Virus record (IMG/VR): IMGVR_UViG_3300005512_005684
Coordinates: 39,003-103,002 of that record
DNA: 64,000 bases
Direction: 5' to 3' (one strand)
From: a virus
Taxonomy: Duplodnaviria > Heunggongvirae > Uroviricota > Caudoviricetes
Made by a program: the position numbers and the translations under genes
Shown here: one piece after another, positions 1 through 64,000 of the stretch
Layout: every line of letters starts with the position of its first letter
Numbering within the stretch: the stretch's first letter is position 1
Notes under the pieces: generated by a model
Databases searched by the model: none
What the model was told of the DNA's origin: nothing
The model's input: the letters and a program-made list of their open reading frames with translations, nothing else

Positions 1-47
1 AGATTGGAACCAAGGAATGGACAATACTTCGAGAGAGTGTGGTCGTC

Positions 48-707
48 ATGAAAACCTACTGGGAAATACAAGGCCCCAGCAAAGCCCCGCGCCAACCGTG
101 TATCGCCTTCCACAAATACGACGGCAGTAACCTGCGCTTCGAGTGGACAAAGAAACAGGGGTGGTGGAAGTTCGGGACCCGTCACCGTCTCTTCGACCAT
201 ACCGATACGGAGTTCGGGGAAGCCATCCAGACCTTCCAACAGACTCTCTCCGAAGGTATCCTGGAAGTGTTGTGGGACAACAAGCAATACCGCGGCGTGA
301 CCAAGGCAATCGTGTACTGTGAATTCGTCGGCTCCAATAGCTTCGCCGGACTACACGACTTCACCGAGCCGCACGAACTTGTTCTCTTCGATGTCAACGT
401 GCACAAGAAAGGCTTCGTACTCCCCAAAGACTTCGTAGACCACTTCGGACACCTGCGTACGGCAGAGGTGGTCTATCAGGGAAACTTCAATGATCAATTC
501 ATTCAGGACGTTATACAGGGGAAGTATCCCGTGGGGGAAGGCGTAGTAGCCAAAGGAGTGAAGCCCGGTAAAGGCGTGCACGGCCTCTGGATGGCTAAGG
601 TAAAGACGAGAGCGTGGTTCGAGAGAATCAAGGAACGTGCGGAGTACAGTGAGACGTTGAAGAAAGTCCTCGCCGATAACCTCAGAGAACAGGAGCTACC
701 ACAATGA
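48..707 (+). CDS. RNA ligase-like nucleotidyltransferase (Rnl2/ATP-dependent ligase superfamily)
   Basis: Motif I KYDGSN; later CEFVG, VLFDV and EGVVAK...KVKT resemble ligase motifs III-V. ATG at 48 preferred over GTG at 39. Confidence 0.7.
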   Translation: MKTYWEIQGPSKAPRQPCIAFHKYDGSNLRFEWTKKQGWWKFGTRHRLFDHTDTEFGEAIQTFQQTLSEGILEVLWDNKQYRGVTKAIVYCEFVGSNSFAGLHDFTEPHELVLFDVNVHKKGFVLPKDFVDHFGHLRTAEVVYQGNFNDQFIQDVIQGKYPVGEGVVAKGVKPGKGVHGLWMAKVKTRAWFERIKERAEYSETLKKVLADNLREQELPQ

Positions 708-889
708 GTAAAGAACGAGACCGAGAGGAAAGGCTGGCAAGGATAGAAAAAGAAAAGGCAGAGGAAAGTGTCGGTGGAAGCCAGAAACCAAAGTGGGATA
801 ACGACGACCGCCCGTTGAACTTCGGCAGCGTCAAGGAAGACAAACCCAAAGACGAACAGCCGTGGGATAATGACGTGAGACCGATCTGA
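704..889 (+). CDS. small charged hypothetical protein
   Basis: ATGA overlap with the upstream gene; part of the co-oriented tiling. Confidence 0.6.
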   Translation: MSKERDREERLARIEKEKAEESVGGSQKPKWDNDDRPLNFGSVKEDKPKDEQPWDNDVRPI

Positions 890-901
890 CAGAGGAAACC
901 A

Positions 902-1162
902 ATGCCTGAACCAAACCCATTGACAAAGCTCGTCGTCAATGTCCGAAACGTCCTTGCTGAAATGGGCAAAGAGTTCACCATTCAAGAGGTGGAAGACTGC
1001 TTCGAGGGATTCTGTGAAGAAACGGCTAGAGTACTAGACGGACAAAAAGACCCACTGGACGTTGGTCTCTGGATGTTCCACAAAGACAATCAAAACGCAC
1101 ATGAACAAGCGTGTATGTTCGCCGCCTATTGCGTGGTAAAAAGAAGATCAGGGGAAGTGTAG
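902..1162 (+). CDS. hypothetical protein
   Basis: GAGGA RBS; tiles between neighbours. Confidence 0.6.
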   Translation: MPEPNPLTKLVVNVRNVLAEMGKEFTIQEVEDCFEGFCEETARVLDGQKDPLDVGLWMFHKDNQNAHEQACMFAAYCVVKRRSGEV

Positions 1163-1163
1163 A

Positions 1164-1460
1164 GTGAAGTACCGCCTGGACTTTTCCAGACTACCAAGAG
1201 ACCCAGACGAAATCCTGGAAGAGGCTGAAGTGAGGACAAATGTAGAGAGCCTTCACGGCCCCGAAAACGATCTTACTCACCTGAAGAAAACCCTACACGA
1301 CTTCATGACCCCACAAACGCCAGGCCATATCCTGGACACCTTGATTATCTTCGACGACCCGGAGCAGAACATAGAGACAATGATGGAAAGACACGTGTTG
1401 CCAACGTTCCCAGAGGCCAAGGGACATACACTTAATGTGATACAGGAGGAAATAGTATGA
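1164..1460 (+). CDS. hypothetical protein
   Basis: Starts 1 nt after the previous stop; overlaps the next start. Confidence 0.6.
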   Translation: MKYRLDFSRLPRDPDEILEEAEVRTNVESLHGPENDLTHLKKTLHDFMTPQTPGHILDTLIIFDDPEQNIETMMERHVLPTFPEAKGHTLNVIQEEIV

Positions 1461-1702
1461 AGGTGATTCAGGAAGGTGAAGCAAAACAAGTACGATGCGA
1501 ACACTGCAAAGCCTTGCTTGAGTTCGAGCCGAACGATGTACAACTCATTAACACCGCAGTCGGATACGCCGGTGAAACCTTCGAGCCGGAGTTCGTAGTA
1601 GATTGCGGAAGTTGTGGGGAGAATGTCAATGTGAGTGAAGTGATCGGTAGTAAGTTCAAGAGCAGACTCATTGGCGAATACAGGGCGAGGGTGAAGGTGT
1701 GA
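1457..1702 (+). CDS. Zn-ribbon protein
   Basis: CEHC...CGSC pairs; ATGA overlap. Confidence 0.6.
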   Translation: MKVIQEGEAKQVRCEHCKALLEFEPNDVQLINTAVGYAGETFEPEFVVDCGSCGENVNVSEVIGSKFKSRLIGEYRARVKV

Positions 1703-1732
1703 GTCAACAACCCGAAACAATAAGGAGAGACC

Positions 1733-2002
1733 ATGAAGACGACCTTTGACGAAGGCAAACGACAAAAGGGCGGGGTGAATCTCAGACCCAAAACACCTCG
1801 ACCATTGCCACCGTCAGCAGCAAAACCGCGAGGGAGAGAGACTACTGCTCAACACACCTTTACCATCCAGATTGGGGACAAGCCTGGTTGGGACAAGCCG
1901 GTACTGAACGTAATGCGCGATGACGGAACTTCGGTTGCGGTTAGCCTGTTGCGCCGAGAGGCCAACGAACTGAAGGAGCTTGGGGTTGGTGTAGAGGGGT
2001 AA
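1733..2002 (+). CDS. hypothetical protein
   Basis: AAGGAG RBS; tiling. Confidence 0.55.
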   Translation: MKTTFDEGKRQKGGVNLRPKTPRPLPPSAAKPRGRETTAQHTFTIQIGDKPGWDKPVLNVMRDDGTSVAVSLLRREANELKELGVGVEG

Positions 2003-2008
2003 TACAGG

Positions 2009-2236
2009 GTGAAAAACTCCCGTGAACTTAACCTGCAAAAGAAACGACTCAAATGCCTCAAGTGCGGAAGGGAGTTCGAGACAACGAGGTGCGCGAGAAC
2101 ATGTCGCCGGTGTGTCAAAAATGATAATAGGAAACCGGCATACGGGATTATGCTGGAACGAAGAGTGCCACTGCAACCCGTGGGAAGAAAATACTGGATA
2201 CATAGAGACAAACGAAGGGCAATGATCGAGGAGTGA
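2009..2236 (+). CDS. Zn-finger protein (paralog of 2759-3016)
   Basis: KKRLKCLKCGREFETTRCARTCRRC matches KKRLPCLKCSTKFLTTRGVRTCPKC. Confidence 0.6.
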   Translation: MKNSRELNLQKKRLKCLKCGREFETTRCARTCRRCVKNDNRKPAYGIMLERRVPLQPVGRKYWIHRDKRRAMIEE

Positions 2237-2240
2237 AGAC

Positions 2241-2498
2241 GTGAGCCAACAACCTGAAACCTTCGAGTACTGTAATTGCTACGGGAAAACCGAAGACCTA
2301 CCCGTTAGTCCCAAGTGCCCTGGAGATTGTGGAAGGAATTGCAGACTCTACAGAGATACTGACATCATTCACTTCAGAGGCGGACACTGGCACGCAAGCT
2401 GTGCGTTGAAAGTCGTACTACGAGAGGTTGCACAACTCAAGAGAGAGAAAGCACTGACCCGACAAAGAATCAAGTACCCACGGGGAGGAAGCAGATGA
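2241..2498 (+). CDS. Cys/His-rich hypothetical protein
   Basis: Tiling; ATGA overlap with the next gene. Confidence 0.5.
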   Translation: MSQQPETFEYCNCYGKTEDLPVSPKCPGDCGRNCRLYRDTDIIHFRGGHWHASCALKVVLREVAQLKREKALTRQRIKYPRGGSR

Positions 2499-2686
2499 AG
2501 ACGGGGCCAATACATGACATCGAAGTAGCGTTCTTTGGAAAGACGAAACCAAACGTCGGTGAAAAAATCGAGTTCATGGGATTTACACTGGAACGAACCG
2601 GTGGATTCTTTTCCGGTGACGGTGTGAAAGTCGTGGGCTTTCCTGACTGGGTAAAGGAAGAGGAAAGTGTTCGCAGAGCAGCATAG
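2495..2686 (+). CDS. hypothetical protein
   Basis: GGAGG RBS; ATGA overlap. Confidence 0.55.
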   Translation: MKTGPIHDIEVAFFGKTKPNVGEKIEFMGFTLERTGGFFSGDGVKVVGFPDWVKEEESVRRAA

Positions 2687-2758
2687 CCAAGACTCAATCA
2701 TGTACAGCATGATTCAAATATACTGCCAAGATAATGTGCCACCAGTGGAAGAGATCGA

Positions 2759-3016
2759 ATGACTAGCGCCCATAAGCTCAATCGGGTGAAGAAACGATTG
2801 CCGTGCCTGAAGTGCAGTACGAAGTTCCTCACAACGAGGGGTGTGAGAACGTGTCCCAAATGTACTCAACGGAGGGAAAAGAGCGGGAAGTTGGGTGTAG
2901 CCTTCGATAAAGTCGTGCCAGTTCACGCCGCTCCGCACCGGGCTAAAGGACATGTGCATACACACCGGAGGATGTCAATGGCTGAGGAATTTAGTTACAG
3001 GAGATACGTTTGTTGA
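2759..3016 (+). CDS. Zn-finger protein (paralog of 2009-2236)
   Basis: Shared KKRL-CxxC-x-F-TTR-x-RT-CxxC motif. Confidence 0.6.
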   Translation: MTSAHKLNRVKKRLPCLKCSTKFLTTRGVRTCPKCTQRREKSGKLGVAFDKVVPVHAAPHRAKGHVHTHRRMSMAEEFSYRRYVC

Positions 3017-3615
3017 AACGCCTCAAAGGTAAGCCACCACCTATCGACGTGCCCTATGACCAAAACCCAAAAGGGAAACCGTGGCTAACTAAGCCGAGGA
3101 ACGCCCGCCCTTTCTTCAACACTATCGACCCCTACGTCAAAGCAAAGAGACCACTAACACTACTCGACGTAGGAAGCGGACCAGGGCACTCCGCAAATAT
3201 CTTCAAACAACGTTACCCGCCAATTACTCACGTCCATTGCGTAGAGCTAAGACCACGCGCAGTTAAACTCGGAAGACAACTCTTCCCTGACTTCACCTTC
3301 ACCTGCGCCGACATCTACGACGAACAATTCAAACAACAAGCAGACCTTGTGATATGCCTACAGGTAATAGAGCACGTAGAGAACCCATACCTCGCCGTCG
3401 CTAGACTCAGACAATTCACGAAACCAAACGGCCTAATTATCGTCTCCGTCCCACTCAATAACCGGGTACGATCACCAGGTCACCTATGGCAATTCAGTAG
3501 AAAAGACCTCGCCATATTACTCGGCGATAACTCATACTCAAAAGCATTCCAAAAATGTCGCGGTCTCGCTATCCTTCAACAGGGACAGCCGGGCAACCCC
3601 GTGACTCTCACCTAG
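3010..3615 (+). CDS. class I SAM-dependent methyltransferase
   Basis: LLDVGSGPG SAM motif, VHCVE, ADIYD, DLVICLQVIEHV, LRQFTKPNGLIIVSVP and HLWQF. Confidence 0.85.
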   Translation: MLKRLKGKPPPIDVPYDQNPKGKPWLTKPRNARPFFNTIDPYVKAKRPLTLLDVGSGPGHSANIFKQRYPPITHVHCVELRPRAVKLGRQLFPDFTFTCADIYDEQFKQQADLVICLQVIEHVENPYLAVARLRQFTKPNGLIIVSVPLNNRVRSPGHLWQFSRKDLAILLGDNSYSKAFQKCRGLAILQQGQPGNPVTLT

Positions 3616-4040
3616 CAGGCGCAACAAAAATCCCCCAAGCATAGAACAAAGAGAAAAAGGGAAAAGGTCGGTGGGGGTCTCCGCGCGCCAAGGAACACAT
3701 ACAAGAACAGACAACAGAACTACACTCGACAAAGAGTGCGTGGTGAGTACTGCGCCTCTTTAGCCTAGAGGGCCTTTACTGGGCATATACGCCCTTAGAG
3801 CCTTTAATGGACTATAATGAAAATCTTTGTGTCTAGGAGTGTGTGGCAGGATCCGAAGGGCATTGAAAATTAAGTGTGTGTATTTGTGAAATGGTGAATT
3901 GTAAAGGGTGAATAGTAGGTGGTGTGTGGGAGGTACATGGAGCGAGCCGCTACGCTTTTCTATTTTTCCGGCCGCGCCGCGGCGATCCGACCGGCGTGCC
4001 CGGCTGCGCCGGTGCGTCGCGCCGACGAGGTACCGCGAAA

Positions 4041-4094
4041 TAGTAATTAGTATTAAACAATTCGACACTATGTATTATTCAATACTAATTACTA
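4041..4094. repeat. perfect 14-bp AT-rich inverted repeat (possible origin or operator)
   Basis: TAGTAATTAGTATT (4041-4054) and AATACTAATTACTA (4081-4094) with a 26-nt spacer, directly after a GC-rich patch. Confidence 0.7.
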
Positions 4095-4376
4095 ATTGGT
4101 CGATCCATCTATACAGTGATTAGTGTGGCGGGTGTGTGCCTGATCGTTTTCCACATTCTGCGAGTTGTGAATGTGTGAAACTAAAGAGGGGGATCGTAGG
4201 GTGTGGTGGTGATCCTTACTGACCAGGCGTCGCGTGTATAGTAGGTGGTAGAGCAGGCGGCTTCCTAAGCGACAGATAGGTGAGTGTGACCTCGGAGTCG
4301 AGCAAGGTATCGAATGCCTTGTGACGGCCTTGTGGGGAGCGTCTGGCCCTATGGTTTCATACTTCGTTTATAGAGT

Positions 4377-4428
4377 GGGGAAGTGTAGAGTGTTGAAGGT
4401 GTGAGGTCTTTACAGGGGAGAAATAGTC
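4377..4428 (+). promoter_or_regulatory. conserved upstream motif GGGGAAG(T/A)GTAGAGTG(T/G)TGAA followed by CTTTACAGGGGAGAAATAG
   Basis: The first part recurs at 6498-6518 and 8438-8458, and its 16-nt core at 1151-1166. The second part precedes all 10 genes in 4429-8158. Confidence 0.55.
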
Positions 4429-4743
4429 ATGGCCAATAGGAAAGAACTACAAGCGTTTGAACGTAGGGCGAGAGATAAGGACAAAGATTGGTCTGAGATC
4501 GATTGGGGGACGGACGAAGAACAAAAGGAGCAAGAGGGACGTGGGAAGCAGGCACGCAGGTGGATACGAACAGTGACGAAGAAACTGAAGTTGAGTAAAG
4601 AACCTGACGTGTGGCGGTTTGATCCTGACTGGAGTTCGCTATCAATAGACGGTCAAGAAACGTTGTCGGTGGATGCGTTGAAATCCGCTGGTGCCACGTC
4701 TGTTGAGGTCACTCGTGCAGGTGTGTCAATTGAGTTTAAGTAA
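4429..4743 (+). CDS. putative internal virion protein with MANRKELQAFE leader
   Basis: Shared leader and shared upstream motif. Confidence 0.6.
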   Translation: MANRKELQAFERRARDKDKDWSEIDWGTDEEQKEQEGRGKQARRWIRTVTKKLKLSKEPDVWRFDPDWSSLSIDGQETLSVDALKSAGATSVEVTRAGVSIEFK

Positions 4744-4765
4744 TCCTTTACAGGGGAAATGGGTC

Positions 4766-5056
4766 ATGGCTAATCCGAAGGAACTCGAATCGTTTGACCG
4801 CCAGGCTTCCAAACCAAAAGCGCCGCCTCTTACGGATAAGAAAAAGCCCTGGGGTGTCATTGCGTTCATTCACAAAGACGGCACGGAGCACAAGTTCTAT
4901 TCAGTGGTGAATGAAATGTCGGGAAGTCGTCTCAGTGGTTTTGACACCTCTGCTCCGCATGTAGGAGATATGCCGTGGGTTAAGTCGGTGTTCAAAGACA
5001 TTCGTAGGAAGGCGAAAAAGGTACTGGGTTATTCTGGAACGAAGCATTTCAAATAG
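4766..5056 (+). CDS. putative internal virion protein with MANPKELESFD leader
   Basis: Start reassigned to ATG 4766, which follows CTTTACAGGGGAAATGGGTC. Confidence 0.6.
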   Translation: MANPKELESFDRQASKPKAPPLTDKKKPWGVIAFIHKDGTEHKFYSVVNEMSGSRLSGFDTSAPHVGDMPWVKSVFKDIRRKAKKVLGYSGTKHFK

Positions 5057-5077
5057 GTCTTTACAGGGGAAATAGTC

Positions 5078-5368
5078 ATGGCTAAGTCAGTAGTGGCGTT
5101 CCATCGTGCTCGTAAGGCCGACCTGGGAATGAGTGTTCAAGAGTATCGGTTGCTCCGTAGTCAATTGTCGTCTGCTGACCTTGGAGTATTGAACCAAGCA
5201 CGTACGTCTCTGGAGAAAGCGTCAGGTGTTGTTCGTGGTGCGATTAAGGGTATCCAAGATGGTCTGGATCGAAAGACCGTACGTCAATTGTTAAGAGACC
5301 TCGGTGGAGCGTACATGTTGCTGCGTCAGTTAGAGGACGAGTCTCGCTTCAAGGCGTGGAATGGTTAA
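5078..5368 (+). CDS. cassette protein with variant leader MAKSVVAFHRAR
   Basis: Upstream motif present; leader resembles MAKSIVAYHRGR at 63089. Confidence 0.6.
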   Translation: MAKSVVAFHRARKADLGMSVQEYRLLRSQLSSADLGVLNQARTSLEKASGVVRGAIKGIQDGLDRKTVRQLLRDLGGAYMLLRQLEDESRFKAWNG

Positions 5369-5383
5369 TACAGGAGAAATAGT

Positions 5384-5617
5384 ATGTTGAGTTGTGGTGA
5401 GCTTCAGCAATTCGAGCGGAAGATTGTCAGTAGTGCGCGGAAGAAAGACATAGAGCACCGTGCCAGGTTTGCGATAGAGAGCACGAACCCAGGGGTGAAG
5501 GCTGCTGGCGAAGCAGTGTTGTATATGCTGACGAGTGGTGTGGCCCCGAGGAAGATTATCCGCAATCAGAACTACACGGTGTGTGTGCGATACTGGGACC
5601 GTGGCCGTTGGGAATAG
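5384..5617 (+). CDS. cassette protein with degenerate leader MLSCGELQQFERK
   Basis: ELQxFE leader; ACAGGAGAAATAGT upstream. Confidence 0.55.
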   Translation: MLSCGELQQFERKIVSSARKKDIEHRARFAIESTNPGVKAAGEAVLYMLTSGVAPRKIIRNQNYTVCVRYWDRGRWE

Positions 5618-5730
5618 CCGCCCGAGAAACGGGGAATTATCGAGGTCTATTGTGAGTCGCCAAAAGCTGAAAGTGCCGTATATAGCATCCACGAGCCGCC
5701 TAGAGGCTGAATTCGATTCTCGGCAAAACG

Positions 5731-6040
5731 CCGTTTTGCCGTCACCTTTCTTCATTCACCCTCGTTATTCAAGCTAGTTAGTATGACAGGGATTATGCTT
5801 TTGGTCAATCGTGCGAGTGTGCCTGGGAATAGCGACGGCTATTGTTCGGATGTCACTCCGGCTGAAAGTGGCGTATTCGGGCGTTTCATAGCGTCTAAAT
5901 GCAGTCTAGTAAATAGGCGTGTTGTGACAGGGAGGAACACAAGGGCGTGCGGGTGTGAAGTGTCGAGCAGGTGTAGCGGGTTATGTTTATAAGCATACGG
6001 CGAAATGAGGGGGAAGAGAGGAAAGGTGACGGCAAAACGG
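5731..6040. repeat. perfect 20-bp inverted repeat enclosing 270 nt
   Basis: CCGTTTTGCCGTCACCTTTC (5731-5750) and GAAAGGTGACGGCAAAACGG (6021-6040). Confidence 0.75.
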
Positions 6041-6181
6041 CCTGCGCCGCTTTGCCGCAAACTGCCGTAGAACGCAACGAGACGCCGCCTAGATGGTATC
6101 TAGCGTTCTTGATGCCGGACGAAGACCTCGAAATTCTCCGTTTTGTTGAAACTTAATTCTTTACAGGGGAGGAAATAGATC

Positions 6182-6430
6182 ATGGCTAATCCGAAGGAAC
6201 TGAAATCGTTTGAGCTACGTGTAGCTCGTGCCATGAGTGTCAGTCAGCTTGCGTCGAAACTACATGAAGAACCTGACGAAGCTCCGAAGTATGGTATGTT
6301 TGAGAGTGAGGTCAGAGGTCTTAGTGTCCGTGAGATCGAAGAGTTAATAGACACGTATGTTGACGCGGCTTCGCAGGCTCCATTCATGACTAGCCACGGG
6401 CGACTGCTCTATAAGGCTCTTGGGTATTGA
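6182..6430 (+). CDS. putative internal virion protein with MANPKELKSFELRVA leader
   Basis: First 45 nt identical to the gene at 7045. Confidence 0.65.
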   Translation: MANPKELKSFELRVARAMSVSQLASKLHEEPDEAPKYGMFESEVRGLSVREIEELIDTYVDAASQAPFMTSHGRLLYKALGY

Positions 6431-6538
6431 CAGTGGAGCGAATAGACGAAGCGTGTGAGTGTGTTCAGCCGGACGTTTATTGATCTTTTTGTGTGGTGGG
6501 GAAGAGTAGAGTGTTGAAGTCTTTACAGTGGAATAAAC

Positions 6539-7030
6539 ATGAGTGGTAAACGTGTAGTAGTTAATCAAGGGAAGGGTCGTGAGCCGATGGAGCTTGAGTT
6601 GGTTGGTGTGACTACGCGTGAAGAGTTGTTCCCGCAGAAACGCGTAGCAGCAATCGCGAAGCGTGTTGTGGCCTCCCAGGACGTGGACTACAAGCCTTTG
6701 CTCAAGGAAGCGAAGGCAAAGGTACTCCAGAGTATCAAAGCCCTTCTGGGGAAGCCTACGCGTGGCGGTAAGCTCAAGAAAAAAGACATAGCACTTATTG
6801 GCAATCATGCCCAGTTCATTCGCGCCTTGGAGACGGATAAGAAACTCGCTCAGGATTACTTCAACAGTCAGGAAGGGACTTACTCGGTAATGTCCAGGCA
6901 TGACGTGCGTCAGCAATCCACCGGCAATAGCAAACTCGACGACCTCGGTGAGTATGGCTTGTGGCGTGCTACGAAGGGGAAGGTTGAAGAGGTGAAGCGT
7001 GTCCTCGGCGAACATGGACTTCAGATATAA
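6539..7030 (+). CDS. cassette protein with internal RVAAIAKRVVA motif
   Basis: Both upstream motifs present; 163 aa. Confidence 0.6.
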   Translation: MSGKRVVVNQGKGREPMELELVGVTTREELFPQKRVAAIAKRVVASQDVDYKPLLKEAKAKVLQSIKALLGKPTRGGKLKKKDIALIGNHAQFIRALETDKKLAQDYFNSQEGTYSVMSRHDVRQQSTGNSKLDDLGEYGLWRATKGKVEEVKRVLGEHGLQI

Positions 7031-7044
7031 CAGGAGAAATAGTT

Positions 7045-7446
7045 ATGGCTAATCCGAAGGAACTGAAATCGTTTGAGCTACGTGTAGCTGCGAAAGACAA
7101 GACCTACGTCGAAGGCCAAGAGAGCGTGTGGCTCAAGTCCGTCCTCGCTCAGCTACGTACCTTCCCGAGTTACGAGTTCACGTCTAACGAAGCGGCGCAA
7201 CGTGGTGACAGTAATCTGGTGTTGTCTTTCAAGGATGGTGATCGCAGTGGGTCGATAAACCTGGTGCTACGTGAAGGTAAGTACGAACTCGTGGTGAAAC
7301 TGTACTCGGGAGGCTCCGGCAAGAAAACAGTGAAGGGAAGTATTGGTGGTGGCAAGCTCAAAGGGTCTTCGGAAATGATGGCGAACAAGGTCGAGAGTGT
7401 TGTGAGTAACATCATTCTGAAGGCTGTTGGATATGCAAACTACTAG
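7045..7446 (+). CDS. putative internal virion protein with MANPKELKSFELRVA leader
   Basis: Leader identical to 6182; bodies unrelated. Confidence 0.65.
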   Translation: MANPKELKSFELRVAAKDKTYVEGQESVWLKSVLAQLRTFPSYEFTSNEAAQRGDSNLVLSFKDGDRSGSINLVLREGKYELVVKLYSGGSGKKTVKGSIGGGKLKGSSEMMANKVESVVSNIILKAVGYANY

Positions 7447-7470
7447 GGCAGTCTTTACAGGAGAAATAGT

Positions 7471-7725
7471 ATGGCCAAAGCAAGTGAACTCCAGACGTTT
7501 GAGCACAAGGTTGCGAACAAAGGCACTGCGGGCCTTATGGCTGCGGCGAAGAAAACGTTCCGGCAATGGATGACGACGAAGTACAAAAAGGTAGGTGACG
7601 AGGTTCATGTTACCGTTCCGTTTGACCTCGCCGAGTTCAATACTTCAAAGCTCGACACCAATACGGAAGAGGTTGACTGTACCTACGACGTGAAGGGCAA
7701 GCACAAGATCGTTTTTCATTATTGA
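7471..7725 (+). CDS. putative internal virion protein with MAKASELQTFEHKVA leader
   Basis: Leader and upstream motif. Confidence 0.6.
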   Translation: MAKASELQTFEHKVANKGTAGLMAAAKKTFRQWMTTKYKKVGDEVHVTVPFDLAEFNTSKLDTNTEEVDCTYDVKGKHKIVFHY

Positions 7726-7741
7726 CAGGGGAGAAATAGCA

Positions 7742-7951
7742 ATGGCTAATCTGAAGGAACTCCAAGCGTTTGAACGACAGGCTGCAAGCAACGCCGGCAC
7801 CGGTATCAAAAAAGCTGCGGAAGAACTGGAGCAGGCGCTCAGTAAAGACAACAAAGACGAAGCGTTGAAACTGGTCGAAGAGATCAGAGACCGGTGTCAG
7901 CGTATCGAAGATCACTATGCCCGTATGAAGGGCAAGAGACTTTCTAGGTGA
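7742..7951 (+). CDS. putative internal virion protein with MANLKELQAFERQAA leader
   Basis: Leader and upstream motif; helical body. Confidence 0.6.
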   Translation: MANLKELQAFERQAASNAGTGIKKAAEELEQALSKDNKDEALKLVEEIRDRCQRIEDHYARMKGKRLSR

Positions 7952-7975
7952 ACACTTTACAGGGGAGAAATAGCA

Positions 7976-8158
7976 ATGGCACGTATAGGGAAAAGTAGAG
8001 TGGTGGAAGTCGAGTCTGAAGACGGTGACCTAGCCGTAGAGACTAGCCGGTCGAGTGTAAGTCAGAGTGACCTACGTGTGTTGTTGAAGGGCGATCTGAA
8101 TAACGTGTCGTTTACTACGAAGGGCCTTGTCCTTTGGTTCAAGGGTAAACCACAGTAG
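7976..8158 (+). CDS. small cassette protein without the leader
   Basis: CTTTACAGGGGAGAAATAGCA upstream. Confidence 0.55.
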   Translation: MARIGKSRVVEVESEDGDLAVETSRSSVSQSDLRVLLKGDLNNVSFTTKGLVLWFKGKPQ

Positions 8159-8175
8159 AGATTCCCCAAGCGCCA

Positions 8176-8280
8176 GTCCTACAGGGACGTGTCCCCCAGG
8201 CACATTCGACCTCGTAGGACTAACGGCCCCCAGCCAGCGAGCCGACGTAAGCCAATAATGACGGCCTACACGTCGGCTCG
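8176..8280 (+). other. intergenic double stem-loop (candidate structured RNA or DNA cruciform)
   Basis: GTCCTAC/GTAGGAC stem (8176-8220) and CGAGCCGACGT/ACGTCGGCTCG stem (8238-8280). Confidence 0.4.
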
Positions 8281-8847
8281 TCTTATGTACAAATACAATT
8301 GACTAAAAGAGTGAGTGTGCAAGGCTCTATAGCCACCAAAACACTTACAGGGATCACGCGCCAACCTACAGGAATTAGTGTATTGTATTTGCCTATAGCG
8401 TAGACGCCCTTTAGAGCCTATGAGAGTGACGACTAGAGGGGAAGTGTAGAGTGGTGAATTAGTATGTCCTAAAGCATAAGTGATCGTGGTGACGTATGAG
8501 TGTGTGGCGGGCACCGCAGGAGTTAATCGTGATTGTTAATGATGGATCGGGTCGCGGGATTACGGGAGCCGGGTGTCCTGAAAATTGACCCTTTATATTT
8601 TACTAATCCATATAAAATTAGCCCAAAGGCGTAAGCATCCACGCATTCCGAAATAGGTTTTAGAATTTCGATTTTCGATTTCGGTTTTCAATTAACAATA
8701 CCTATTTCTAATTACTGCATATCAAGGTCAAAATGAAACAGGAAACTTGTTTGGTTTGATCTGGCTTTGGTTCCGCGAGACGCGTTTGTCGTTTTCGTTT
8801 TGGTACGTATACTGGGGCGAATCTTTCAACTCAAACGGAGTTCGTCC

Positions 8848-11800
8848 ATGTCTGTGAATCTCGACAAGTTTAAGAAAGGTTTGGTTTTCCTAAATAAGCG
8901 CCAAGCGGGTGCACCGGTAGAGCGGATGGTGGAACAGTTGGTTGCCAAACACGGTGACAAGTTTCGAGCGTTGGTCATGCCGTCAGCAAACATGTATGAC
9001 ATTGAATTCCTTCGTGGTCTTGGAGTGCGGGATAGTAAGATACTTGCGGTGGAGCGTGACAGTGAGTCGTTTGAAGAGATACGTTCGTCGAGCGTGGTAA
9101 ACACCTTTGATGCGCCGCTGGACGTTGGGACGGCGACCTTTCTAAACAGAAAGCGTTTTCATTGGGTCAATCTGGATATAACGAGTCCGATAGGTCATGA
9201 GTTGTTTTCGTCTTTGTGTCACGTGTTTGCACGAGGTCTCTGTTCGGGCGGTGTGGTCTCGATGACGGCGATATGTGGTCGCGAGCAGGGTCGAAACAGG
9301 CAATTACTGAATCTACTTTGCCGGATTTGTGAGACGAAATATGACCTTCCGACATGTGGAGACTGGCTTGAAGGACAGCGAGTCATGGCTATGTTTTGTT
9401 TCACGTACATCGTGCCATTGCTATATGGGTGGAGAGTAGAACGACTTGTTCACTCGCGATATTCGAGTGACACGGACTCAAAGGTGAATAATCTAATACT
9501 GGCCGCGGGGAAGTATCGGCGTGGAAGCTATGAGGTGGGTGAGCTACTGGACCGTTACATGCGTTGGATTCAGTCTGACGAAACGTTCTACTGTCCTAAG
9601 AGGGGTTTACGTGTTGACGACGTAGTGGAACCACTTCCAAACGGTTCGGAGCTAGTACGTCACGTTAGCAAGGTCATGGAGGAAGGTTCGGAGAGCTACT
9701 CTCTTGGTAGTAACTCGAATCGTGTCTATCAAAGAAAAGCGGCTAGAAAGTTAGAGCGCTCATTAACTAATGGCGAGTCGTCTGCAATTGCGGACATGTG
9801 TACGGCCTCTGGAAAGACCCGTGTTCTGAAGCTGACACTGGAGCGTTTATTGACCGGTGGCAAACGGGCGCTTTTGGTCTCTCACGACAGGGAGATATTG
9901 CGTCAAGACCGGCGCGAATTGAATCAAAGTGACAAGTTATGTGCCACTTTCCTGGGGCATCATCCGACCCCGGAGACGAACGTATATGTTGAGACGATTC
10001 AGACGATGATTTCCATGCGCCAACGTCGGCCGCGAGCGTACCGGGCGTTGCGTTCCAAGCTGTCTTACATGGCTCTTGATGAAGTGCACCACTATACGGA
10101 TGACGAGCGAATGGCGTGGTCTGCTCTCGTGGCTGACTTCCGCAAACACGGGATCAAAAGATGTGGTGTCACTGGTACAGCGTTTCGATACGATGGCCGG
10201 CCCATCCTTGAACCGGGGTACGAAGATCAAATAGTGTTTCGATACACTCTCCAACAGGGTGTCAACGATGGCTATGTGGCTGAGATATATGGTATGACTG
10301 TGAGGACACATGTCACACCGGTGAAAGAGACGTGGGTAGAGAATGAGTTGAATAAGACCTTTGATCGTCTTGGAGAGCGTTCACGTTTTGAGGCGATCAA
10401 TCACACGTTACATGAAGTACGAGACAGTGTGTTCAACGGCGAGCTTCATACATTATTGTTTGTGAAACATGTACGTGAGGGTAAGCGACTCTCGAAATAC
10501 CTTGTGAAGCAAGGTTGGCGTAGTCAGATAATCACGTCTTCGACGCCGCAGAAAAAGAGACAGGTGTATTATCGGGACTTTCGAGCGGGGCGTCTTGACA
10601 TCCTGGTAAACATTCGTGTTATTTCAGAGGGTGTGGACTTACCCAACTGCAACATGGTTGGGTTGGTTCGGAGTACGTCGTCACCGGTACTCTATTCACA
10701 GATGATTGGTCGTGGTGTTCGTGTTACGAAGAGAAAAAAGGGTCTGTTGGTGGTGGACTTCGAGGACAACTTACGGTTACAGAATTCCAAGAACGTAGTT
10801 CGATTTAGTGACCTATCATCTAATCGGAATGACCGCCGAATCATGTCTAACAATGGTGTTGTTGTTCGTCAGGAGAACAATCCACACGAGGTCATAACTG
10901 GTATTGACTTCGACTATCTTCCGTTACAGGTCAAGGATCATGGTGGTGAGCGCAACAACAACAATCGGAGTATGTATCTTCCATACTGCATGGCCTTGGT
11001 AGTGGCGCATAGGTTGTGTAAGGAGTATGGAATAAGGAGCATCCTTGACTGGACTGAGGCTTACGACGCTGGTCATATACCATCATATATTCCGAGGTCG
11101 CCACAGGTGGTATATGCTGGAGAGTGGGAGAGTTGGTTTGTCTGGTGTGACAAGACTCAGAGACCGTTTGCTCAAACTCGCGAGTGGCTTCACACATTGG
11201 GTTTCAGTAAGGTTGATGACTGGCGCGGTTATTGTCTTACTCACGAGTTGCCGCCCGACATACCGCGGAGTCTTTACGCATACAAAGACCATGTGTTGTG
11301 GAAAGGTCTTCCAGACATACTCGGGGTTCCGAATAAACTGTTGTATCGGGAGAACTACATTCCCCAGAGCTATGATGAACTCCGTGCGTATGTGCTCAAG
11401 CACGGTTTTACGACTATGCCTCAATGGGAGGAACATGCGCGTAAACCAGAGAACTATGGTAAGTATCCAGTCGGCGTTGCCAAGTTCTTCCCGGACTCAT
11501 GGCGTGGAACAGAACATTTCTTTGGTCATGTGGATGTGACAGTGGAGGAACTAACCAAGTTGTGTGATCTACTAGCGGTATGTACTCAGGATTGTTACGA
11601 CTGGTTTCGGGAGTGTGTGGGTAGTACAACAACGAAATACGGGGAATACTATCGAGACCTAAAGTGTAAGTTTCCAGCCAACCCAGAGTTGTTTTTTCGA
11701 GACAAGAACATTTGGGGCAAGATACTTTGTAAGCGAAAGATGGTGGAGGTGTCTGAAGCGAAGTTAGTGATTCAAGGTATGGGTCTGAGGTCTCTCTCGG

Positions 11801-12888
11801 AATATATGAAGGTAAAACGTCTTGGTTTGGAGTTATACGATCTGCCAATATCTTTGAGGTTCTACTACGACAAGCCTCACGAGAACTGGTTTTCCAGATG
11901 TGGATATAAGGGGGTCTCACAGTGGGTTAGGGAGAACTGTGAGGTTTTTATGGGAGCGGTCACGAAAGAAGATTGGTTGGAGCTATATGATTCTGGCAAG
12001 ATACCTGTTTGGATTCCGCGCCGCCCTGACCTGTATTATCGGGATCAGTTTCCGACTAATTGGTCGGAGTTTCTACAAAAGCGGAGGTTCTTACCAGTTA
12101 ATCAGGCACGGGACATAGTGCGTCCCCTTGGGTTAGAGAATATGTGTCAATGGGTGGCATTGAGGAAAAAATCAATGTCTGGTGAAGGCAACCCACTCTT
12201 TCGTAAGATACCGGTTAATCCCCAGGCTACATATTCGGATCAATGGGAAGGAGATTGTTGGTTTTTTGGATCGCAATTCCGTTCAAGAAAGCATAAACGA
12301 CTGAACTTTAGTAATAAGACTGGGTTTTGGGACTTTGAGAGGGCACATGAGTACATCCTGTCTAAGGAGTTCCCGAACCAAAAGGCATACTTCGACTATG
12401 TATGGGCCGGAGAGTTACCTCACGGTATTCCACGCCGTCCTGAGTCGCATTATGATGAATGGGTAAGTTACTCTCACTGGATTGGTAATGATCGTACGCG
12501 CGTATCGGCTCTGAAAAAATTACCTTTTGCTAAAGCCCGCGCATGTGCTCGCAGGTTGAAACTCAAAGGGACAGAGAGTGCTTGGAAGGATTTTGTTAGA
12601 AACCGAAGGTCTGAGTTACCGAAGGGAATGCCAATTAGTCCTGAAATTGCGTATAAGAGACAGTGGAAAGGGTGGTATGATTTTCTTGTAGCTGATCTAT
12701 TAGACTACGAGCGCGCAAAGGAACTCCTTATACCGTTCAAGATTGAAAGCCGTGTTGACTATAGCTGTCGCTACAAGAAAGGTGAAATTCCTGAAGGGAT
12801 ACCACCAAAGCCTGGATTTGCGTACAAAAATCGAGGTTGGAAAGGGGTAGAGGATTTTTTCAGTATCAAACAGGAGAACACGACATGA
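8848..12888 (+). CDS. methyltransferase-like domain + SF2 (ResIII/DEAD-like) helicase + about 10 integrase-repeat-like units
   Basis: TASGKT, LDEVHH, GVTGTAFRYD, ISEGVDLP and QMIGRGVR helicase motifs. N-terminal ILAVERD...WVNLD is Rossmann-like. C-terminal A...LG...W...P..IP..P...Y...W..W..F units are PF14882-like. GGAG RBS before ATG 8848. Confidence 0.85.
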   Translation: MSVNLDKFKKGLVFLNKRQAGAPVERMVEQLVAKHGDKFRALVMPSANMYDIEFLRGLGVRDSKILAVERDSESFEEIRSSSVVNTFDAPLDVGTATFLNRKRFHWVNLDITSPIGHELFSSLCHVFARGLCSGGVVSMTAICGREQGRNRQLLNLLCRICETKYDLPTCGDWLEGQRVMAMFCFTYIVPLLYGWRVERLVHSRYSSDTDSKVNNLILAAGKYRRGSYEVGELLDRYMRWIQSDETFYCPKRGLRVDDVVEPLPNGSELVRHVSKVMEEGSESYSLGSNSNRVYQRKAARKLERSLTNGESSAIADMCTASGKTRVLKLTLERLLTGGKRALLVSHDREILRQDRRELNQSDKLCATFLGHHPTPETNVYVETIQTMISMRQRRPRAYRALRSKLSYMALDEVHHYTDDERMAWSALVADFRKHGIKRCGVTGTAFRYDGRPILEPGYEDQIVFRYTLQQGVNDGYVAEIYGMTVRTHVTPVKETWVENELNKTFDRLGERSRFEAINHTLHEVRDSVFNGELHTLLFVKHVREGKRLSKYLVKQGWRSQIITSSTPQKKRQVYYRDFRAGRLDILVNIRVISEGVDLPNCNMVGLVRSTSSPVLYSQMIGRGVRVTKRKKGLLVVDFEDNLRLQNSKNVVRFSDLSSNRNDRRIMSNNGVVVRQENNPHEVITGIDFDYLPLQVKDHGGERNNNNRSMYLPYCMALVVAHRLCKEYGIRSILDWTEAYDAGHIPSYIPRSPQVVYAGEWESWFVWCDKTQRPFAQTREWLHTLGFSKVDDWRGYCLTHELPPDIPRSLYAYKDHVLWKGLPDILGVPNKLLYRENYIPQSYDELRAYVLKHGFTTMPQWEEHARKPENYGKYPVGVAKFFPDSWRGTEHFFGHVDVTVEELTKLCDLLAVCTQDCYDWFRECVGSTTTKYGEYYRDLKCKFPANPELFFRDKNIWGKILCKRKMVEVSEAKLVIQGMGLRSLSEYMKVKRLGLELYDLPISLRFYYDKPHENWFSRCGYKGVSQWVRENCEVFMGAVTKEDWLELYDSGKIPVWIPRRPDLYYRDQFPTNWSEFLQKRRFLPVNQARDIVRPLGLENMCQWVALRKKSMSGEGNPLFRKIPVNPQATYSDQWEGDCWFFGSQFRSRKHKRLNFSNKTGFWDFERAHEYILSKEFPNQKAYFDYVWAGELPHGIPRRPESHYDEWVSYSHWIGNDRTRVSALKKLPFAKARACARRLKLKGTESAWKDFVRNRRSELPKGMPISPEIAYKRQWKGWYDFLVADLLDYERAKELLIPFKIESRVDYSCRYKKGEIPEGIPPKPGFAYKNRGWKGVEDFFSIKQENTT

Positions 12889-13277
12889 AGACTGCTACGA
12901 AAGATGCTGTTGGTCGAGCGATAGATGCGTTTGATAGGACACTGGCGACTGTTGTGCTTGGTAAGGGTAAGAGTGAGGCTGAGCAACTTGAGATACTGAA
13001 GTCATTGCATCCGGTGACTGGTGAGCTTGAGCGCTTCGAGGGCGAGTTACGTGGACATGATTGCGGCGGAGAGGTCGAGTTGTGTGAGGAGTTTTGTACG
13101 ATACGTGCACGGTGTTGCGCCTGCGGACAGGTCTTTGAAATGAATCTACAAGACTTCAAGGCTGACGTGTTGCACCTACCGGAGCCGAGTAAGAGCGAAG
13201 TCGAGGGAGCGTATCGCCGGCCCGCTGATCGACTGGCGCACTTTCGAGCTATTGTGGGGACGAGTAATGGTGACTAA
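12885..13277 (+). CDS. hypothetical protein with Cys motif
   Basis: ATGA overlap with the helicase stop; CAGGAG RBS. Confidence 0.55.
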   Translation: MKTATKDAVGRAIDAFDRTLATVVLGKGKSEAEQLEILKSLHPVTGELERFEGELRGHDCGGEVELCEEFCTIRARCCACGQVFEMNLQDFKADVLHLPEPSKSEVEGAYRRPADRLAHFRAIVGTSNGD

Positions 13278-13914
13278 GTACATACAGCTAGTCTTGGATT
13301 CATTGCTCAAGGCGACACGCCTGGAGTCGAGTGTGGTGCAGTCAGAGCTTGAGTCATGCTTCGACACACGGATGGTCGGATGCGAGACGGTGCACTTACT
13401 GAGCAATTTGTGTGCGAGTGAGTTAGTGCGTGTGTATTTGAACGTTGGTATATGGCGTGGTGCGAGTTTCATACCGCCGTTGCTTGGCACTGACGTGCGC
13501 GGGATTGGTGTTGACAATTGGTCTCAATTCGGCGGGGCCGGAGCGCGCGAGATAGTGAACCGGAGTTTGCGATTACGAGTGCCTGCGGAGCGTTATCACG
13601 TGATCGAGGGAGACGCTTTTGAGGTTCCGTTACCGGGAGAGATTGCGGACGGTACGGTGGACTTGTATTTCTACGACGGCGATCATCATTTCGAGGCGCA
13701 GCAACGAGCGTTTACGTATTACGACAGGTCATTTGCTTCGACGTTCGTGGCGGTGGTGGATGATTGGCGGAATTGGCATCGAGGTTACAAGGCGAAGGTG
13801 GGGACGTTGAGTGCCTTTGAGTCCCTCGGTTATCGTGTTCCGTTTCACGTGACGTTAGACTGGTCGAGTGGGTTGTTCGTGGCGGTGGTGGAGAAAGGAC
13901 AGAATAATGAGTGA
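13267..13914 (+). CDS. class I SAM-dependent methyltransferase (Methyltransf_24-like)
   Basis: VGIWRGASF, GVDNW, IEGDAF, DLYFYDGDH, VVDDW. Confidence 0.8.
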   Translation: MVTKYIQLVLDSLLKATRLESSVVQSELESCFDTRMVGCETVHLLSNLCASELVRVYLNVGIWRGASFIPPLLGTDVRGIGVDNWSQFGGAGAREIVNRSLRLRVPAERYHVIEGDAFEVPLPGEIADGTVDLYFYDGDHHFEAQQRAFTYYDRSFASTFVAVVDDWRNWHRGYKAKVGTLSAFESLGYRVPFHVTLDWSSGLFVAVVEKGQNNE

Positions 13915-14623
13915 CGAGGAGCGTTTGAAGCGAGAGAATCGGCTCTTGATCGCGATTTGCACGGCGTTAATTGCCGGTACGATCACGAAGGGTCGTGCGG
14001 AGGGCTTACTCCTGAAGATTATCGGCGGTTTGGAGGTGTCGGAGCCTGGGTGCCCCTCAGATGGTGGAAAGTTGAGTGGAAACTGAGTAAAGTATCGGGG
14101 CTGGCGGTTGGAAGAGTGGATTATCCCTGGACAATGTGGGAGGGGTTATGCAAGCGAGATTTGCGCTTTCGGGCGTCAAGGTGTGCGTACAGAGCGAGGA
14201 CCGGTGGACTGACAAGGTGGTGAGAATGGCTTTTGACACGGGAGAAAAGACGCTTGAGGTCGAGGTTTCCCTACCGAGTGAGTTGGGTTTCAGTATGTGT
14301 CACCGTGAGACAGAGAGCGGTGGCAAGGTCGAGTTGGGTGTTGGTAAGATGGGCATGGAAGAGGTTCTCGCGAAGCTCTGATTCCTTACGGCTCATGGGA
14401 GGTTTTTGGTATGGCTAAGCAAGGCGAGGTTGTGGGAGTTCCGAAAGAGAGCGAGGGTCAAGTGACTCTTACTTCCGATCAATGGCTTTGGCTCAAGGAT
14501 CATTTTGGAGCGGTATGCGAGACAGTTGTGGGAAGTGCCAGTGGAGCTACGCTCTGACGAGCGCAAGATGATCCGGTCGGTCCGTGACACACTTGATCAG
14601 ACTACTTAGTTGGAGGTTTTTCT

Positions 14624-15220
14624 ATGAAAGTCAGGTATGAGTGTTCGGTTTGCGCGGCGGGTTTGGAGCTTGGAGTCGGTGAACAATGGCCGACGTGCGA
14701 GCAGTGTGGGAAAGAGGGAGACGCTACGCTTATGCACGTGGTGAATGACAACGGAGTCATGTTGCCCATGACAGGGACTTACCGATGTCGCATGAAGCGA
14801 GGGTATGATCTTCAACGTGCGGCGGAGCAATTACGGAAGGTGGATCCTAATAGTACACTTTCGGCGACAGAGCTTGGGTTCCTAGAGCGCAGTGAGGAGT
14901 TGACTCTTGGCACCGCGGTGAAGTTGGCGCTGGCGTATGAGTGTACCCTCGACGAGATTGCTGGACTTGGCGAGGAGACTACGAGATACGAGTCGGCGTC
15001 GAAGTACTTACTGGAGGTTTTTCGGGACGAAGAGGAAGACCTCTCTGTCCGCAAGAGTGTTTTGAACATCTTGCTTCGGCTTTTTGATTCTGTTTTAGAG
15101 GTCATTGAGTATCTTCGGGAGTTGCAGGAGTGGACTAGCCCGGAGGATGATCCAGACGAATTGGAAATGAAGCGTGCGATTGTGTCGGCCTTGGGTGTTT
15201 ATTACGGGAAGGTGGAGTGA
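14624..15220 (+). CDS. Zn-ribbon + XRE-type HTH protein
   Basis: CSVC/CEQC; RMKRGYDLQRAAE...SATELGFLERSE...AVKLALAYECTLDEI. Confidence 0.6.
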   Translation: MKVRYECSVCAAGLELGVGEQWPTCEQCGKEGDATLMHVVNDNGVMLPMTGTYRCRMKRGYDLQRAAEQLRKVDPNSTLSATELGFLERSEELTLGTAVKLALAYECTLDEIAGLGEETTRYESASKYLLEVFRDEEEDLSVRKSVLNILLRLFDSVLEVIEYLRELQEWTSPEDDPDELEMKRAIVSALGVYYGKVE

Positions 15221-15221
15221 T

Positions 15222-15509
15222 ATGGCCGAGTGGACAAGGACACCTCCGACAGAGGAAGGTTGGTATTTCTGGCGTCGAGCGAAGACGACAAGAGACACTT
15301 CGCGGTGGCGGTCGCTTTACGTTGTCAATGAGTGTCCATATAAAGGCACTGACCGCGAGGTCGCAGGGTGGTGCGGTTGGGAAGGTGGTACTGCGGTAGA
15401 GTGGCCAAAGGGTGGATGGTGGCTTCACATCTATGGCTCAAAGGAAGAGGTAGTTCGTGAACGTATTAGCGGACCGATACCGGTTAGGAGAAAGCGACCG
15501 ACTGGTTAA
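15222..15509 (+). CDS. Trp-rich EGWYFW-domain protein (family member 1)
   Basis: WTRTPPTEEGWYFWRR...GGWW shared with 15526, 18500 and 19406. Confidence 0.6.
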   Translation: MAEWTRTPPTEEGWYFWRRAKTTRDTSRWRSLYVVNECPYKGTDREVAGWCGWEGGTAVEWPKGGWWLHIYGSKEEVVRERISGPIPVRRKRPTG

Positions 15510-15525
15510 ACAGGAGGGATTTGGT

Positions 15526-16155
15526 ATGGACTGGATTCGTTTTCAATCGACGAGTGGCATCTTCGATAAGATCAACGGGCGAGCCACTTATGCTTCGACA
15601 GAGGATGGGCAGACACGGGTTGTGGTGCGTGGCAATCGTATTCTGGCCGAGTTCGCGTTCCTGGAGGACGAACTCCCGAAGGTTCAAGAGTGCATGGAGG
15701 AAGTTGTCCGGTTGAACAAACGGACTTCTGAGTTGAAGCTCGTGGTGGTGCACCCTTCCTTGAAGCGTCGGGCGTTGATTATCTTCACGAAGGGGGCAAC
15801 ACCGCGGCGGTTATTGGAGCAGGTTAATCCATATCCACTACCTGGTGTGTGTGAATGGTTTCGTGGTCGTCCTCAGCGTGAGGGTTGGTATTTGTGGCGG
15901 CGGTCCAAGACAGTGAAAGTCCAGGCGAAGTGGCGAGCGTACTACGTGCGCGATAACAATCCAACGATCTGGGGCGGGCACGATCTGAAGTGGGGGCTTT
16001 TGGAGAATGGTCGCGAGATCAACGAGTGGCCTGCGGGCGGTTGGTGGATTCCGTCTTGCGTTCGGTGTTCGGAGATTGGTGAGCGGATACTGGGAGCGTT
16101 GAAAAAGGAACCTTTTTCCTTACAGAAAAACGTGGATGGTTCTTGGGAGATATGA
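15526..16155 (+). CDS. hypothetical protein with C-terminal EGWYLW domain (member 2)
   Basis: GGAGG RBS before ATG 15526; EGWYLWRR...WRAYYV...GGWW. Confidence 0.6.
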   Translation: MDWIRFQSTSGIFDKINGRATYASTEDGQTRVVVRGNRILAEFAFLEDELPKVQECMEEVVRLNKRTSELKLVVVHPSLKRRALIIFTKGATPRRLLEQVNPYPLPGVCEWFRGRPQREGWYLWRRSKTVKVQAKWRAYYVRDNNPTIWGGHDLKWGLLENGREINEWPAGGWWIPSCVRCSEIGERILGALKKEPFSLQKNVDGSWEI

Positions 16156-16164
16156 GGATTCAAC

Positions 16165-16497
16165 ATGGTTACTGGAGTTGCGATTCACGAGGTTTACGTT
16201 GTCTATCCGACAGACGAAGATGGTCGGGCGCTCCTGGACAAGCCGGTTGGCCACTACTCGGAAGAGGAAGTGGCGGACATGATAGCTGAAGGAAAAGGAG
16301 CCTGGGTCACGAAGGGTTCGGTGATCCGTAAGCACGCGATTGAGGTTGTCCATGACTCGAAGCCGTCAGTGTTCTTCATTCTTGAGTCTCGCGATCCGAT
16401 TGATCTCAATGGCAACAAAGACGAGGAACTGGCTAAACTCAAGCAATCGGCCGCGGAGAAACTGAGTCCTGCGGAAAAAAAGGCGCTTGGGTTATGA
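16165..16497 (+). CDS. hypothetical protein
   Basis: GAGGA RBS; ends in the common phage C-terminus KLSPAEKKALGL. Confidence 0.6.
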   Translation: MVTGVAIHEVYVVYPTDEDGRALLDKPVGHYSEEEVADMIAEGKGAWVTKGSVIRKHAIEVVHDSKPSVFFILESRDPIDLNGNKDEELAKLKQSAAEKLSPAEKKALGL

Positions 16498-17512
16498 AGA
16501 CCACGATCAATGATCCGGTTCATGCTGGCGTCCCGGAGGGAGACGTTCTAGGGACTTACTACGCGGAGTTACCGTGGAAGTACACGATGGTCTGGATATG
16601 TCTTCATGCTTGCGGGCAAACGAACAAGGACTGGTGTTCGACAGATCAGGGTCTCATTGCGACGTGTCGGGCGTGTGGTAAGCGGTCGAAGGTGCGTCCG
16701 AATCTCAAACGGGTTGAAAAGGGGTAGAGTTATGCGTGCCATACTTCAACAGTTATGGAACTGGATTACTGGTCGTACGGCTGCGGGACGGATTGTGGAC
16801 GAGTTTGTGAAGCGTTTCCCTGGCCGCTGTTTGATCTGTTCCTATCATCGTTACGGTTGGTCTCACGGCTTGACTTCGGAGCCGCAGCCGGAGCCTCACG
16901 AGTGTATCGAGGGGAATCAATGACGAACTGCGCGGCTTTAGCCTCACAAATGATCCATGACGTGGAAGAGTGGGAGGTTGCGTTGGGGCGTTCTCTTGCC
17001 GTCAAGGAAACTGCCGCGGTTTACTGGGCGGACTATGGGCCGGCCTGGACACACCACGGATTTGAGGGTCGGGAGCGGCAAGACAGTGAGGCCGAGGGCA
17101 GGAAAGGTGTCCTTCGGTCAATGTGGGAGGAAGCGAAGGGAAGGTGTGTGGACACGATGAAGTTGACAATGATCGCACTTGGACTGAGGACAGATCAATG
17201 ACCCGAGACGAACTGAAGGTCGATCTAGTTGGGCGCTCACTTGCTCTGGACGGAGATCGGCAGCAATCGTTCCTCGACTGTGTGGATCAGGTCGTCGATT
17301 GCATTGTCGAGGTGGTGGAGCCCGAGGGGCATGAGACAGTGATTGAGTTCCTGGGTAAGTGTATCGAGAATGAAGCTAGGTTGATCACACCTAGTGATTT
17401 CAGCGGCGATTCGATTTGTGCCATGATACGGCGGAAGTATCAGATTTTTGGCGGCCCGTAGTGTGTTCGTGAGTAAATTGGATGTTGGAGATTTCGTAAC
17501 TGAGGGTCGAAC

Positions 17513-17941
17513 ATGAAGAAAAGCGAGTTGAGACCAAAAACACCTGGGTTGAATGTCAAAGATCGCAGTGTGATATGGAGATTGCGACGTGTTCCTAGTA
17601 GAGAAAGACGTGACAGGCTGGTTCTCAAGATGTATCGTCTAGGATACTCTCGATACATCATTTGTCAGTTGACTGGGTTGTCAAGAAAGACAGTGGATGC
17701 TATTAAGCTCAAGTCTTCAGAGGTGCTTCCAGTTGTTAGCAAGTGGGGAAAACCTCGTAGGAACGGGAACCTACCTCAAGAGGTGATTTTGCAGCGTCGT
17801 AAGGAGGCGAAACTTATGTTTGAGCAAGGTCAGAGTTATGAGGATATTGCGGAGAAATTTGGTGTTTCGAGAGGTACGATCTTCCGGGACATCTGCATCG
17901 AAACAAATAGACTTCCTGGTACAAACGGGAGATTGAAATGA
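17513..17941 (+). CDS. tandem HTH DNA-binding protein
   Basis: LGYSRYIICQLTGLSRKTV and QGQSYEDIAEKFGVSRGTIFR. Confidence 0.7.
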   Translation: MKKSELRPKTPGLNVKDRSVIWRLRRVPSRERRDRLVLKMYRLGYSRYIICQLTGLSRKTVDAIKLKSSEVLPVVSKWGKPRRNGNLPQEVILQRRKEAKLMFEQGQSYEDIAEKFGVSRGTIFRDICIETNRLPGTNGRLK

Positions 17942-18483
17942 CGAACACTACTGAGCGGTTGGTCGATTTGCCAAGTGGCTCGTGTTGTAACGAGGGTAAC
18001 TTCGACTACAAGTATGATTCTTACACGGCCTTTCAAGACTCTCGTTATCGGATGGCTTTGTGTAGGACGTGTGGCGTTGTCTGGTGGTTCGACAGGGACA
18101 GTGTAGGTCAAGGATGGTATCGCGAACGCGGTGGTCTTGACGACTTCCTGAGAGCGTCTACGACCTCCTCAGAGGAACTGGAAAAACCTTACGACGATCT
18201 GGACATACGACTCTTGACCAATCCTGCGGACTTGGAGCGGGTCGAGGGGGAGTTTGTGTTGATTCTTTCGTTGGCGGCGATCACCCGAGAGAACTATGTG
18301 CAGAAACGCCACGTGTCGTTTGTACCTGGGTTTTCAGTCGGTAAGAAAACCAAGTTCATGTTCCCGTTTGTGGGTTTGGTCGGGGATCGTAAAGACCTTG
18401 AGGAAGCGGCGCGGCGTTACGTGAAGACGAACCTTCGCTGTGTTTTAGATGGTGCGGTTCAAGAGCCGCCGGTGGTTCCGTAG
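17938..18483 (+). CDS. hypothetical protein
   Basis: ATGA overlap; 181 aa. Confidence 0.55.
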   Translation: MTNTTERLVDLPSGSCCNEGNFDYKYDSYTAFQDSRYRMALCRTCGVVWWFDRDSVGQGWYRERGGLDDFLRASTTSSEELEKPYDDLDIRLLTNPADLERVEGEFVLILSLAAITRENYVQKRHVSFVPGFSVGKKTKFMFPFVGLVGDRKDLEEAARRYVKTNLRCVLDGAVQEPPVVP

Positions 18484-18499
18484 AGGGAGGTTGAGTAAG

Positions 18500-18727
18500 A
18501 TGATGCTTGGGTGGACACGAGAGCGACCAATTGTGGAAGGTTGGTATTTCTGGAAAAAGGCGAAGACAACTCGTCAAGAGTATTGGCACGTGTACTATCT
18601 GAGGGATACGGGAACTGCCGGGCGGTTTGACTGGCATTTCTATGAGGGTGGTAAAGAGGTTGAGGAGCCACAGACAGGTGGTTGGTGGGGTAAGATTTCT
18701 TGGTTTCATTCACGTTATCCAAGGTGA
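18500..18727 (+). CDS. Trp-rich EGWYFW-domain protein (member 3)
   Basis: WTRERPIVEGWYFWKK...YYL...GGWW. Confidence 0.6.
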   Translation: MMLGWTRERPIVEGWYFWKKAKTTRQEYWHVYYLRDTGTAGRFDWHFYEGGKEVEEPQTGGWWGKISWFHSRYPR

Positions 18728-19405
18728 TTGATATGACATCTGAGCAGAAAGTTAGAGCGAAGTATCCCAAGGCGACGATTGAGAGCCAAAAGACCAACGG
18801 TGGAAAGCGGTACTATCTCGTGCGAAAGGAAAGGGGAGCTTACTCCTACATTGGCGAGGGCAGTACGAAGTCAAAGGCATGGGTAGATGCTGCGAAGTCG
18901 TTGGAAGGTGTTGAGACATGAAGTTGACTCCGCCGCAATCGCGAGCCTTGGTCGTCCTCCGCCAAAACAGGGGTCAATGGATTCTGGCGAGCGAGCATGG
19001 TTTTCATGCTGGTGAGTTGTGGGCTTTGGGTCGGAAGGGAATGTGTGAGCGGCGCGTGAACTTCGAGCGTCACCTTTTTGAGTATCGTTACTTTGAGGGT
19101 AAGCGTCATGGCAGATGACGGTTTGCGGGTGAGAGTTCCCCTTCCGTTTCGATTCATTCTGATTCGACTTTTGTGGCGCTTGTTTTTGTGTCCGTTTGGT
19201 CTTCACCTTTTCGAGTCCACTGGTTCGATTTTCTTTTACATGAACTGCGTGGCTTGTTCCTACTCGTTTCGTGGACAGATAAACTACAAGGACAAGTGAA
19301 GGTGAGTTGCTCATGCAAGGTTTTGCGGCTCTTGGTCTTGCTGTGACTGCGATAGTGCTATCTTTTCTGTTCTTGAGGAGTTTGAAATAGTGGAGAGTCC
19401 GACAG

Positions 19406-19593
19406 ATGCAAGCCGATGATCTCATGTGGGGAGCCGAGCCGCCTTGTGGGGAAGGATGGTTTTTCTGGAAGACGAAAGAGGATTCTGCACCGTGTGTCTG
19501 GCGGGCGTACTACGTGACGACTTGGGAGGGGATCAAGTGATTCCGACCCAGGGAGGTTTGTGGGCGGAGATTGTTTCTACCGATGGAGGTTGA
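19406..19593 (+). pseudogene. frameshifted EGWYFW-domain gene (member 4)
   Basis: EGWFFW...WRAYYV is in one frame and the C-terminal PTQGGLWAEI in another. One extra G in GGGG (19528-19531) would join them. Confidence 0.55.
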
Positions 19594-19934
19594 AGATGGA
19601 GAAAGACAGTGAGAGACATTCGATCTATGTTTTCTCGCTTCCCGATGCTAAGGCAGTGTTCTATGGATATGACCCTTTCGAGGACACTAGACGAAGGGAC
19701 TGGCATATCTGGAAGCCTGGGGACAAGGGCGTACCGGCCAAGGTTGGCTATTTCTGCTGTGTCGATCAGTGTTGGGTCTGTAAGAAGTTGTTCCAGGTTG
19801 GGGACAAGGTTTTTGTGTCCTGTGCGCCACTGAACAACGAGTACTATCACGTGTGTGAGTCATGTGTCCGAGACGAGCTTGCGAAGGCAATAAGTGAGCT
19901 TCAGAAACGGCAACAAGAACTGGGGGTGTAGTCG

Positions 19935-20585
19935 ATGTCACAAGAGGCACCTGATTGTCCGCAGTGTGGGACGAAGTGTACGAGCACCGTTATTCGTGAC
20001 TTTGGTACGTTGACGGCAGACCTTTGGATTTGCCCGAACAGAGAGTGTCGGCACCGATGGTCGAAGCGTTTGTTATCGGCGGATTATATTCCCGAGCCGG
20101 AGCCGGACGTTGAAATGATCGAGTCATACCTAGTTGGTGTGATCCTGGACGAACTTCAGTCGATTGCGGTGCGTTCTGCGGCTGCGAAGATACTCATACG
20201 ACACTTGTGTAGTGAGTTGGAGGCGTTGGACGTGGCGACTCGTCTCGGCCACTTGGGCGACCGGGAAATGATGTGCGTTGTGGTGACAGAGTTGAAAGAG
20301 CATTACGAAGAGTTTGATTGGGAACCGCAAACGGTTTGGGTGGTGGCTGAAATGTTGCCGTTTCGTGAGTCGGGTGAGCCGGAGCCGAAAGACGAAATGG
20401 AACGGTTCCGCAGCATTCTGAATCGGATGCGCGGGACTCGGATTCGAGACTTGCTTGACGAGGGTGAGTTGAAGACGTTAGTTCTCGTGCGTACACAGTC
20501 GGAGAAAGAGGCCGTCGAGTGTGTGAAGAGGATTGCTGAGGAACACCATATCACGTTAAGCATAGCGGAGTATGGTACGGCGTGA
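19935..20585 (+). CDS. Zn-ribbon-containing hypothetical protein
   Basis: CPQC...CPNREC; tiling. Confidence 0.55.
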   Translation: MSQEAPDCPQCGTKCTSTVIRDFGTLTADLWICPNRECRHRWSKRLLSADYIPEPEPDVEMIESYLVGVILDELQSIAVRSAAAKILIRHLCSELEALDVATRLGHLGDREMMCVVVTELKEHYEEFDWEPQTVWVVAEMLPFRESGEPEPKDEMERFRSILNRMRGTRIRDLLDEGELKTLVLVRTQSEKEAVECVKRIAEEHHITLSIAEYGTA

Positions 20586-21779
20586 CTCGACAGGGAAGAG
20601 TTGCAAGAGCACCGAATCTATTGTCACGTGGATACCACGGAGGAGTGGTCGGACAAAAACCGTTTCTTGAAGATCGTCGAGGAAGCGGTAGGAACCGAGT
20701 ATGTGAAGTCAGTCGAGAACATGCCTGACGATTTGCTCGTGGTCGTGGTGCGGAGTGAGAATGGGCAGAGGGCGTGCGAGTTCGTAGCTCGGATGGCGAA
20801 GGTCAACGAGGTGGAGTTGCGGTCGGTTACGCTCGTGGAAGAGGAAGAGAGAGGTGTGGAAGGGGAGGGTGGTTCTACTCCTACGGAGGTTGAACAATGA
20901 GTCGAATCGAATGGACTTGGAGAGAGTTGAACTTTGACGAGGTAGACTTCGAGGATAGCTCGTGGTCGAGTATTTGACGTGTGCTCACTACGTGAGCACT
21001 GGCTACATACACAATCTAAGCCGACTCTCCATTCCGGGGAGCCGGAGGAAGATACGTGTCGGTTTCCTGGTGGTATTGATTTCACGAAACAGGGAGGAAA
21101 GGTCATGCAGGCCACCCGAGTTCGCAAGTTTCTCATTCATTTGAGTCGAGAAGAATCCGAGCGCCTTCAGTCGTTGGTGCCAAAGGCCGAGACTCATTGT
21201 ACATGTTTCATTGTTCATGATTTGTTCAAGACTACGGTTCTGGACTGTTCCGGCATCTTGACCTTTGCGTCTTACAATGATCGTGTGGGCATGTACTTCG
21301 TCGAAGCGACGGTGAAGCGAAGGGCGGTCGAAGAGATCATCAGGAAGGCACTCGCTCAGGTAGTCGAGGACTTTTACGATGAATGACAGAGAGCCAGACG
21401 TGAAGGTGGTCATGGGCACGAAGGCGAAGTGCGAGTATTGTGGTGAAGAGATCGAGTATGTGGGGTCGTACTGGAGACATACTCAGTTTTCGCCGCGGCA
21501 CATTGCGTTGCCGAAGCAAGGGACGTTTGACTATTCGCGTTTCGAGAAACGTGAGGGGGAGTGAATGCTCGGTGGTCATAACAGAGGGAAGAAAAAGTGG
21601 ACTGACGGCACCTTCCGGCCTGGGAAGTTGAAGACTCGCTTGCGGGCGGGTTGTTTAGATACTGATCGGTGTGATCGTTGTGACGAATGTCTTGGTTTTG
21701 TGGTCTGGGTCTGGGAACATGGAGACGTGTGGTGCACCAAGTGTGCTCGGATCAAAAGTGTAAAGAGGGAGAAAAGGCC

Positions 21780-22298
21780 ATGATACTTCGTTTGTCTATG
21801 GTTTCATTGACACTGGTATTCATTGTTGCCTGCGAGAATCCTAACGACGTGCGAGCAACGCGGACATCCGCGCCCAGGTTGACGGTGGTCGAGGTCAAGT
21901 GCCATCTGCCGTTGGCGAACAAGTGGGTATCGGAGGTGCGGTTGTCGAGTGAGAAAGACGACGTGGTGGAACCTCACGACCCGGAGCTTATCGAGTGTGG
22001 TGACGACCAAGTGCATCTGGAGGTTCGGGTGAAGGCTCCGGTTGAGCAGTTTGACTGTCCGGTGACGAGCCTGATCTCTCATGACGATGTGTTGGGCACC
22101 GAGGTTTGCGTTTCGTGTCGTCACAAGTTGGAAATGGTAGGTGGAATGCCGCCTAAAAAGTGTGAAGCGTGCGGTGTGGTGTTCCAGTGGGTTCGATACA
22201 GCAAAGGGGTATGGAGTGTTTCAAAAGCGGATCATGTCGAACCTGAAGAGACTGAAGAGACTGAAGAGACTGAATCTCCGGCTGCAAACGGGGAGTGA
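21780..22298 (+). CDS. putative lipoprotein
   Basis: Hydrophobic N-terminus ending FIVAC, which is lipobox-like. Confidence 0.4.
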   Translation: MILRLSMVSLTLVFIVACENPNDVRATRTSAPRLTVVEVKCHLPLANKWVSEVRLSSEKDDVVEPHDPELIECGDDQVHLEVRVKAPVEQFDCPVTSLISHDDVLGTEVCVSCRHKLEMVGGMPPKKCEACGVVFQWVRYSKGVWSVSKADHVEPEETEETEETESPAANGE

Positions 22299-22978
22299 AA
22301 CAGTGAGCAAGCCTGAGTTCCCGGAGTGTCGTTACATAATCGCTACCATTTGCTGCATAATCATCATGTGTGCTTGTGGCATTAACAAGAATCATGAAGG
22401 GGTACTTGTGGGGGTGACCGGAGTAGTAGTCTTTCGTGTTCTACGTTGGTTTCACTACCGCTGGTTTCAGCGATGGGAGAGTAGACAATGATCGTTAAGT
22501 GGTGTGTTTTGAGAGTTGACGGGAAGTGGTGTGCGAAGGCTCACCAAAACTCTGCTTCGAGGTCGGACATTCACACTGTGTGTGGTCGCGTCCTGAACGA
22601 GTACCGGAACATAGCGTATGCCCGAGTGACGTGTCCCGAGTGTCTCAAGGGGTTGAACAGTGAGTAAGAGCAACCTTCCTCCGTGTCCATTCTGCGGCTC
22701 GTTGAATGTGGGGCGAAGTTCTGAGATTCGTGGTTCACTCTCCGCTTGGAGAGCCAGGCTCACGAGCTTATGTGGGAGACTGAAGAGGAAGGGGAGCTTC
22801 GTGAGGCGCGGAACCAACGTCTCAAGGCTGAGTATGATTTGCAGACAGAGATCATTATTCAAGGGAAAGGGACCCCGCCGATAGCTCCGATGTGTTCGGC
22901 TGAGGTCTCCGAGTGGGCGGCGCAGTATGAGAAAGACGTTGAACATGGTGCGTACTCGAAGGGTCAAACTCCGAAGGG

Positions 22979-23581
22979 GTGAGAATGAGAAACTGGCTTG
23001 CTGACAAGACCATTATCGTTTGCCATTCGCCGCAGTTCGTGTTCGTGAAGGCCCCGCGCACAGGCGGGACATCGATCTTCCAGGGCGCGTTACAGAGGCA
23101 GATGGGCTTAGACTTGTGGACACGCTCGTCGAATGAAGACGAGTTCCTGCATTGGGTCGAGAACACGTCGGTATTGTGGCATGGATACGATAGCTTCACG
23201 GTGGTACGGAATCCTTACGACCGTGTGGTCTCGATCTACATGTACGCGATACGGGCGCGGATGGAAGGGGTATCGTTTCGGGATTTCGTGTTGAACTTTG
23301 CCAAGTACGACGAAGACCCGTTTGTGGCCTTCCATCGACGTTCTTGCTTTGAGCACGTGTACAACGGTCATTGGGCGGTGGTGAGTCGCAACTTTAAGTT
23401 TGAGACTTTGACAGAGGACTTTCACCGGTTTTGCGAAGACAAGGGGCTTCCGAAGGTTGAGTTGCCGCACATAAGCAAGACGGATCGTGGACATTATCGA
23501 GAGTACTACGACGACGAGACTCGGGAGGCCGTGGCGGCTGAGTATGCGAAAGACTTGAGGATGTTTGGGTATCAGTTTTAG
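22979..23581 (+). CDS. sulfotransferase family 2 protein
   Basis: FVKAPRTGGTSI (5'-PSB), TVVRNPYDRVVS (3'-PB), FKFETL, YREYYDDET...DLRMFGY. Confidence 0.9.
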   Translation: MRMRNWLADKTIIVCHSPQFVFVKAPRTGGTSIFQGALQRQMGLDLWTRSSNEDEFLHWVENTSVLWHGYDSFTVVRNPYDRVVSIYMYAIRARMEGVSFRDFVLNFAKYDEDPFVAFHRRSCFEHVYNGHWAVVSRNFKFETLTEDFHRFCEDKGLPKVELPHISKTDRGHYREYYDDETREAVAAEYAKDLRMFGYQF

Positions 23582-23802
23582 GAGACGTAAGGATGGACGA
23601 AGACGACGAACCTTTGAAAACCAAATCTCTGTATGGTTTGGCTGGAGAAATGTTTCAGGGGTTGCACGAGTTGGGTGTGTGTGCTTCGACCTCGAAGACA
23701 GTGGAGAGTTGTCTTTGTGAAAGGTGTGTGAAGGCTAAGAGGTCGTTTTTCCGCGGTCCTGGAGAACCGTTGAATTCAGATCAAACTATGGAGAACTAAG
23801 TC

Positions 23803-24357
23803 ATGCCGTTTCCGAGAAACTCACCGTTACATGATCCATTGGCTGCGATTCGGTTCCCGGATGCAGAGCGCAGTCTCCGTGAAAATCTGTTGAAGGCTCG
23901 TGCCCTGAACGATCCGATGTTACGTACCTCGGATGGTGAAGAGGCGTTCCTGAAGGGTTGTGAGGCCATACAGGACGATGAACATGCCCGAGAGGTTGAA
24001 CGGGAGAAACGGCAGCGTGGGTTGAAAAAGCCGGGGCTTCCATGTGCCGAGTCGAACGATTGGGAAGAGGTCGTCTTTGAGGATGACGAGCCAACGTATT
24101 TCGACAACGAGTACTTCGGTGTCCCTCGGTCTTACGATGTGTATGTGTACCGAGACGACGGTCAGATTGTCAACGTGGACGTTGGACATTGTGGCGGGAA
24201 GTTTCTGATCCCGGTGCTTACCGAAGAGGACTGGGGAAAGTCGGAAGAGGAAATCAAAGCAATGTTGATTGCGGTTTCTGAGGCCCCGCATCGGAGCGTG
24301 GTGTTCAAGCGTGGAGATCGTATCGGTTTTGTGGTCATAGACAGTGGGGTTGTGTAA
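23803..24357 (+). CDS. hypothetical protein with dUTPase-like C-terminal fragment
   Basis: VDVGHCG and FKRGDRIGFVVI weakly resemble trimeric dUTPase motifs 3 and 4. Confidence 0.35.
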   Translation: MPFPRNSPLHDPLAAIRFPDAERSLRENLLKARALNDPMLRTSDGEEAFLKGCEAIQDDEHAREVEREKRQRGLKKPGLPCAESNDWEEVVFEDDEPTYFDNEYFGVPRSYDVYVYRDDGQIVNVDVGHCGGKFLIPVLTEEDWGKSEEEIKAMLIAVSEAPHRSVVFKRGDRIGFVVIDSGVV

Positions 24358-24972
24358 ATGAAGCTGATAAAGCCTTCGGAACTAGCTGAGCAGTTGCAGG
24401 TTTGTGAGGCAACGATTCACCGTTGGTCTCGGGACGGGAAGTTGCCATTTTCACCAGTTGGTCGGCAGCGATGGTACAATCTGAAGCTCGTGATCCGAAC
24501 CCTCACGAAACCGGCGAAGCCTAAGACGAAGATGAAACGAAGACAGGGGGATATGTGGGAGGATGTTCAGGCGGATGCGGTATGTGTAACTACGAACGGG
24601 ATAGTTGGCAAGGGTGGTCGAGCGATTATGGGAGCCGGTGTAGCGTTACAAGCTCGCAAGCGGTATCGGAACCTCCCTCGCGTGTTAGGGTCTCGACTCA
24701 GTTGCTATGGAAACCACGTCTTTCTCTTGAGGAAGAGGGAAGGTGAACCATGTATCGTGTCTCTTCCCACAAAGGAACACTGGAAGGATCCATCCAGTTT
24801 GGAGTTGATTGATAGGAGTTGTCGTCAGCTTCGGAACATGACAGATGACAAAGGGTGGAAGCGGGTGTGTGTGCCGCGACCTGGGTGTAACAACGGCGGG
24901 TTGGACTGGAAGGATGTCAGACCAATCCTACGGAGGTATTTTGATTCGAGATTCGTGGTCTATTACTTGTGA
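24358..24972 (+). CDS. excisionase/MerR-like HTH fused to a macrodomain
   Basis: PSELAEQLQVCEATIHRW...RWY; GDMW...AVCVTTNG...MGAGVA...LPTKEHW...PRPGCNNGGLDW. Confidence 0.8.
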   Translation: MKLIKPSELAEQLQVCEATIHRWSRDGKLPFSPVGRQRWYNLKLVIRTLTKPAKPKTKMKRRQGDMWEDVQADAVCVTTNGIVGKGGRAIMGAGVALQARKRYRNLPRVLGSRLSCYGNHVFLLRKREGEPCIVSLPTKEHWKDPSSLELIDRSCRQLRNMTDDKGWKRVCVPRPGCNNGGLDWKDVRPILRRYFDSRFVVYYL

Positions 24973-26420
24973 GGTGTGGTCATAATCAAGAGTTGTGTCA
25001 AGAGTGTGTCACGAGGTTGCGAGAGTTCCTGAGTGGTGAAACGTTCCATGACGACAACCGCCTGGAGCTTTGCGACCTGAGTGTGCTAGAGGTCATTCGT
25101 ATCTTGCGTGAGCAAGAGGGAGAGAACTGGATTCATTCTATGACAGTAATGATGGTGCCGGGGAGAGACGCGCCGGTGAAGTGGGGGCATTTCGGTTTTG
25201 GACTTCATGTACGAAACTGGATGCGTCAAAATGGCTTCGGAGAACGGGAGTTAGGAGTGGTGGGTAGCCTTGACGATGTGTATGTTTCGTTCCTGGAGGA
25301 AGCGGCGGAGGTTGAATCATGAAGTGTCCTGAGTGTGGCTCGAAGAACGTGGTTCACGCGAGAGGTGTTCTCCTGAATGAGACGGAGAAACCGATCATGG
25401 ATACCATTCCAGCAAAGTGTTTGGATTGTGGTCATGAAGGGGAAGCGCACGTGTTCGGCTTCCCGGACGTTGAACCGTGTCCACGAGATCATGAGGATGG
25501 ATGCTCGCGAGAGGTTCTTAATACCACCGGCTATTGAGGGACTCCATGATGCCGATTGACCCGGAGTTGAAGAAACGACTGCATGTTGTCGATGTGAGAG
25601 AGGTGAAGACATGATCCGAGTCTGGTACCTGGTTGTTGACAGGAACATTGGGTTTTCACTTGCACCTGGCAACGTTGCCGATTCGATAGGTGACAGGCGA
25701 GCGAGTGCTACGGTGTCGATGCTTTTCGAGGAAAGACCGATTGCTGACGGCGTTCAGATGTTCCGTCGCTTCGCGTTGACGATCATCGAAATGCTGACGT
25801 ACTGGAATCCAGAGGACATTCGTCGCACTGGTTTCGAGTTCATTCAGATGCCCAAAAACGTTGTGAGCTATTCCGAGCCGCCGACAATGGTTTCTACTGG
25901 AGGGTGAAATGTCTGACTGGATCAAGGAAGCCGCGGAAGAGATCGAGAGATTCAACCGTGAGATACCGACAAAACACTACATGTGTCATGGTGATCCTCA
26001 CTCGTACAAGTCTGAGATTTCGGCGGAGCAGGTAGAGGAAATCTTGCGGAAGCACGTGTCGAGTCCGTGGCGATCTTCAATCACCGGCGCTAGTTCCTTG
26101 GAGAACGGAACGCGAGTGAGGTTTGCGATTGCTTCGACACGGACAATTGTTGACGGTGAAGTGATCGGTTCGTTCATGAACGGACAGGTCTTGCAGGTTC
26201 GGGCGGATGGAACGGTATACGAGTTGCCGTTGGTTCACGTTCTTGGTTCGTCAGAGCAAAAGGCGAGGTGTATAACTTTCTGTGCATCTTGCGGCAGTTA
26301 TGTCCTTCACCTTGACCTGCAACTGACTGACGAGGAAATGAAAGAGTCTCGTTGTCCTGAGTGTGGGGAATCGGTTGAGTTCGCTTGGGCGGTGTCATGT
26401 ACTCCTGGGGATACAGAGAC

Positions 26421-27434
26421 ATGTTGAAGATTCTCTTCGTAACGCCAAGTGCCCGTACGACCATTGCCAAGAGCACGGAAGCATTTCGTACTGGTCTGCG
26501 AGCCATGTTTGACACGCGATTCTTTGGCAGGGGATACGGGGGTTATCGAGAGGGGTTGAAGACTTACCAGGAGATCATTGATCTTACTTTCGGTGAGACG
26601 CCGGATGTTATGATTGTTGGTTTCTATGGAAGCGACCGTGGTCGAGCGAACTGGTGGGAAATGGCACCGATGCCGTATGAGGGACTCCCCGAGGTTGACT
26701 GCTTGAAGTTCATTGTCCTTACAGACTACTGGCATTACCGGGGGGTAGAGAGGGAAGTTGCCAACATGTGGTGGGAGCGCGGTGTCAACGCTGCTTTAAC
26801 GAATTTCTCCGGGGCGATACCGTGGTACCTAGGGAGTCCGTTCAAGGATCGGTTGTTTTGTGTCCCTCTGAGTTTCGATCCGCAGATTTTCAATTGGCGT
26901 CGTCTGGAAAAGAAGTACGACATTGGTTTTCTGGGGGCGGGCACGACTGAGGAGAGACGGATATACCCAGAGCGGTTCAGGATTCACCGTAGGTTGTTGG
27001 CGACTGGTTACGAGTACCTTTGGTCGGAACATCCAGGGGCGACGCGTCAATACGAGAATGAGGAGCACCCGCTGGTCGGAGTTGGTTTCTCGAATCGAAT
27101 CGGTGAGTGTAAACTCTTTGTGAACACTGCGGGACAGTGGTTTCATACGAATCCGAAGTACATTGAGATCATGGCTTCAGGCACGTGTATGTTGGCGCAG
27201 AAGCCTGAAGACACGGAGTTACTTCGTTTGGAGGACGGAGTGAACTACGTGAAGCTCGACGAGGAGCACTTGGAGGAGCAGGTTGCTTACTACTTGGAGC
27301 ATGACGAGGAACGCGAAGCGATTGCTCGGGCGGGTTACTTGACGGCTATGAGACACCACACTTGCTATGCGCGTGCGATAGATTTCCTGGAGGCGATCAA
27401 ACCAGTGCTTCCTCAGTTTCGGAGACTGAAATGA
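26421..27434 (+). CDS. glycosyltransferase, GT-B fold (Glyco_trans_1_2/CgeB-like)
   Basis: YDIGFLG, NPKYIEIMASGTCML, DGVNYV, YYLEHDEEREAIARAG...HHT. Confidence 0.85.
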   Translation: MLKILFVTPSARTTIAKSTEAFRTGLRAMFDTRFFGRGYGGYREGLKTYQEIIDLTFGETPDVMIVGFYGSDRGRANWWEMAPMPYEGLPEVDCLKFIVLTDYWHYRGVEREVANMWWERGVNAALTNFSGAIPWYLGSPFKDRLFCVPLSFDPQIFNWRRLEKKYDIGFLGAGTTEERRIYPERFRIHRRLLATGYEYLWSEHPGATRQYENEEHPLVGVGFSNRIGECKLFVNTAGQWFHTNPKYIEIMASGTCMLAQKPEDTELLRLEDGVNYVKLDEEHLEEQVAYYLEHDEEREAIARAGYLTAMRHHTCYARAIDFLEAIKPVLPQFRRLK

Positions 27435-29885
27435 AAATCATGAGTTGGGAAAGGCAAGAGGCGTTGACCGTGCCGAGAGTGGAACGTTGTATACTCCACT
27501 GTACTGATATGAGGGGTGACATCGTTTCATGCGACTGGCGTGAACATGGAAGGGACTGGAAGATTGGTCTAGTGGAAGAGTTGCCGGGTGAGGTAGAACG
27601 TCTCAAGGAAGCTCTTGAAAAGATGCCACACGCTGGCGAGGGGGTTGTGAGGATGATCGAAGTGAAACGAGGTTGTAGATATTGGTCTTCACAACGATCA
27701 TACGAGTTTGGTTTAGGTGTTGTGGTTTTCCTCGGACCTCCTTTCAGTCAAGATAACCTGACGGAAAACGTTGGTCGGGAAGTGATAGTAAAGACAGGGC
27801 ATTCGGTACGTATCGGTGACGATAACACTCGTGTGTTCGTCAAACCTGGGTCGAGAGGGAAGGTATCTACGTTCCATGCTCATGATCAATTCTCTCCCCT
27901 TACTTACTTCAACTGCGAGTTTGATTTGGGGCCGATTGAGGTCGTTGTTCCGATGCTCTATACCAACGTGGTGTTACAGGGCGAAAAGCCTGGTTCTTTT
28001 GCTCTTGCTGCTTCGGGGCCGCAGGCGGCGACGTTGAGAGACGTTACTCCAGGACCGCCTCCTGGTATATGCGAGTGTCACGGTACGGAAGATTGCCCGG
28101 CTGCAAAGTGGAGCACACCATGAAGAGTAGGATCGGTGAGACAGTAATCCACCGGTGGGACGGCTTGAAGAGGAAGCTCAAGGTCGTTGACGAGTTCTAT
28201 TGGTTCGGTAACCTGAAGCTCGTGTGTGTCGGTGAAGACGCGCGTATGAAAGACTGGCATTGGGAGTTTGAAAGTGTCGAGTGACTTGGAACAAGAGCTT
28301 GCGAAGCCGAATCGCCTTGTTCGCTTTTTGCGAACAAGGCGAAGTTCTGGCGTCCTCGGTGTGACAGGTCTTTGGTCGGTGAGTATGGGAAGTGTCCGAC
28401 GTGTGGCTGGAAGGGGAAGCGACGAAAGGAGTGACGATGCAATACACGTGTCCGTCGTGTGGCATGATTGGAGTACACCCGAGTGATTTGCCGCCGCCGA
28501 AGTGTCACGAGTGCGATTTTAAGGTGACCATGAAGCCGTCGAGCCACCGAATGTTAGAGGCGGCAGAGGGAATGTCTGAGGTTCTTAATCGAACGTGGCC
28601 AGTAATGAAAGGAGAGACCATGTTTCAAGTTCGCTACGTTATTACGGATGCGACAGATTTGCAGTTCGTGCTAGACGATGAACAGCGAGGGGAACTTGAC
28701 GTAAGAGAACAGCTTCCGGCGTTCTTGCGAGTCAGTTACGGACACAAGATCATGACGGATGGATCGGTGTTGTTCAAGGATGAGGCGCTTACCATCGTGT
28801 CAATGTTGACGGGTCTTACACCTTCGGATGTAGCACTCCGTGGCTACGTGTTCATTAAGATGCCGGAGGCCAAGATTACGGTGAGCCTTCGGGGACAGGA
28901 GGGATAAATGGCTGTCGAGTTCATTACGGACGTAGGAGAACCGATCTTCGACGTGGGCACGGAGTTCCCCGCGTTCTATTTCACGGGCACTTGTCTAGTT
29001 AAGGCAGACCCGACTGCGAGTGGACGCTTTAAGTTGCCGATGTTCGGCGTAGACGTTGAGTGGTTTCGCAATCTCTCGACTTGGGTGGAGATTGTTACTC
29101 GTCTTGTGCCCTGGGGACACATACGATTGGTTTTGTCACCGGGTGGCAGCAAGGTCGGTGTGCTTGTGACAGGGGAGACGGAGAGACTGGAGGGTCTTGC
29201 CCATGCCGACTGATTTGATTCTCCAGCGAGCCGCAGCTTGCTTTGTTGAGTGGCTTGAAAAGGAAGCAGCCTCTTCGTGGGAGAGAATTCCTGACGGGAC
29301 TGGTTCGTGGCACCAACCCGAGAAAACGATGTACCGGGCTTGCTCGGTGTTGCTGAGCGAGATACCTAAGTTCCGCGAAGAGGTGCTCTCGAATCGGTTG
29401 CTGAGTCGAGACGAAGCATTGTGGGTACTGCGTAATGCACACGAGTGGTTTAGGAAGTTTCTTTCGACGCAGGAAGGCTTGGACGTGTTCGACTTGAACT
29501 ACAAGTTTCATTACGAAGCGGTGACCATGTGACAGGGGAGAGCTATGAGTGTTAAGGTGAGAGTACACGCGTTGTCTGACAATTCGGAATGGAGTCTCTA
29601 CAAGCCGGATTGTCCAGGTGTCCTATACTTCAACGGGAGACACTTCGTTCTACCAATGGAAGGAAGCGCTCGCTTCCTATTGCCGTTGTACGAGCCGACG
29701 CTGGACATGATGGGAAACTTGGCGAGGTACATGTTGGTGATTCATGATTCGGTGTCGGAGGGGGAGCTTCACTGGGTAGCGAAGCGCGGGCGACTCGGTG
29801 TCTATGTATTCGGAAATACCGAAAGGTTGGTTGAGGTGGGTGGACAAACTGTTAGTGAAGTTAATCCAAACAGGGAGGAAAAGCC

Positions 29886-30284
29886 ATGTTGATTAGACGT
29901 ATTCCGATTGAAGTTGTCACTGGCGGTCAATGGGAGTTACTTCGTGACCAGGTGTTGCAGTTGGTATCCAAGCATCATTCGAGTGAGTCTGGGGAACTTG
30001 ACTCCATACTCATAGGCGTGGCTGGCAAGGTAGAGTCTCCGGCCATACACACGATGGTGGCGAAGTGGGATCGTGGTGAAATAGATCGTGGCGACTATGT
30101 GCGTGTGACTGGGGACGGGGAGAACTACTGTGGCATGGTGGTTGGTATTGATGGTGGGGAGCTTGATGTTGAAACCATTTCCGCTGAGATTGACGAAATG
30201 GAAGTTCGCACAGTGAAGGTTGGGGAACGTAGGGTGGAAGTCCTCCATAGGGTGGGAGTGCACGCGACTAAGGACATCAGTTAA
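29886..30284 (+). CDS. protein with C-terminal SH3/KOW-like domain
   Basis: GDYVRVT...CGMVVGID shared with 42577 and 42863. Confidence 0.45.
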   Translation: MLIRRIPIEVVTGGQWELLRDQVLQLVSKHHSSESGELDSILIGVAGKVESPAIHTMVAKWDRGEIDRGDYVRVTGDGENYCGMVVGIDGGELDVETISAEIDEMEVRTVKVGERRVEVLHRVGVHATKDIS

Positions 30285-31656
30285 TGGCCAAGAAAAAGCG
30301 TGTGATCTGCGATATACACGACGACATTCACAATCTCGCACAGGCGTTGGCGAAAGACAAAGACGAATCGCCGGAGGGTTTTCGCACGAGAGTGAAGCGA
30401 ATAGCCGGAAGGATTATGGAGTTGGTGGAAGAGGCGAACGACAGGGGCGCAGCAATGGAAATGCGCCTTGTTGAATACTCTGAGGCGATCCACGGCTTAG
30501 GATTCGTTAGAGAGCCTCCTACGAAGCCTGAGAGCGAGTCTGAGCCGCAGCGTGTTGGTCGGATGGAAGGCTTGTGATAGGATGCTTGCCACTTCCGAAT
30601 AAGTGGTGAGAGTTTGGCAAGGAAATAGGAGTGAATAATGCTCAAACAGGAAGTGTGTGTTGCGTGTGCTTTGTCAGCCGATCCAGAGTTTGGTTGCGAC
30701 GCGGTTACTGTTCGTGGTGATTGGGAGACAGTTGGAGTTGTGATTTGTCCGATTGCGGGCACTGAGGAGGACCCGGTTGCGAAGGTCGAAGAACCTCCGC
30801 CACGTTGGTGTCCTTATATCTCTGCACATGAAGGGGGTGAATTCATGCCACCGACGATTTCGATACCGGTAGAGCTTGCGAAGACTATTCTGAGTGCCTT
30901 GGCGGATCCGTTTGCAGAGGTTGGTACGGAGGCGTTGCCGGAGTACTACTACGAACTCAAGAAACTCGTGGACGCGTACCATGCCGATCAGGAGAGACAG
31001 GCATTAGAGGCTACCGAGGAAGAGGGTGACTGAATGGCTCATTACATGAATCATCGGGAAGAGAAAACGGCGCGAGCCGAGGCCGAGGAAGCCTTGGCCA
31101 AGCTGCGGAATCCAGACAAATGGAAGGTCTCGATCTTCGGTGGTGGAAGCCAACATCGAAACTGTTACGGTTGGGTCCTCCGTTGTGGCAACTTGAAGAT
31201 TGAGGTTGGTGAAGAGTATCGAGGGTATTGTGCCGTCTTTGAGATTCCCGGTATGGAGTTCCCGCCGTGGACTGAGGACGAAGACCCACAGGCTGCGGTG
31301 GATGTGGTAGTCGGGAGTGCTCGGCGATATTCGACAGAGATTCAGGGCATAGTGGAAACCGTAGAGGGGGTGTAAAAGATGGGTGCGCTACCAGATGGTC
31401 ATGTGCTAGATGGTGGTCTTGTCGTTTCAAGGAAAGGCGGATACTACGTCGCCGTCTATCGGTGTAAGTGTGGTCGAGAGCAGACGGGTCGTACAACGGT
31501 GACAGAACAAATGCCGGACTTTGGTCAAAAGGGAATCTTGCCGGAGACGGTCGAGCGTTTCGGCTGGAGGAGGATCGACGGGAAGTGGGAATGTCCGTTT
31601 TGTACGGGTAACACCGAGGCGTTGAACAATTTCTTTAATGCTCGTGGGAGAGAACC

Positions 31657-32385
31657 ATGAAGATAGTTGGTGCAGCATCCGAATGCCATCGTAAGCAGAT
31701 GGAACACCTGGGTAATTTTTGCCAGGCGGACGTGGTGAAGTATGAGGATCGGGGACAGGGTGAGACGTATTTGATCACTCGTGGCAAAGACACACTGGAG
31801 ATAAGGGCGTGTGCGAGTAGGTTTGAGGGTGGCTTCCTTGCGGTCGAGTGTGGACTTGATCCGTTGAAGGTACTCGGGTCGGAAAGTGATCCGAATATCG
31901 TGGAAGCACCGGATCAGACCACGTTCAAGTTGACCGAGCGACCAATGACTTGGGACGAGTACCTACTCCGCATTGCTCAGACGGTCTCGTTGAAGTCGAA
32001 GGATCCGAGTACGAAAGTCGGAGCGGTGATCGTGGGGCCGGCACACGAGATACGCACGACAGGGTTTAACGGTGCACCGATGGGTTGTGACGAGTGTCAC
32101 GAGAGGCCGAAGAAACTCTTGGTAACGGAGCACGCCGAGCGGAACGCGATCTTCCTTGCGTCTCGGTTCGGCACACCGCTACTCGGTTGTACGCTCTACA
32201 TGAACGTGGATGTTCCTCCGTGTGCGGAGTGTGCGCGAGCGATTATCAATGCGGGGATTGTGCGCGTGGTCGGTGTCTCTGGGCGCAAGTGGGGCAAGGG
32301 TGACTGGGAAGAAAGTCGCGAGACCGCGATAGAGTTGCTGGAAAAGGCCGAGATACCGATGGACTCGATTGAGGTTGAGCTATGA
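31657..32385 (+). CDS. dCMP deaminase with N-terminal extension
   Basis: SKDPSTKVGAVIV, GFNG, HAERNAI, PCAEC. Confidence 0.9.
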   Translation: MKIVGAASECHRKQMEHLGNFCQADVVKYEDRGQGETYLITRGKDTLEIRACASRFEGGFLAVECGLDPLKVLGSESDPNIVEAPDQTTFKLTERPMTWDEYLLRIAQTVSLKSKDPSTKVGAVIVGPAHEIRTTGFNGAPMGCDECHERPKKLLVTEHAERNAIFLASRFGTPLLGCTLYMNVDVPPCAECARAIINAGIVRVVGVSGRKWGKGDWEESRETAIELLEKAEIPMDSIEVEL

Positions 32386-32752
32386 GAGTTCTTGGCTATA
32401 CGGCATCGTCAATGTTGTGTTTTGCTGTGGGTATTGCGTTTGTTTTCGTGAAGGATGTCGAGTTCTCTCGAAAGGTCGCGGAGAATCTTCACGTTATCGT
32501 TCTCATTGGCTTCGGCGGTGTCTTCGCAGACATTGCGTATCGGGCGAGCAAAGAAAATGAAAGCTCGTAACAGACCCTACAGAGTGCGGGCTTCGACGAA
32601 GGGACATTGCTGGGTCCTGATTGGTCGTCGAGGGCCGAATGGTAAGTGGGGATTCTATAGATGTGGGAGTAGTTCCATGAAGTGTTTTACAGGGCATTGA
32701 AGCCGTTTACGAGTTTGTATGGACGGTATGCAAAAGAGCACGAGGTCTAAAG

Positions 32753-33238
32753 ATGATCTACTGGTTCAGTGACAAGCAGTGGGAGGAAGCTCACAAGAAA
32801 TCTGTTCGCAAGAGCACGAAGACTTGGAAAGAGCGGAGAGACGTGGATGCTGTGGCGAAGCACGCCGTGGTGAAGTGTCTCCCGGTGACCTGGGGGGAGA
32901 AAGACTATCGGTTCACGAAGTGGTCGGTGAGTGGTCATCGTGTCACGGGGATTCGAGTGTGTGCTACGGAGTTCGACAGTGGCAATTTGGTCGTGAAAGA
33001 GGACGAGTCCAAGTACCGGGTGTGTCTCTTGGTCATTGTCGATCTTCGGCGCAGAAAGGTCGCGTTCCGCGGTTGGGCGTACGCTCATGAAGCAATGAAA
33101 AAGCAGTTCTATGCTGGAATACCCAGAGGTGGTAGCAAGGTTAAGACCTATCGTGTTCCGGCGCTCTTTCTGAGGCCGATGTCTGAGTTGAAAGAGAACC
33201 TTGAAAGGGATAAAGACTCGGTGAATCCGAATGGCTGA
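32753..33238 (+). CDS. hypothetical protein
   Basis: 161-aa ORF in the tiling; catalytic residues not recognisable. Confidence 0.55.
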   Translation: MIYWFSDKQWEEAHKKSVRKSTKTWKERRDVDAVAKHAVVKCLPVTWGEKDYRFTKWSVSGHRVTGIRVCATEFDSGNLVVKEDESKYRVCLLVIVDLRRRKVAFRGWAYAHEAMKKQFYAGIPRGGSKVKTYRVPALFLRPMSELKENLERDKDSVNPNG

Positions 33239-33818
33239 GGAACTGAAAGTCCCATGCTGCAAGGAAGAACACACGACGAAGTACTGTCCTCATTGCGGGC
33301 GGCGATTGCAGCGTGACTTGTGGGAGTTGGTCGAGTTCTGCCGGGTCATGTCGGGTGAAGGTGGTGAGGTCAAACTTGACGACGTGAAGTTCTGCCAGGA
33401 AGCCTTCAAGAGCCTGGGCGATCAGCTTGCTCAGTTACTCCGTGAGCGGATGACAGGGAAGACGAGGAAGGTTGTCCCCCGGCAATCGCAAGGGACACAA
33501 CTGCCGTTGGTAAAGACTCAGAGTGGTGAGCGAGACCGGAGGATTGTCGAGTTCTTCCAGAGTACGAACAACGAGTTTGCGACCGCACGCGAGATTGCTG
33601 GCTCAGTAGAGTTGAGTAGAGCGAGTGTGTACGAGACGTTGCACCGGAAGATGGACACGTTGTACGAGCGACGGAAGTCGGAGCTTGGGAAGATTAGGGT
33701 CGAGTGGCGACTCCGAACTTCGACGGTTGTCGAGGGGAAGGGGAATGGTGGCGAGGATCACTCCGAGGTGGTGCGGGGTAGCGCCAGTGTGACAGAACGA
33801 GTTCCGGCTACGGCGTGA
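33231..33818 (+). CDS. Zn-ribbon + winged HTH protein
   Basis: YCPHCG; ATAREIAGSVELSRASVYETL. Confidence 0.55.
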   Translation: MAEELKVPCCKEEHTTKYCPHCGRRLQRDLWELVEFCRVMSGEGGEVKLDDVKFCQEAFKSLGDQLAQLLRERMTGKTRKVVPRQSQGTQLPLVKTQSGERDRRIVEFFQSTNNEFATAREIAGSVELSRASVYETLHRKMDTLYERRKSELGKIRVEWRLRTSTVVEGKGNGGEDHSEVVRGSASVTERVPATA

Positions 33819-35920
33819 AAGTGGTTTGCACGGGTGTTTCAGGTCGTTTCGTGGGAGTTGTTGTCGAGCTTTCGGATGTGCGCCAAGGTGCCGCTATGCC
33901 ACTTGACAGCTAGTTGCCGGTCTGCGACAATTCCCAACCTTATCCCATTTTCTTTGCTGGTTTTGCCGGTTGCTCCTGGAGGGTCTCTTGGTATGGACAT
34001 TGATCATTTTTCAATCGAATTTCTTTCAGCGGCGTCAGCTTTGGGCAGAAGTGTTGATGAACTTAACGTCACGCTTTACTCTCGGCAGATTCCGCTTCGT
34101 GCGGTGGTTAATTTCTATCTTGAACGCAACTTCCTGTCCGTGGTCTTTGATCGGGACAAGACTCCTGAGCGGCTCGGAGGTCCGAAGGTGCCTGAGAGAC
34201 AGGTGGATGCTTTCCCCGCTTCAAACTTCGATGTGATACGACGAACGTTGAAGCGGAAGGGAGTAGAGGAACAACTGATCTCCGTGATAGTCAGTGTAGA
34301 TTCCTGGTTTCTCGCGTTAATAAAGGTCGAGGAGTGAAGAGTAGCGAGGAAGAGTTCGCGAGGTGGAGGTTGGAGCAGTCTGGTCGTGACGCGATGACCG
34401 TGGCTGAGTTGCGAGAGCTTTTGGGAGAGGAGCATCTGGAGTGTGAGCTTTGTACGAGATTCGATCTCGAAGACGAGTGTTGTAAGAAAGACCGACGACC
34501 GCGGAAGGTGAGATTGCTCGACGGCCCGAATACTGAGTGTCACATCCACCAGTCGTGTACGAACTTCGACATGGCAAAGACAGATACCGACCTCTCCGGG
34601 CTTAGACGATACTGGGCGAAGGGAGTGGCGTTTTGAAGCCTTCGACAGAAAGGTTGACAAGATGGCCAAGGGAGATCGAGGTAAGTGGGCAGCTATCGCA
34701 TTGAGCCGCGGTCAGGCTATCGAGGAAGCCTTGGAGATCGTGGAAGCACTCGCCGAGCAAGGCCAATTAGCTGACGTTGATCAGGATCAGTACTCACACG
34801 ACGACATTGAACCAGTGGCGGATTTGATCCTGAGAGCACGTGGTGTCCGAGAGCAGTGTACGACCTTTGGACTTGGGAGGGAATAATGCCAGACCCTTTG
34901 AAAGTTACGTTGTCGGATGAAGTGAAGGGAGATACGCTCGTACATCTTGGAGGACTTTTGACACTGAATGATTGTTCGGTGACTATGGCGAGCCTGACGT
35001 GTCTGGAGACCCTGCGGTTACCAGGAACGAAGGAGGTCATTGGACAGTTTCTTTCGGGTGTTTCCGGTGAAGTTAAAGACGAAGGAAAAGAGGTTTTGAA
35101 CCGCGCTTTAGATGTATATCGGGAGTTGTTGTGAGCATTGCCGACGCTGTTCAAGTGCCCAAGGGCGCGTTCAAACTTCCGTTTTGTGATCACACGGACA
35201 GGTCGGTGAGTGATTGCACGTGTGATTCCTGTGAAGGTCTCACCCCGATTGCTTCGCATCCGGTGTGGGTTCGTACTTGGAGGGCGCGTTATCGGAACAA
35301 AAAGTACAGGGGGAGGAGTCCGTTCAAGGAACGCTTCCCCACCGATATGTTCTTGAAGATCGAATGTGAAGTGGCACTTGAGCAAGAGTCGGAAGTGGAA
35401 GAGTTGGCACGCCAGGGTGCACCACACGCGTACGAGTTGATTGAGGTCTTTCCGATAGACGACCAGGGTAACCGAATCGAGGACGAGTCATGCACGGAAG
35501 GGTCTTGAACAGGATACCGATCTTCCTGGAGGGGCCGGGCACGTACCTGGAGATCATGCCGGGAACGGTGATTGAGTTGCAGAATATCGCAGAGCGGTTG
35601 TCTGGCAGAGTGGCGGTGAACAAGGGAGTGTTTGTGTCATTCTCTGTCAGTGTGAAGGATGTTAAGCCGCTTTCTGAGGAGTGGGAGTTCAAGGGAGTGA
35701 AGCATACGCGGAATCCTTCGTGTTGCTCGTCAGTGGGAAGATGTCAAGGGTGTGGGGGAAGACTTCACCAGTCGTATTCTGACGGTGAGACTTGGCACCA
35801 ATGTGAGGACTGCGAGGTAGATAAATGAGTGACCCTCTGAGTGGAACACTGAGAAACGTTCGCCTTGCCTTGGCTGAGAGTGGCTACGAGTTAGTTCGAT
35901 TCGTTTTGGGGGTGGAGTGA

Positions 35921-36448
35921 ATGTCTGACAAGGAAGCCTTGAAAGCGTTGAAAGGAAAGAGTCTGGAGGGATTGTACGTCCTCGACAAGAACCGGCGTCC
36001 TCGCAAGGCCCGCAATCTCTTGGAGTTTGCAAGGTGTCTCGGTGACGACGAGAGACGACGTGTGGGATTGACGAAGGTCAAAGGAAAGACAGAGAGCGTC
36101 CAGGTGAGCACCGTGTTCTTAGGCATTGATCTTAGTGGTGAACGACGAGTCTTTGAGACGATGTTGTTTGGCAAAGGTTGGAATGCTTCGAGGCATTTGT
36201 CTAGTACGTGGGAGACGGCTGAAAGAAATCACGATGCTCTGGTTCTGTACGTTGAGTACGAGTTAGCGAACAGCGGAGAGCTTACCAGGCGTCGTTACAG
36301 GGATATTCTGAAGACCAAAACCCTTGAGCAGTTGGAACATATCGTGAAGAACGTGGTGAGTGTGTGTGTCCCTGGGGGTCGCGTGACCAAGGAAGTGTTG
36401 ATTAAGCACATTCTCAGTGACATCTTTTCTGGGAGACGCAAACGGTGA
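35921..36448 (+). CDS. phage hypothetical protein
   Basis: VSTVFLGID...VFETMLFG; GGAG RBS. Confidence 0.55.
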   Translation: MSDKEALKALKGKSLEGLYVLDKNRRPRKARNLLEFARCLGDDERRRVGLTKVKGKTESVQVSTVFLGIDLSGERRVFETMLFGKGWNASRHLSSTWETAERNHDALVLYVEYELANSGELTRRRYRDILKTKTLEQLEHIVKNVVSVCVPGGRVTKEVLIKHILSDIFSGRRKR

Positions 36449-39375
36449 GTATCGCAATTGACACGGTGGCGGAGTTGGCTCGAAAGAACGGTCTCACGAA
36501 CGTGGTCGTTCTGGCTCACGACGGGAAGACGGAACACGTAGCGACGTTTGGTGATACGGAGGAAGCGGCGCGAAACTCGGCGGCAATGGGCGATCAAGTC
36601 AAGACATTTTGTGAGTGGCCAGAGGGACTCAAAGGGGCGCAGCCTGCGGCGCGCCGTGCGTTCCTGGTATGTCCTCATTGTCTCCATGAGAGCGGAGAGG
36701 GAGCGACGTTGAAGCTCACGGGGTGTACATCGGCGACGGTGTTGTGCGACAATTGCGCGCGGGAGTATCGGGTGATCTTTCACGCGCCGCTGGAGTTCAC
36801 GTGTCTGGATCGTGACGGCCTTGATTCGGAGGACAGGTAAATGGCTCAAGCTGAGGAAGTTCTTAATAGCTCAAAGCTGCGACTGTGTGAGATTCTGGGA
36901 GAGGAAGACGGAGATAAATCTTTGGCCGAGTTGATCGATCAGGTGGGGGGTGCGGTGCAAGAACGAGACAAGCTGAAGGAAGCGGGCGTGCCAACGATCA
37001 TCGTGGACATGCAATGAGTGTGGAACTCCGTGTGTAGTTCGGGTCGAGTTCACAAAGGACAAGATGCCCGAGCACCTACAACATACAGAACGTTTCGGGA
37101 AGATGTGTGTATGTGGGGAAAGCCGATTCCCATGTTGGAATAAAGAGGTCACCAAAAAAGAGGAGCTTGACAAGGAACGCAATCACATCGACTTTCACCG
37201 GCTTTGGACGGCATGTGTGGAATCGCCAAGTTACTCGAAGATACCTTGGCGAGACATCCAAACGCAGTTGACTCAAGCAGGTGTGATACCCGTTTGAAAA
37301 AGGAGACTGAAATGCCTCACTTCGATCAAGAGTACTGCGACCGGTTTAAGGGCAAGACTATCGAGAGGATCGATCCGACGCCGCTTGGCACATGCCACAA
37401 TCACGTGATCGTCATGCGTTTCACGGACGGCACGTCTCTGGAGATTGCCTCGATCAGTAGGACAGAGGTGCACCACCGTGGTACTTTGATTGCCAACGCC
37501 CGCAAAGCGGAAGACGACCCGGAGGGAGATCGGGAGCGGACGGACGATGAATATCAGATGGAAGGGTGAATCATGAAGCCTTGGGTGGGGGTCATAACAC
37601 TTGTGTCCGGTGTCACGTTGTTCGTGCTTGGTGTGTTGTACGGATTGCTGACAGAGGAAGATTCTAGCACGAGACTCTTTTATGTAGGGACGATTACGGT
37701 GGTGGTGGTTGGTGGCGGTCTGACGTTGACGGCGTTGTGGATGGATCACAGTTCTCGAAAGAGGGAGATTAACCGCTTTGAGTCGGCTTTGGGAATCCTG
37801 CTCACGAATAATGACGAGTTCTTAGCGACGGCGCGTGATCATGGTGATATTGAAATGATCGCGCGCCTGGAGTTGAGTGAAGGGACGATTTTGGAAATGA
37901 AGTCGTGTGTTGCTGACTATCGTGAAGGGAAGATTGATCGTTACACCTTTACTATGCGAATGGGTGTGTGCGAGGCTGGAATTAAGGTTTGTCAAGCTCA
38001 GATTCGGTGCATGATGGAAGAGAGGGGAATGGTATGACCAAAGTTCACTACTTTGTCTCGTGGACGGTGGAAGCTATTGAGCATGTTCAAGACCAGGAGT
38101 CCGTAAAGGTGACGCTTCGGGGGAATTCGTTCGTAGATACAGAGGAAGTGACGGACAAGGATACACTGGCGAAGATGCGTACGGAGATCGTGAGAGGGAT
38201 CATGCGCTCGACGAATGAGGAAGGGCGTCATGTAGAGATCAAAGAGCCAATCTTCATTTTGTTCTTCAACGAGATCGTGAGGACGAAGATATGACACCTG
38301 AGTTGGTTACACTCTACGAGGTCTGGACGACGATCAACGAGGAAGGGGATTGGGGAGAGCACGTGTGCACGGTGCCTGACAGGGAAGAAGCCGGGCGGCG
38401 AGCGAAGCGTGCGGGTTTCGGCGGATCGAACGGGGCAATAACAGAGGTGCCAGGGATCAAGATGCCGAGTGGCCGGGTGCTCAAGTTTCAAGTGCTCCTG
38501 GACGTTTCTGCGAAGCCGAGAATGGAAAAAGCCGATCAGCGGTTCAAGAGCGATAAAGAACGGGCGTACGTTCACGGGTACATCGAAGGCTCGGAAGGGA
38601 AGGGGATCACGAATGAGAAAGATTACGATGTGCCAGAACTGTTGCGTTGCTGGAGAAAAGGATGTGGTGACGGCGAACTCGGATATGTCCCGCACCTAGA
38701 CGGAGAGTTGCTCTGGGGAAAGCTCGGTGAAGCAAAATGGAGGTCACAATGAAGACTACGCATACCAATGTCCACAATTTCCTCAATACTGCTGTTGGGG
38801 TTATTCAGGTGGTTCCGTGTGACGAACCTTTGGTCGGTTGCTTTGGCTTCATTCTGGTTGGTGCGAACGGGGCGGGTCGAGAGATCACGTGCAAACTCCA
38901 GAGACAGGTCTTTCCGAAGGTTATGTACACCGTTGACCAGATGCCGGTCGAATTCCTGGACGATGCTCTCAAAAAGCATTGGGCAAATAATCACCACATG
39001 GAGCGGTACGACGAGCCTGTTACTCGTCACGTAGGCTATGTTTGTCTGACGTGCAAGGTGCATTGTCGGATGCTTGTCAGCGGGTTTAAGGAAGCGGGTG
39101 AGAGTGCCAGGAGAGATTTCGAGGTCTTCGATCAACAAGTGGCAAAGACGTGGAAAGAGACGGGGACTGGAGAGAATGTCGACACGGATGGCGGACCTAG
39201 TTTCTTGTGAGGTAGAATTATGAAAGAGCCAATGTGTCCTCGTTGTAAGACAGGTCAAGTGAGACGCACTCAGAATCCAGAAGATTCGCACCAGATGGGT
39301 GGAAATCCGATTTTTCACTATGAGTGTAGTTGCGGTCATAAGTTTATATTTGTTCCTCATTGCGTGAGGTGAGAA

Positions 39376-39690
39376 ATGACTCAATTCGAGGTAGAACTGA
39401 GAGAGTTGATCAACCGCAATAGCATGGAGAACGGGTCGGACACGCCGGACTTCATTCTGGCGGAGTACCTTAGCCGTTGTCTGGAGACGTTTGATGCTAT
39501 TGTGGTGAAGCGCGCGGAGTGGTACGGCCAGTATGGTAAGACGTTCGCGGCCGAGGTGCGGAAGGGAGGTCTCGGGACACCGGTGCAATTGAGTACCGGG
39601 GTCGGGGGAGCGTCAGGACCCGCAGCGAACCTGGAGGATTGTCAACGACCGGCTAAGCCTTTGAAGAAATGGGACAGAGCAGGGAGGTAG
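39376..39690 (+). CDS. phage hypothetical protein
   Basis: ELINRNSMENGSDTPDFILAEYL...WYG; GAGGTG RBS. Confidence 0.55.
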   Translation: MTQFEVELRELINRNSMENGSDTPDFILAEYLSRCLETFDAIVVKRAEWYGQYGKTFAAEVRKGGLGTPVQLSTGVGGASGPAANLEDCQRPAKPLKKWDRAGR

Positions 39691-40235
39691 CAAATGACAC
39701 TGAGTCAGAAAGTTTTGCAATATATCATGTGGCTCCTTACGCTTGGAGCGATAGCCTCAGCTTGGTTTGAGGCTGACATGCACTTTGCCTTACACTACAT
39801 CCTGGCCATTGGCTTTGTGCACGTGGTTATGGAGGCGTGGTACCTTCCTTGGGAGCGGCGCACCCACTATCGACCGTTGTGGCGGTGGATCGTAGTGGGT
39901 GTCTCGTCGTTGCTGACGATTGTGACGTTGACGGCGGAGAGCTACGGAATCCAGGTGGTGACAGGAGACAATGCCGTGTTGTTCAACTCGTTGTTCTGGA
40001 AGATGACCGGCTCGTTCTCCGCGGGTCTTGGGACGGTGATATTCCTCGACTTGATGGTCTGGAAGGTACATGGCCAATACGGTCAGTGACGGGAGGAAAC
40101 CATGAAGTGTCCCGAGTGTGGTGAAAGACTAAGGTTCGAGAGACTACGCGGTTTCAAGTACGCGTTTTGCCCGGATGACAAGGTGTGTAAGTACGTCAAG
40201 GCTGCAACCGTGAAGGCTTTGATCGAAAAGATTCG

Positions 40236-40616
40236 ATGGAAGGGACCGGAGCCGTGTTTTACTGGCTAGTTGGACTTCATTTCTTGAGTGACTGGATTCT
40301 CCAGCCGCGGCGCATGGGAAGGCGAAAGTTTTCCTCGTGGAAGTGGCTCGGGGCGCACATGGCCGTGATCTACTTTTGCTTTGTGATCCCGGCAGACGTG
40401 TGGGGTTGTCCGTGGTGGTACGCAGCCGTGAACATGGTCGTACACGGCTTATAGGACAAAGTGATCTGGAAGGGTTTCGAGTTGGTTCGGGGGCCGTATA
40501 GCGAAGAGTACCTGGAGCACAACAAGTACGCTGAGGACTGGCTTTGGTACTGGACAATTGCTATCGATCAGTTTCTTCACTTGAGCTTTGCTATGTGGCT
40601 CTTTCTCGGAGGGTAG
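40236..40616 (+). pseudogene. DUF3307-like membrane protein interrupted by an in-frame TAG (40452-40454)
   Basis: HFLSDWILQ...H...N..HGL*DKVIW...IDQFLH in one continuous frame. Confidence 0.65.
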
Positions 40617-42576
40617 GGGAAATGCGAGCAACGATTTCGGCTGAGAAAAAGACGTTGGGAAGCCTGAAGGTAGGGAGTTACTTCGTGGTGTTCGGGTCGG
40701 AGAACATTTGTCAACAGACCGTCTCTCCAGGACGGGCGTATGGGAGGTGGCGATAGTGAGTGACTCGGTGCAGTTCGATCTACCAAAGTGTAACGTCGGG
40801 CAGTTGCTCTTCGTACTGAGTGAGCTTCCTCATGACCTGGAAGTACATGTTCCGATCTATCCTCCAGGTGACGACGAGACGAACGATGTCCGGGTCGAGG
40901 TCTTTCGCGGTACCGTGACTATCGAGGGATACGATCCTCCGGCTGAGCAAGCTCGCAGAGATTTCGTTCAGGATACGAGTCTTCCACGTGAAACGCGTGG
41001 TATCGAACCATCCTAATACAGAGAGATATGGCCAGTCAAAGTGATACGTTGGTTACTGCGGTCGAGCGAGCGTGTCAAGAGCCAACACTCGTGGATGCCT
41101 TGACGTTCATTTGTTTGTGGGAGTCGGAGAGGATCGTGAAGCAAGCGAGAGGGAATTCTACGTGGGAGACGTGCTTCAAGACGTGTATTACGGCAGTTAT
41201 GGAGCAATACAGGAGGTGTGATAATGGAAGACAGGAGCAATGCTTGACACTGGGTACGTTGGTGATCACGTCCAGGAGAGAGGAAGAGAGTACGGACTGG
41301 ACTGAAGCAGCGAAGGTGTCCCGTCGCTTTCCAGCGAAGGGTATAGTATGTGGGGAACATGACGCACATGGTCTGACGTACGAGGTTCGTCATCATGTCG
41401 ATGGTTCTATCGGTCATTACGAGCCGGAAGAGTTGATTGCGGTAGTGGTAGATGAACGGGATCCGAATCGTGGTTTAGTGTGTGAGTCAGCATGGCCACC
41501 GGACAGCGCGGACGGCGAGTACGTTGTTCGGTTGTACGACGGCTTTGACAATCACTGGGTCGATGTCTCCCGTCCGGTTAGTCGAGAGGAAGCCTTTGCG
41601 GTTTGGCGAGAGAAAACGGAGGATGGTACTCAGAAATCGTGCTTCGAGGACATTGATTACTTCCGTATCTTTCCGGTTGACAGAGGGAACATGCTTCGTG
41701 CGGCTCGGGACGGTGAGGGTAAACCAATAGCGGTGGTTCTGGGGGACGAATAGAAATGAAGTTGCTGATCTGCGAACCGTGCTCGTGTCCGAAGCCGCGC
41801 CGCTTGGGGCCGAATCCACCGAATCCACCGGGAATGAGAGACGATATTGAACTACCGAAGGAACGGAGGGAAAAAGAATGAGCAGTGGTTCAAAAGACCC
41901 GAGAAAGGAACTGCAACGACGCCTGGAACGTGCCCGAGCGTTGGGTCTGGTTGTGGTCATGATGGGTGTCGCGACGCTGATCATGTGCTTAAACAGGGAA
42001 ATATCTAGAGAGACGAAAGGTTTTCCGGCTTTGGTGTCTCTCTTGCCAGGCTTACTCCTGGTCGGTCTGGGACTTGGCCTGGATTACGTGTATGGGTTTT
42101 ACCGCAGGGTGCGGTACGGTGATCGTTTCGTGTTGTTCCATTAGCAGTGAAAGGAAAAGCAATGTCGTTCCCAATGATCATTATGCGAGAGTCGGGTCGA
42201 GTTCTCCTGGCGCGTGACGCGAGTGACTTGCCACTTCGGAAGCCGTTCACGATTCTCGATATGGGCTTGATGCCTACAGTGAGACAGCTTCGTGAGGAAG
42301 GGTACAAAGTTAAGGTGTACCACTATCGGTTTCCCAAGCGCGAAGACCTTCCTCGGGTCCTCAAGCCACGAAACCAGTTCGGTAAGACAGATACGATGGA
42401 CGAGCGCGGTGGTAAGACGGTGGTCTCGATCACTGAACAAGGGGAAGATGGAGCTTCGGCCTTGGGTACGGCGGTATGTGTCAATACCGACTGCTACTGC
42501 AAGATCGTCGGCGTGGCGCTTGCGAAGAAACGGGCACTTGAAGAGTTGGATTACTTCGGTCTGAGGGGAGGAAGCA

Positions 42577-42858
42577 ATGTCGAAGAAAGGTAAGAAAACC
42601 AAGACCCTTGAGATTGAGGTCTGGGACATCGACAAGATTCGTATGGGCACGCTCGTGCGTGTGACAGAGGGTACTCACGAAGGGAAGGTGAAGTACACGG
42701 GTATCGTCGAGAAAGTTGACGGACACCTCCTTCATGTGAATGTCCTGGTCAAAGGCACCTGGAAGTTCATGACTCACACGGTCATGGCCGGTAACGACGT
42801 GAAGGTCAAAGTGCTTCACGACACCCTTCCGTTCGATCCTTCGTTCATGGAGAAATGA
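42577..42858 (+). CDS. SH3/KOW-like protein
   Basis: GTLVRVT...TGIVEKVD; tandem paralog of the next gene. Confidence 0.5.
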   Translation: MSKKGKKTKTLEIEVWDIDKIRMGTLVRVTEGTHEGKVKYTGIVEKVDGHLLHVNVLVKGTWKFMTHTVMAGNDVKVKVLHDTLPFDPSFMEK

Positions 42859-42862
42859 GAGA

Positions 42863-43126
42863 ATGAGTGCAAGCAATTGTTTGACCCAGGACAGGGCGAC
42901 GAAGTATTGGGACATCGAGAAAGTGTTCGTCGGTGACTTCGTTCGGGTTACGTTGTGTGGGAAGAAAGCGAAGGTACGGACGGGTATGGTGGTGAAGATT
43001 CACAAGGAAGTCTTGCGAGTGGAAACCATTAACCCGAGCAACGGGAAGCGTAAGACAGTGGAACTTGTAGCTGAAGAGAAAGGCTACGAGTTGGAAGTTC
43101 TTCAAAAGGGTGAACCAAGAGAGTGA
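42863..43126 (+). CDS. SH3/KOW-like protein
   Basis: GDFVRVT...TGMVVKIH. Confidence 0.5.
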   Translation: MSASNCLTQDRATKYWDIEKVFVGDFVRVTLCGKKAKVRTGMVVKIHKEVLRVETINPSNGKRKTVELVAEEKGYELEVLQKGEPRE

Positions 43127-46100
43127 GGAAGCTATGTACAGCGAGATCATAGAACATTCGAGTTGTCTTCACGCGACGAACCCGCGGTGTCCCGGTCGAT
43201 GACGGGGAACGAAACGCGGATTGCGGTCCGTAGAGGCGGAGAGCAACGCGCCGAGGTGCTTTTCGTCGGTGAAGACTTCGACGAAGCCGGATTCGAGGAA
43301 AAGAAACAGCGTCAAGGTATGGAGGAAATTGACGAGCGTGATCTCGTCGAGTTGTTCCAGAGACACACGATAAGTGTGAATTTGGCTCAGATTCTTGACG
43401 AGCGGTGGGAGGTGGTGAAGCGAGGTGTTGAAGAGTTACTTCGCGTGTGTGAGCAGGACGGTGAGATTGCAGAGGGAGACGATGGTGCGAATACTTGGAT
43501 TGAGTTTCGAGTTGCTCGTGACAACGGAAAGGAGAGTTCAGAATGAAGTTTGTCCATCATGGTCGGTACCTGCGTTTGGAATTCGATACGAAGGACGAGA
43601 TACGGCTCTTACAGGAAGGATTGGCCGCGCTCGTGAAGGGGATCGTTGACAAGGAAGAGGCCGGTGAAGAACCGGCACCTTTCCTGGAACTGGAAGCGAC
43701 ACCGCAGGATTATCAGACACGTCTTGCCTGCGTCGGCGTGAATCTTCAAGGCTCCGTGGTGTCTGAGCCGTGGAAATGGGAGAACATGGCTCGAATGGAC
43801 GGGGAAGTGCCGGGTGTGCCGGTGAAGGCTTGGGTGGTTTCCGATGGAAAGAAAGGGGGAGAATGATGTTGATCTTCACGCTTCGACGACCACAACACTT
43901 GATCGGTATTGCTCCGTCTCCGTGTGTGACTGAAGAGGAAATGAATGACTTTCGGGATCAGGTGGGCTTGAGCATTATCAATGACGAGTATCCGATTGTC
44001 GTTTCAGACATCGAGGTAGAGGTTTTCCCCCGGTGGGAAGACGAGCAGATCGATACGATGGTAAAGGAGTGTGCTCAAGAGGTCTTTGGGGGAGATACGG
44101 AACGGGTGGTGTGGGGGCCTGAGGGACAGATTGACGAAAGTGCGTTGAAGGACTTCGCAATGAAGTTTGCAACCCGGTTTCTTCGGGTCCGAGTACAAAG
44201 GTGCAGACAGAGGAAGGGGGAGGATAATGGAGAAACTGATTGAAGCTGGCAACGCAATGGAAGCTGTGCTTGACAGTTTGATCACGGAATTCCATGCAAA
44301 TCCGTTGAACCCGAACGTTGCTTTCATTGTGAATCAGGCAGATCGTGCGTGGACAGGCTGGCGTAAGACTCGTGACAGGTTGGAGAAAGTGGAGGGCGAC
44401 ACGTACGTCGGTATCTATGAGGATCGTCGCCTGGTACACGTAGTCAAGTTCCCAGATCGGATTCGGGCAATTCAGATCGCAATGGGTGCGGTCGATATGA
44501 CGGTCGAGAAACGTCTGGATTGGACGGATTGCGAAGGGATCGTGGTCGCGGGGAAGTGGACAGTCGAAGAGTTTGAGTTTCTTACAGAGTCCGTGAAGCT
44601 CATGGAAGGAAGTGAAGAGGGGCAGATCATTTTCGATGACGTGACCAAGATGTTGTTTGCCATGAAGGAACACGCGGAGGTTCATGTAGCGAAGAAACCG
44701 TACATAGCCGCGGACTGTATGGCTCACAAGCAACAAGTTGGATTCACGTGTGTTACTTGTTTTTCTCGGTACTGTATTTCCCTGGGGTCGATTGTCGGAT
44801 TTGGGAATCGAAAGGATGATCCCGAGGACCCGTGGAACGAGATTGTCGAACTCTTGAAGACCGCGGCTGGCCGCGCTACGTTGGCGGCAAACCTGGTCGA
44901 GAAAATGGAGGGGATTGAAGATGAAGGGGAAGAAAGCGTTCAACTTTCGGTACCGCCCGCACCCGGACGATCCGGTTGAGGAACACGTGGTCCATGCGAA
45001 GAACATTACGATTGCCCGTGGCATGGTTCCACTCGAAGTTATTGAAGACCTTGTGGACATTAACGTGTGGGAGAACGGCGGCTGGAAGTGTATCTCGAAG
45101 GGGAAGAGGTGAAGCATAAGACAGGAGAGATTGAGGTCACGGTTCACCGTTATCCGGGTAATACGGCAAAGGCTAAAGTCAAGACTATTCTGAGTCACAA
45201 TGGCTTGCTGGCCGTTTACAAGGAACTGAATTATGTTCGGTGGATCATTGTTCACGTTCGCACGGGACTGTCTATCCAGTCGGTGACTGCCCGTTATCGA
45301 ACTCGACGTGAAGCGGTACTGGTCATGGATCGAATCGAGGGTCTCGGTTGGGACTGGGATACGTGGACGGACGAGTTACTTAGTAAGTTGAAAAACCGAG
45401 TCAAACAGGAGTTAAAGGTATGAGTAAGCAATCTGGTGAACGGGTACTTGACGGAGTGCAGCGTCAGATCAACGACGCGTTAATGGAAAAGGAGCCGGAG
45501 GAAGTTCTGCTTTCCGTGGACAAGCTACACGCGGACTCCGGTATTCCTAAGAGTATCATCCGTCGTCTGGTCTTTCAGCAAGACGGCGAGAGGATGGAAC
45601 GGGAGAAACCGGAGTGGGCGTGTAGTCAGTGGGGGCAATACGAACACGATTGGATGGACTGCCCAGAATGTATTCAAGCGTACGAGGAAGTCCAGGAAGC
45701 CTTTGAGGGTATCGAAGAACACACCGCGAGGGAGCTAGGGATCGATGGACAGAAAGAAAATTTTAGCGCTACTCAGTAAGCTCGAAGAGGTCGCTTGTAG
45801 CTGTGAGGCCGACATCGGTTGGTCGTGTTACGTTCACGGCGATTTCAATGAACTTCGGCGTGAGTTGAAGGCGGATACGACCGAGCCGAAATGGAAGCGG
45901 GTGTACGCGGGTCCTGAACCTCAATGGCGACGCCGTATATGTGGTGTAGTGTTCGTCATTGACATGGACACGAAAGGTAGATGTTCAGTGACCCGGTTGG
46001 AAGATAGGGAGGATGATTTGGGGGAGAGACAGGTCTATGAGGCGTTTGCTCAGACGTTGGTACTAGCGAAGCGTAAAGCAATGAGGAAAGCTGCGAAACT

Positions 46101-49100
46101 CGCAAAGGGGAATGACAATGGAAGATGATCTACTTACCATGATCTCGTCGAAGGTTGATCTTGACGAGCAAGAGATTGTTGTGACTGCTTCCATCGGTTA
46201 CGAGCACGCATTCAAGTTGGTCGAGTATCTGGAGAGCCGCGGATACAGTGTGACGTGTACGGCCGAGGATGTGAATGGGAACCCCGGCTTTTGTATTCGA
46301 GCTTCTATATGCAAACGCAGGTGACCTGGAGAGTGGGCGAAGTTTGTGTATCCCGATGGTCGGAAAGTTGCGCTTGAGAAAGGACGGATACGGGTGGTGA
46401 AGGAAAATCGGTCGGATGGCATGATGGACCTGGTGTATGAAGTTGCGGACGGGAGTGTCGAGGTGATCACGGTTTGCAAGGTTGAAGGGGGTCAGAATGA
46501 GCGCTCGGGACAGTAATGTTGAGTGTCCGGTCTGCGGAACGCACATGAAAAAGCCGTGGCCGGAAGGCGACTGGCCAAACTGGAAGTGTCGGAACTGTGA
46601 CCTGGAAGTACCTGGAACATTGATGATCGATGGTGAGTGATTGCTCCGCTTTCTCGATACGGTTTCTATTGATCCTCGCAAGTTTCTGGAGTCGTTAGAG
46701 AGATAACATGAGCGACAAGCCAAAATGTACCGCACATGATTGGGACAGGGTGAAGTACACCGGGCTTAGCCAAGTCTTCGGAGCTAGAGGGTTGGATTCA
46801 ACGGCGTGGAAGAACCCTAGTGTTCAATCGTTTGCTTTTGTGGTTGAGTCTTGTGGTAATTGTGTTGGACATCGTGGAACCCCTGTGTTCCAGGTTCCGA
46901 AATTTGAGAAAGCGGCGGCGGGGCCGGCAAGTGATATTGTGAGCCTCAAAGAAAACGTGCTTGAGCAGGTGGTCGAAATGCAGAATGCGTTGGAAGAGGT
47001 GGTGAAGGGGCGTGAAGTGATCAAGCGTCTTATGGTGGTCGATATGAACATGGTGTGTATGTCGTATGAGGAAGATGGAGACCCGTGGATGTCGGTGTTT
47101 AGTCACATCGGGTTGGCGATTTTCTGTGAACCAGGAGAGGGAGCGTAATGGAGAAAGTGTGTGAACGGTGTAGCCGGACGTGTCCCGGAGTCCCATTGTG
47201 CTTGTGTGCGTGTCACCAGATTCGTGGTGACTTCGATTCATGGTGGAATGATGTCGGTCGGTTTCTTGACCCGGATACGTCTGACGTGCCGTGGCATGAC
47301 AAGCTCGAAGGGCTTTGTCATTGGGCGTGGAACGCGGCGCAGGGGAGACACTACGCGGTGGACGGTGAGGAACCGGCACAGGTCACGCAGTTACGGGAGC
47401 TACTCGGGAGCTTGGTGAGGTGCTACGAAGAGGACACGGGAACAGGTCTTGACGATTACGATCAGGACACGACGCAACACGCGGTCTTGAGGTTTCTTAC
47501 GACAGGGGAATATCATGCGCCATCGGCGACGGTCGGAGACTTGGAGGAATCGGTAAGTGAATGAGCGCATCGAGGAGTTGAATCGTCTGATTGACGAGAC
47601 CTATAAGCAGTTCGACGAGGAAGGTCGTGACCCGGACGTGGTAAGGGAGCGTCTGCGAGCTTTACAGACCGAGTGTGCTGAGGAAATGAGGAAGGCTACG
47701 GAACTGGAGAAAGTGAAAAACCGTACGGAGTATCAACGGCTCGTAGATAAGACGGAGCGGTTGCTTTTGGGGAGGGAGAGGAGGAGGCCGATCACGTACC
47801 GAGACCTTTACGAGGAACGATGTCCGTTGTTCGTTATGGCGTTGTGCGGCTGCGAGGGGTCAGTCGATTGGCAATGGGCAATGGATCAACAGAAACCGCG
47901 TGGCTTCCTTCGGATGATCTATCCGTGCGAGAGACATACGGGTAGTGGCAAGTCAATGGAAGATCACATTGCCAAGGAAATTGAAGCGAAGATCAGGAAG
48001 GTGATAGAGGAAGACTTACCGTGACAGGGGAGTAGAATGAAATCCTTGAAACTACCTACGGCGTTAGTCATTCCATACGATGGAAAATGGGCGGCGGTGA
48101 GCTAAACGAAAGAGAGGAACCAATGTCCAGAGTGGAGAGGGACGAACAGGTACATGCAGCCGAGGCAAAGCTCAGGATGGACGCGTACCATGAACATCTT
48201 GAAGTTTCAAGGGCACAAGAGCAGAACGGACAGTTAGCTCAACAGCAGGATACTTCACAAAACTTAATGACCGGGCATGGAACGGAGCAGGTTGCAGGAA
48301 TGACCGGAGTGGTAGTGAACCAGTTCATGGTGCCGCCACCGGATGTAGTAAATGAAGGTCGGTTTCCACCGGGGTCGTATGTGGACATCCTTGCTTGAAC
48401 TTGGAGGGAAGTGAAATGTCAGACTGGACGATTGAGGGAGCCGCAGGTGCGTTCATTATTGCCCGAGGCCGTACGGGTCACGAGAAAGAGGATGGTGAAG
48501 CGTTGGTCAAGTTGATCCGGTTGTGTGCTGCAAAGCTGAGAGGAGACAGAGTAGTCGAAGCGCGAGACGGCCAATGCCCTCAGTGTGGTTTGGAGAGAGG
48601 GTTGAGGGACGGGTACTGCAATCGTTGTGGACATCGTTCAACCGAACCAGTGTGTCCGGCGCTTCGAGCCAACTACGAACAATGTAAGGATGCTTTCGTA
48701 CCGTTCCCTATCGGTGTGTCTCAGGCGTGCAAGTTGGATCGGATGCGGAAGGGTTGCGACTTGATCGAAGGCATGTTTGTGTGTTCGTGTGGTGCGACTC
48801 ACGAGCGAGGACCGGTTAATGGATGCAGCGTGTACCGGTGTCTGAATTGTGGTGTGACAGTGAATATGAGCGCGGTCGATGGGTTCGAGGTCGATGACGA
48901 GGCTGAGCTTCCCGAGGGAATGGCGGAGTTTGTGTGCAATGTTGAAGGGTGGGAAGATGGCGCTATAGAGGCGTTGACTCCTGGTTGTCGTCCACGCGTA
49001 TTCGTGGTTGCTGGAAAGGAGTGGCGTCGGGTGGGAGATAACTTGATTGGCCCTCCGCATGGCGCAGGGGCGTTAGACGGCAGTGTAGGTGTTTACTATT

Positions 49101-52100
49101 CCCCGGTTGAAAAGAAAGGAAGTGCGTGAACCCGAATGAAGTGTCCTCATTGTGATGTGGAACACAGTGACGAGAACAAGTTTTGCTGCAATACTGGAAA
49201 GCCGTTGAAGGGAGAGACGCAACCTGACGATTTGTCCCGACGTTTAGCTGAGTTGGAGTTGGAGGAACGGGAGCATGAGCGAGACATGATAGACGCTCAG
49301 ACAGGGATAGAAATGTTGGCGAAGTTGAAAGAGATGCAACGTCAAGACTGGGAGAAATGTGAGCTTACTAAGATACACCTTCAACGTGAGCGTGAACGGA
49401 AACCGGGACCTATTCAACCTCCGTTGGAGCCGGGGCAAGTAGCCATTGAAATCGGCGACGAAGAGTTGGCGCACCTGGAACGTACGGTTGAGAGCCTGAG
49501 AGACCTTGGCCAGAGGCCGTGTGTCGTATGCCATCATGGTAGAATAATCCACAAGACTGGGGCCGGTGACGTGTTGAACCTCCAGAGTATCAAGGGAGCG
49601 CGGATCGAAGCTGAACCGAAATGCGACCCGAGTAATGTTTACGTCATGGACAAGGATCAGTTGGAGGCTAACAGAAAGAAATGAAGGAAGTGTCTTTGTG
49701 TGCTTTCGTTGTTTACGTGATCATTTCGTTGATCTGGGCGTTTGTTGTGTCCTGTCAGATGTTCCCCGAGGGTAGAGCTTGGGGGTTTTGGGACAGTCTC
49801 CGAGTAGGATTCTCGTGGCCGTTGGATGTTGCGAGAGAGTGGCGAAGACACCGACGCCGGAAGTCACCGTTCAAGTGGAGGAAGCCGCGGTGAACGAGCC
49901 GAAGCCGGTAGTCGTAGGAGGTCCGCTGGACGGGGCGGAGTTGCTGGTCTCAAAGGACGTGACGAAGAACGTGTGTTGGTGGGGTTTTGGACAGTGGTAC
50001 AAGTGGCGGTGGAACGTCACGCATATCGACCTGGGTCCCGTGTCGGTCTATGAGTTGAAGTGCTTTTGGTTCTGGCGTCTCGTGTCGATTCTGATCAAGC
50101 CACTGAGGATGTACTACTCGTGGCGGATACGAAGTGCGAGGAAGAAAGACTGGATTGGTGAAGGTTTGTGAGTGTTAGTGCGATTTCTCCCGTGTTACCG
50201 TTTCGTGCCGTGGATGGACTCTCTTCCATTCACACGTCACACATGGCAATAATCACGGAGAATACGCGGCGAAAGAACTTGGGCTTGGAACCGGTCTATC
50301 CGTTCAATCCGTGGCGACCGATTCCGGCAGACTTGTGCACGACTCCTTTTCTTTCGGTGAGGAAGACGACACCGAAGTCACCCGTGAAGGTCGAACCACT
50401 GGAGATTAACTACGAGGTCGGGTCTCGTTGTGAAAGGTTTCGATGGGAGATAAGACAGTTAGGAGACTCGTTGGGGCCGTGGGCAGTTCAGGGCTTCGTA
50501 TGGGCTATGTGGAAGGGAGTAGGAAATGATCAAACGTCTCACTGAGGAAGCCGTCGCGGAGATCAAGGGTGCTCTGGACGAAGATATGAGACAGGCGATA
50601 GATCGACTCTTGGTACGGCCGTCGGGGTCTGCGTTGTGGAAGAGTGGACATGGGCGTGCGAGGATTATGGCGGTGGTCGATGACGAGTACGTGGTCTTCA
50701 GACACGTCAAGTGTATGCCTGTCTTGTTGACGGTGAAAGACTTTCTCAAAAAGTTCCGTTATGTCGGTCCTAGAAAGTTGAAAGGAGGATGACATGGCAA
50801 AGCAGATAGACGAGAGCACGGCTCACTTTGTGAAACACTTGTCGAGGCTTCCCAGTGGGGAAATCTTCGAGGTGCCGGGTCAAGAACACCAGTTCGTAGT
50901 CACGGAGGGTCTGGTCGGGTGTCTGGTCGATGTACGGGCTCACCGGGACATGACGCTGGACAAAGAGACGGCCTTACAGTTGGCTGGAGACCCGGTGGAA
51001 ATCGTGGACAAAGTACCAGTAGGGGAGGGAGTAGAATGAAGTGCGTAATGTATCGCAGGAGTCTGGAAGTGGTGGTGCAAAATCCACCGGACGAAAGTGG
51101 TGCGATCAGGCCGATATGGCTGATCCAAAAAGATGGCACGATTGAGTGTCAGCGGAACGTTAAGCGACTTGTGCTTCCAGGCGTGGACATAGCGAATGAT
51201 AACCTTTACACGTTTCGGGAGATCGTCGAGGGTCATCTGGGGCGGTTGAAGGAAGAGTCACAAGCCGATCCGCAGGTGATCGTGTCTTTCTTCGGTTGTC
51301 AGCTACAAGGTGAGTTCTGCGCCGCGTTGAATCGACACTTCACGTTTCTCTTTGTCCTGGACTACCAGGTTGGTAAAGAGAACGACATCGGAGAGGTCTT
51401 CCAGCTTGAGAACATGAAGTTCTCGGCTTGTGCGCTTGCGACAGAGAAATCCTCGACGTGGAAGGTCGAGGGGCAGTTCGGTTTCTTTGCCATTGGTAAG
51501 GAGAGGGTATAACAATGCCACATTGTCACAAAGGTGAGGGATACACTGGTGGGGAGCTTCCGTGCGGTCACGGTGTTTTGCTCGAAAGGTACCAAGCCCT
51601 AGAACGGGAGATACGAGATTTTCTTGACAGTGACGAAACGACCGTTGACTACGATGCTCTTAACAAACATCTTCGTAAGATTTCTGTTGAGTGGGCGAAG
51701 CTCAAGGAAAGAGAGGAATAATGCTATGAAAGACTTATCTAGTTTGGAAGGAAAAACGGTGTCTCGTGTAGAGGTGTTGAAGGGATCAAGTTCAGGAGGT
51801 GCGGTTGCTCAGAGTGGTTCTGGGTGTGCAATAGCGGTAGGTTCAGGAGGGGTCGCGGCTCATACGGTTGGAGGGAATGTAGTTGTTGATGGCCGGGTTG
51901 AGAACAAGCCTTGTGTGAAGATATGGTTTGAGGATGGAACTTGCTTAGAGGCCGTGGAGGCGAAGGTTGTTTAAGGAATGGAGAGAGTAATGAAGTACTT
52001 GCTGGCGACAATCGTGGCGTTTGTTCATGCCGGTTTCCCTTGGCTGATCAAATGGTGTGCGGGTAAGTCGGTTGCGGCTCGGGAGTATGCTGGATTCGGT

Positions 52101-53453
52101 GGCTTGGCATTGGTTCTCTACTTGTTCGTTATCGTACTTGTGATCTGTTCGGTCGGACAGTCGTTTGGTCGGTGGTGGAAGGATGTGGAAGAGAGTCAGG
52201 AAGGGAGAATTTAGCGTGAAGGTCAAGAAACTTGTGCGCCATCTTGGGCGTGTGTACGGGGAGCGCTTGCGGGTTCGGTTTGATGGCAAGGTGTATGATG
52301 TTTCGGAGTTCATGGGAGTTGGGTTCGCTGAGGGTGATCGGTACGTGACCGTGTATCATGACTCCGCTATCGTGTGCTCCATGAAGTTCGATGGTGAGAC
52401 AGAGCTAGTCCAGGAGTGGCAAGCCAACGATGATTCGTTTGAGTCAATAATCGAGAGTTTCTGCGATGGGCTTCCGAAGCCTCCGAAGCCGCCTAGAAAG
52501 TTGACTCCGGCGGTGCCGGAAGTTCCTCCGCGTAAGCGAGTGTTTAAGACGAGACGTGATCCGAAAAAGGGAGATTGATCAATGGCTACATTGCACGATG
52601 GTGTGGTGGGTGAAGAACAGGAAGAGTGGAAGCTGATCAAGAGAATCCACGAGTTTCTGGAGAGCGACGAGTATGTCACACCCTCTGGCGTGACACTGAG
52701 ACAGGAACCAGAGCGGCGAGCGTTTATATTTGTGTCTGAGGGTCGAGAACTGACAATGACAATAGCTGATCTGAAGAAGTTGCCCAAGAACATTCGGTCA
52801 ATGTTCGGCCCGAGGGAAGAGTTCGATATGGGAGAGTTCTTTAAGGCACTTGAGGCGCACGTGGTCAATCATCCTGCAATAGAGGGAGGGGTACCAGATG
52901 CTTTGTAAATGTGGACATACAGTGGACGATCATGTTTACCCACGTGGTGGTGATATGCCAGCGGGCGGATGTAAGAGGTGCGATTGTGCGTGCTATGAAG
53001 AGAGGAATAGGGAAGAATTTGATCGTGAAGAAAAGACTTCCCAAAGAATGGTCGCTTCACTCCGCGTTTCCGCAGAGGGTGTAGGAGTTTCAGGGTTGGG
53101 GTAACCGAACCTGGAAGCCGTGATACTGCGTACGGCGAAGCCCTTTTCCATGCCTTGTACGCACTTGTGAAGTTCTGCGTGGGGAACGAATCATGACAGG
53201 AAAGAAAAAGCTCATTCTAGCGTTGGACCCGGATTCTTTCGTGGACGCGTTTGCTGACGAGTTTGCTGAGTATGAGATCGCCAAGCGAATCATCCGTGTC
53301 GTATGTGTCTCTGAGGAAGCTCACACCTTGCTCCTGCGCTCTGGGCAAATGAACAACCGCGCCGGCACGTTGTGGGGAAAGCCGGTGGTGCCGGTCAAAG
53401 ACTTCACAAGAGACGAGGTGGTGATCTTGTCGGAACTGGAATAGGAGAGACCA

Positions 53454-53939
53454 ATGAGACAATCTGTGACTTACGACGACGTGATCGAGTTCTTGAATGA
53501 GTTGTTGGAAATTGATGCGGAAGCCGTTAAGCAGTTGGTGGAAAGTAGAGTGCCGTGCAAAATGTTGCTTGCGGAACACCCGACAGTGCAAGTGCGGGCA
53601 CAAGATGATGAACATTGGGTTGGCTTGCTCGGGATCCTCAATGGACTCTTCGGTACGTACAGGGATGGATGCGGCCCTATCGCGGTGTGCTACGAAGAGT
53701 TCGAGGTTGTCGGGTTTACCAGGACTCGACCGAAGGCGGAGGTTCGATGTCGTGAGCTTGAGGATGTGCTTCGACAGGTGCAATGGACACCAATGGGAGG
53801 CTACAAACAGTCGTCAGTTCCTACGTGTGTCGGGTGCGGTGCAAAGTCTCACGGGGCTTTGAGTACCGAACCACACAAACCGGATTGTCCAGTCAACAAT
53901 GTGTTAAAGGGAGGGGAAGATGATCAGAGCGTTGAATAG
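53454..53939 (+). CDS. phage hypothetical protein with C-terminal Cys motif
   Basis: AGGAG RBS; HPTVQV...VGLLGILNGLFG. Confidence 0.55.
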   Translation: MRQSVTYDDVIEFLNELLEIDAEAVKQLVESRVPCKMLLAEHPTVQVRAQDDEHWVGLLGILNGLFGTYRDGCGPIAVCYEEFEVVGFTRTRPKAEVRCRELEDVLRQVQWTPMGGYKQSSVPTCVGCGAKSHGALSTEPHKPDCPVNNVLKGGEDDQSVE

Positions 53940-54546
53940 TAAGACGAAAATGGAGTGGTGGTGTGAGGAAATTTCGGACGGTGAATTGCCAGTCTTTGAT
54001 TCCGAAGGGAACAATGCGTCTTCAAGTGAAAAAAAGAACCCACCGTCAATTGGTGAGACGTTCGTGATCTCGGAAGAGGGAAATCACGTTCTGAGTGTCT
54101 CAAAGCCGAGGCGTCGATACGTGCCGTTTTTTCCGGTGACGGAGACGGTGAAGAAATCACCGGACGCGGCAATCAGCCGAATCATTCAGCGGGTTGCGGA
54201 CTACGGGGCGAAGCTCGTTTCGTGTTGCCCAAGGGAGAAAATCGTCAAGGCGGTACTCGTCTATAAACCGCCTCAATTCCGTGCGGTTCCAGGAAGCAGC
54301 AATGAGATTGAATCCATCGTGGGAATGGCTATATTTACGAAGAGCTTGAATACTGTGACAGAGACGTTGCGGAATACGATTAGGCAACGAATCGGTTTGG
54401 GCGGTGCGACGGCCTATCGCATTGCCAAGGATGCTGGAGTTGCCCCTGAGATAGTCTCCAGGTTCGTGAAAGGCGAGCGAGGTCTAAGTGGGGAAACGAT
54501 AGATAAGCTGGCCAATAGCCTGGGACTTGCCCTTTCTCAGGTTTAA
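53920..54546 (+). CDS. protein with C-terminal XRE HTH
   Basis: TAYRIAKDAGVAPEIVSRFVKGERGLSGETIDKLANSLGL. Confidence 0.75.
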   Translation: MIRALNSKTKMEWWCEEISDGELPVFDSEGNNASSSEKKNPPSIGETFVISEEGNHVLSVSKPRRRYVPFFPVTETVKKSPDAAISRIIQRVADYGAKLVSCCPREKIVKAVLVYKPPQFRAVPGSSNEIESIVGMAIFTKSLNTVTETLRNTIRQRIGLGGATAYRIAKDAGVAPEIVSRFVKGERGLSGETIDKLANSLGLALSQV

Positions 54547-54600
54547 TTACTTGTTTGTATTTCGGTAGTATTGAGAGCTACTACCGATGGAGGCCCGGAA

Positions 54601-55317
54601 ATGGAAGCCACTATTTGCCCAGACAGGGCGAATCTCGTCCTGGAAAATGTTGGCTTGGTTCACCACGTCCTTGGTAAGATGTCCACTTACCTCCCACCTA
54701 ATCTCGATTACGAGGACTTGGTTCAATCAGGATTGTCCGGTTTGATTGAAGCTGCGAATTCATTCAAGCCGGACAAAGAGATCAAGTTTTCGACCTACGC
54801 GTACATCCGTGTTCGAGGGGCGGTCATAGACATTCTACGTTCTCAGGGGTGGGGCTCCCGCGGCGGTCCAAAGAAAGTGAAGTTGGAAGATTCGTACAAC
54901 CGACATGCGGCACATCTTGGTCGTGAACCGACCATGAGTGAGTTTGCCTTGCACCTGGGTGTTACAGATGCCGAGCTTCACTCGTTACTCGGCGAGAAAT
55001 CTTTCACCGCTTGTATCTCGATTGATGTCTTGAATAAGGGAACGATTGACGTTGACCGGAGGTGCACGAGGGAAAATGTTGATGTGGTCGAACAATTGGA
55101 CTTGAAGGAACGGGAAGAGTATCTGAGAGACGCGTTCGGCAGTCTCAGCGACGAAGAACGAGCAGTCATGATTTTGTATTATGTGGACGATCTTCGACTG
55201 AAGGAAATCGCAGAGGTGTTGGAAGTTACGGAGTCGAGGGTGTCTCAGATACACCGCGAGTGTGTCTTCAAGTTGCGAGCGAGAATGAAGAAACGGTTCG
55301 GTTCTGGGTGGAACTAA
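54601..55317 (+). CDS. fliA: RNA polymerase sigma factor, FliA/WhiG (sigma-28) family
   Basis: DYEDLVQSGLSGLIEA...KFSTYAYIRVRGAVIDILR (region 2); LSDEERAVMILYYVDDLRLKEIAEVLEVTESRVSQIH (region 4). GGAGG RBS before ATG 54601. Confidence 0.88.
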   Translation: MEATICPDRANLVLENVGLVHHVLGKMSTYLPPNLDYEDLVQSGLSGLIEAANSFKPDKEIKFSTYAYIRVRGAVIDILRSQGWGSRGGPKKVKLEDSYNRHAAHLGREPTMSEFALHLGVTDAELHSLLGEKSFTACISIDVLNKGTIDVDRRCTRENVDVVEQLDLKEREEYLRDAFGSLSDEERAVMILYYVDDLRLKEIAEVLEVTESRVSQIHRECVFKLRARMKKRFGSGWN

Positions 55318-55715
55318 TGAAGAAACGGTATAGACGACTTGGACAAGAACGACCCAAAGAACGCAGTCACTACGATGTGTTGCTGGAGGATGTTCGCAGG
55401 CTTGTGTGTGCGTCTCGGCAGCAGGACATACCGATGTTGGAAATGAGAAAGGAGTTGATGGGTACGTTCTGGAAGGTGGGCAAGTGTGTTCATGAACACT
55501 CGGAGGGGGCGACTAACAAGTCGCGGTTCTTCAGAGAATCCATGCCGAGACTTGCTCAAGACTTGCTGAAAGAGTTCGGGTCTCGGTTCTTTTCGGAGTT
55601 GAACCTCCGTGCAATGCGTCAGCTTTACCTCGACCGGAAACACGATGTGTCGCCAAAGGACATACCGTTCGTCGAGCTAGTGAAGCGTCACCGAATGGAG
55701 GAAACGTTGGTTTAG
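55317..55715 (+). CDS. DUF1016 N-terminal (YhcG-N)-like protein
   Basis: YDVLLEDVRRLV...FWKVGK...RLAQDL..EFG..FSELNLRAMRQLY. Confidence 0.7.
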   Translation: MKKRYRRLGQERPKERSHYDVLLEDVRRLVCASRQQDIPMLEMRKELMGTFWKVGKCVHEHSEGATNKSRFFRESMPRLAQDLLKEFGSRFFSELNLRAMRQLYLDRKHDVSPKDIPFVELVKRHRMEETLV

Positions 55716-55746
55716 TTCATACCTCATTGGCTTGGGGGATAGTTCA

Positions 55747-56145
55747 ATGGCGTTACCAGGTTTGCAGATCAAGGATGCCTCGCGTATGACAGGGATCCCG
55801 GATCATACGATTCGGTTTTTGGAAAAGGAGTTCAAGGATTTCTTGCAGCCGAGTCGGACGAACGGGGGTCAACGTCGGTACAGCGACGAAGACATAGCCA
55901 TGCTACGTCGGATTCGGGCGTTGCTCAAGGATAAGGAGTTCACCGTCCAAGGGGCGCGGAAGTACCTGGAGAGTGAACGTGACAAAAAGGAAGTGGTGCA
56001 TCCGGCACAACTCCTGGACGATAGCGATATTGAGCAAATGCTCGATGACATGATGCCGACGATTCGGTCGAAGCTGAAGGCACGAGTGAAATCGGCCACG
56101 GAAGAACTCATGGCCGTCAACCCGGAGACTGCACCAAAGGCTTAG
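55747..56145 (+). CDS. MerR-family transcriptional regulator
   Basis: IKDASRMTGIPDHTIRFLE...PSRTNGGQRRYSDEDI...FTVQGARKYL. Confidence 0.85.
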   Translation: MALPGLQIKDASRMTGIPDHTIRFLEKEFKDFLQPSRTNGGQRRYSDEDIAMLRRIRALLKDKEFTVQGARKYLESERDKKEVVHPAQLLDDSDIEQMLDDMMPTIRSKLKARVKSATEELMAVNPETAPKA

Positions 56146-56169
56146 TTACACCTGACAGGAGAATTGTAG

Positions 56170-57435
56170 ATGGGCATATTTCTTGCTCAGTCGCTCTACC
56201 GGATTTCGGAGCGGCTCGGGGAGCTTCCCAAGGTCTTCATTGAGACGGGGACGTGGAAGGGTCAAAGTATCCGCAATGTCCAAACAACGGGTATTTTCCA
56301 GGAGCTTCACACCATAGAGCTATCTGAGACGCTCTATAAGGCCGCACAAGAGCCTCTGACGGGTTTGGGGGTGCAATGTCACCTTGGGGACTCAAAGCGT
56401 CTCCTGAAGCGTCTGGGAAGCTCCTACGACCAACCGGTGTGCTTTTACCTGGACGCACACTTTTGTAAGGAAAAGAGCGGTGAGGGAGCTATTGGATTTC
56501 CGCTTTGGTCGGAAATGGATTACGTGCGTGGTCGAGGTCTGGCGGACGTGGTGATCATTGACGACACCCATACCTTTGGCAAGCGTCGGCCTGACTTGAA
56601 GGGGAAGCTGGAAGGTGGGAGTTGGGAGTCAGTGACAAAAGCGCGCATCCTGGATTTCTTCGAGGGAAGGGTAGTCGATTCCTTCGAGATACAGGACATG
56701 TTCGTGGTGAAGCTGAAACCCGGGCCGAAACTCGTGGAAATCTTGGTGCCGTGCTACAAGCGGATCGAATACACGGAGCGGTACGTTCCCCTTTTGATCG
56801 AACGGACAGATCATCCTGGTCGGAGGATTGTCTTGGTCGATGACGGGTCGTGTGACCAGACAGGGGAAAGACTGGAAGCCATTGCTCAGAGCCACGAGGG
56901 TGTGGTCGCGCGTGTGTATCCCGAGAACAAGGGTCTGCGTTTTCGAGTCCTGGAGTTCTGGCTTCAGTCTCCGGCTTCCATTCTGGCAAAGATGGACAAC
57001 GATTGCATCGTGCCGGAAGGCTGGCTGACGAAACTTGTCGAAATCTTAGACGAGTGCCCGGAACTCGGCATTGTCTCTCCGCTCATTAACGTGGCGTCAG
57101 TTCGTGGGCAAGAGTTATACGGAGAGACGATTGTGATCGGTCGGGACGTTGGTAAGCGGTACTGGGAAGCAGAGCGGATGGGTGGCTTGTGGTGCATGAA
57201 GCGACAAGTCATTGACTCGTTTCCGCTGGAGAAAAAGTCCACGGAGGCGACCCCGTACGTCAAAGGGGCTTGGGAACTTATGTGCGAGGTCAAAGCGGCG
57301 AGTGGTATGCAGACAGGGTGGTTGCCGGAGGTGGTGGTAGAGCACGTGGGTTGTGAGACGGAGAGACACCCAGAACGTGTCAATACGCCGGAGCACGACC
57401 AGTACGTTAAAGGGCGAATCGCGACGAACAGGTAA
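56170..57435 (+). CDS. methyltransferase-like domain fused to a GT2 glycosyltransferase
   Basis: FIETGTWKG, TIEL, GDS, FYLDAH; then ILVPCYKR, VLVDDGS, KMDND. Confidence 0.8.
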   Translation: MGIFLAQSLYRISERLGELPKVFIETGTWKGQSIRNVQTTGIFQELHTIELSETLYKAAQEPLTGLGVQCHLGDSKRLLKRLGSSYDQPVCFYLDAHFCKEKSGEGAIGFPLWSEMDYVRGRGLADVVIIDDTHTFGKRRPDLKGKLEGGSWESVTKARILDFFEGRVVDSFEIQDMFVVKLKPGPKLVEILVPCYKRIEYTERYVPLLIERTDHPGRRIVLVDDGSCDQTGERLEAIAQSHEGVVARVYPENKGLRFRVLEFWLQSPASILAKMDNDCIVPEGWLTKLVEILDECPELGIVSPLINVASVRGQELYGETIVIGRDVGKRYWEAERMGGLWCMKRQVIDSFPLEKKSTEATPYVKGAWELMCEVKAASGMQTGWLPEVVVEHVGCETERHPERVNTPEHDQYVKGRIATNR

Positions 57436-57441
57436 GTGTCC

Positions 57442-58143
57442 ATGAAGGTAGAGGTTTTGGTTCCGTGTTACAAGCGTGTCGAGTACACGCGCCGGTATCT
57501 TCCGCCGCTGATTGAGAACACGCGGTACCCGGACGTTCATTTTCGTTTGGTCGATGACGGTTCGCAGGATGGTACGGCCGAGTTTCTTCAATCACTCGCC
57601 GAACAACATGACAATGTGAAAGCGGATGCTTTTCAGGTCAACTTCGGCCTGCGTTGGCGCATCCTGGAGTTCTGGGACAGTTCCGATGCTCCTATTCTGG
57701 CGAAGATGGACAACGACTGTGAAGTGCCGGAAGGCTGGCTGACGAAACTTGTCGAGACCTTGGAAGCGTGTCCAGAGCTTGGTATCGTCTCACCGGTCAT
57801 TCATACAGTGTGGATTGATGGTGATACTCTCATGGCTCCGCAGGGGAAGATCGGATTCAACCGCGGGAGGAAGTATTGGGAAGCTCTGACTATCGGCGGC
57901 TTGTGGTGCATGAAGCGGTCGGTACTCGAATCTCCGAGCGACTTTGTGAAGGGGAAGGATGATGGTATTACTGGAGCCCACGAGCTAATCAAAGCCCTTC
58001 AGTCTCAGGGGGTCGTAATGGGTTGGCTTCCCGAGGTGGTCGTTCAGCATGTGGGGTATCACAAGGGGACGCACGGGGACTACATAGATTCTCCCGAACA
58101 TCGTGAGTACAACCGAAGACGTGGCGGTAGAAAGATGAAATAG
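57442..58143 (+). CDS. GT2 glycosyltransferase (paralog of the C-terminal half of 56170)
   Basis: VLVPCYKR, LVDDGS, KMDNDCEVPEGWLTKLVE, GGLWCMKR shared with the upstream gene. Confidence 0.85.
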   Translation: MKVEVLVPCYKRVEYTRRYLPPLIENTRYPDVHFRLVDDGSQDGTAEFLQSLAEQHDNVKADAFQVNFGLRWRILEFWDSSDAPILAKMDNDCEVPEGWLTKLVETLEACPELGIVSPVIHTVWIDGDTLMAPQGKIGFNRGRKYWEALTIGGLWCMKRSVLESPSDFVKGKDDGITGAHELIKALQSQGVVMGWLPEVVVQHVGYHKGTHGDYIDSPEHREYNRRRGGRKMK

Positions 58144-58491
58144 ATGCCCACGAAGATGTCCTACAGTGAGTTGGTCGAGGCTACTTCCACGGAGGACTTG
58201 TTGTCGCTATTGATCCATAGTCAGCTTACGGAGGTTCAAGACTTCCTTCGTGACCGATTGGACAACAACATGGAAGAGTGGAGTGTTGAACGAGACGGGA
58301 GTTGCATAGTTATGGTGTCCAGCGGTGGGGAGCGAGCCAGTGTGTCTTTCGAGGCGGCGTTCTATGTATGCTGGAAGAAATACGGGACGGCGGAGACCTT
58401 GGCGACGTTCTTTGCTGGAGTGATCAAAGCGCGGGTGATCAAGTTGGTCGAGGATGGTGTGGTGTTCATGGGTGTGGTCGGTCGCTCATAG
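58144..58491 (+). CDS. hypothetical protein
   Basis: ATG immediately after the GT2 stop. Confidence 0.5.
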   Translation: MPTKMSYSELVEATSTEDLLSLLIHSQLTEVQDFLRDRLDNNMEEWSVERDGSCIVMVSSGGERASVSFEAAFYVCWKKYGTAETLATFFAGVIKARVIKLVEDGVVFMGVVGRS

Positions 58492-58563
58492 GTTATGGTG
58501 GTGTGCTTCACGATGTTGCAAGGCGACCTTCGACGTGTGTCGTTGGCCGCTTTTTCATGGGCC

Positions 58564-58716
58564 GAATTATTCGCAAATAATTCGTTTGAAAGTCGCGAAA
58601 AATCGGTTTGACACCCGAGACAGGATAGTGATACTGAGCGACCGTCGATACGGGTTATCTAGCAGGGTAGGTATCAGAGAAAACTCGTTTGACAAACGAT
58701 GGATGATTGGTAGCTT
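58564..58716 (+). promoter_or_regulatory. operator-like palindrome plus two tandem sigma70-type promoters
   Basis: GAATTATT-cgca-AATAATTC (58564-58583); TTGACA (58608)-16 nt-GATACT; TTGACA (58689)-16 nt-TAGCTT preceded by TG. Confidence 0.55.
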
Positions 58717-58934
58717 TCGAGACAGTGAGGTTGGGCTTGTAAGCGACAAGGAAGACAATACATCTGGTTTCATTTGGGTCTCCCTTTGATGATTGAAAGG
58801 AGGTGATCAACGGTCCCAAAGTCTGTACGTTGCGGCCATCGGCTGCGTTAGGTTAGGTCTGCTTTTGCTATGATGCCGGTGTTGTATCCGGTTGGCAATG
58901 TTTGTTGTGTCTTTTGCTATGGGGGATAGGTTCA

Positions 58935-59669
58935 ATGCCTACGAAGTCAAGTACGAATGGGAACGGTGACGCTCTTGCTTTGGGGAGTGCAGTTCGGTAC
59001 GAAGTGACCGGTGTCTCGAAGTCGAGGATTCTCTATCATCGGCGAATGGATCCACCTGAAGAGGTGAAATGGGCAGAGAAGTGCAAAAAGGAGGGCAAGG
59101 ATCCGAAGAAAACGGATAACGTTGCCGCCTTTGTGTACCGCTGTCCTGAGACGGGTAACATTATCATTCCGGCCAAGTGGCTCAAGGGAGCCATGTGTCA
59201 GGCGGTCAAGGGTGAAAAGGTCGAGGGGAAGGGCAACCTCGGTTGGCCAGGCAAAGTGAAGCCGGGTATTGCTGTGACTCCTGAGTGTATCGAGTACACA
59301 CCGGGTAAGAAAAGCCGTGACGGTGTGTTCGGTGAATGGGTTACGGTGAACGGGAAGCAGGTCTGGAGAGATCGTCCGTTCGTTGCACCCGGCACCGAGT
59401 TCAAGTTCGTCGTAGAGGTCACGGAGACCGAAGACATATCCGAGGAAGTCCTCATGTGGATTCTGAAGCGTGCCAGCCTTTTCGGCATTGGCGATAACCG
59501 TCCTGGCAAGAGTGGTGGGAGCTTTGGCCGGATCAGGTTCACGTCTCTTGCTCGGATCGACGAAGAGGAAGAGGACGAGCTTGTCGTGGTTGACAAACGG
59601 AAAAAGAAAAACGGCAAGCGCAAGAAAAAGCGTAACGGGAAGGTTTCCACTGGTATCGCTGTGGGGTAA
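58935..59669 (+). CDS. Cas7-like RAMP protein 1
   Basis: IIIPAKWLKGAM (RAMP P-x-x-x-L-K-G), RDRPFV..GTEFKFVVEV, terminal G-loop FGIGDNRPGKSGGSFGR, then an acidic/basic tail. Confidence 0.75.
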   Translation: MPTKSSTNGNGDALALGSAVRYEVTGVSKSRILYHRRMDPPEEVKWAEKCKKEGKDPKKTDNVAAFVYRCPETGNIIIPAKWLKGAMCQAVKGEKVEGKGNLGWPGKVKPGIAVTPECIEYTPGKKSRDGVFGEWVTVNGKQVWRDRPFVAPGTEFKFVVEVTETEDISEEVLMWILKRASLFGIGDNRPGKSGGSFGRIRFTSLARIDEEEEDELVVVDKRKKKNGKRKKKRNGKVSTGIAVG

Positions 59670-59672
59670 ATC

Positions 59673-60227
59673 ATGGAACGCGACAATTACCTAAAGGCGA
59701 TTCTCGCGAGCACGAAACCCGTGTTCATGTCGCCCCGGACAGAGTTGTTGCCCCCTGACAGTAGTTCTGAAACGCTACGAAACGCTGCGAACGTAAGGCG
59801 CGTGGATGGTCAGGGGCGTCTGGGTCTTCCTGCGACTTGGCTGAAAAGGAGCTTGCGAGAGGCTTCCTCGAAGGTCAAGTTGTCTGGGACTCGGACGTGT
59901 CGATCCGCAGTTGATACAGGGGTGTTCGTCTTTCCAGACGAAGTGATCCCGTTCACCACGCACGAAGAGGAAACGTGTCTGCGTACGATGCGTATGCAAG
60001 GTATTGTGACCACGTGCGAGCGGTTGAAGGTGAAGTGGTGGGAACTTCCTCTCGTTTTGATGTATTCGCCGTCTATGATTACCCGAGAACAGTTGGAGGA
60101 AGTTCTCCGGGTGGCCGGTGAAGAAATCGGTGTCGGTACATACCGACCGCAGTTCGGTACGTTTGCGGTCAAAAAGTGCTTGAGAGTGAAGCAGAGTACT
60201 GCGGAGTCTCTCTTGGACGCCTATTGA
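59673..60227 (+). CDS. Cas7-like RAMP protein 2
   Basis: LGLPATWLKRSLREA, RLKVKWWELPLVLMY, G-loop AGEEIGVGTYRPQFGTF. Confidence 0.75.
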   Translation: MERDNYLKAILASTKPVFMSPRTELLPPDSSSETLRNAANVRRVDGQGRLGLPATWLKRSLREASSKVKLSGTRTCRSAVDTGVFVFPDEVIPFTTHEEETCLRTMRMQGIVTTCERLKVKWWELPLVLMYSPSMITREQLEEVLRVAGEEIGVGTYRPQFGTFAVKKCLRVKQSTAESLLDAY

Positions 60228-60480
60228 ATATCGTTGATTTTCGGTAGGTCAGGGTGTGTTTAGTTTCGGTATGTTGGTTTTCAGTTACGTTACGCTCCGT
60301 CATTTTACAATACCACTGCGTGTTGTCCCTGCTCCCTGGCGTTTGGGCCTTTTTTCGGTTCGATTCCGAATGGGAGCTTAGTGTTATGTTCCGTTTTGTC
60401 GTGGTTCGCTATGTTGGCTTGGGTTAAGGTTTAGTGTGTTCGGCTTTGTCGATTTACAACACCTTTGAGTGTTGTCCCCT

Positions 60481-60528
60481 ACTCCTGAGAGGTCTGGTCT
60501 TTCATTCGGTTCGACCCCGGACAGGAGT
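60481..60528 (+). ncRNA. representative tRNA-like element (acceptor stem, mini D-arm, T-arm; no anticodon arm)
   Basis: ACTCCTG-AGA GGTCTGG TCT-ttca-TTCGG TTCGACC CCGGA-CAGGAGT. Other copies start at 60331, 60721, 60857, 61005, 61432, 61582, 61729 and 61874. Confidence 0.7.
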
Positions 60529-61166
60529 GCTATCTGGTAAGGTCCGTTAAGTTTCGTTAAGGTATGATCAGTCATGTTGGGTTTTGACACTTTACAATAC
60601 CACTGCGTGTTGTCCCCTACTCCTGAGAGTATGGTGCGTTGGTGTAAGGTAAGGCGGGGTTGGTTGGGTTAAGTTAGCTTCAGGTGTGTCCTTTTACAAC
60701 ACCACTGCGTGTTGTCCCCTACTCCTGAGCGACGGGCTTTACTTGGTTCGACTCCGAGTGGGAGTGTGGTTTCGTTGCGTTTCGTTAAGTTATTCTACGT
60801 TATGTTGTGGTCCGTTCAGTTTCGTTCTCTTACAACACCACTGCGTGTTGTCCCCTACTCCTGAGAGGTCTGGTCTTTCGATCTGGTTCGATCCCGGACA
60901 GGAGTGTTAAGGTTAAGTTAGGTTCGGTCTAGTTCTAGTATGCTACGTTCTGTTTTGTTCTGTCAGGGTTCGTCTCTTTACAACACCACTGCGTGTTGTC
61001 CCCTACTCTTGAGCGACGGGTTTTCATTCGGTTCGATCCCGGACAGGGGTGTTGTCCGGTTGCGGTTAGTTTCGTTTAGGTGGGTTTTGTTGGTCTTTGT
61101 TCGGTTCCGTCACTTTACAACACCGTTGCGTGTTGTCCTTATTCCTGTGTTTTGATCGGAGTGAAA

Positions 61167-61424
61167 ATGGAGTCGATAGGAAGCGAACCGTTGTTTCAGA
61201 GGGCGAGAGCTAGAGCGTCTGAAGTGTTAAGTGTGGAGAGTGGGTTGGTAGTCTTGAGATTGAGAGTGTCGAGGATGGAAGGTAGTGGGAGGATTGATCA
61301 TTCTAGTTCGTTGAGACTGCAAGGGTGGCTTGTCGGTCTTATGGATTTGTTGAAGGAAGAAAAGCAGGCAAGTGTTGGTGCTATGCGACGTATAAAAAGT
61401 GTTGTCAGTGAGTTTGTTTGTTGA
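61167..61424 (+). CDS. small helical protein inside the array
   Basis: GGAG RBS; the only non-repetitive segment inside the array; 85 aa. Confidence 0.55.
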   Translation: MESIGSEPLFQRARARASEVLSVESGLVVLRLRVSRMEGSGRIDHSSSLRLQGWLVGLMDLLKEEKQASVGAMRRIKSVVSEFVC

Positions 61425-62000
61425 TTGTGTTACTCCTGAGAGGTCTGGTCTTTCGATCTGGTTCGATCCCGGACAGGAGTGTTGTCTGCCATGTTCCGTT
61501 AAGTTCCGTTCCGTTGCGTTGATGTGAGGTTTGTTGAGGTTCGTTCTGTCAATCTACAACACCTTTGAGTGTTGTCCCCTTACTCCTGAGCGACGGGTTT
61601 TTCTCGGTTCGACTCCGAGCGGGAGCTTAGAATTATGTTGGTGTCGGTTACGCTCTGTTCTGTTAGGTTCAGTTCAGTTACGTTCCGTTCGGTTGGGTCA
61701 ATCTACAACACCCTTGCGTGTTGTCCCTACTCTTGAGTGACGGGCTTTACCTGGTTCGACTCCGGGTGAGAGTGCTAGTGTTACGTTATGTTCCGTTTAG
61801 TTAGTTTCCGTTGAGCTTTTGGTTTGGTGCGTTGAGTTCGGTCGATTTACAACACCGTTGCGTGTTGTCCCTTACTCCTGAGAGGTCTGGTCTTTCATTC
61901 GGTTCGACCCCGGACAGGAGTTGAGTGTTGAGGTTAGTTATGTTCCGTTACGTTCCGTTCCGTCTCCGTTACGTTACGGTATGGTTCGTTACGTCAATCT

Positions 62001-62028
62001 ACAACACCGCTGCGTGTTGTCCCTTTTT
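62001..62028 (+). terminator. last array hairpin followed by CCCTTTTT (possible weak intrinsic terminator)
   Basis: 7-bp stem with a T5 run 3 nt downstream; no other hairpin copy has this run. Confidence 0.3.
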
Positions 62029-62041
62029 GGAGGTTTGTCGG

Positions 62042-62452
62042 ATGGAAGAAAGAAATCAGGATGTAGTCACTGCGGAAGCGAAGGCGATCAAAGCCTACGT
62101 CGATAAGACTTGGGGAAGGCATGTTAATACGGAACTCGAAGTACCGTTGCGAGACCTTTTCCCTAAGCCGGAAAAGAAACACCTGCATAGTATGTGGGAG
62201 AAAGGTGCAGCGGACGTAGTGGTAAGACGGAGGGACGGCAGCGTGTTGACAATCATTGAGCCAGGTGGTGGCCAGCATCTACGGCGAGAGCAGAACACGA
62301 GGGACAAAAAAAAGTTCGCCATTTGCTCTCAGAATGGCGTAGGGTGTCTTCAGATGTTGAACGGCGTCATGACTTCGTTACCGAAACGTCAGTGGCGGCG
62401 ATTCCTTGGAAGCTATATCTGGGGGAATGTCAAGGCGTCTGAGACCAACTGA
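62042..62452 (+). CDS. PD-(D/E)xK restriction-endonuclease-fold protein (DUF2726/Vsr-like)
   Basis: AADVVV...LTIIEPGGGQH...RDKKKFAICSQNGV; GGAGG RBS before ATG 62042. Confidence 0.6.
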   Translation: MEERNQDVVTAEAKAIKAYVDKTWGRHVNTELEVPLRDLFPKPEKKHLHSMWEKGAADVVVRRRDGSVLTIIEPGGGQHLRREQNTRDKKKFAICSQNGVGCLQMLNGVMTSLPKRQWRRFLGSYIWGNVKASETN

Positions 62453-62562
62453 CAGAGAATACTCTCTCCTAATCTTTTTCTACGACGGACACAGCAGCGG
62501 AGACGTTGCCGTGTCCGTCTTTCTATGTACTGATACCGGGAATTACTCGACGATAATTCTCC

Positions 62563-63087
62563 ATGAATGCTCGAATCGAAGCCATAGCAGTCCGGGTGGC
62601 CTACAACCCCGAGTTACATCGGAGTGAACTGCGTGAGCGGGTGAAAACCAAGCCCAAGCATGTTTACAGAGGGTTGGCCATTAAGCCAAGTAGTTCAGAT
62701 TGGGAGAGCATTAAGAGGTGGTCGCGGCCGCCAATGGAAGAGAGTGAAATCGGTCAACATTTCAATCTGGGGCCATTGGTCTTGGATTTTCTTGAAAAGA
62801 GACACGGTGGCCTGGGAGTTCATTGGTCGGTGAGAGAGAGCATGGCGAAGACGGCTGCGTATGTTCGTGGTCGTGAGCAGAACTCATTGCCCGTGGTATT
62901 AACGGTCGAGTTTGACGAGGGTACGGTGGACTGGGACGCGGATGATACCTCCGGTTTTACGACAGAGGGGGAGATACCGTTGAAACCCGGTGCCCGTGTT
63001 AAGGTTACGGATGTCTATTTGCCAGACCTTCCACTCAGTGAACGCGTGAAACACATACTACGTTCACCAAAAGTTGCGAGGGTGTAG
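62563..63087 (+). CDS. ADP-ribosyltransferase-like protein (R-S-E clade)
   Basis: VYRGL, GVHWS and TEGEIPLKPG in ART motif order; N-terminal IAVRVA. Confidence 0.6.
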   Translation: MNARIEAIAVRVAYNPELHRSELRERVKTKPKHVYRGLAIKPSSSDWESIKRWSRPPMEESEIGQHFNLGPLVLDFLEKRHGGLGVHWSVRESMAKTAAYVRGREQNSLPVVLTVEFDEGTVDWDADDTSGFTTEGEIPLKPGARVKVTDVYLPDLPLSERVKHILRSPKVARV

Positions 63088-63088
63088 T

Positions 63089-64000
63089 ATGGCCAAGAGT
63101 ATTGTCGCCTATCACCGAGGTCGGGTTGCTGCGAAGCGTAAATCCAAGGGTAAACGGCCTAGTGCCGCGTCTCGGATCAAGGGTTTGACGTATCAGTTGA
63201 AAGATACCCGACTCAGTTTGATTCACGATCAGTCGAACAAGGTGGTGGGTACGTGGGAGATTGTGCCGAGTGAAGCGCCGGACTTTGCCAACTTGTTCAA
63301 CCGTTCTGGCTTGAAAGACATTGACTGGACCCAAGACGAACAAGGGATCCAGGAACAGATACCGACAATCTTGAAAGCCTTGGAGGAGATCAAGAAAAAG
63401 ATCATCGAACAACGAGCCGAAGGTAGTGACGAGTACACATACATGTTTGGGCAAAAGCCACTCAGTCGTGTCCCGACAGGGAAGGTGTACAAGAGCAAGC
63501 AAAAAGGAACGTCGAAGGGTCGGAGCAAGGTTGTCAAGGTCAACGAGGAAAACGTGCGTCAGGTTTTGGAGGGAATGGAGAAAGGTGAGTTGATCAAGGT
63601 GAGAGCGAAACACTCACGCGCCGGCGAGAGCGACTACCGTGTTGAAAAGCATGGCGACGACAAGTTCATGATGTATCGTGAACATACCGGCCAGCCGAAG
63701 CGTTCACCGTACAAGCCGCTGGATATGGTAGTCGAGATACTGGTCGGTGACGGTTCGGCGTTGCGAACGGTCTCTGACCTGTACAAGTGGGTCGCAGAGA
63801 ATGGTTCGGACATGAAGGGTTGGGGTAAGAGCGTGCTCCGAAAGATGGTGTCCGATGGTGTCATGAAGGATACGAAATACAACAGAGAGGAAATTTTCGT
63901 GTTGGTGGACAAGGCCATTCAGGAAGGTCTCGACCAGAGACGTTCCTGGGAAGAAATAGTAGAGGCGTGTCAGGCTGCTACCAAACGACACGTGTTTTCT
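63089..64000 (+). CDS. hypothetical protein truncated by the window end (leader MAKSIVAYHRGRVA)
   Basis: Read by hand: open frame from ATG 63089 to the window end (304 codons), absent from the supplied ORF track. Confidence 0.7.
   Translation, partial: MAKSIVAYHRGRVAAKRKSKGKRPSAASRIKGLTYQLKDTRLSLIHDQSNKVVGTWEIVPSEAPDFANLFNRSGLKDIDWTQDEQGIQEQIPTILKALEEIKKKIIEQRAEGSDEYTYMFGQKPLSRVPTGKVYKSKQKGTSKGRSKVVKVNEENVRQVLEGMEKGELIKVRAKHSRAGESDYRVEKHGDDKFMMYREHTGQPKRSPYKPLDMVVEILVGDGSALRTVSDLYKWVAENGSDMKGWGKSVLRKMVSDGVMKDTKYNREEIFVLVDKAIQEGLDQRRSWEEIVEACQAATKRHVFS

What the first reader, a model, noticed from the sequence alone, without database searches (positions are those of the whole stretch)
58564..62452. 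Candidate phage RNA-guided system: two Cas7-like RAMPs, a non-CRISPR guide array with built-in tRNA-like spacers, and a nuclease-fold gene
Seen: two promoters, then RAMP1 (58935-59669) and RAMP2 (59673-60227). The array starts within about 15 nt of the RAMP2 stop and has 11 variable pentamer tracts, each capped by a conserved hairpin. A PD-(D/E)xK-fold gene starts 21 nt after the last hairpin. No cas1, cas2, cas3, cas5, cas6 or cas10 is visible in the window. Known: Cas7-family RAMPs polymerise periodically along guide RNA in Class 1 CRISPR effectors. Inference: the RAMPs coat processed array units as guides against nucleic acids of competing phages, mobile elements or the host. I recall a report of viral RAMP + GGY/NN repeat ('VIPR') systems but cannot verify it here. 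This locus would differ in having GTT-dominant pentamers, two RAMP paralogs, tRNA-like processing elements and an adjacent nuclease.
Basis: partly seen in the sequence, partly recalled or inferred. Interest (0 to 1): 0.95.

Follow-up and report, generated by a model that had tools for sequence, protein, structure and literature searches.

The report
Jumbo-phage VIPR system with tRNA-like separators
This 331-kb uncultivated phage carries a VIPR system (a CRISPR-related, RNA-guided DNA-silencing system first described in 2026 preprints); it is a real but unusual example, with two different Cas7-like proteins, eleven guide RNAs built on G-U-Y instead of G-G-Y repeats, and small tRNA-like elements between the guides that probably let host tRNA-processing enzymes cut them apart.

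Summary
Window 58935-62452 holds two Cas7-fold genes, then 11 units of 11-14 pentamers (NN-G-K-Y) each ending in a 7-bp hairpin, nine tRNA-like minihelices between units, and a DUF2726-like gene.

Both proteins belong to the Vipr family. Their models match Csm3, Cmr4 and type VII Cas7. They share the G-loop motif with the Vipr of SUSP1-type coliphages. Five relatives elsewhere sit beside pentamer guide arrays. The downstream gene has 54%-identical relatives in a conserved order: vipr, one guide RNA, then this gene. So this is a VIPR system (bioRxiv 10.64898/2026.04.26.720920), not a new class.

What differs:
- The second repeat base is U (71%), not G.
- There are two distantly related vipr genes. 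RAMP2 has replaced both residues that read the first G in SUSP1.
- There are 11 guides.
- tRNA-like elements (7-bp acceptor stem plus T-arm, with compensatory changes) separate the guides. None of the four VIPR preprints describes tRNA-like elements between guides.

Processing by RNase P or RNase Z, the role of RAMP1, and the targets are inferred or unknown. No target was found.

This scan has noted VIPR systems on other DNA before, two of them with tRNA-like guide tails. I did not check those notes.

The parts
58608..58635 (+). Best sigma-70-like promoter upstream of the operon (TTGACA, 16 nt, GATACT). A weaker site lies at 58552-58581.
   Evidence: Consensus scan, 10 of 12 matches. This is a consensus match only; function is not shown.
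58935..59669 (+). vipr-A (RAMP1), 244 aa. A Cas7-fold Vipr homologue with an extended G-loop (GIGD187-N188-R189-P-GKSGG-SFGR) and a Lys/Arg-rich C-terminal tail.
   Evidence: AF2 model pLDDT 87.6. Foldseek PDB matches to type VII Cas7, Csm3 and Cmr4 at E 8e-7 to 1e-5. 72 HMMER relatives; the best, P0003, is 41% identical. Pairwise E 7e-5 to the phage HY02 Vipr.
59673..60227 (+). vipr-B (RAMP2), 184 aa. A Cas7-fold Vipr homologue with G-loop GVGT156-Y157-R158-P. The two residues that read G1 in SUSP1 (H17, D177) are Ser and Thr here.
   Evidence: AF2 model pLDDT 91.8. Foldseek matches to Csm3, type VII Cas7 and Cmr4 at E 4e-7. Matches the profile of RAMP1 relatives at E 1.4e-21. phrog_4652 at 3e-12. 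HY02 and SUSP1 Vipr G-loop at 44-47% identity. L014 Vipr at E 5e-19. Alignment A6.
60236..60328 (+). vrRNA unit 1: 13 pentamers plus the tail hairpin (60306-60328).
60331..60377 (+). tRNA-like element 1 (acceptor stem plus T-arm).
60381..60477 (+). vrRNA unit 2: 14 pentamers plus hairpin.
60481..60528 (+). tRNA-like element 2.
60532..60615 (+). vrRNA unit 3: 11 pentamers plus hairpin. It is followed only by the 5' acceptor strand of a deleted tRNA-like element (60616-60629).
60630..60717 (+). vrRNA unit 4: 12 pentamers plus hairpin.
60721..60765 (+). tRNA-like element 4.
60768..60853 (+). vrRNA unit 5: 11 pentamers plus hairpin.
60857..60905 (+). tRNA-like element 5.
60908..61001 (+). vrRNA unit 6: 13 pentamers plus hairpin.
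61005..61050 (+). tRNA-like element 6.
61053..61138 (+). vrRNA unit 7: 11 pentamers plus hairpin, followed by a U-rich stretch (terminator-like).
61139..61431 (+). Insert without 5-nt periodicity that splits the array. It holds an orphan 85-aa frame (61167-61424) with a GGAG ribosome-binding site, and is flanked by two copies of the tRNA-like 5' strand.
   Evidence: No family match.
61432..61480 (+). tRNA-like element 7b. It stands alone, with no hairpin before it, directly upstream of unit 8.
61484..61577 (+). vrRNA unit 8: 13 pentamers plus hairpin.
61582..61626 (+). tRNA-like element 8.
61630..61726 (+). vrRNA unit 9: 14 pentamers plus hairpin.
61729..61773 (+). tRNA-like element 9.
61777..61870 (+). 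vrRNA unit 10: 13 pentamers plus hairpin.
61874..61921 (+). tRNA-like element 10.
61924..62022 (+). vrRNA unit 11: 14 pentamers plus hairpin, followed by CCCTTTTT (terminator-like) and the ribosome-binding site of the next gene.
   Evidence: The same 'hairpin, T-run, gene start' layout occurs in L014 and L017.
62045..62452 (+). vap-type accessory gene, 135 aa. DUF2726-like, so probably a Vsr/PD-(D/E)xK-type nuclease fold. D58, E73, G75, G76, H79, D88 and K91 are invariant in the family.
   Evidence: DUF2726 at E 8e-4, below Pfam's cut-off. 13 of 17 relatives hit DUF2726, best 2.4e-5. 65 of 100 Atlas feature hits are DUF2726 clusters. 54%-identical relative in the order vipr, vrRNA, vap. The fold was not modelled.

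Best explanation
This is a phage-borne VIPR (Viral Interference Programmable Repeat) system.

PROPOSED MECHANISM.
1. A promoter near 58.6 kb drives an operon of two Vipr proteins (Cas7-like RAMPs), a polycistronic precursor of 11 guide RNAs (vrRNAs) and an accessory gene with a nuclease-type fold.
2. Each vrRNA is 11-14 pentamers (G-U/G-Y plus two free bases) followed by a 7-bp hairpin tail.
3. By analogy with SUSP1 VIPR, one Vipr protomer binds each pentamer, buries the three fixed bases and presents the NN pairs. These read double-stranded DNA with one base skipped per pair. The target is then silenced, or cut if the DUF2726-like protein is an active nuclease.
4. RAMP2 is the likely reader of the G-U-Y repeats.
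5. The nine tRNA-like minihelices between units are most likely cut by host RNase P (5' side) and/or RNase Z (3' side), which releases unit-length guides. This would be a natural counterpart of engineered tRNA-guide polycistrons and of the hammerhead-separated vrRNA arrays already reported.

SHOWN HERE: the folds, family membership, repeat grammar, the structure and covariation of the tRNA-like elements, and the synteny.

INFERRED: transcription, processing, binding, the targeting rule, the targets, and the division of labour between the two Viprs.
For: FOLD.
- RAMP1 and RAMP2 give confident models (pLDDT 87.6 and 91.8).
- The best PDB matches are all Cas7-type RAMPs, at E down to 4e-7.

FAMILY.
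- RAMP2 matches the Vipr of phage HY02 and of SUSP1 itself over the G-loop.
- The HY02 gene is flanked by canonical GGY/NN guides. Its residues C173, D177, W178 and R179 match the numbering of the cryo-EM paper.
- RAMP2 hits the profile of RAMP1 relatives at E 1.4e-21.

SYNTENY. Relatives in L010, L014, L017, L034 and L036 all lie beside period-5 arrays. The downstream gene's relatives (up to 54% identity) follow the order vipr, one vrRNA, vap in six contigs.

REPEAT GRAMMAR. There are 11-14 units per guide, three constrained and two free positions, a strict pyrimidine at position 5, and a conserved 3' hairpin. The preprint describes 9-16 units plus a tail.

READER OF THE REPEATS.
- RAMP2 has Ser and Thr at the two positions that bind G1 in SUSP1 (H17, D177).
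- P0030 has the same substitutions, and its array is NN-G-T-N with T at 93%.

tRNA-LIKE ELEMENTS.
- The T-loop is GGTTCGAYYCC, as in the phage's own tRNAs.
- Twelve proposed pairs are 98% paired and five show compensatory changes. Shifted registers give 36-54% paired.
- A simple structural rule finds exactly these nine in the array, and none in seven other VIPR loci.
- Element 7b has no hairpin before it, and three units lack an element after them. So the element behaves as punctuation rather than as an obligatory part of each guide.

OTHER.
- No Cas1 or Cas6 in the genome.
- No self-targets under the 1-nt-skip rule, as the preprint reports for its systems.
Against: - There are no expression or processing data.
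- ARAGORN in standard mode and Rfam do not call the elements as tRNAs. Minimum-free-energy folds of single copies agree on the closing stem but not on the inner arms.
- No target was found for guides 3, 8 or 9 in IMG/VR, or for guide 9 in the genome collection. The targeting rule is therefore untested for this G-U-Y variant.
- The link between the Ser/Thr residues and G-U repeats rests on one other locus. P0057, which has Thr at the D177 position (its H17-equivalent position was not aligned), has GG-containing repeats, apparently on the other strand.
- The nuclease assignment is below Pfam's threshold, and the usual second acidic residue of the DUF559 motif is Gly here.
- No close relative of this array exists in IMG/VR or the metagenome collection, so conservation of the architecture cannot be checked.
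Confidence: 0.85

Rival explanations
1. The tRNA-like elements are not excised separators. They are the structured 3' tails of the guides, the counterpart of the SUSP1 pseudoknot cap, and stay attached to the hairpin to cap the Vipr filament. Unit ends would be made by other nucleases or by RNase Z alone.
For: SUSP1 guides end in a structured tail that caps the filament. Two earlier notes of this scan describe actinophage VIPR guides that 'end in a tRNA-like module' (not checked here). In eight of nine cases the element directly follows a hairpin.
Against: Three of the 11 units (3, 7 and 11) have the hairpin but no intact element. Element 7b stands without a hairpin in front of unit 8. The hairpin, not the element, is therefore the invariant tail. 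Relatives with a single guide (L014, L017) have only a hairpin tail.
Confidence: 0.25
2. The two Vipr proteins are two separate effectors, not subunits of one filament. RAMP2 uses the 11 G-U-Y guides. RAMP1 keeps the canonical G1-reading His and Asp, and loads GGY-type guides supplied elsewhere, for example by a co-infecting element.
For: The two proteins are only distantly related to each other (E 3e-4). Each has closer relatives elsewhere: RAMP1 is 41% identical to P0003, whose array is GGY/NN; RAMP2 matches the L014 Vipr at E 5e-19. RAMP1 keeps H35 and D187, while RAMP2 has Ser and Thr. Guides used in trans between elements are described in 10.64898/2026.10.15.759431.
Against: The genes are 3 nt apart in one operon. 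No GGY array exists anywhere in the 331-kb genome. RAMP1 has Asn where 52 of 64 relatives have an aromatic residue that stacks on G2, which also fits a repeat without G2. A complex prediction gave weak support for RAMP1-RAMP2 contact: score 0.46 against a best control of 0.00. That mark was reached by 58 of 80 solved complexes and 2 of 110 mismatched pairs, but at 0.60 or under by only 7 of those 80 and by both mismatches. The runs share at least 62% of contacts and the partner's pLDDT is at least 76. The pass may reflect remembered Cas7-Cas7 complexes.
Confidence: 0.3
3. The array is not a set of guides. It would be a DNA-level or decoy element, such as tRNA-like decoys against host tRNA-targeting defences or a protein-binding repeat, lying next to unrelated small genes by chance.
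For: No RNA data are available. The phage carries 9 real tRNA genes and many counter-defence-like genes elsewhere.
Against: In six independent loci examined, Vipr homologues sit beside period-5 arrays. All elements are on one strand and co-oriented with the genes. The NN positions are free while three positions are fixed, exactly as in guides shown experimentally to work. The tRNA-like elements lack an anticodon arm.
Confidence: 0.03

Closest known systems
VIPR systems (Vipr + vrRNA + vap): bioRxiv 10.64898/2026.04.26.720920, with structures in 10.64898/2026.04.26.720927; type II exemplars are Escherichia phage SUSP1 and a Pseudomonas fulva prophage
   Same: A small single-RRM Cas7-like protein with the G-loop motif G-x-G-D/T-aromatic-R-P and a thumb arginine. 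Guides of 11-14 pentamers with three fixed and two free bases, followed by a conserved structured tail. An accessory gene in the operon. Phage-encoded. No cas1, cas6 or CRISPR repeats. No self-targets.
   Different: The repeat is G-U/G-Y, not G-G-Y. There are two divergent vipr genes, whereas the preprint counts 670 Viprs in 667 systems. There are 11 guides in one array, against 4 in SUSP1. The tail is a simple hairpin, not a pseudoknot. tRNA-like elements lie between guides. The accessory gene is DUF2726-like, not a winged-helix or HTH protein. The host genome is a 331-kb phage.
Single-guide 'vipr, vrRNA, DUF2726-like vap' loci in cellular-looking metagenome contigs (L014-L017 here); probably the nuclease-bearing VIPR types III-V of the preprint, type not assignable from the text
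   Same: The same gene order (vipr, guide, vap). The vap is 44-54% identical. The hairpin tail is followed by a T-run directly before the vap start. The Vipr is related to RAMP2 (29% identity, E 5e-19).
   Different: Those loci have one vipr, one canonical GGY/NN guide and no tRNA-like element, and they lie among cellular genes (dnaA, clpXP). Here the guide slot has grown to 11 guides, a second vipr has been added, and the locus is viral.
Hammerhead-ribozyme-interspersed vrRNA arrays (types I and V, fig. S19 of the VIPR preprint), engineered polycistronic tRNA-gRNA arrays, and the tRNA punctuation model of mitochondrial transcripts (the last two from my own knowledge)
   Same: A self-contained processing element placed between successive guides, so that one transcript yields many unit-length RNAs.
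   Different: The element here is a 45-49 nt tRNA-like minihelix that would borrow host RNase P or RNase Z, not a self-cleaving ribozyme. Unlike the engineered arrays, it is natural and lacks the D and anticodon arms.
Non-canonical VIPR repeat units (GAC/NN, CAC/NN, WGT/NN, TGH/NN): bioRxiv 10.64898/2026.10.21.760802
   Same: Period-5 arrays with a fixed trinucleotide other than GGY, next to Vipr-fold proteins.
   Different: G-U-Y with a strict pyrimidine at the third position is not among the examples named in the text. The figures could not be read.
Class 1 CRISPR-Cas effector backbones (Csm3, Cmr4, type VII Cas7)
   Same: The RAMP fold. One protomer per fixed-length stretch of guide. A thumb that breaks the guide-target duplex periodically. 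More than one RAMP paralogue in the locus.
   Different: No CRISPR repeats, no adaptation genes, no Cas5, Cas6, Cas10 or Cas3, a 5-nt rather than 6-nt register, and guide specificity carried by 2 of every 5 bases.

Membership tests
VIPR system | A Vipr protein with the RAMP fold (single RRM core, glycine-rich loop, thumb) | tested here: met
   Both models are confident and match Csm3, Cmr4 and type VII Cas7 at E 4e-7 to 1e-5. The G-loop and the thumb Arg are conserved in alignment A6.
VIPR system | Sequence homology to Vipr proteins that were characterised experimentally (SUSP1 clade) | tested here: met
   RAMP2 against HY02 Vipr: E 5e-11 pairwise, 47% identity over 45 aa. The SUSP1 record itself is hit at 44%. 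RAMP1: E 7e-5. Profile of 64 relatives against RAMP2: E 1.4e-21. phrog_4652 at 3e-12.
VIPR system | Guides of about 9-16 tandem pentamers, with three conserved and two hypervariable bases | tested here: met
   11 tracts of 11-14 pentamers. The NN positions carry about 0.02 bits and the fixed positions 0.8-1.4 bits.
VIPR system | The fixed trinucleotide is GGY | tested here: not met
   The second base is T in 71% and G in 21% of units. The preprints allow 'a related consensus', and non-canonical units are reported. This makes the locus a variant; it does not exclude it.
VIPR system | A conserved structured 3' tail after the repeat tract | tested here: met
   The 7-bp hairpin is present in all 11 units. 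The loop varies, and one stem C-to-U change keeps a G-U pair.
VIPR system | An accessory (vap) gene in the locus, and no CRISPR array or adaptation genes | tested here: met
   The DUF2726-like gene is conserved next to vipr in six other contigs. Cas1 and Cas6 are absent from the genome.
VIPR system | vrRNAs are expressed and co-purify with Vipr | not testable with these tools
VIPR system | Guides match natural targets under the NN-x (1-nt skip) rule | tested here: inconclusive
   No self-match above shuffled controls. No exact 10-11 NN match for guides 3, 8 or 9. Twelve 8-NN hits all fail on extension. Only exact-pattern scans were possible.
tRNA (canonical cloverleaf) | Four-arm cloverleaf recognised by tRNA finders or the Rfam tRNA model | tested here: not met
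   ARAGORN in standard mode finds none in the window. Rfam finds nothing at E up to 1. The elements are only 45-49 nt long.
tRNA-like minihelix (acceptor stem stacked on a T-arm; the minimal RNase P / RNase Z substrate, from my own knowledge) | A 7-bp acceptor stem plus a 5-bp T-stem closing a 7-nt UUCRANN loop, supported by covariation | tested here: met
   98% of cells are paired, and 5 of 12 pairs show compensatory changes. Shifted controls give 36-54%. The rule-based scan finds exactly nine. Cleavage itself was not testable.
DUF2726 / Vsr-like PD-(D/E)xK nucleases | A match to the family model above its threshold, with catalytic acidic residues present | tested here: inconclusive
   E 8e-4, at 19.5 bits against a cut-off of 24.7. 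13 of 17 relatives hit weakly. Atlas features favour DUF2726. D58, E73, H79 and K91 are invariant, but the motif reads E-P-G-G rather than E-x-D-G. No solved relative was found by sequence. The fold was not modelled.
Class 1 CRISPR-Cas | A CRISPR repeat-spacer array, Cas6 or Cas5 processing or capping, and Cas1-Cas2 adaptation | tested here: not met
   No Cas1 or Cas6 in 331 kb. PADLOC models give no hit. The array has a 5-nt grammar, not repeat-spacer units.

The most novel reading that the evidence does not exclude
The locus is a natural tRNA-punctuated guide-RNA polycistron whose guides are loaded into a heteromeric filament of two specialised RAMPs. RAMP2 would read the G-U-Y repeats. RAMP1, with its basic tail, would act as a cap, nucleator or alternating subunit. 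That would be a living intermediate between one-protein VIPR and multi-RAMP class 1 CRISPR effectors, and the first natural case of host tRNA-processing enzymes maturing guides of an RNA-guided DNA-targeting system.
Probability: 0.3. Interest if true: 0.75.

Novelty: new variant of a known kind. Interest (0 to 1): 0.55.

Why it matters
VIPR is only months old as a concept, and only type II systems with one Vipr and GGY repeats have been studied at the bench. This locus offers three handles on it.

1. REPEAT RECOGNITION. A G-U-Y repeat is paired with a Vipr in which both G1-contacting residues are changed. This gives a direct test of how the protein reads the fixed bases, and of whether orthogonal Vipr/guide pairs can be built.

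2. TWO RAMPs IN ONE OPERON. Two distantly related Viprs in one operon bear on how multi-RAMP CRISPR effectors could have arisen.

3. GUIDE MATURATION. tRNA-like separators would show that phages themselves arrived at the tRNA-guide multiplexing trick used in genome engineering. They would also provide a compact 45-49 nt natural processing module.

If the DUF2726-like partner is an active nuclease, this would also be a phage-borne VIPR that cuts rather than silences. The preprint associates that behaviour with host-encoded types.

Tried and rejected
- HOMOLOGUE SEARCHES. Word-based searches for RAMP1 and RAMP2 found only the proteins themselves. The exhaustive HMMER search was needed. Pfam and PADLOC gave nothing for either RAMP.
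- CLOSE RELATIVES OF THE ARRAY. The hairpin pattern had 0 hits in IMG/VR. Its 14 single hits in metagenomes have no pentamer tracts, so they are chance matches. The RAMP2 peptide scan of IMG/VR found no relative. The large alignment was too diverse for a locus scan; a smaller one gave two canonical GGC/NN loci.
- TARGETS. Exact NN-x patterns for guides 9, 8 and 3 in IMG/VR, and for guide 9 in the genome collection, gave 0 hits. An 8-NN core of guide 9 gave 12 hits, all with random flanks. Own-genome matches equal those of shuffled guides. Mismatch-tolerant searches of the collections were not possible.
- tRNA CALLING. The Rfam evalue-mode search of the locus gave nothing. ARAGORN in mitochondrial mode called one dubious 70-nt 'tRNA' spanning hairpin 2 plus element 2; I do not rely on it.
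- SINGLE-SEQUENCE FOLDS. Folds of the tRNA-like elements were not better than shuffles for most copies. The case rests on covariation.
- UPSTREAM GUIDE. No period-5 signal at 58564-58935. The borderline tract at 58446-58495 lies inside a coding frame.
- 85-aa FRAME. No relatives were found.
- GORDONIA PHAGE HITS. Trine and UmaThurman were inspected to check the scan's earlier 'tRNA-like tail' notes. The matches are weak (E 0.04-0.7) and no array was seen in the stretch read, so this is not informative.
- A stray call to a non-existent tool accompanied.

Full report
WHAT IS THERE

The window is bases 39003-103002 of a 331,348-base IMG/VR virus record, estimated 99% complete. Earlier notes of this scan describe it as an uncultivated large phage. 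On the + strand, after a sigma-70-like promoter (58608-58635), lie the following features:

- RAMP1: 58935-59669, 244 aa.
- RAMP2: 59673-60227, 184 aa, starting 3 nt after RAMP1.
- A non-coding array, starting 9 nt after RAMP2 and running to 62022.
- A 135-aa gene: 62045-62452.

A regular expression finds exactly 11 copies of a hairpin, all on the + strand. The stem is ACAAYAC/GTGTTGT and the loop is 6 nt and variable. The genome has no other copy within two mismatches.

Each hairpin is preceded by a 61-76 nt tract with a strong 5-nt period:

- Autocorrelation is 0.51 at lags 5, 10 and 15, against 0.19-0.32 at other lags.
- A dynamic-programming parse gives 11-14 pentamers per tract.
- Positions 1-2 are free (about 0.02 bits).
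- Position 3 is G (0.90).
- Position 4 is T (0.71) or G (0.21).
- Position 5 is T (0.86) or C (0.13), and never a purine.

The period-5 signal is confined to 60250-62000, apart from a 290-nt insert. A scan of both strands of the genome finds such tracts nowhere else, apart from one borderline hit at 58446.

THE PROTEINS ARE VIPR-FAMILY RAMPs

Word-based searches found nothing. An exhaustive HMMER search gave 72 relatives of RAMP1. With these as the alignment, both proteins fold confidently (pLDDT 87.6 and 91.8). Their best PDB matches are all Cas7-type subunits: type VII Cas7, Csm3 and Cmr4, at E 4e-7 to 1e-5. The caveat is that the RAMP2 model used the alignment of RAMP1 relatives. However, RAMP2 matches a profile built without it at E 1.4e-21.

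RAMP2 also hits phrog_4652 (3e-12). By tblastn it hits one hypothetical protein of 128 phage records, mostly Felixounavirus-type coliphages and including SUSP1 itself.

In phage HY02 that gene (gp089) is flanked on both sides by textbook GGY/NN repeat RNAs. Its residues C173, D177, W178 and R179 carry the same numbers as in the cryo-EM paper on SUSP1 Vipr. HY02 gp089 is thus a type II Vipr, and our two proteins share its G-loop motif.

THE LITERATURE

Its main points are:

- The system is a Vipr RAMP plus vrRNAs of 9-16 GGY/NN pentamers with a conserved 3' tail.
- One protomer binds per repeat.
- The NN pairs read double-stranded DNA with one base skipped.
- Natural targets are competing phages and satellites.
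- There are seven types, with accessory vap genes. Types III-V carry predicted nucleases or helicases.
- Array forms include hammerhead-separated arrays.

A structure paper shows the following contacts (10.64898/2026.04.26.720927):

- G1 is read by H17 and D177.
- G2 lies between R138 and W178.
- Y3 sits in a pocket that excludes purines.

Two later preprints add competition by satellite guides (10.64898/2026.10.15.759431) and non-canonical repeat units such as GAC/NN, WGT/NN and TGH/NN (10.64898/2026.10.21.760802). In three of the four, 'tRNA' does not occur in the main text, and in the fourth 'tRNA-like' does not. I could not see the figures or supplementary files.

SYNTENY ELSEWHERE

- The closest relative of RAMP1 is P0003 (41% identity). 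It lies on eight short contigs directly after a 135-aa DUF2726/DUF559-like gene and downstream of a promoter and three GGY/NN guides with short hairpin tails.
- The downstream gene of our locus has 17 relatives. In six contigs a 173-aa gene precedes it.
- In L014 that protein is a Vipr (E 5e-19 to RAMP2). The roughly 95-nt gap holds one GGY/NN guide ending in a hairpin and a T-run, right at the start of the 54%-identical accessory gene. L017 has the same layout.
- An IMG/VR locus, L034, shows GGC/NN arrays on both sides of a vipr-vap pair.
- L036 has a long NN-G-T-N array upstream of Vipr P0030.

That test is passed in every locus where flanking DNA was available.

Our locus has the order vipr, guide, vap of the L014 type. 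The guide slot has expanded to 11 guides and a second vipr has been added in front.

THE REPEAT VARIANT AND WHICH PROTEIN READS IT

Position 5 is strictly a pyrimidine, which fits the Y3 pocket. Position 3 fits G1. Position 4, which is G2 in SUSP1, is mostly U.

In alignment A6, the residues at the SUSP1 contact positions compare as follows:

| Protein | H17 position | D177 position | W178 position |
|---|---|---|---|
| RAMP1 | His35 | Asp187 | Asn188 |
| RAMP2 | Ser20 | Thr156 | Tyr157 |

At the W178 position, 52 of 64 relatives have an aromatic residue and only 2 have Asn.

P0030 has Ser and Thr at the same two positions as RAMP2, and the same GVGTYR loop. Its array has T at the second fixed position in 93% of units. 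This suggests that RAMP2 is the cognate reader of G-U-Y repeats.

This rests on one other locus. P0057, which has Thr at the D177 position (its H17-equivalent position was not aligned), has GG-containing repeats, apparently on the other strand.

The two proteins are not a recent duplication. They match each other only at E 3e-4, and each has closer relatives elsewhere.

A complex prediction gave weak support for contact between them:

- The score was 0.46, against a best control of 0.00.
- That mark was reached by 58 of 80 solved complexes and 2 of 110 mismatched pairs.
- At 0.60 or under, it was reached by only 7 of those 80 and by both mismatches.
- The runs share at least 62% of contacts, and the partner's pLDDT is at least 76.

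Because Cas7-Cas7 complexes are solved, this may reflect likeness rather than binding. Whether the two form one filament or two effectors is open.

THE tRNA-LIKE ELEMENTS

Nine elements of 45-49 nt lie between units. Each has three parts:

- A 7-bp closing stem.
- A 14-18 nt variable middle, in two subtypes.
- A 5-bp stem closing the loop UUCGAYY.

The loop has the sequence GGTTCGAYYCC, as in the phage's nine real tRNA genes.

On the nine copies the twelve proposed pairs are 98% paired, and five pairs show compensatory changes. Sliding the partner by 1-3 columns drops pairing to 36-54%. A rule-based scan recovers exactly these nine in the array and none in seven other VIPR loci.

They are not canonical tRNAs. 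ARAGORN and Rfam do not call them, and they lack the D and anticodon arms.

An acceptor stem stacked on a T-arm is, from established knowledge, the minimal substrate of RNase P and RNase Z. This is why I propose that host tRNA-processing enzymes cut the precursor at these sites.

The distribution supports punctuation rather than an obligatory tail:

- All 11 units have the hairpin.
- Units 3, 7 and 11 lack an intact element after them.
- One element (61432-61480) has no hairpin in front. It sits between the insert and unit 8.
- The hairpins of units 7 and 11 are followed by U-rich runs and were flagged as terminator-like. The same layout precedes the accessory gene in L014 and L017.

Processing itself is inferred. 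The rival reading, that the elements stay attached as tails, remains possible. Two earlier, unchecked notes of this scan describe tRNA-like guide tails in actinophage VIPR loci.

THE ACCESSORY GENE

- It hits DUF2726 below threshold (E 8e-4).
- 13 of 17 relatives also hit DUF2726.
- Atlas features point the same way.
- D58, E73, G75, G76, H79, D88 and K91 are invariant.

A nuclease-type fold is likely. Activity is unknown.

TARGETS

- No self-match exceeds shuffled guides under any skip rule, other than the trivial 3-skip self-hit. This agrees with the preprint.
- Exact-pattern scans for guides 3, 8 and 9 found nothing.
- Twelve short-core hits failed on extension.

Targets and host remain unknown.

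VERDICT

This is a genuine VIPR system, so the class is already known, and this scan has met it on at least a dozen other genomes. It is a new variant in four respects:

- A G-U-Y repeat, with a matching change in the residues that read the repeat.
- Two divergent Viprs.
- An 11-guide array interrupted by an orphan frame.
- tRNA-like punctuation.

The last two are not described in the text of the available preprints.

Noticed in passing
window 58446-58500, and 58530-58546: This is the only other stretch in the 331-kb genome with at least 7 of 10 in-phase G-[TG]-[TC] pentamers. It lies 440 nt upstream of vipr-A, inside the 3' end of the 115-aa frame 58144-58491. A terminator-like hairpin with a T-run follows it. 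It could be a degenerate upstream guide or a codon-composition accident.
   Followed up: partly
window 61139-61431: A 290-nt insert without 5-nt periodicity splits the array after unit 7. It carries an orphan 85-aa frame (61167-61424) with a GGAG ribosome-binding site. It is flanked by two copies of the tRNA-like 5' strand (TTAYTCCTG), which looks like an insertion or recombination scar. No family, fold or relative was found.
   Followed up: partly
window 60616-60629: Between units 3 and 4 only the 5' acceptor strand of a tRNA-like element survives. Guides 3 and 4 would therefore be released as a dimer if the elements are the only processing sites.
   Followed up: no
L036:1280-1674: A metagenome VIPR locus with a roughly 390-nt array of NN-G-T-N pentamers. 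AAGTA AAGTA A recurs as an apparent unit boundary. Its Vipr (P0030) shares the Ser/Thr substitutions and the GVGTYR loop with RAMP2.
   Followed up: partly
L037:296-455 and 1040-1098: The period-5 arrays flanking Vipr P0057 read as GG-containing pentamers only on the strand opposite to the vipr gene. This suggests divergent transcription of guides and protein.
   Followed up: no
L014:5382-6987 (also L015, L016): The cellular-looking 'vipr, vrRNA, vap' cassette is directly followed by a DUF433 / DUF5615 (PIN-like) pair, probably a toxin-antitoxin module. It lies near dnaA and clpXP.
   Followed up: no
window 56170-58143: Two adjacent genes (421 and 235 aa) share a long similar segment (VPCYKR.EYT.RY.P.LIE ... 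LAKMDNDC.VPEGWLTKLVE). They are tandem paralogues of a glycosyltransferase-like domain just upstream of the VIPR locus.
   Followed up: no
genome C1:234359-239053 (outside the window): A cluster of nine tRNA genes (Leu, Met, Asn, Gly, Phe, Val x2, Ile, Trp). Their T-loops have the same GGTTCRA motif as the array's tRNA-like elements.
   Followed up: partly

Follow-up and report, generated by a model that had tools for sequence, protein, structure and literature searches.

VIPR is a CRISPR-like phage system that was first described in 2026 (10.64898/2026.04.26.720920, 10.64898/2026.04.26.720927). In the vrRNAs that Vipr binds, GGY alternates with NN up to a structured tail, and the NN positions specify a double-stranded DNA target in which one base is skipped per unit; the evidence includes sRNA-seq, pull-down, binding assays, GFP silencing and phage defence (10.64898/2026.04.26.720920). 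Cryo-EM revealed one protomer per repeat, with the GGY displaced, N4N5 paired and every third target base skipped (10.64898/2026.04.26.720927). Vipr is a small RAMP with a single RRM, a G-loop and a thumb, and such systems include an accessory vap gene whose product acts on DNA. The published threshold for a target is an 80% NN match, and self-targets are absent in other VIPRs. Non-canonical units named in the text of the preprints include GAC/NN, CAC/NN, WGT/NN and TGH/NN (10.64898/2026.10.21.760802) as well as NNNGG, YNNNG and NNNNG (10.64898/2026.04.26.720920).

The locus described here lies in a window of 64,000 nt (the whole stretch of DNA that was analyzed) from an uncultured phage of jumbo size; the virus record measures 331,348 bp and all its genes lie on the same strand as the array. 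The locus holds a Vipr-clade RAMP in two copies, tracts of 5-nt units, a structured 3′ tail and no self-target, and we consider it very probable that the array is a vrRNA guide array of a VIPR system in this 331-kb phage. That a Cas7-like filament can read a gapped RNA code has already been published, so the present finding is a rediscovery in an unusual variant. Unusual are the GUY triplet, the two tandem Vipr paralogues, the nine tRNA-like modules and a conserved neighbor gene with a predicted nuclease fold.

The locus resembles the type II VIPR of Escherichia phage SUSP1 in its small Cas7-like Vipr belonging to phrog_4652, in its guides of 9–16 units, each a triplet plus hypervariable NN, with an invariant structured 3′ tail, and in that it carries several guides and a candidate accessory gene and lacks self-targets. 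It differs in that the triplet is G-K-Y instead of GGY, the tail is read as a simple 7-bp hairpin instead of a pseudoknot, and vipr is present as two paralogues, against one in SUSP1. Moreover, 11 guides are united here in one array with tRNA-like modules between them, the candidate accessory gene has a predicted nuclease fold whereas Vap1 of SUSP1 is DNA-binding, and the phage is a 331-kb jumbo phage. The Cas7 backbones of Class 1 CRISPR effectors (Csm3, Cmr4, type VII Cas7) are also alike in their RAMP fold with G-rich loop and thumb, and in forming a protein filament on the guide with periodic base displacement. There the period is 6 nt with one base displaced, whereas it would be 5 nt with three displaced here, with fixed bases inside the guide and no repeat-spacer array. 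A scan of neighboring genes found no cas genes.

Five-base register of the guide array

The array fills the interval from the stop codon of the upstream gene (60227) to the start of the next gene (62042). Its 11 pentamer tracts span 60233–62000, are G/U-rich and measure 58–74 nt in each unit. Every tract is followed by an invariant hairpin with a C-rich run, and in nine cases by a 45–49-nt element containing GGTTCGAYYCC. The direct repeats of 25–40 nt and contiguous spacers by which CRISPR-Cas is recognized are not found; each unit of the array is made up of tract, hairpin and tRNA-like module, and its variable part carries fixed bases every 5 nt. The T excess across the region is strong (AT skew −0.36).

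A dynamic-programming parse of the 11 tracts yields 153 five-base units, 12–15 per tract, with only 4 one-base insertions. Starts of G[TG][TC] in the modal phase total 107, versus 36.4 ± 3.1 (maximum 49) for 2000 shuffles, and the lag-5 identity is 0.498 versus 0.312 ± 0.016 in shuffles. The parse, the phase coherence and the lag-5 identity bear out the strict 5-nt register that the initial annotation had proposed. When the 331,348-bp genome was scanned, lag-5 identities of at least 0.62 were confined to scanning windows inside the array, and runs of AGY, GGY, GAY or WGT pentamers were found nowhere outside it on either strand of the whole genome. A run of G[TG][TC] at 58446–58495 was rejected as a further tract and is attributed to chance, since it lies at the end of a coding frame and lacks the tail hairpin.

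The first triplet position is G in 130 of the 153 units (85%), the second is T in 111 (73%) or G in 31 (20%), and the third is a pyrimidine throughout (T 134, C 19). GTT is the commonest triplet (81 units, 53%), followed by GGT (23, 15%) and GTC (16, 10%), and 4/153 units start with A. The triplet had been described as near-constant and mostly GTT; a fixed triplet is indeed real, but it is not strictly GTT and is better written as G-K-Y with GUU dominant. Because only 24/153 units are canonical GGY, it counts as a ‘related consensus’ to GGY. The tract cited as an example at 61632–61701, with 10 of 14 units beginning with GTT, proved exact. Nine of the 11 tracts have GTC as their last full unit; TTT or TCT comes next, and then the hairpin. 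This order anchors the register to the hairpin, as had been claimed together with the GTC ending.

Both variable positions are near-uniform in composition (first N: A 48, C 36, G 29, T 28; second N: C 44, T 38, A 34, G 25), and the NN series is non-repetitive and different in each of the eleven tracts, which upholds the earlier view that the array is not a simple microsatellite. The period-5 and period-10 arrays reported here by TRF would suit a feature acting at the DNA level, such as a microsatellite, iterons, a centromere-like site or curved DNA. In view of the non-repetitive NN series such an explanation is exceedingly improbable; moreover, all tracts are on a single strand, unrelated phages likewise have such tracts together with RAMP genes, and the hairpin and the covarying tRNA-like fold with which every tract is associated are sensible only as RNA.

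All 11 vrRNAs lie on the + strand and comprise a tract plus a tail hairpin. Fifteen units are present in vrRNA 1 (60233–60326), vrRNA 2 (60383–60475) and vrRNA 6 (60906–60999), and 14 in vrRNA 4 (60628–60715), vrRNA 8 (61483–61575), vrRNA 9 (61632–61724, which contains the example tract), vrRNA 10 (61780–61868) and vrRNA 11 (61927–62020). The shorter ones are vrRNA 5 (60769–60851) and vrRNA 7 (61054–61136), both with 13 units, and vrRNA 3 (60536–60613) with 12. The tail hairpin, ACAAYACC-N5-GYGTTGT with a 7-bp stem, is followed by a CCC-rich run and occurs after 11 of 11 tracts and nowhere else in the genome. T-rich runs follow the two tail hairpins that precede ORFs, those of vrRNA 7 and vrRNA 11. 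The first of these ORFs encodes 85 aa, has a GGAG ribosome-binding site and lies within the array, flanked by guide 7 and tRNA-like module 6 (61167–61424, + strand); its product has no Pfam or family match.

Comparison with known RNAs gave no Rfam match even at E values up to 10. The hairpin pattern had only six single matches in IMG/VR, which is chance level, the 21-mer of the tail was absent from JGI metagenomes, and no relatives of the locus were found at the DNA level in the phage collection.

tRNA-like modules and proposed release of the guides

Each of the nine separators folds into three stems: an acceptor stem of 7 bp, a D-like stem of 3 bp, and a T stem of 5 bp whose loop reads TTCGAYY. 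In this fold 97.8% of the cells are paired, versus at most 54% in slid controls, and compensatory changes are found at six pairs. On the basis of fold and covariation the modules were placed, all on the + strand, at 60331–60377, 60481–60528, 60721–60765, 60857–60905 and 61005–61050 (modules 1–5) and at 61432–61480, 61582–61626, 61729–61773 and 61874–61921 (modules 6–9). They are not true tRNAs: they comprise only the acceptor, the mini D-like stem and the T arm, a complete cloverleaf with an anticodon arm is absent, and both ARAGORN, which found no tRNA genes in the window, and Rfam were negative. Elsewhere in the genome, C1:234359–239053 carries nine tRNA genes (Leu, Met, Asn, Gly, Phe, two Val, Ile and Trp).

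No tRNA-like module follows vrRNA 3. At the junction of guides 3 and 4 (60614–60627) only the 5′ acceptor strand of a module (ACTCCTGAG) is left, which looks like a deletion remnant, judging from the sequence. Guides 3 and 4 may stay joined or undergo other processing.

tRNA-shaped modules let host enzymes release small RNAs in engineered polycistronic tRNA-gRNA arrays and in the tRNA-miRNA transcripts of murid herpesvirus 68. The arrangement in this locus differs from these in being a natural phage arrangement with a module that lacks the anticodon arm and with predicted processing. Among VIPR systems, the type I and type V arrays interspersed with hammerhead ribozymes are similar in having structured RNA between the guides, which presumably releases the vrRNAs. 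The hammerheads are self-cleaving, whereas the acceptor/T-arm modules found here would borrow RNase P and RNase Z. The word ‘tRNA’ is absent from the text of three VIPR preprints.

Two TTGACA-N17-like motifs (TTGACAcccgag...GATACT and TTGACAaacgat...TAGCTT) are located at 58560–58720, within the 440-nt gap 5′ of the first vipr gene, and by sequence they are candidate promoters for a vipr-array transcript. No sigma-70-like promoter was found on the + strand inside the array. The array would probably be transcribed together with the two vipr genes, and the transcript could then be cut into 11 RNAs of roughly 80–100 nt. Most likely the nine tRNA-like modules would serve this step by recruiting host RNase P and the enzymes of 3′-end tRNA processing.

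The region just upstream (54571–58143) encodes a sigma-70-family factor, a DUF1016_N/PDC-S02-like protein, a MerR-family regulator and two family-2 glycosyltransferases. The GC skew is uniformly positive over the whole 331-kb genome, and a host-like flank is absent although the record is labeled ‘provirus’.

Vipr-family proteins and the fixed triplet

Two genes on the + strand precede the array, encoding proteins of 244 aa (P0001, vipr paralogue 1, 58935–59669) and 184 aa (P0002, vipr paralogue 2, 59673–60227). Neither has a match in Pfam or PADLOC. An exhaustive profile search with the 184-aa protein retrieved 156 homologues, and all of the 62 that were tested fall in phrog_4652, a family of unknown function. 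Its AF2 model (pLDDT 89.5) matches the folds of Csm3, Cmr4 and type VII Cas7 with Foldseek E values of about 1e-6 and Z scores of about 11. For the 244-aa protein no relatives were obtained by word search or in viral contigs. Its alignment to the Vipr family reaches an hhalign probability of 99.3% (E 4e-20), the HMM match to the family has an E value of 3e-20, and the best folds for its AF2 model (pLDDT 83) are Csm3 and type VII Cas7. It possesses an insertion in the G-loop and a C-terminal tail that is first acidic and then basic. As judged by profile and predicted fold, the 244-aa protein belongs, as a diverged representative, to the family of the 184-aa protein, and both are Cas7-like RAMPs of the Vipr family. 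The other family loci examined have one vipr gene each, against two here.

The connection of this family to VIPR follows from the Felix-O1-like coliphages, in which family members were found by tblastn. In Escherichia phage VpaE1 (KM657822) the family gene is flanked by five GGTNN pentamer tracts. The region L017:5100–6880 of this phage is a canonical type II VIPR locus, with the Vipr orthologue at 5572–6159, the five GGTNN guides around it and a ATCACTTAA...TTAAGTGAT hairpin before each; its parts are annotated as hypothetical only or are unannotated. The VpaE1 protein has exactly the residues identified in the SUSP1 cryo-EM work (H17, K33, R39, K82, R138, D177 and W178). Together with the GGTNN flanks, these residues tie the family directly to the published VIPR system.

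The initial annotation had suggested that each RAMP subunit holds the triplet and presents NN to a gapped target. This discontinuous guide code is in essence the mechanism published for VIPR, and as both upstream proteins are of the Vipr family, the suggestion is supported by homology to VIPR. TRAP, the attenuation protein, binds (G/U)AG-NN repeats, and a triplet with a 2-nt spacer repeated 11–15 times has the geometry of a TRAP site, which would be in agreement with an RNA that is a protein-binding platform (a sponge or scaffold) in which NN are mere spacers. Such a TRAP-like platform was dropped once the proteins proved to be Vipr-family RAMPs, a family in which NN is shown to specify targets. 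Eleven differing NN series would be pointless for a sponge, and the series of guide 4 spells a real protein motif, which leaves this option highly improbable.

When the sites are numbered according to SUSP1, the 244-aa protein keeps the equivalents of H17, R138 and D177 and has two helices at the position of the alpha-bundle. In the 184-aa protein, S and T occupy positions 17 and 177, and at the alpha-bundle the model shows just a single short helix of low confidence. Position 177 was compared with the first triplet base in a small sample of five related loci (VpaE1, L020, L024, L027 and L028). D177 occurs with GGT tracts in VpaE1 and L020, T177 with AGY tracts in L027 (1843–2330) and L028 (890–1000), and S177 with WGT tracts in L024 (2087–2411), each array lying beside the respective Vipr relative. 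In these sequences, few as they are, the residue at 177 suggests a rule by which it tracks the first triplet base (D with G, T with A, S with W), and this fits the published D177–G1 contact. The genes neighboring L024, L027 and L028 include DUF559, ERCC4 and metallophosphoesterase-like genes.

Under this small-sample rule the 244-aa protein would fit the G-first units of the array. The 184-aa protein misfits the tract, since T177 goes with A-first units, of which there are so few here, and since the genome holds no A-first array. Relatives that read G-first units have H or N and D at the positions where the 184-aa protein has S and T. The 184-aa protein may instead cap the terminal GUC unit or the hairpin. 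A further candidate explanation, that an Asn at the position of W178 causes the U at the second triplet base, was rejected: P0014, a related protein, shares this Asn although G2 is retained in its WGT units. In the non-canonical arrays of other VIPRs the 5-nt period, a fixed triplet other than GGY and an adjoining Vipr-fold gene are found as well. In those described in the text of the preprints it is mostly G1 that degenerates, whereas here G1 is kept and G2 is replaced, and a triplet with G first and U second is not among the motifs named in that text.

The gene following the array (62042–62452, + strand) encodes a 136-aa protein and is likely, on sequence grounds, an accessory gene (candidate vap) with a predicted nuclease-like fold of the DUF2726/PD-(D/E)xK type. 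The protein is 42% identical (E 4e-38) to the product of the gene that follows vipr and the vrRNA in L020. Its match to DUF2726 is weak (19.5 bits versus a cutoff of 24.7), its atlas neighbors are DUF2726 clusters, and DUF559/MTES_1575 genes are present in related vipr loci. L020 itself has one Vipr, a single canonical GGT/NN guide ending in a GC-rich hairpin, and the homologue of the 136-aa neighbor; the locus (L020:3414–4413) is on a contig of a related large phage that also carries NADAR-like and GT2 genes.

Target searches and possible mechanism

A mechanism modeled on type II VIPR can be considered for this locus. Starting from the hairpin tail at the 3′ end, Vipr would polymerize along the tract with one protomer on each 5-nt unit, keeping the fixed G-K-Y triplet out of reach and leaving the two variable bases exposed. 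As in the homologous type II system, the 24–28 presented bases could pair with double-stranded DNA such that every third target base is skipped, and because of this skipping the guide would read codon positions 1 and 2 without regard to the wobble position. The target would then be silenced, or cleaved should the predicted nuclease-fold neighbor (62042–62452) be active. The 1-nt skip rule is an extrapolation here, as the triplet is GUY and the characterized systems have GGY; both this rule and the targets of the GUY variant are inferred by analogy.

Within the phage's own genome no self-target at skip 0, 1 or 2 reaches 80% NN, and the best self match, 19/28 at skip 1, is level with shuffled controls. 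Self matches at skip 3 were rejected as targets, being the guides themselves, and guide 7 was rejected as a match to the G-loop motif of Vipr, as the spacing misfits. The initial annotation had proposed searching phage and host genomes with gapped patterns of the NN series. Exact NNx scans of IMG/VR with six guides gave no match (guide 9 with 11 units; guides 8, 2, 5, 7 and 4 with 10 units each). One near-match of guide 4 was found in a bacterial genome. The exact 12-unit pattern of guide 4 had no match in GTDB representatives and JGI metagenomes. These exact scans are weak as negatives because no mismatch was allowed.

When guide 4 is read as codons, with NN as the first two bases and a free third base, it gives [IM]AG[KN][KN]G[CW]GK[RS][HQ]VL, which is a GxxGxGKS Walker-A box. 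A strict Walker A appeared in 10/20000 permutations of the NN pool of guide 4, a figure that is indicative only because the motif was noticed after decoding. The 3′ ten units of guide 4 have a single match among GTDB representatives, in Prevotella sp. DNF00663. The match extends to 11 units with 23/26 NN bases (88%), is in frame with the skipped bases at wobble positions, and covers LIGKNGCGKSHVL, the Walker-A codons of a 593-aa protein. A single match is about what is expected by chance for 20 fixed bases. With up to 3 mismatches allowed, guide 4 found no match beyond that one genome among 401 genomes of the Prevotella phylum, and the other guides were all at chance level on the Prevotella locus.

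The 593-aa protein contains AAA_15, AAA_21 and SMC_N domains and matches PtuA, AriA/AriAB, GajA and Old in PADLOC, and the motif G[KN]NGCGKS is kept in twenty of its homologues. Its gene, an ABC-ATPase/TOPRIM gene (OLD/Septu/PARIS-like), is directly downstream of hsdS and embedded in a type I restriction-modification locus (region L022:3795–7983). The match of guide 4 points towards silencing of a defence gene, as a lead and not as proof.

A VIPR-like ribonucleoprotein could also obey another rule or serve another purpose, with a different skip length, with RNA targets, or in regulating transcripts of the phage or its host while having no foreign targets recognized by sequence. The triplet is unlike the characterized GGY, the base-contact residues of the two paralogues are divergent, and six guides lack an exact NNx match in IMG/VR, all of which would be compatible with such a departure. 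The exact scans are of limited weight for the reason given above, the phage genome offers no match at skip 0, 1 or 2, and the 11 consecutive in-frame codon matches of guide 4 appear only under a 1-nt skip reading. We therefore consider a different rule or purpose improbable.

The observations on guide 4 and on the two paralogues can be combined with the VIPR mechanism into a more specific but rather unlikely scenario, namely that of a jumbo-phage VIPR subtype in which two specialized paralogues use GUY guides, released from a tRNA-guide polycistron via RNase P and RNase Z, for counter-defence. One paralogue would be the reader of the G-first tract, and the second would cap the terminal GUC unit or the hairpin. 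The guides would spell conserved motifs of host immunity proteins, such as the Walker A of OLD/Septu/PARIS-type ABC ATPases, and through a code that skips the wobble base, many alleles would be within reach of a single guide.

The locus adds to the natural variation of VIPR in that the second G of the fixed triplet is replaced by U, and it holds a natural tRNA-punctuated guide array. The relation between residue 177 and the first triplet base, derived from a small sample, could guide the engineering of orthogonal Vipr/vrRNA pairs. The locus is possibly the first in which two Vipr subunits co-operate, a point of relevance to the origins of multi-RAMP CRISPR effectors. If the guide 4 lead is true, phages would silence host defence genes through VIPR by reading conserved protein motifs.

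Follow-up and report, generated by a model that had tools for sequence, protein, structure and literature searches.

Anticodon-less tRNA mimics between the guide RNAs of a jumbo phage VIPR array as possible cutting marks for host RNase P and RNase Z

Introduction

How are the guides of a phage-encoded RNA array separated from one another when the elements that stand between them look like tRNAs with an arm missing? This question is raised by a window of 64,000 nucleotides (positions 39,003 to 103,002 of the IMG/VR record IMGVR_UViG_3300005512_005684), for which an initial annotation had proposed that host RNase P and RNase Z excise such elements, thereby taking the place of Cas6 and releasing guides made of a tract and a hairpin. 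Judged from its sequence, the array region belongs to a phage-encoded VIPR system, whose guide RNAs it encodes, and its carrier is a jumbo phage. VIPR stands for Viral Interference Programmable Repeat and joins a Vipr RAMP protein with vrRNAs; in the text of the preprints that describe it (bioRxiv 10.64898/2026.04.26.720920, 10.64898/2026.04.26.720927, and 10.64898/2026.10.15.759431), DNA is recognized by the NN bases of the guide with one skipped base per unit, and competing elements are silenced. VIPR is a newly described form of RNA-guided DNA recognition and has been proposed as an ancestor of the CRISPR RAMP proteins, and guide maturation is known for only a few of its array types. The published set comprises 667 VIPR loci, and Vipr homologs number 4,411.

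Results

Two tandem Vipr genes lead into the array. The protein-coding features at and around the array are as follows.

58902..59669, plus strand: vipr paralog A, 255 aa, RAMP protein with a Lys-rich C-terminal tail, start codon uncertain
59673..60227, plus strand: vipr paralog B, 184 aa, Vipr RAMP protein
61167..61424, plus strand: small ORF, 85 aa, inside the array, with a Shine-Dalgarno-like GGAG upstream
62042..62452, plus strand: downstream ORF, 136 aa, possible vap gene, membership not established

Both paralogs adjoin the array and are Vipr proteins, that is, minimal RAMP proteins with an RRM core, a thumb, and a G-loop. Paralog A aligned with the Vipr family alignment at an hhalign probability of 98% (E 2.4e-13) and carries the G-rich loop motif GIGDNRP...FGR, and its top PDB match, a weak one (E 1.1), was SUSP1 Vipr. 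Paralog B matched phrog_4652 (E 3e-12) and, as a single sequence, the PDB entry 36pp "SUSP1 Vipr protein" (phmmer E 2e-5), which the Vipr family profile matched with an E value of 3.7e-54. The top Foldseek matches of its AF2 model (pLDDT 87.8) were Csm3/Cas7 proteins (probability 1.0, TM 0.5-0.6). Pfam, NCBIfam, and PADLOC hold no Vipr model yet, and none of the Cas models in these three collections matched a protein adjoining the array.

The ORFs at 61167-61424, 62042-62452, and 62563-63087 had no significant family match in Pfam or PHROG, and a clear vap gene was not identified among them; the ORF at 62042-62452 has a weak DUF2726 match (E 8.5e-4) that lies below the curated cut-off. Close relatives of the array-neighboring proteins were not found in IMG/VR, a word-index search with paralog B returned only paralog B itself, and no DNA similarity of the phage to GenBank phages was found.

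The guides follow a pentamer code. The array holds 11 vrRNAs, each consisting of 11 to 14 pentamers of the form G-K-Y-N-N (mostly GUU/NN) closed by a 20-nt hairpin. The initial annotation was right that the tRNA-like elements punctuate units of tract plus hairpin, and what it had not seen is the identity of these guides, which are VIPR vrRNAs and not CRISPR-type spacers.

60233..60326, plus strand: vrRNA 1, 14 pentamers, hairpin 60307-60326
60383..60475, plus strand: vrRNA 2, 14 pentamers, hairpin 60456-60475
60536..60613, plus strand: vrRNA 3, 11 pentamers, hairpin 60594-60613, followed only by a truncated remnant
60619-60629: truncated 5' acceptor remnant after vrRNA 3, sequence ACTCCTGAGAG
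60628..60715, plus strand: vrRNA 4, 13 pentamers, hairpin 60696-60715
60769..60851, plus strand: vrRNA 5, 12 pentamers, hairpin 60832-60851
60912..60999, plus strand: vrRNA 6, 13 pentamers, hairpin 60980-60999
61054..61136, plus strand: vrRNA 7, 12 pentamers, hairpin 61117-61136, followed by a degenerate remnant
61141-61147: degenerate acceptor remnant after vrRNA 7
61483..61575, plus strand: vrRNA 8, 14 pentamers, hairpin 61556-61575, candidate target in Bryobacteraceae
61632..61724, plus strand: vrRNA 9, 14 pentamers, hairpin 61705-61724
61780..61868, plus strand: vrRNA 10, 13 pentamers, hairpin 61849-61868
61927..62020, plus strand: vrRNA 11, 14 pentamers, hairpin 62001-62020, with the ribosome-binding site of the next gene directly after it

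Over the 11 tracts, the five pentamer positions carry 1.37, 0.85, 1.45, 0.04, and 0.03 bits of information, with the consensus G, then U (0.71) or G (0.22), then U (0.87) or C (0.13), then any two bases, and the autocorrelation of the tracts at lag 5 is 0.50 versus 0.2-0.3 at other lags. These are the tandem pentamers with three conserved and two hypervariable bases that define a vrRNA, within the range of 9 to 16 per guide, and the triplet GUU is noncanonical. The invariable structured 3' tail that follows a vrRNA tract is here the 20-nt hairpin (ACAACACC..GTGTTGT, 7-bp stem), which closes all 11 units, is absent from the rest of the genome, and as a pattern had no match in IMG/VR. Its stem is nearly invariant, and covariation support for the hairpin is therefore absent.

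Nine tRNA mimics lacking an anticodon arm stand between the guides. These mini-tRNAs measure 45 to 49 nt and all lie on the plus strand.

60331..60377, plus strand: mini-tRNA T1, acceptor GCTCCC(T), D-like stem GGC/GCC, T-arm TTCGG/CCGAA, U.U at 7:66
60481..60528, plus strand: mini-tRNA T2, identical to T9 within the element
60721..60765, plus strand: mini-tRNA T3
60857..60905, plus strand: mini-tRNA T4, identical to T6
61005..61050, plus strand: mini-tRNA T5
61432..61480, plus strand: mini-tRNA T6, between the small ORF and vrRNA 8, no hairpin upstream
61582..61626, plus strand: mini-tRNA T7, A.C at pair 1:72
61729..61773, plus strand: mini-tRNA T8
61874..61921, plus strand: mini-tRNA T9, identical to T2 within the element

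The fold of each element comprises an acceptor stem of 7 bp, a D-like hairpin whose stem has 3 bp and whose loop always carries GG, and a T-arm of 5 bp with the motif GGTTCGAYYCC in all nine copies; an anticodon arm and CCA are absent from every one of them, and the gap from acceptor to T-stem spans 14 to 21 nt. The positions, lengths, stems, and loops that had been reported for the nine elements are correct, as is the lack of an anticodon arm and of CCA, with minor corrections: T1 has the D-like stem GGC/GCC in place of the two variants quoted, and single mismatches occur in T1 (7:66) and T7 (1:72). They share with a canonical tRNA the 7-bp acceptor stacking on a T-stem of 5 bp that has the T54-Psi55-C56-R57-A58 loop and the G53-C61 pair, but lack its cloverleaf architecture, in which an anticodon arm accompanies a D-stem of 3 to 4 bp at positions 10-25. 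ARAGORN called no tRNA in the window, and Rfam yielded no tRNA, hammerhead, or other ribozyme in the array, either at its gathering thresholds or, at 59500-62600, with E up to 10.

Given the nine copies and no fold, RNAalifold returned the same 7-bp/3-bp/5-bp fold unaided. On this fold 97.5% of cells are paired, versus 46-55% after a shift of the 3' partners by one to three columns; shuffled controls had 90.9% of cells paired, and none of 500 reached the observed value. Both-side (compensatory) changes occur in 6 of the 15 pairs, and the acceptor and T stems are paired in 96-100% of cells, which bears out the claim that pairing is preserved across variants. Minimum free energy folds of single sequences favor other pairings and do not return the T-arm.

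The elements are concentrated in the array. Seven strict matches crowd into 1.6 kb of a genome of about 331 kb, versus 0.05 expected per Markov-shuffled 331-kb genome, and the one further strict match in the genome (236333-236385) falls within the region of the tRNA cluster. This true tRNA cluster of the phage is 135 kb from the array. A covariance model of the kind that had been suggested was built from the nine copies, and in a scan of the genome it found those nine only. The phage encodes its own tRNAs and also a 670-aa CCA-adding enzyme. A mini-tRNA lies upstream of 9 of the 11 tracts. Hairpins 3, 7, and 11 have no mini-tRNA after them and vrRNA 1 has none before it, so those vrRNA ends must be made otherwise.

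Mini-tRNAs of like build occur in other phages. Four further VIPR loci, L139, L147, LittleE (L178), and L291, have them next to pentamer tracts; there the mini-tRNA comes directly after the last pentamer or up to 15 nt further on and no other structured tail is present. Despite unrelated stems, 96.7% of pairs are kept across these four loci versus 62.5% after shuffling (reached in 0 of 2,000), so that covariation extends to other arrays. These pairs were counted with a structure-anchored script, MAFFT alignment across families having misaligned the 5' strands. Acceptor sequences vary freely between VIPR loci, with no specific identity set kept, and the nine-copy model scores the mini-tRNAs of the other loci weakly. 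Among the other VIPR loci are AAC/NN pentamer arrays, and the actinophage arrays are GGC/NN.

Many phage intergenic regions that have neither a vipr gene nor a pentamer tract in their vicinity also hold single-copy mini-tRNAs of this build (acceptor, AATGGTT, T-arm). In the distant TerL relatives LR745208 and Tunturi_5 and in two IMG/VR contigs the nine-copy model found only the T-arms of true tRNAs, and a mini-specific pattern had five chance matches only in JGI metagenomes, in coding DNA or terminators.

One guide has a candidate target. Under skip rules 0-3, no vrRNA had a self-target in the phage genome. In a Bryobacteraceae MAG, an ECF sigma factor gene agrees with vrRNA 8 at 23 of 24 positions, about one chance match being expected in the scan, and the skipped bases at this candidate site coincide with codon wobble positions. 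None of the other vrRNAs maps within 60 kb of the site, and the core of vrRNA 9 had no match in IMG/VR or in the Bryobacteraceae genome.

Discussion

Our results lead us to propose that this is a VIPR array with tRNA-mimic punctuation, in which the mini-tRNAs make host RNase P and RNase Z separate the guides, a reading to which, on the features of the DNA, we give somewhat more than an even chance. The two Vipr genes would be followed by a single plus-strand transcription unit with the 11 vrRNAs, presumably transcribed as one precursor; no sigma-70-like plus-strand promoter was found inside the array, a search that used the sigma-70 consensus only. By analogy with SUSP1 VIPR, a Vipr filament would form a coat on the pentamers of each vrRNA, with DNA read via the NN positions, while the conserved 7-bp hairpin tail would close each guide. 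At the nine junctions the anticodon-less mimic would serve as a cutting mark for the host tRNA-processing enzymes. The first acceptor base would be the cleavage site of RNase P, so that the vrRNA before it ends in hairpin plus CCCCU. A second cut, by RNase Z or some other 3' activity, would fall behind the discriminator and release the following vrRNA at its 5' end; the mimic would then be discarded, having taken the role that hammerhead ribozymes play in other VIPR arrays.

Neither RNase P nor RNase Z requires an anticodon arm: both act on acceptor/T-arm minihelices and on tRNA-like domains that lack it, and McClain reportedly described model substrates for RNase P in 1987. The features of such substrates are present at the sequence level in the mini-tRNAs: a 12-bp acceptor/T stack, an elbow of T-loop and GG-loop, a U at position -1 in nine of nine copies, and no encoded CCA, as befits the RNase Z route. 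The discriminator N73 is G in six copies and U in three and is followed by TAG, CTA, TGG, TTA, TTG, or GAG. The stack, the GG elbow, the U at -1, and the missing CCA are all in keeping with excision by the two enzymes, as is the covariation in other VIPR arrays.

The main alternative, in our view rather unlikely, is that the mini-tRNA is instead kept on the mature vrRNA, where it would delimit the Vipr filament as a structured 3' tail or cap, comparable to the pseudoknot tail of SUSP1 vrRNA, or as a 5' handle. There would then be at most one cut per junction, for example by RNase Z after the discriminator, possibly with addition of CCA to shield the 3' end. The spacing from hairpin to mini-tRNA, which is fixed at 4 to 6 nt in the window, would suit such retention, as would the CCA-adding enzyme of the phage and the SUSP1 vrRNA tail that, in the preprint text, caps the filament (bioRxiv 10.64898/2026.04.26.720927). 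In L139, L147, LittleE (L178), and L291, retention is as plausible as excision, since the mini-tRNA stands directly after the tract at the tail position and there is no other structured tail. In the window, however, the conserved hairpin already fills the tail position of every one of the 11 units, three of which have no mini-tRNA after it, T6 is a mini-tRNA without a preceding hairpin or tract, and the free tRNA-like 5' boundary with its U at -1 resembles an RNase P site.

The single-copy mini-tRNAs of the same build in intergenic regions lacking vipr and pentamer tracts would also agree with mini-tRNAs that are freed as independent tRNA mimics, for example as decoys or sponges for host tRNA-binding enzymes or tRNA-targeting defense nucleases, their place in the array being a mere convenience of expression. 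We consider this improbable: anticodon nucleases need the anticodon arm that is absent here, acceptor sequences differ freely across loci with no identity set conserved, and five VIPR loci of unrelated phages all have the elements specifically at the borders of tracts. Even less credence, indeed hardly any, goes to decayed tRNA genes, to a roleless tRNA-derived mobile repeat in a repeat-rich region, or to a CRISPR array lacking Cas6. The two truncated remnants and the 64-100% similarity among the copies speak for decay or mobility; against them stand compensatory changes that preserve pairing, the same arm missing in all nine copies, and confinement to the array despite the true tRNA cluster elsewhere in the genome. 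A CRISPR array, in which direct repeats of 23-50 nt alternate with unique spacers of similar length beside cas genes (Cas1/Cas2, Cas6, or an effector), was rejected on units of 102 to 151 nt, a variable part that is a period-5 tract and not a spacer, and the lack of Cas matches, the period-5 code and adjoining Vipr genes not being repeat/spacer anatomy. Other ideas given up were a sponge for a TRAP-like or another host protein, an array of replication-origin iterons, repeats acting as promoters, A-poor tracts that are translated, transcription from the reverse strand, and an attP fragment from a tRNA gene; Vipr homology and the entropy pattern of the N-N positions superseded these ideas, and VIPR explained the data.

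Excision by RNase P and RNase Z, if true, means that guide biogenesis can pass wholly to universal tRNA-processing enzymes, explains how arrays function in loci without a dedicated nuclease or ribozyme, and provides a natural part as small as 45 nt, without an anticodon arm, with which guides could be multiplexed. More tentatively, and at a little less than an even chance, anticodon-less mini-tRNAs may be a general and hitherto unnoticed phage punctuation, with host RNase P and RNase Z maturing the guides in one VIPR branch (GUU/NN, AAC/NN, and actinophage GGC/NN) and many ordinary intergenic regions marked by this 40-nt module; the many single-copy phage mini-tRNAs suggest such a wider RNA-processing signal. 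This broader view, if true, would make the array the first natural tRNA-guide polycistron. The locus also widens the pentamer code to GUU/NN and has two Vipr paralogs sharing one array, and together with the AAC/NN arrays it offers test cases for how Vipr reads the fixed triplet.

Comparison with known systems

As in published VIPR, the system is phage encoded, a Vipr homolog adjoins a noncoding array, the pentamers are tandem with three fixed and two hypervariable bases (11 to 14 units here), and each vrRNA of about 100 nt ends in an invariable structured 3' tail. The text of the 2026 preprints describes GGY/NN pentamers, 9 to 16 per vrRNA, and a pseudoknot tail in SUSP1, whereas here the triplet is G-K-Y, mostly GUU, and the tail is a simple 7-bp hairpin. 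Further differences are the two tandem vipr paralogs, the 11 vrRNAs in a single array, the anticodon-less tRNA mimics between them, and the lack of a clear vap gene. The words "tRNA" and "RNase P" are absent from the text of the three VIPR preprints.

That the mimics replace Cas6 holds as an analogy only, since the VIPR loci described in the preprint text consist of two genes, vipr plus vap, and have no Cas6. A closer published analogy is the hammerhead-interspersed VIPR array, reported in the preprint text for types I and V (fig. S19, bioRxiv 10.64898/2026.04.26.720920). There too a small structured RNA, presumably a separator, stands between adjacent vrRNAs; the module described here differs in that it is not self-cleaving, with no Rfam ribozyme, and would need host RNase P and RNase Z.

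tRNA-like signals for processing also occur on transcripts that are not tRNAs, such as the tRNA-like domain of tmRNA, the mascRNA of MALAT1, and the tRNA-miRNA (TMER) transcripts of MHV68, and the precursor of the C4 antisense RNA of phages P1 and P7 is cleaved by RNase P. In all of these an acceptor/T-arm mimic recruits tRNA-processing enzymes and a regulatory RNA is matured, and the tRNA-like domain of tmRNA likewise has no anticodon arm. They are, however, single elements, and MHV68 uses near-complete tRNAs; to our knowledge, none is repeated nine times as the punctuation of a guide array and none is tied to a RAMP effector. C4 RNA is mentioned in PMC3378863 and PMC11143913.

Polycistronic tRNA-gRNA (PTG) arrays have been engineered for CRISPR multiplexing (PMC6297969, PMC13032600). 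In these arrays, as in the one described here, guides alternate with tRNA-shaped units, and the cell's own RNase P and RNase Z set the guides free, as they would in our proposal. The original PTG work is said to be that of Xie et al. in 2015. PTG arrays are man-made, contain full tRNA genes, and deliver Cas9/Cas12 guides in eukaryotes, whereas here natural, anticodon-less mimics of 45 to 49 nt accompany vrRNA guides in a bacteriophage, and the array is probably a natural counterpart of the engineered tRNA-guide polycistron.

A VIPR array with tRNA-like punctuation

The guides lying between the tRNA mimics form an array of the VIPR (Viral Interference Programmable Repeat) system, which here has two Vipr paralogs, a pentamer code (GUU/NN) that departs from the canonical one, and tRNA mimics as punctuation. 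The published text describes Vipr as a minimal RAMP protein that polymerises on vrRNAs, each a run of 9-16 GGY/NN pentamers with a structured tail capping its 3' end. In that account the NN bases read double-stranded DNA with one base skipped per unit, and competing phages and satellites are the natural targets (bioRxiv 10.64898/2026.04.26.720920). The features of the locus are as follows.

58902..59669, vipr gene, 255 aa
59673..60227, vipr gene, 184 aa
60331-61921, + strand, T1-T9, nine 45-49 nt tRNA mimics (mini-tRNAs, or minis)
60619-60629 and 61141-61147, remnants of lost mini-tRNAs (5' acceptor strand, truncated or degenerate)
61117-61146 and 62001-62030, tail hairpins followed by T-rich runs instead of a mini, scoring terminator-like
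61167-61424, 85-aa ORF inside the array, flanked by a degenerate acceptor remnant on one side and T6 on the other, with a Shine-Dalgarno-like GGAG upstream
61483-61555, vrRNA 8

Searching IMG/VR for sets of three T-loops at regular spacing returned two unrelated phage contigs with the plan of the window, L139 and L147, and in all three the array-adjacent gene belongs to family phrog_4652. An 80-member family profile that includes the window 184-aa protein matched PDB 36pp, "SUSP1 Vipr protein" (E 3.7e-54), as did the 184-aa protein alone (E 2e-5), whose AlphaFold model (pLDDT 87.8) recovered Csm3/Cas7-type RAMPs in Foldseek (probability 1.0, TM 0.5-0.6). The upstream gene product, of 255 aa, is also a Vipr, though a more divergent one (hhalign 98%, E 2.4e-13), and carries a Lys/Arg-rich C-terminal extension. 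While loci in the published text have one vipr and a vap gene, the window has two vipr paralogs in tandem (58902-60227), and no vap gene was recognisable there by family matches.

The stretches between the minis are not generic GU-rich tracts. Base identity in them is 0.50 at lags of 5, 10 or 15 nt and 0.2-0.3 at other lags, and they comprise 11 tracts of 11-14 pentamer units apiece. The first base of a unit is G (0.89), the second U (0.71) or G (0.22), and the third U (0.87) or C (0.13); the fourth and fifth hold 0.04 and 0.03 bits of information. At the end of every tract stands a hairpin of 20 nt (ACAACACC and GTGTTGT on either side of a variable loop), present in 11 copies in the genome and in the array only. 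The fixed triplet is mostly GUU, in contrast to the canonical GGY. The VIPR papers mention "related consensus" motifs and non-canonical triplets (NNNGG, YNNNG, WGT, TGH, GAC, CAC), and neither GUU nor AAC, the triplet of L139 and a further locus, L291, is among the examples in their text. At the 60619-60629 remnant, vrRNA 3 and vrRNA 4 are fused, with no complete punctuation unit between them. The 85-aa ORF has no family match and looks like an insertion into an array junction.

Structure and conservation of the mini-tRNAs

The nine elements lie exactly where the initial annotation had placed them, and MAFFT with RNAalifold, given no structural input, returned the fold it had proposed: an acceptor stem of 7 bp, then a D-like stem of 3 bp whose 5-7 nt loop has GG as its last two bases in every copy, and, after a linker of 3-5 nt, a 5-bp T-stem with a 7-nt T-loop. 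The invariant GGTTCGAYYCC is the tRNA T-arm consensus, including the G53-C61 pair. Pairing is indeed preserved across variants, as had been claimed: 97.5% of cells pair on this fold, compared with 32-55% once the 3' partners are shifted out of register, both sides change in 6 of 15 pairs, and none of 500 shuffles reached the observed covariation score. The stems as first quoted stand apart from small corrections (U.U at pair 7:66 of T1; A.C at pair 1:72 of T7), and single-sequence MFE folds preferred other pairings. A whole-genome search with strict criteria (the T-loop motif, a T-stem free of mismatches, and an acceptor stem that pairs 7/7 and closes 40-58 nt) found seven array minis and one other site, in the tRNA-cluster region, against a chance level of 0.05 per genome in 20 Markov-shuffled genomes, and a covariance model trained on all nine, the check suggested at the outset, matched in the genome those nine only (59-74 bits). 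ARAGORN and Rfam made no call on the elements, as expected because they lack an anticodon arm.

Minis in other phages

L139 (minus strand, locus 930-1950) combines NNAAC pentamers with 41-nt minis, and L147 combines GGCNN pentamers with 40-nt minis. L291:40-215 resembles L139 in its fixed triplet AAC (NNAAC), with triplet and mini on the same strand; this AAC is the reverse complement of the window GUU, and in both loci a 41-nt mini directly follows every tract. Pentamer tracts also flank the phrog_4652 gene in Felixounavirus wV8, Pseudomonas phage LESphi2, and mycobacteriophage LittleE. In LittleE (L178:5140-5440, between gp33 and the tape measure gene), GGC/NN tracts and two minis lie by gp34, a Vipr homolog, and gp33, and this cultured, well-known phage would make the tRNA-mimic question accessible to experiment. 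No minis occur in the VIPR loci of wV8, LESphi2, and L292-L295, which have hairpin or other tails. In wV8, an annotated 58-nt direct repeat, DR_4 (L176:3756-3813 and 5149-5206), comes directly after GGT/NN pentamer tracts on the flanks of gene 95, which encodes a Vipr homolog (E 4e-57, family HMM), and therefore is probably a vrRNA 3' tail region.

Minis thus accompany pentamer tracts in five loci of very different phages (the window, L139, L147, LittleE, and L291). The initial annotation had named a lack of covariation in homologous arrays as a refutation, and such covariation is present: when 15 distinct minis, drawn from four of the loci, are anchored on the T-loop, 96.7% of the pairs in their acceptor and T stems are retained, against a shuffled-partner mean of 62.5% (maximum 71%; 0 of 2000 reach the observed value), and stem sequences are unrelated across loci (ACTCCTG, GCGAGCC, GCGGCGT, TCCCCGA, TCCGGCA).

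A pattern of AATGGTT-N6-8-GGTTCGANNCC occurs in more than 107 phage contigs in IMG/VR (L179-L283), and in half of the matches listed a 6-7 bp acceptor stem closes a mini of ~40 nt with neither D-stem nor anticodon arm (e.g., L183:4803, L179:2016, and, on the minus strand, L234 at 7637 and L196 at 1733). Among the matches listed, nearly all are single-copy and intergenic, often just 3' of a terminator, and none has a vipr gene or pentamer tract nearby; ARAGORN called no tRNA in the nine such loci checked. The element looks like a widespread phage RNA.

The phage and a candidate target

The IMG/VR record totals 331,348 bp (the window being bases 39003-103002) and encodes a large terminase, portal protein, ribonucleotide reductase, NAD-dependent DNA ligase, and 670-aa CCA-adding enzyme (genome 172349-174361) with a ~215-aa N-terminal extension. 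All long ORFs are on the + strand, where G strongly exceeds C. The true tRNA cluster, at genome 234-239 kb, is 135 kb away from the guide array; at least nine tRNAs are encoded (genome 234359-239053), some genes apparently missing the CCA. Glycosyltransferase genes are unusually numerous for a phage (window 26385-27434 and 56170-58143; genome 251635-254760 and 274760-278170), including proteins of >1,000 aa with two glycosyltransferase domains. The nearest terminase relatives are distant (28-38% identity) and include an uncultured 485-kb phage and the Tunturiibacter (Acidobacteriota) phage Tunturi_5.

No vrRNA matched the phage's own genome beyond shuffled controls under skip rules 0-3, and a 10-unit core of vrRNA 9 had no exact match in IMG/VR. 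A 10-unit core of vrRNA 8, compared with 185,579 species genomes, matched exactly at one site, in the Bryobacteraceae (Acidobacteriota) MAG OZ255834.1 (L284:3378-3409, equal to G003:C1:5131378-5131409). In full the match covers 11 units without a mismatch and half of the following one (23/24, 1-nt skip rule), lies 42 nt into an ECF sigma-70 gene, at its 5' end, and has its skipped bases at codon wobble positions; its phylum agrees with the terminase relatives and its geometry with published VIPR targets. Because about one match is expected by chance in the 1.2e12 positions scanned, and none of the remaining vrRNAs maps within 60 kb, this match is a lead only, toward an Acidobacteriota host and a possible host-directed target.

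Proposed processing of the array

RNase P and RNase Z do not require an anticodon arm in their substrates; minihelices, the tmRNA tRNA-like domain, mascRNA, and P1/P7 C4 RNA are examples. The minis carry the features that these enzymes read: acceptor and T stems adding up to a 12-bp stack, a T-loop and a loop bearing GG to partner it in the elbow, a discriminator that is G or U, U at -1 in all nine, and no encoded CCA. The array contains no ribozyme by Rfam and no sigma-70-like + strand promoter (a weak test), a mini directly precedes 9 of the 11 tracts, and T6 stands between the 85-aa ORF and vrRNA 8 with no hairpin ahead of it; together these observations fit one precursor that would be cut at the minis. 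RNase P cleavage would leave a vrRNA 3' end of hairpin plus CCCCU, and RNase Z would free the 5' end of the following vrRNA, all of these steps being predicted from sequence.

The main alternative is that the mini stays attached to the vrRNA as a tail or cap, and this reading draws on the other loci, since in L139, L147, LittleE, and L291 the mini sits exactly at the tail position, and an end of that kind could be protected by the CCA-adding enzyme that the phage encodes. No mini follows hairpins 3, 7, and 11 or precedes vrRNA 1, so some further end-forming route must exist; the two terminator-like sites may provide one for the 3' ends of their vrRNAs. The initial reading, a tRNA-guide polycistron from which RNase P and RNase Z excise the tRNA-like elements, was right in spirit, and incomplete in that the guides are a VIPR array.

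Neither tRNA-like elements nor RNase P are mentioned in the main text of the VIPR papers or of a language-model survey that recovered VIPR arrays. The VIPR system is known, and the array architecture of the window is new as far as the published text shows, which describes pseudoknot tails, staggered arrays, single-vrRNA loci, and arrays interspersed with hammerhead ribozymes. The hammerhead-interspersed arrays share the cutting logic proposed here for the minis, as do engineered tRNA-gRNA polycistrons (e.g., PMC6297969).
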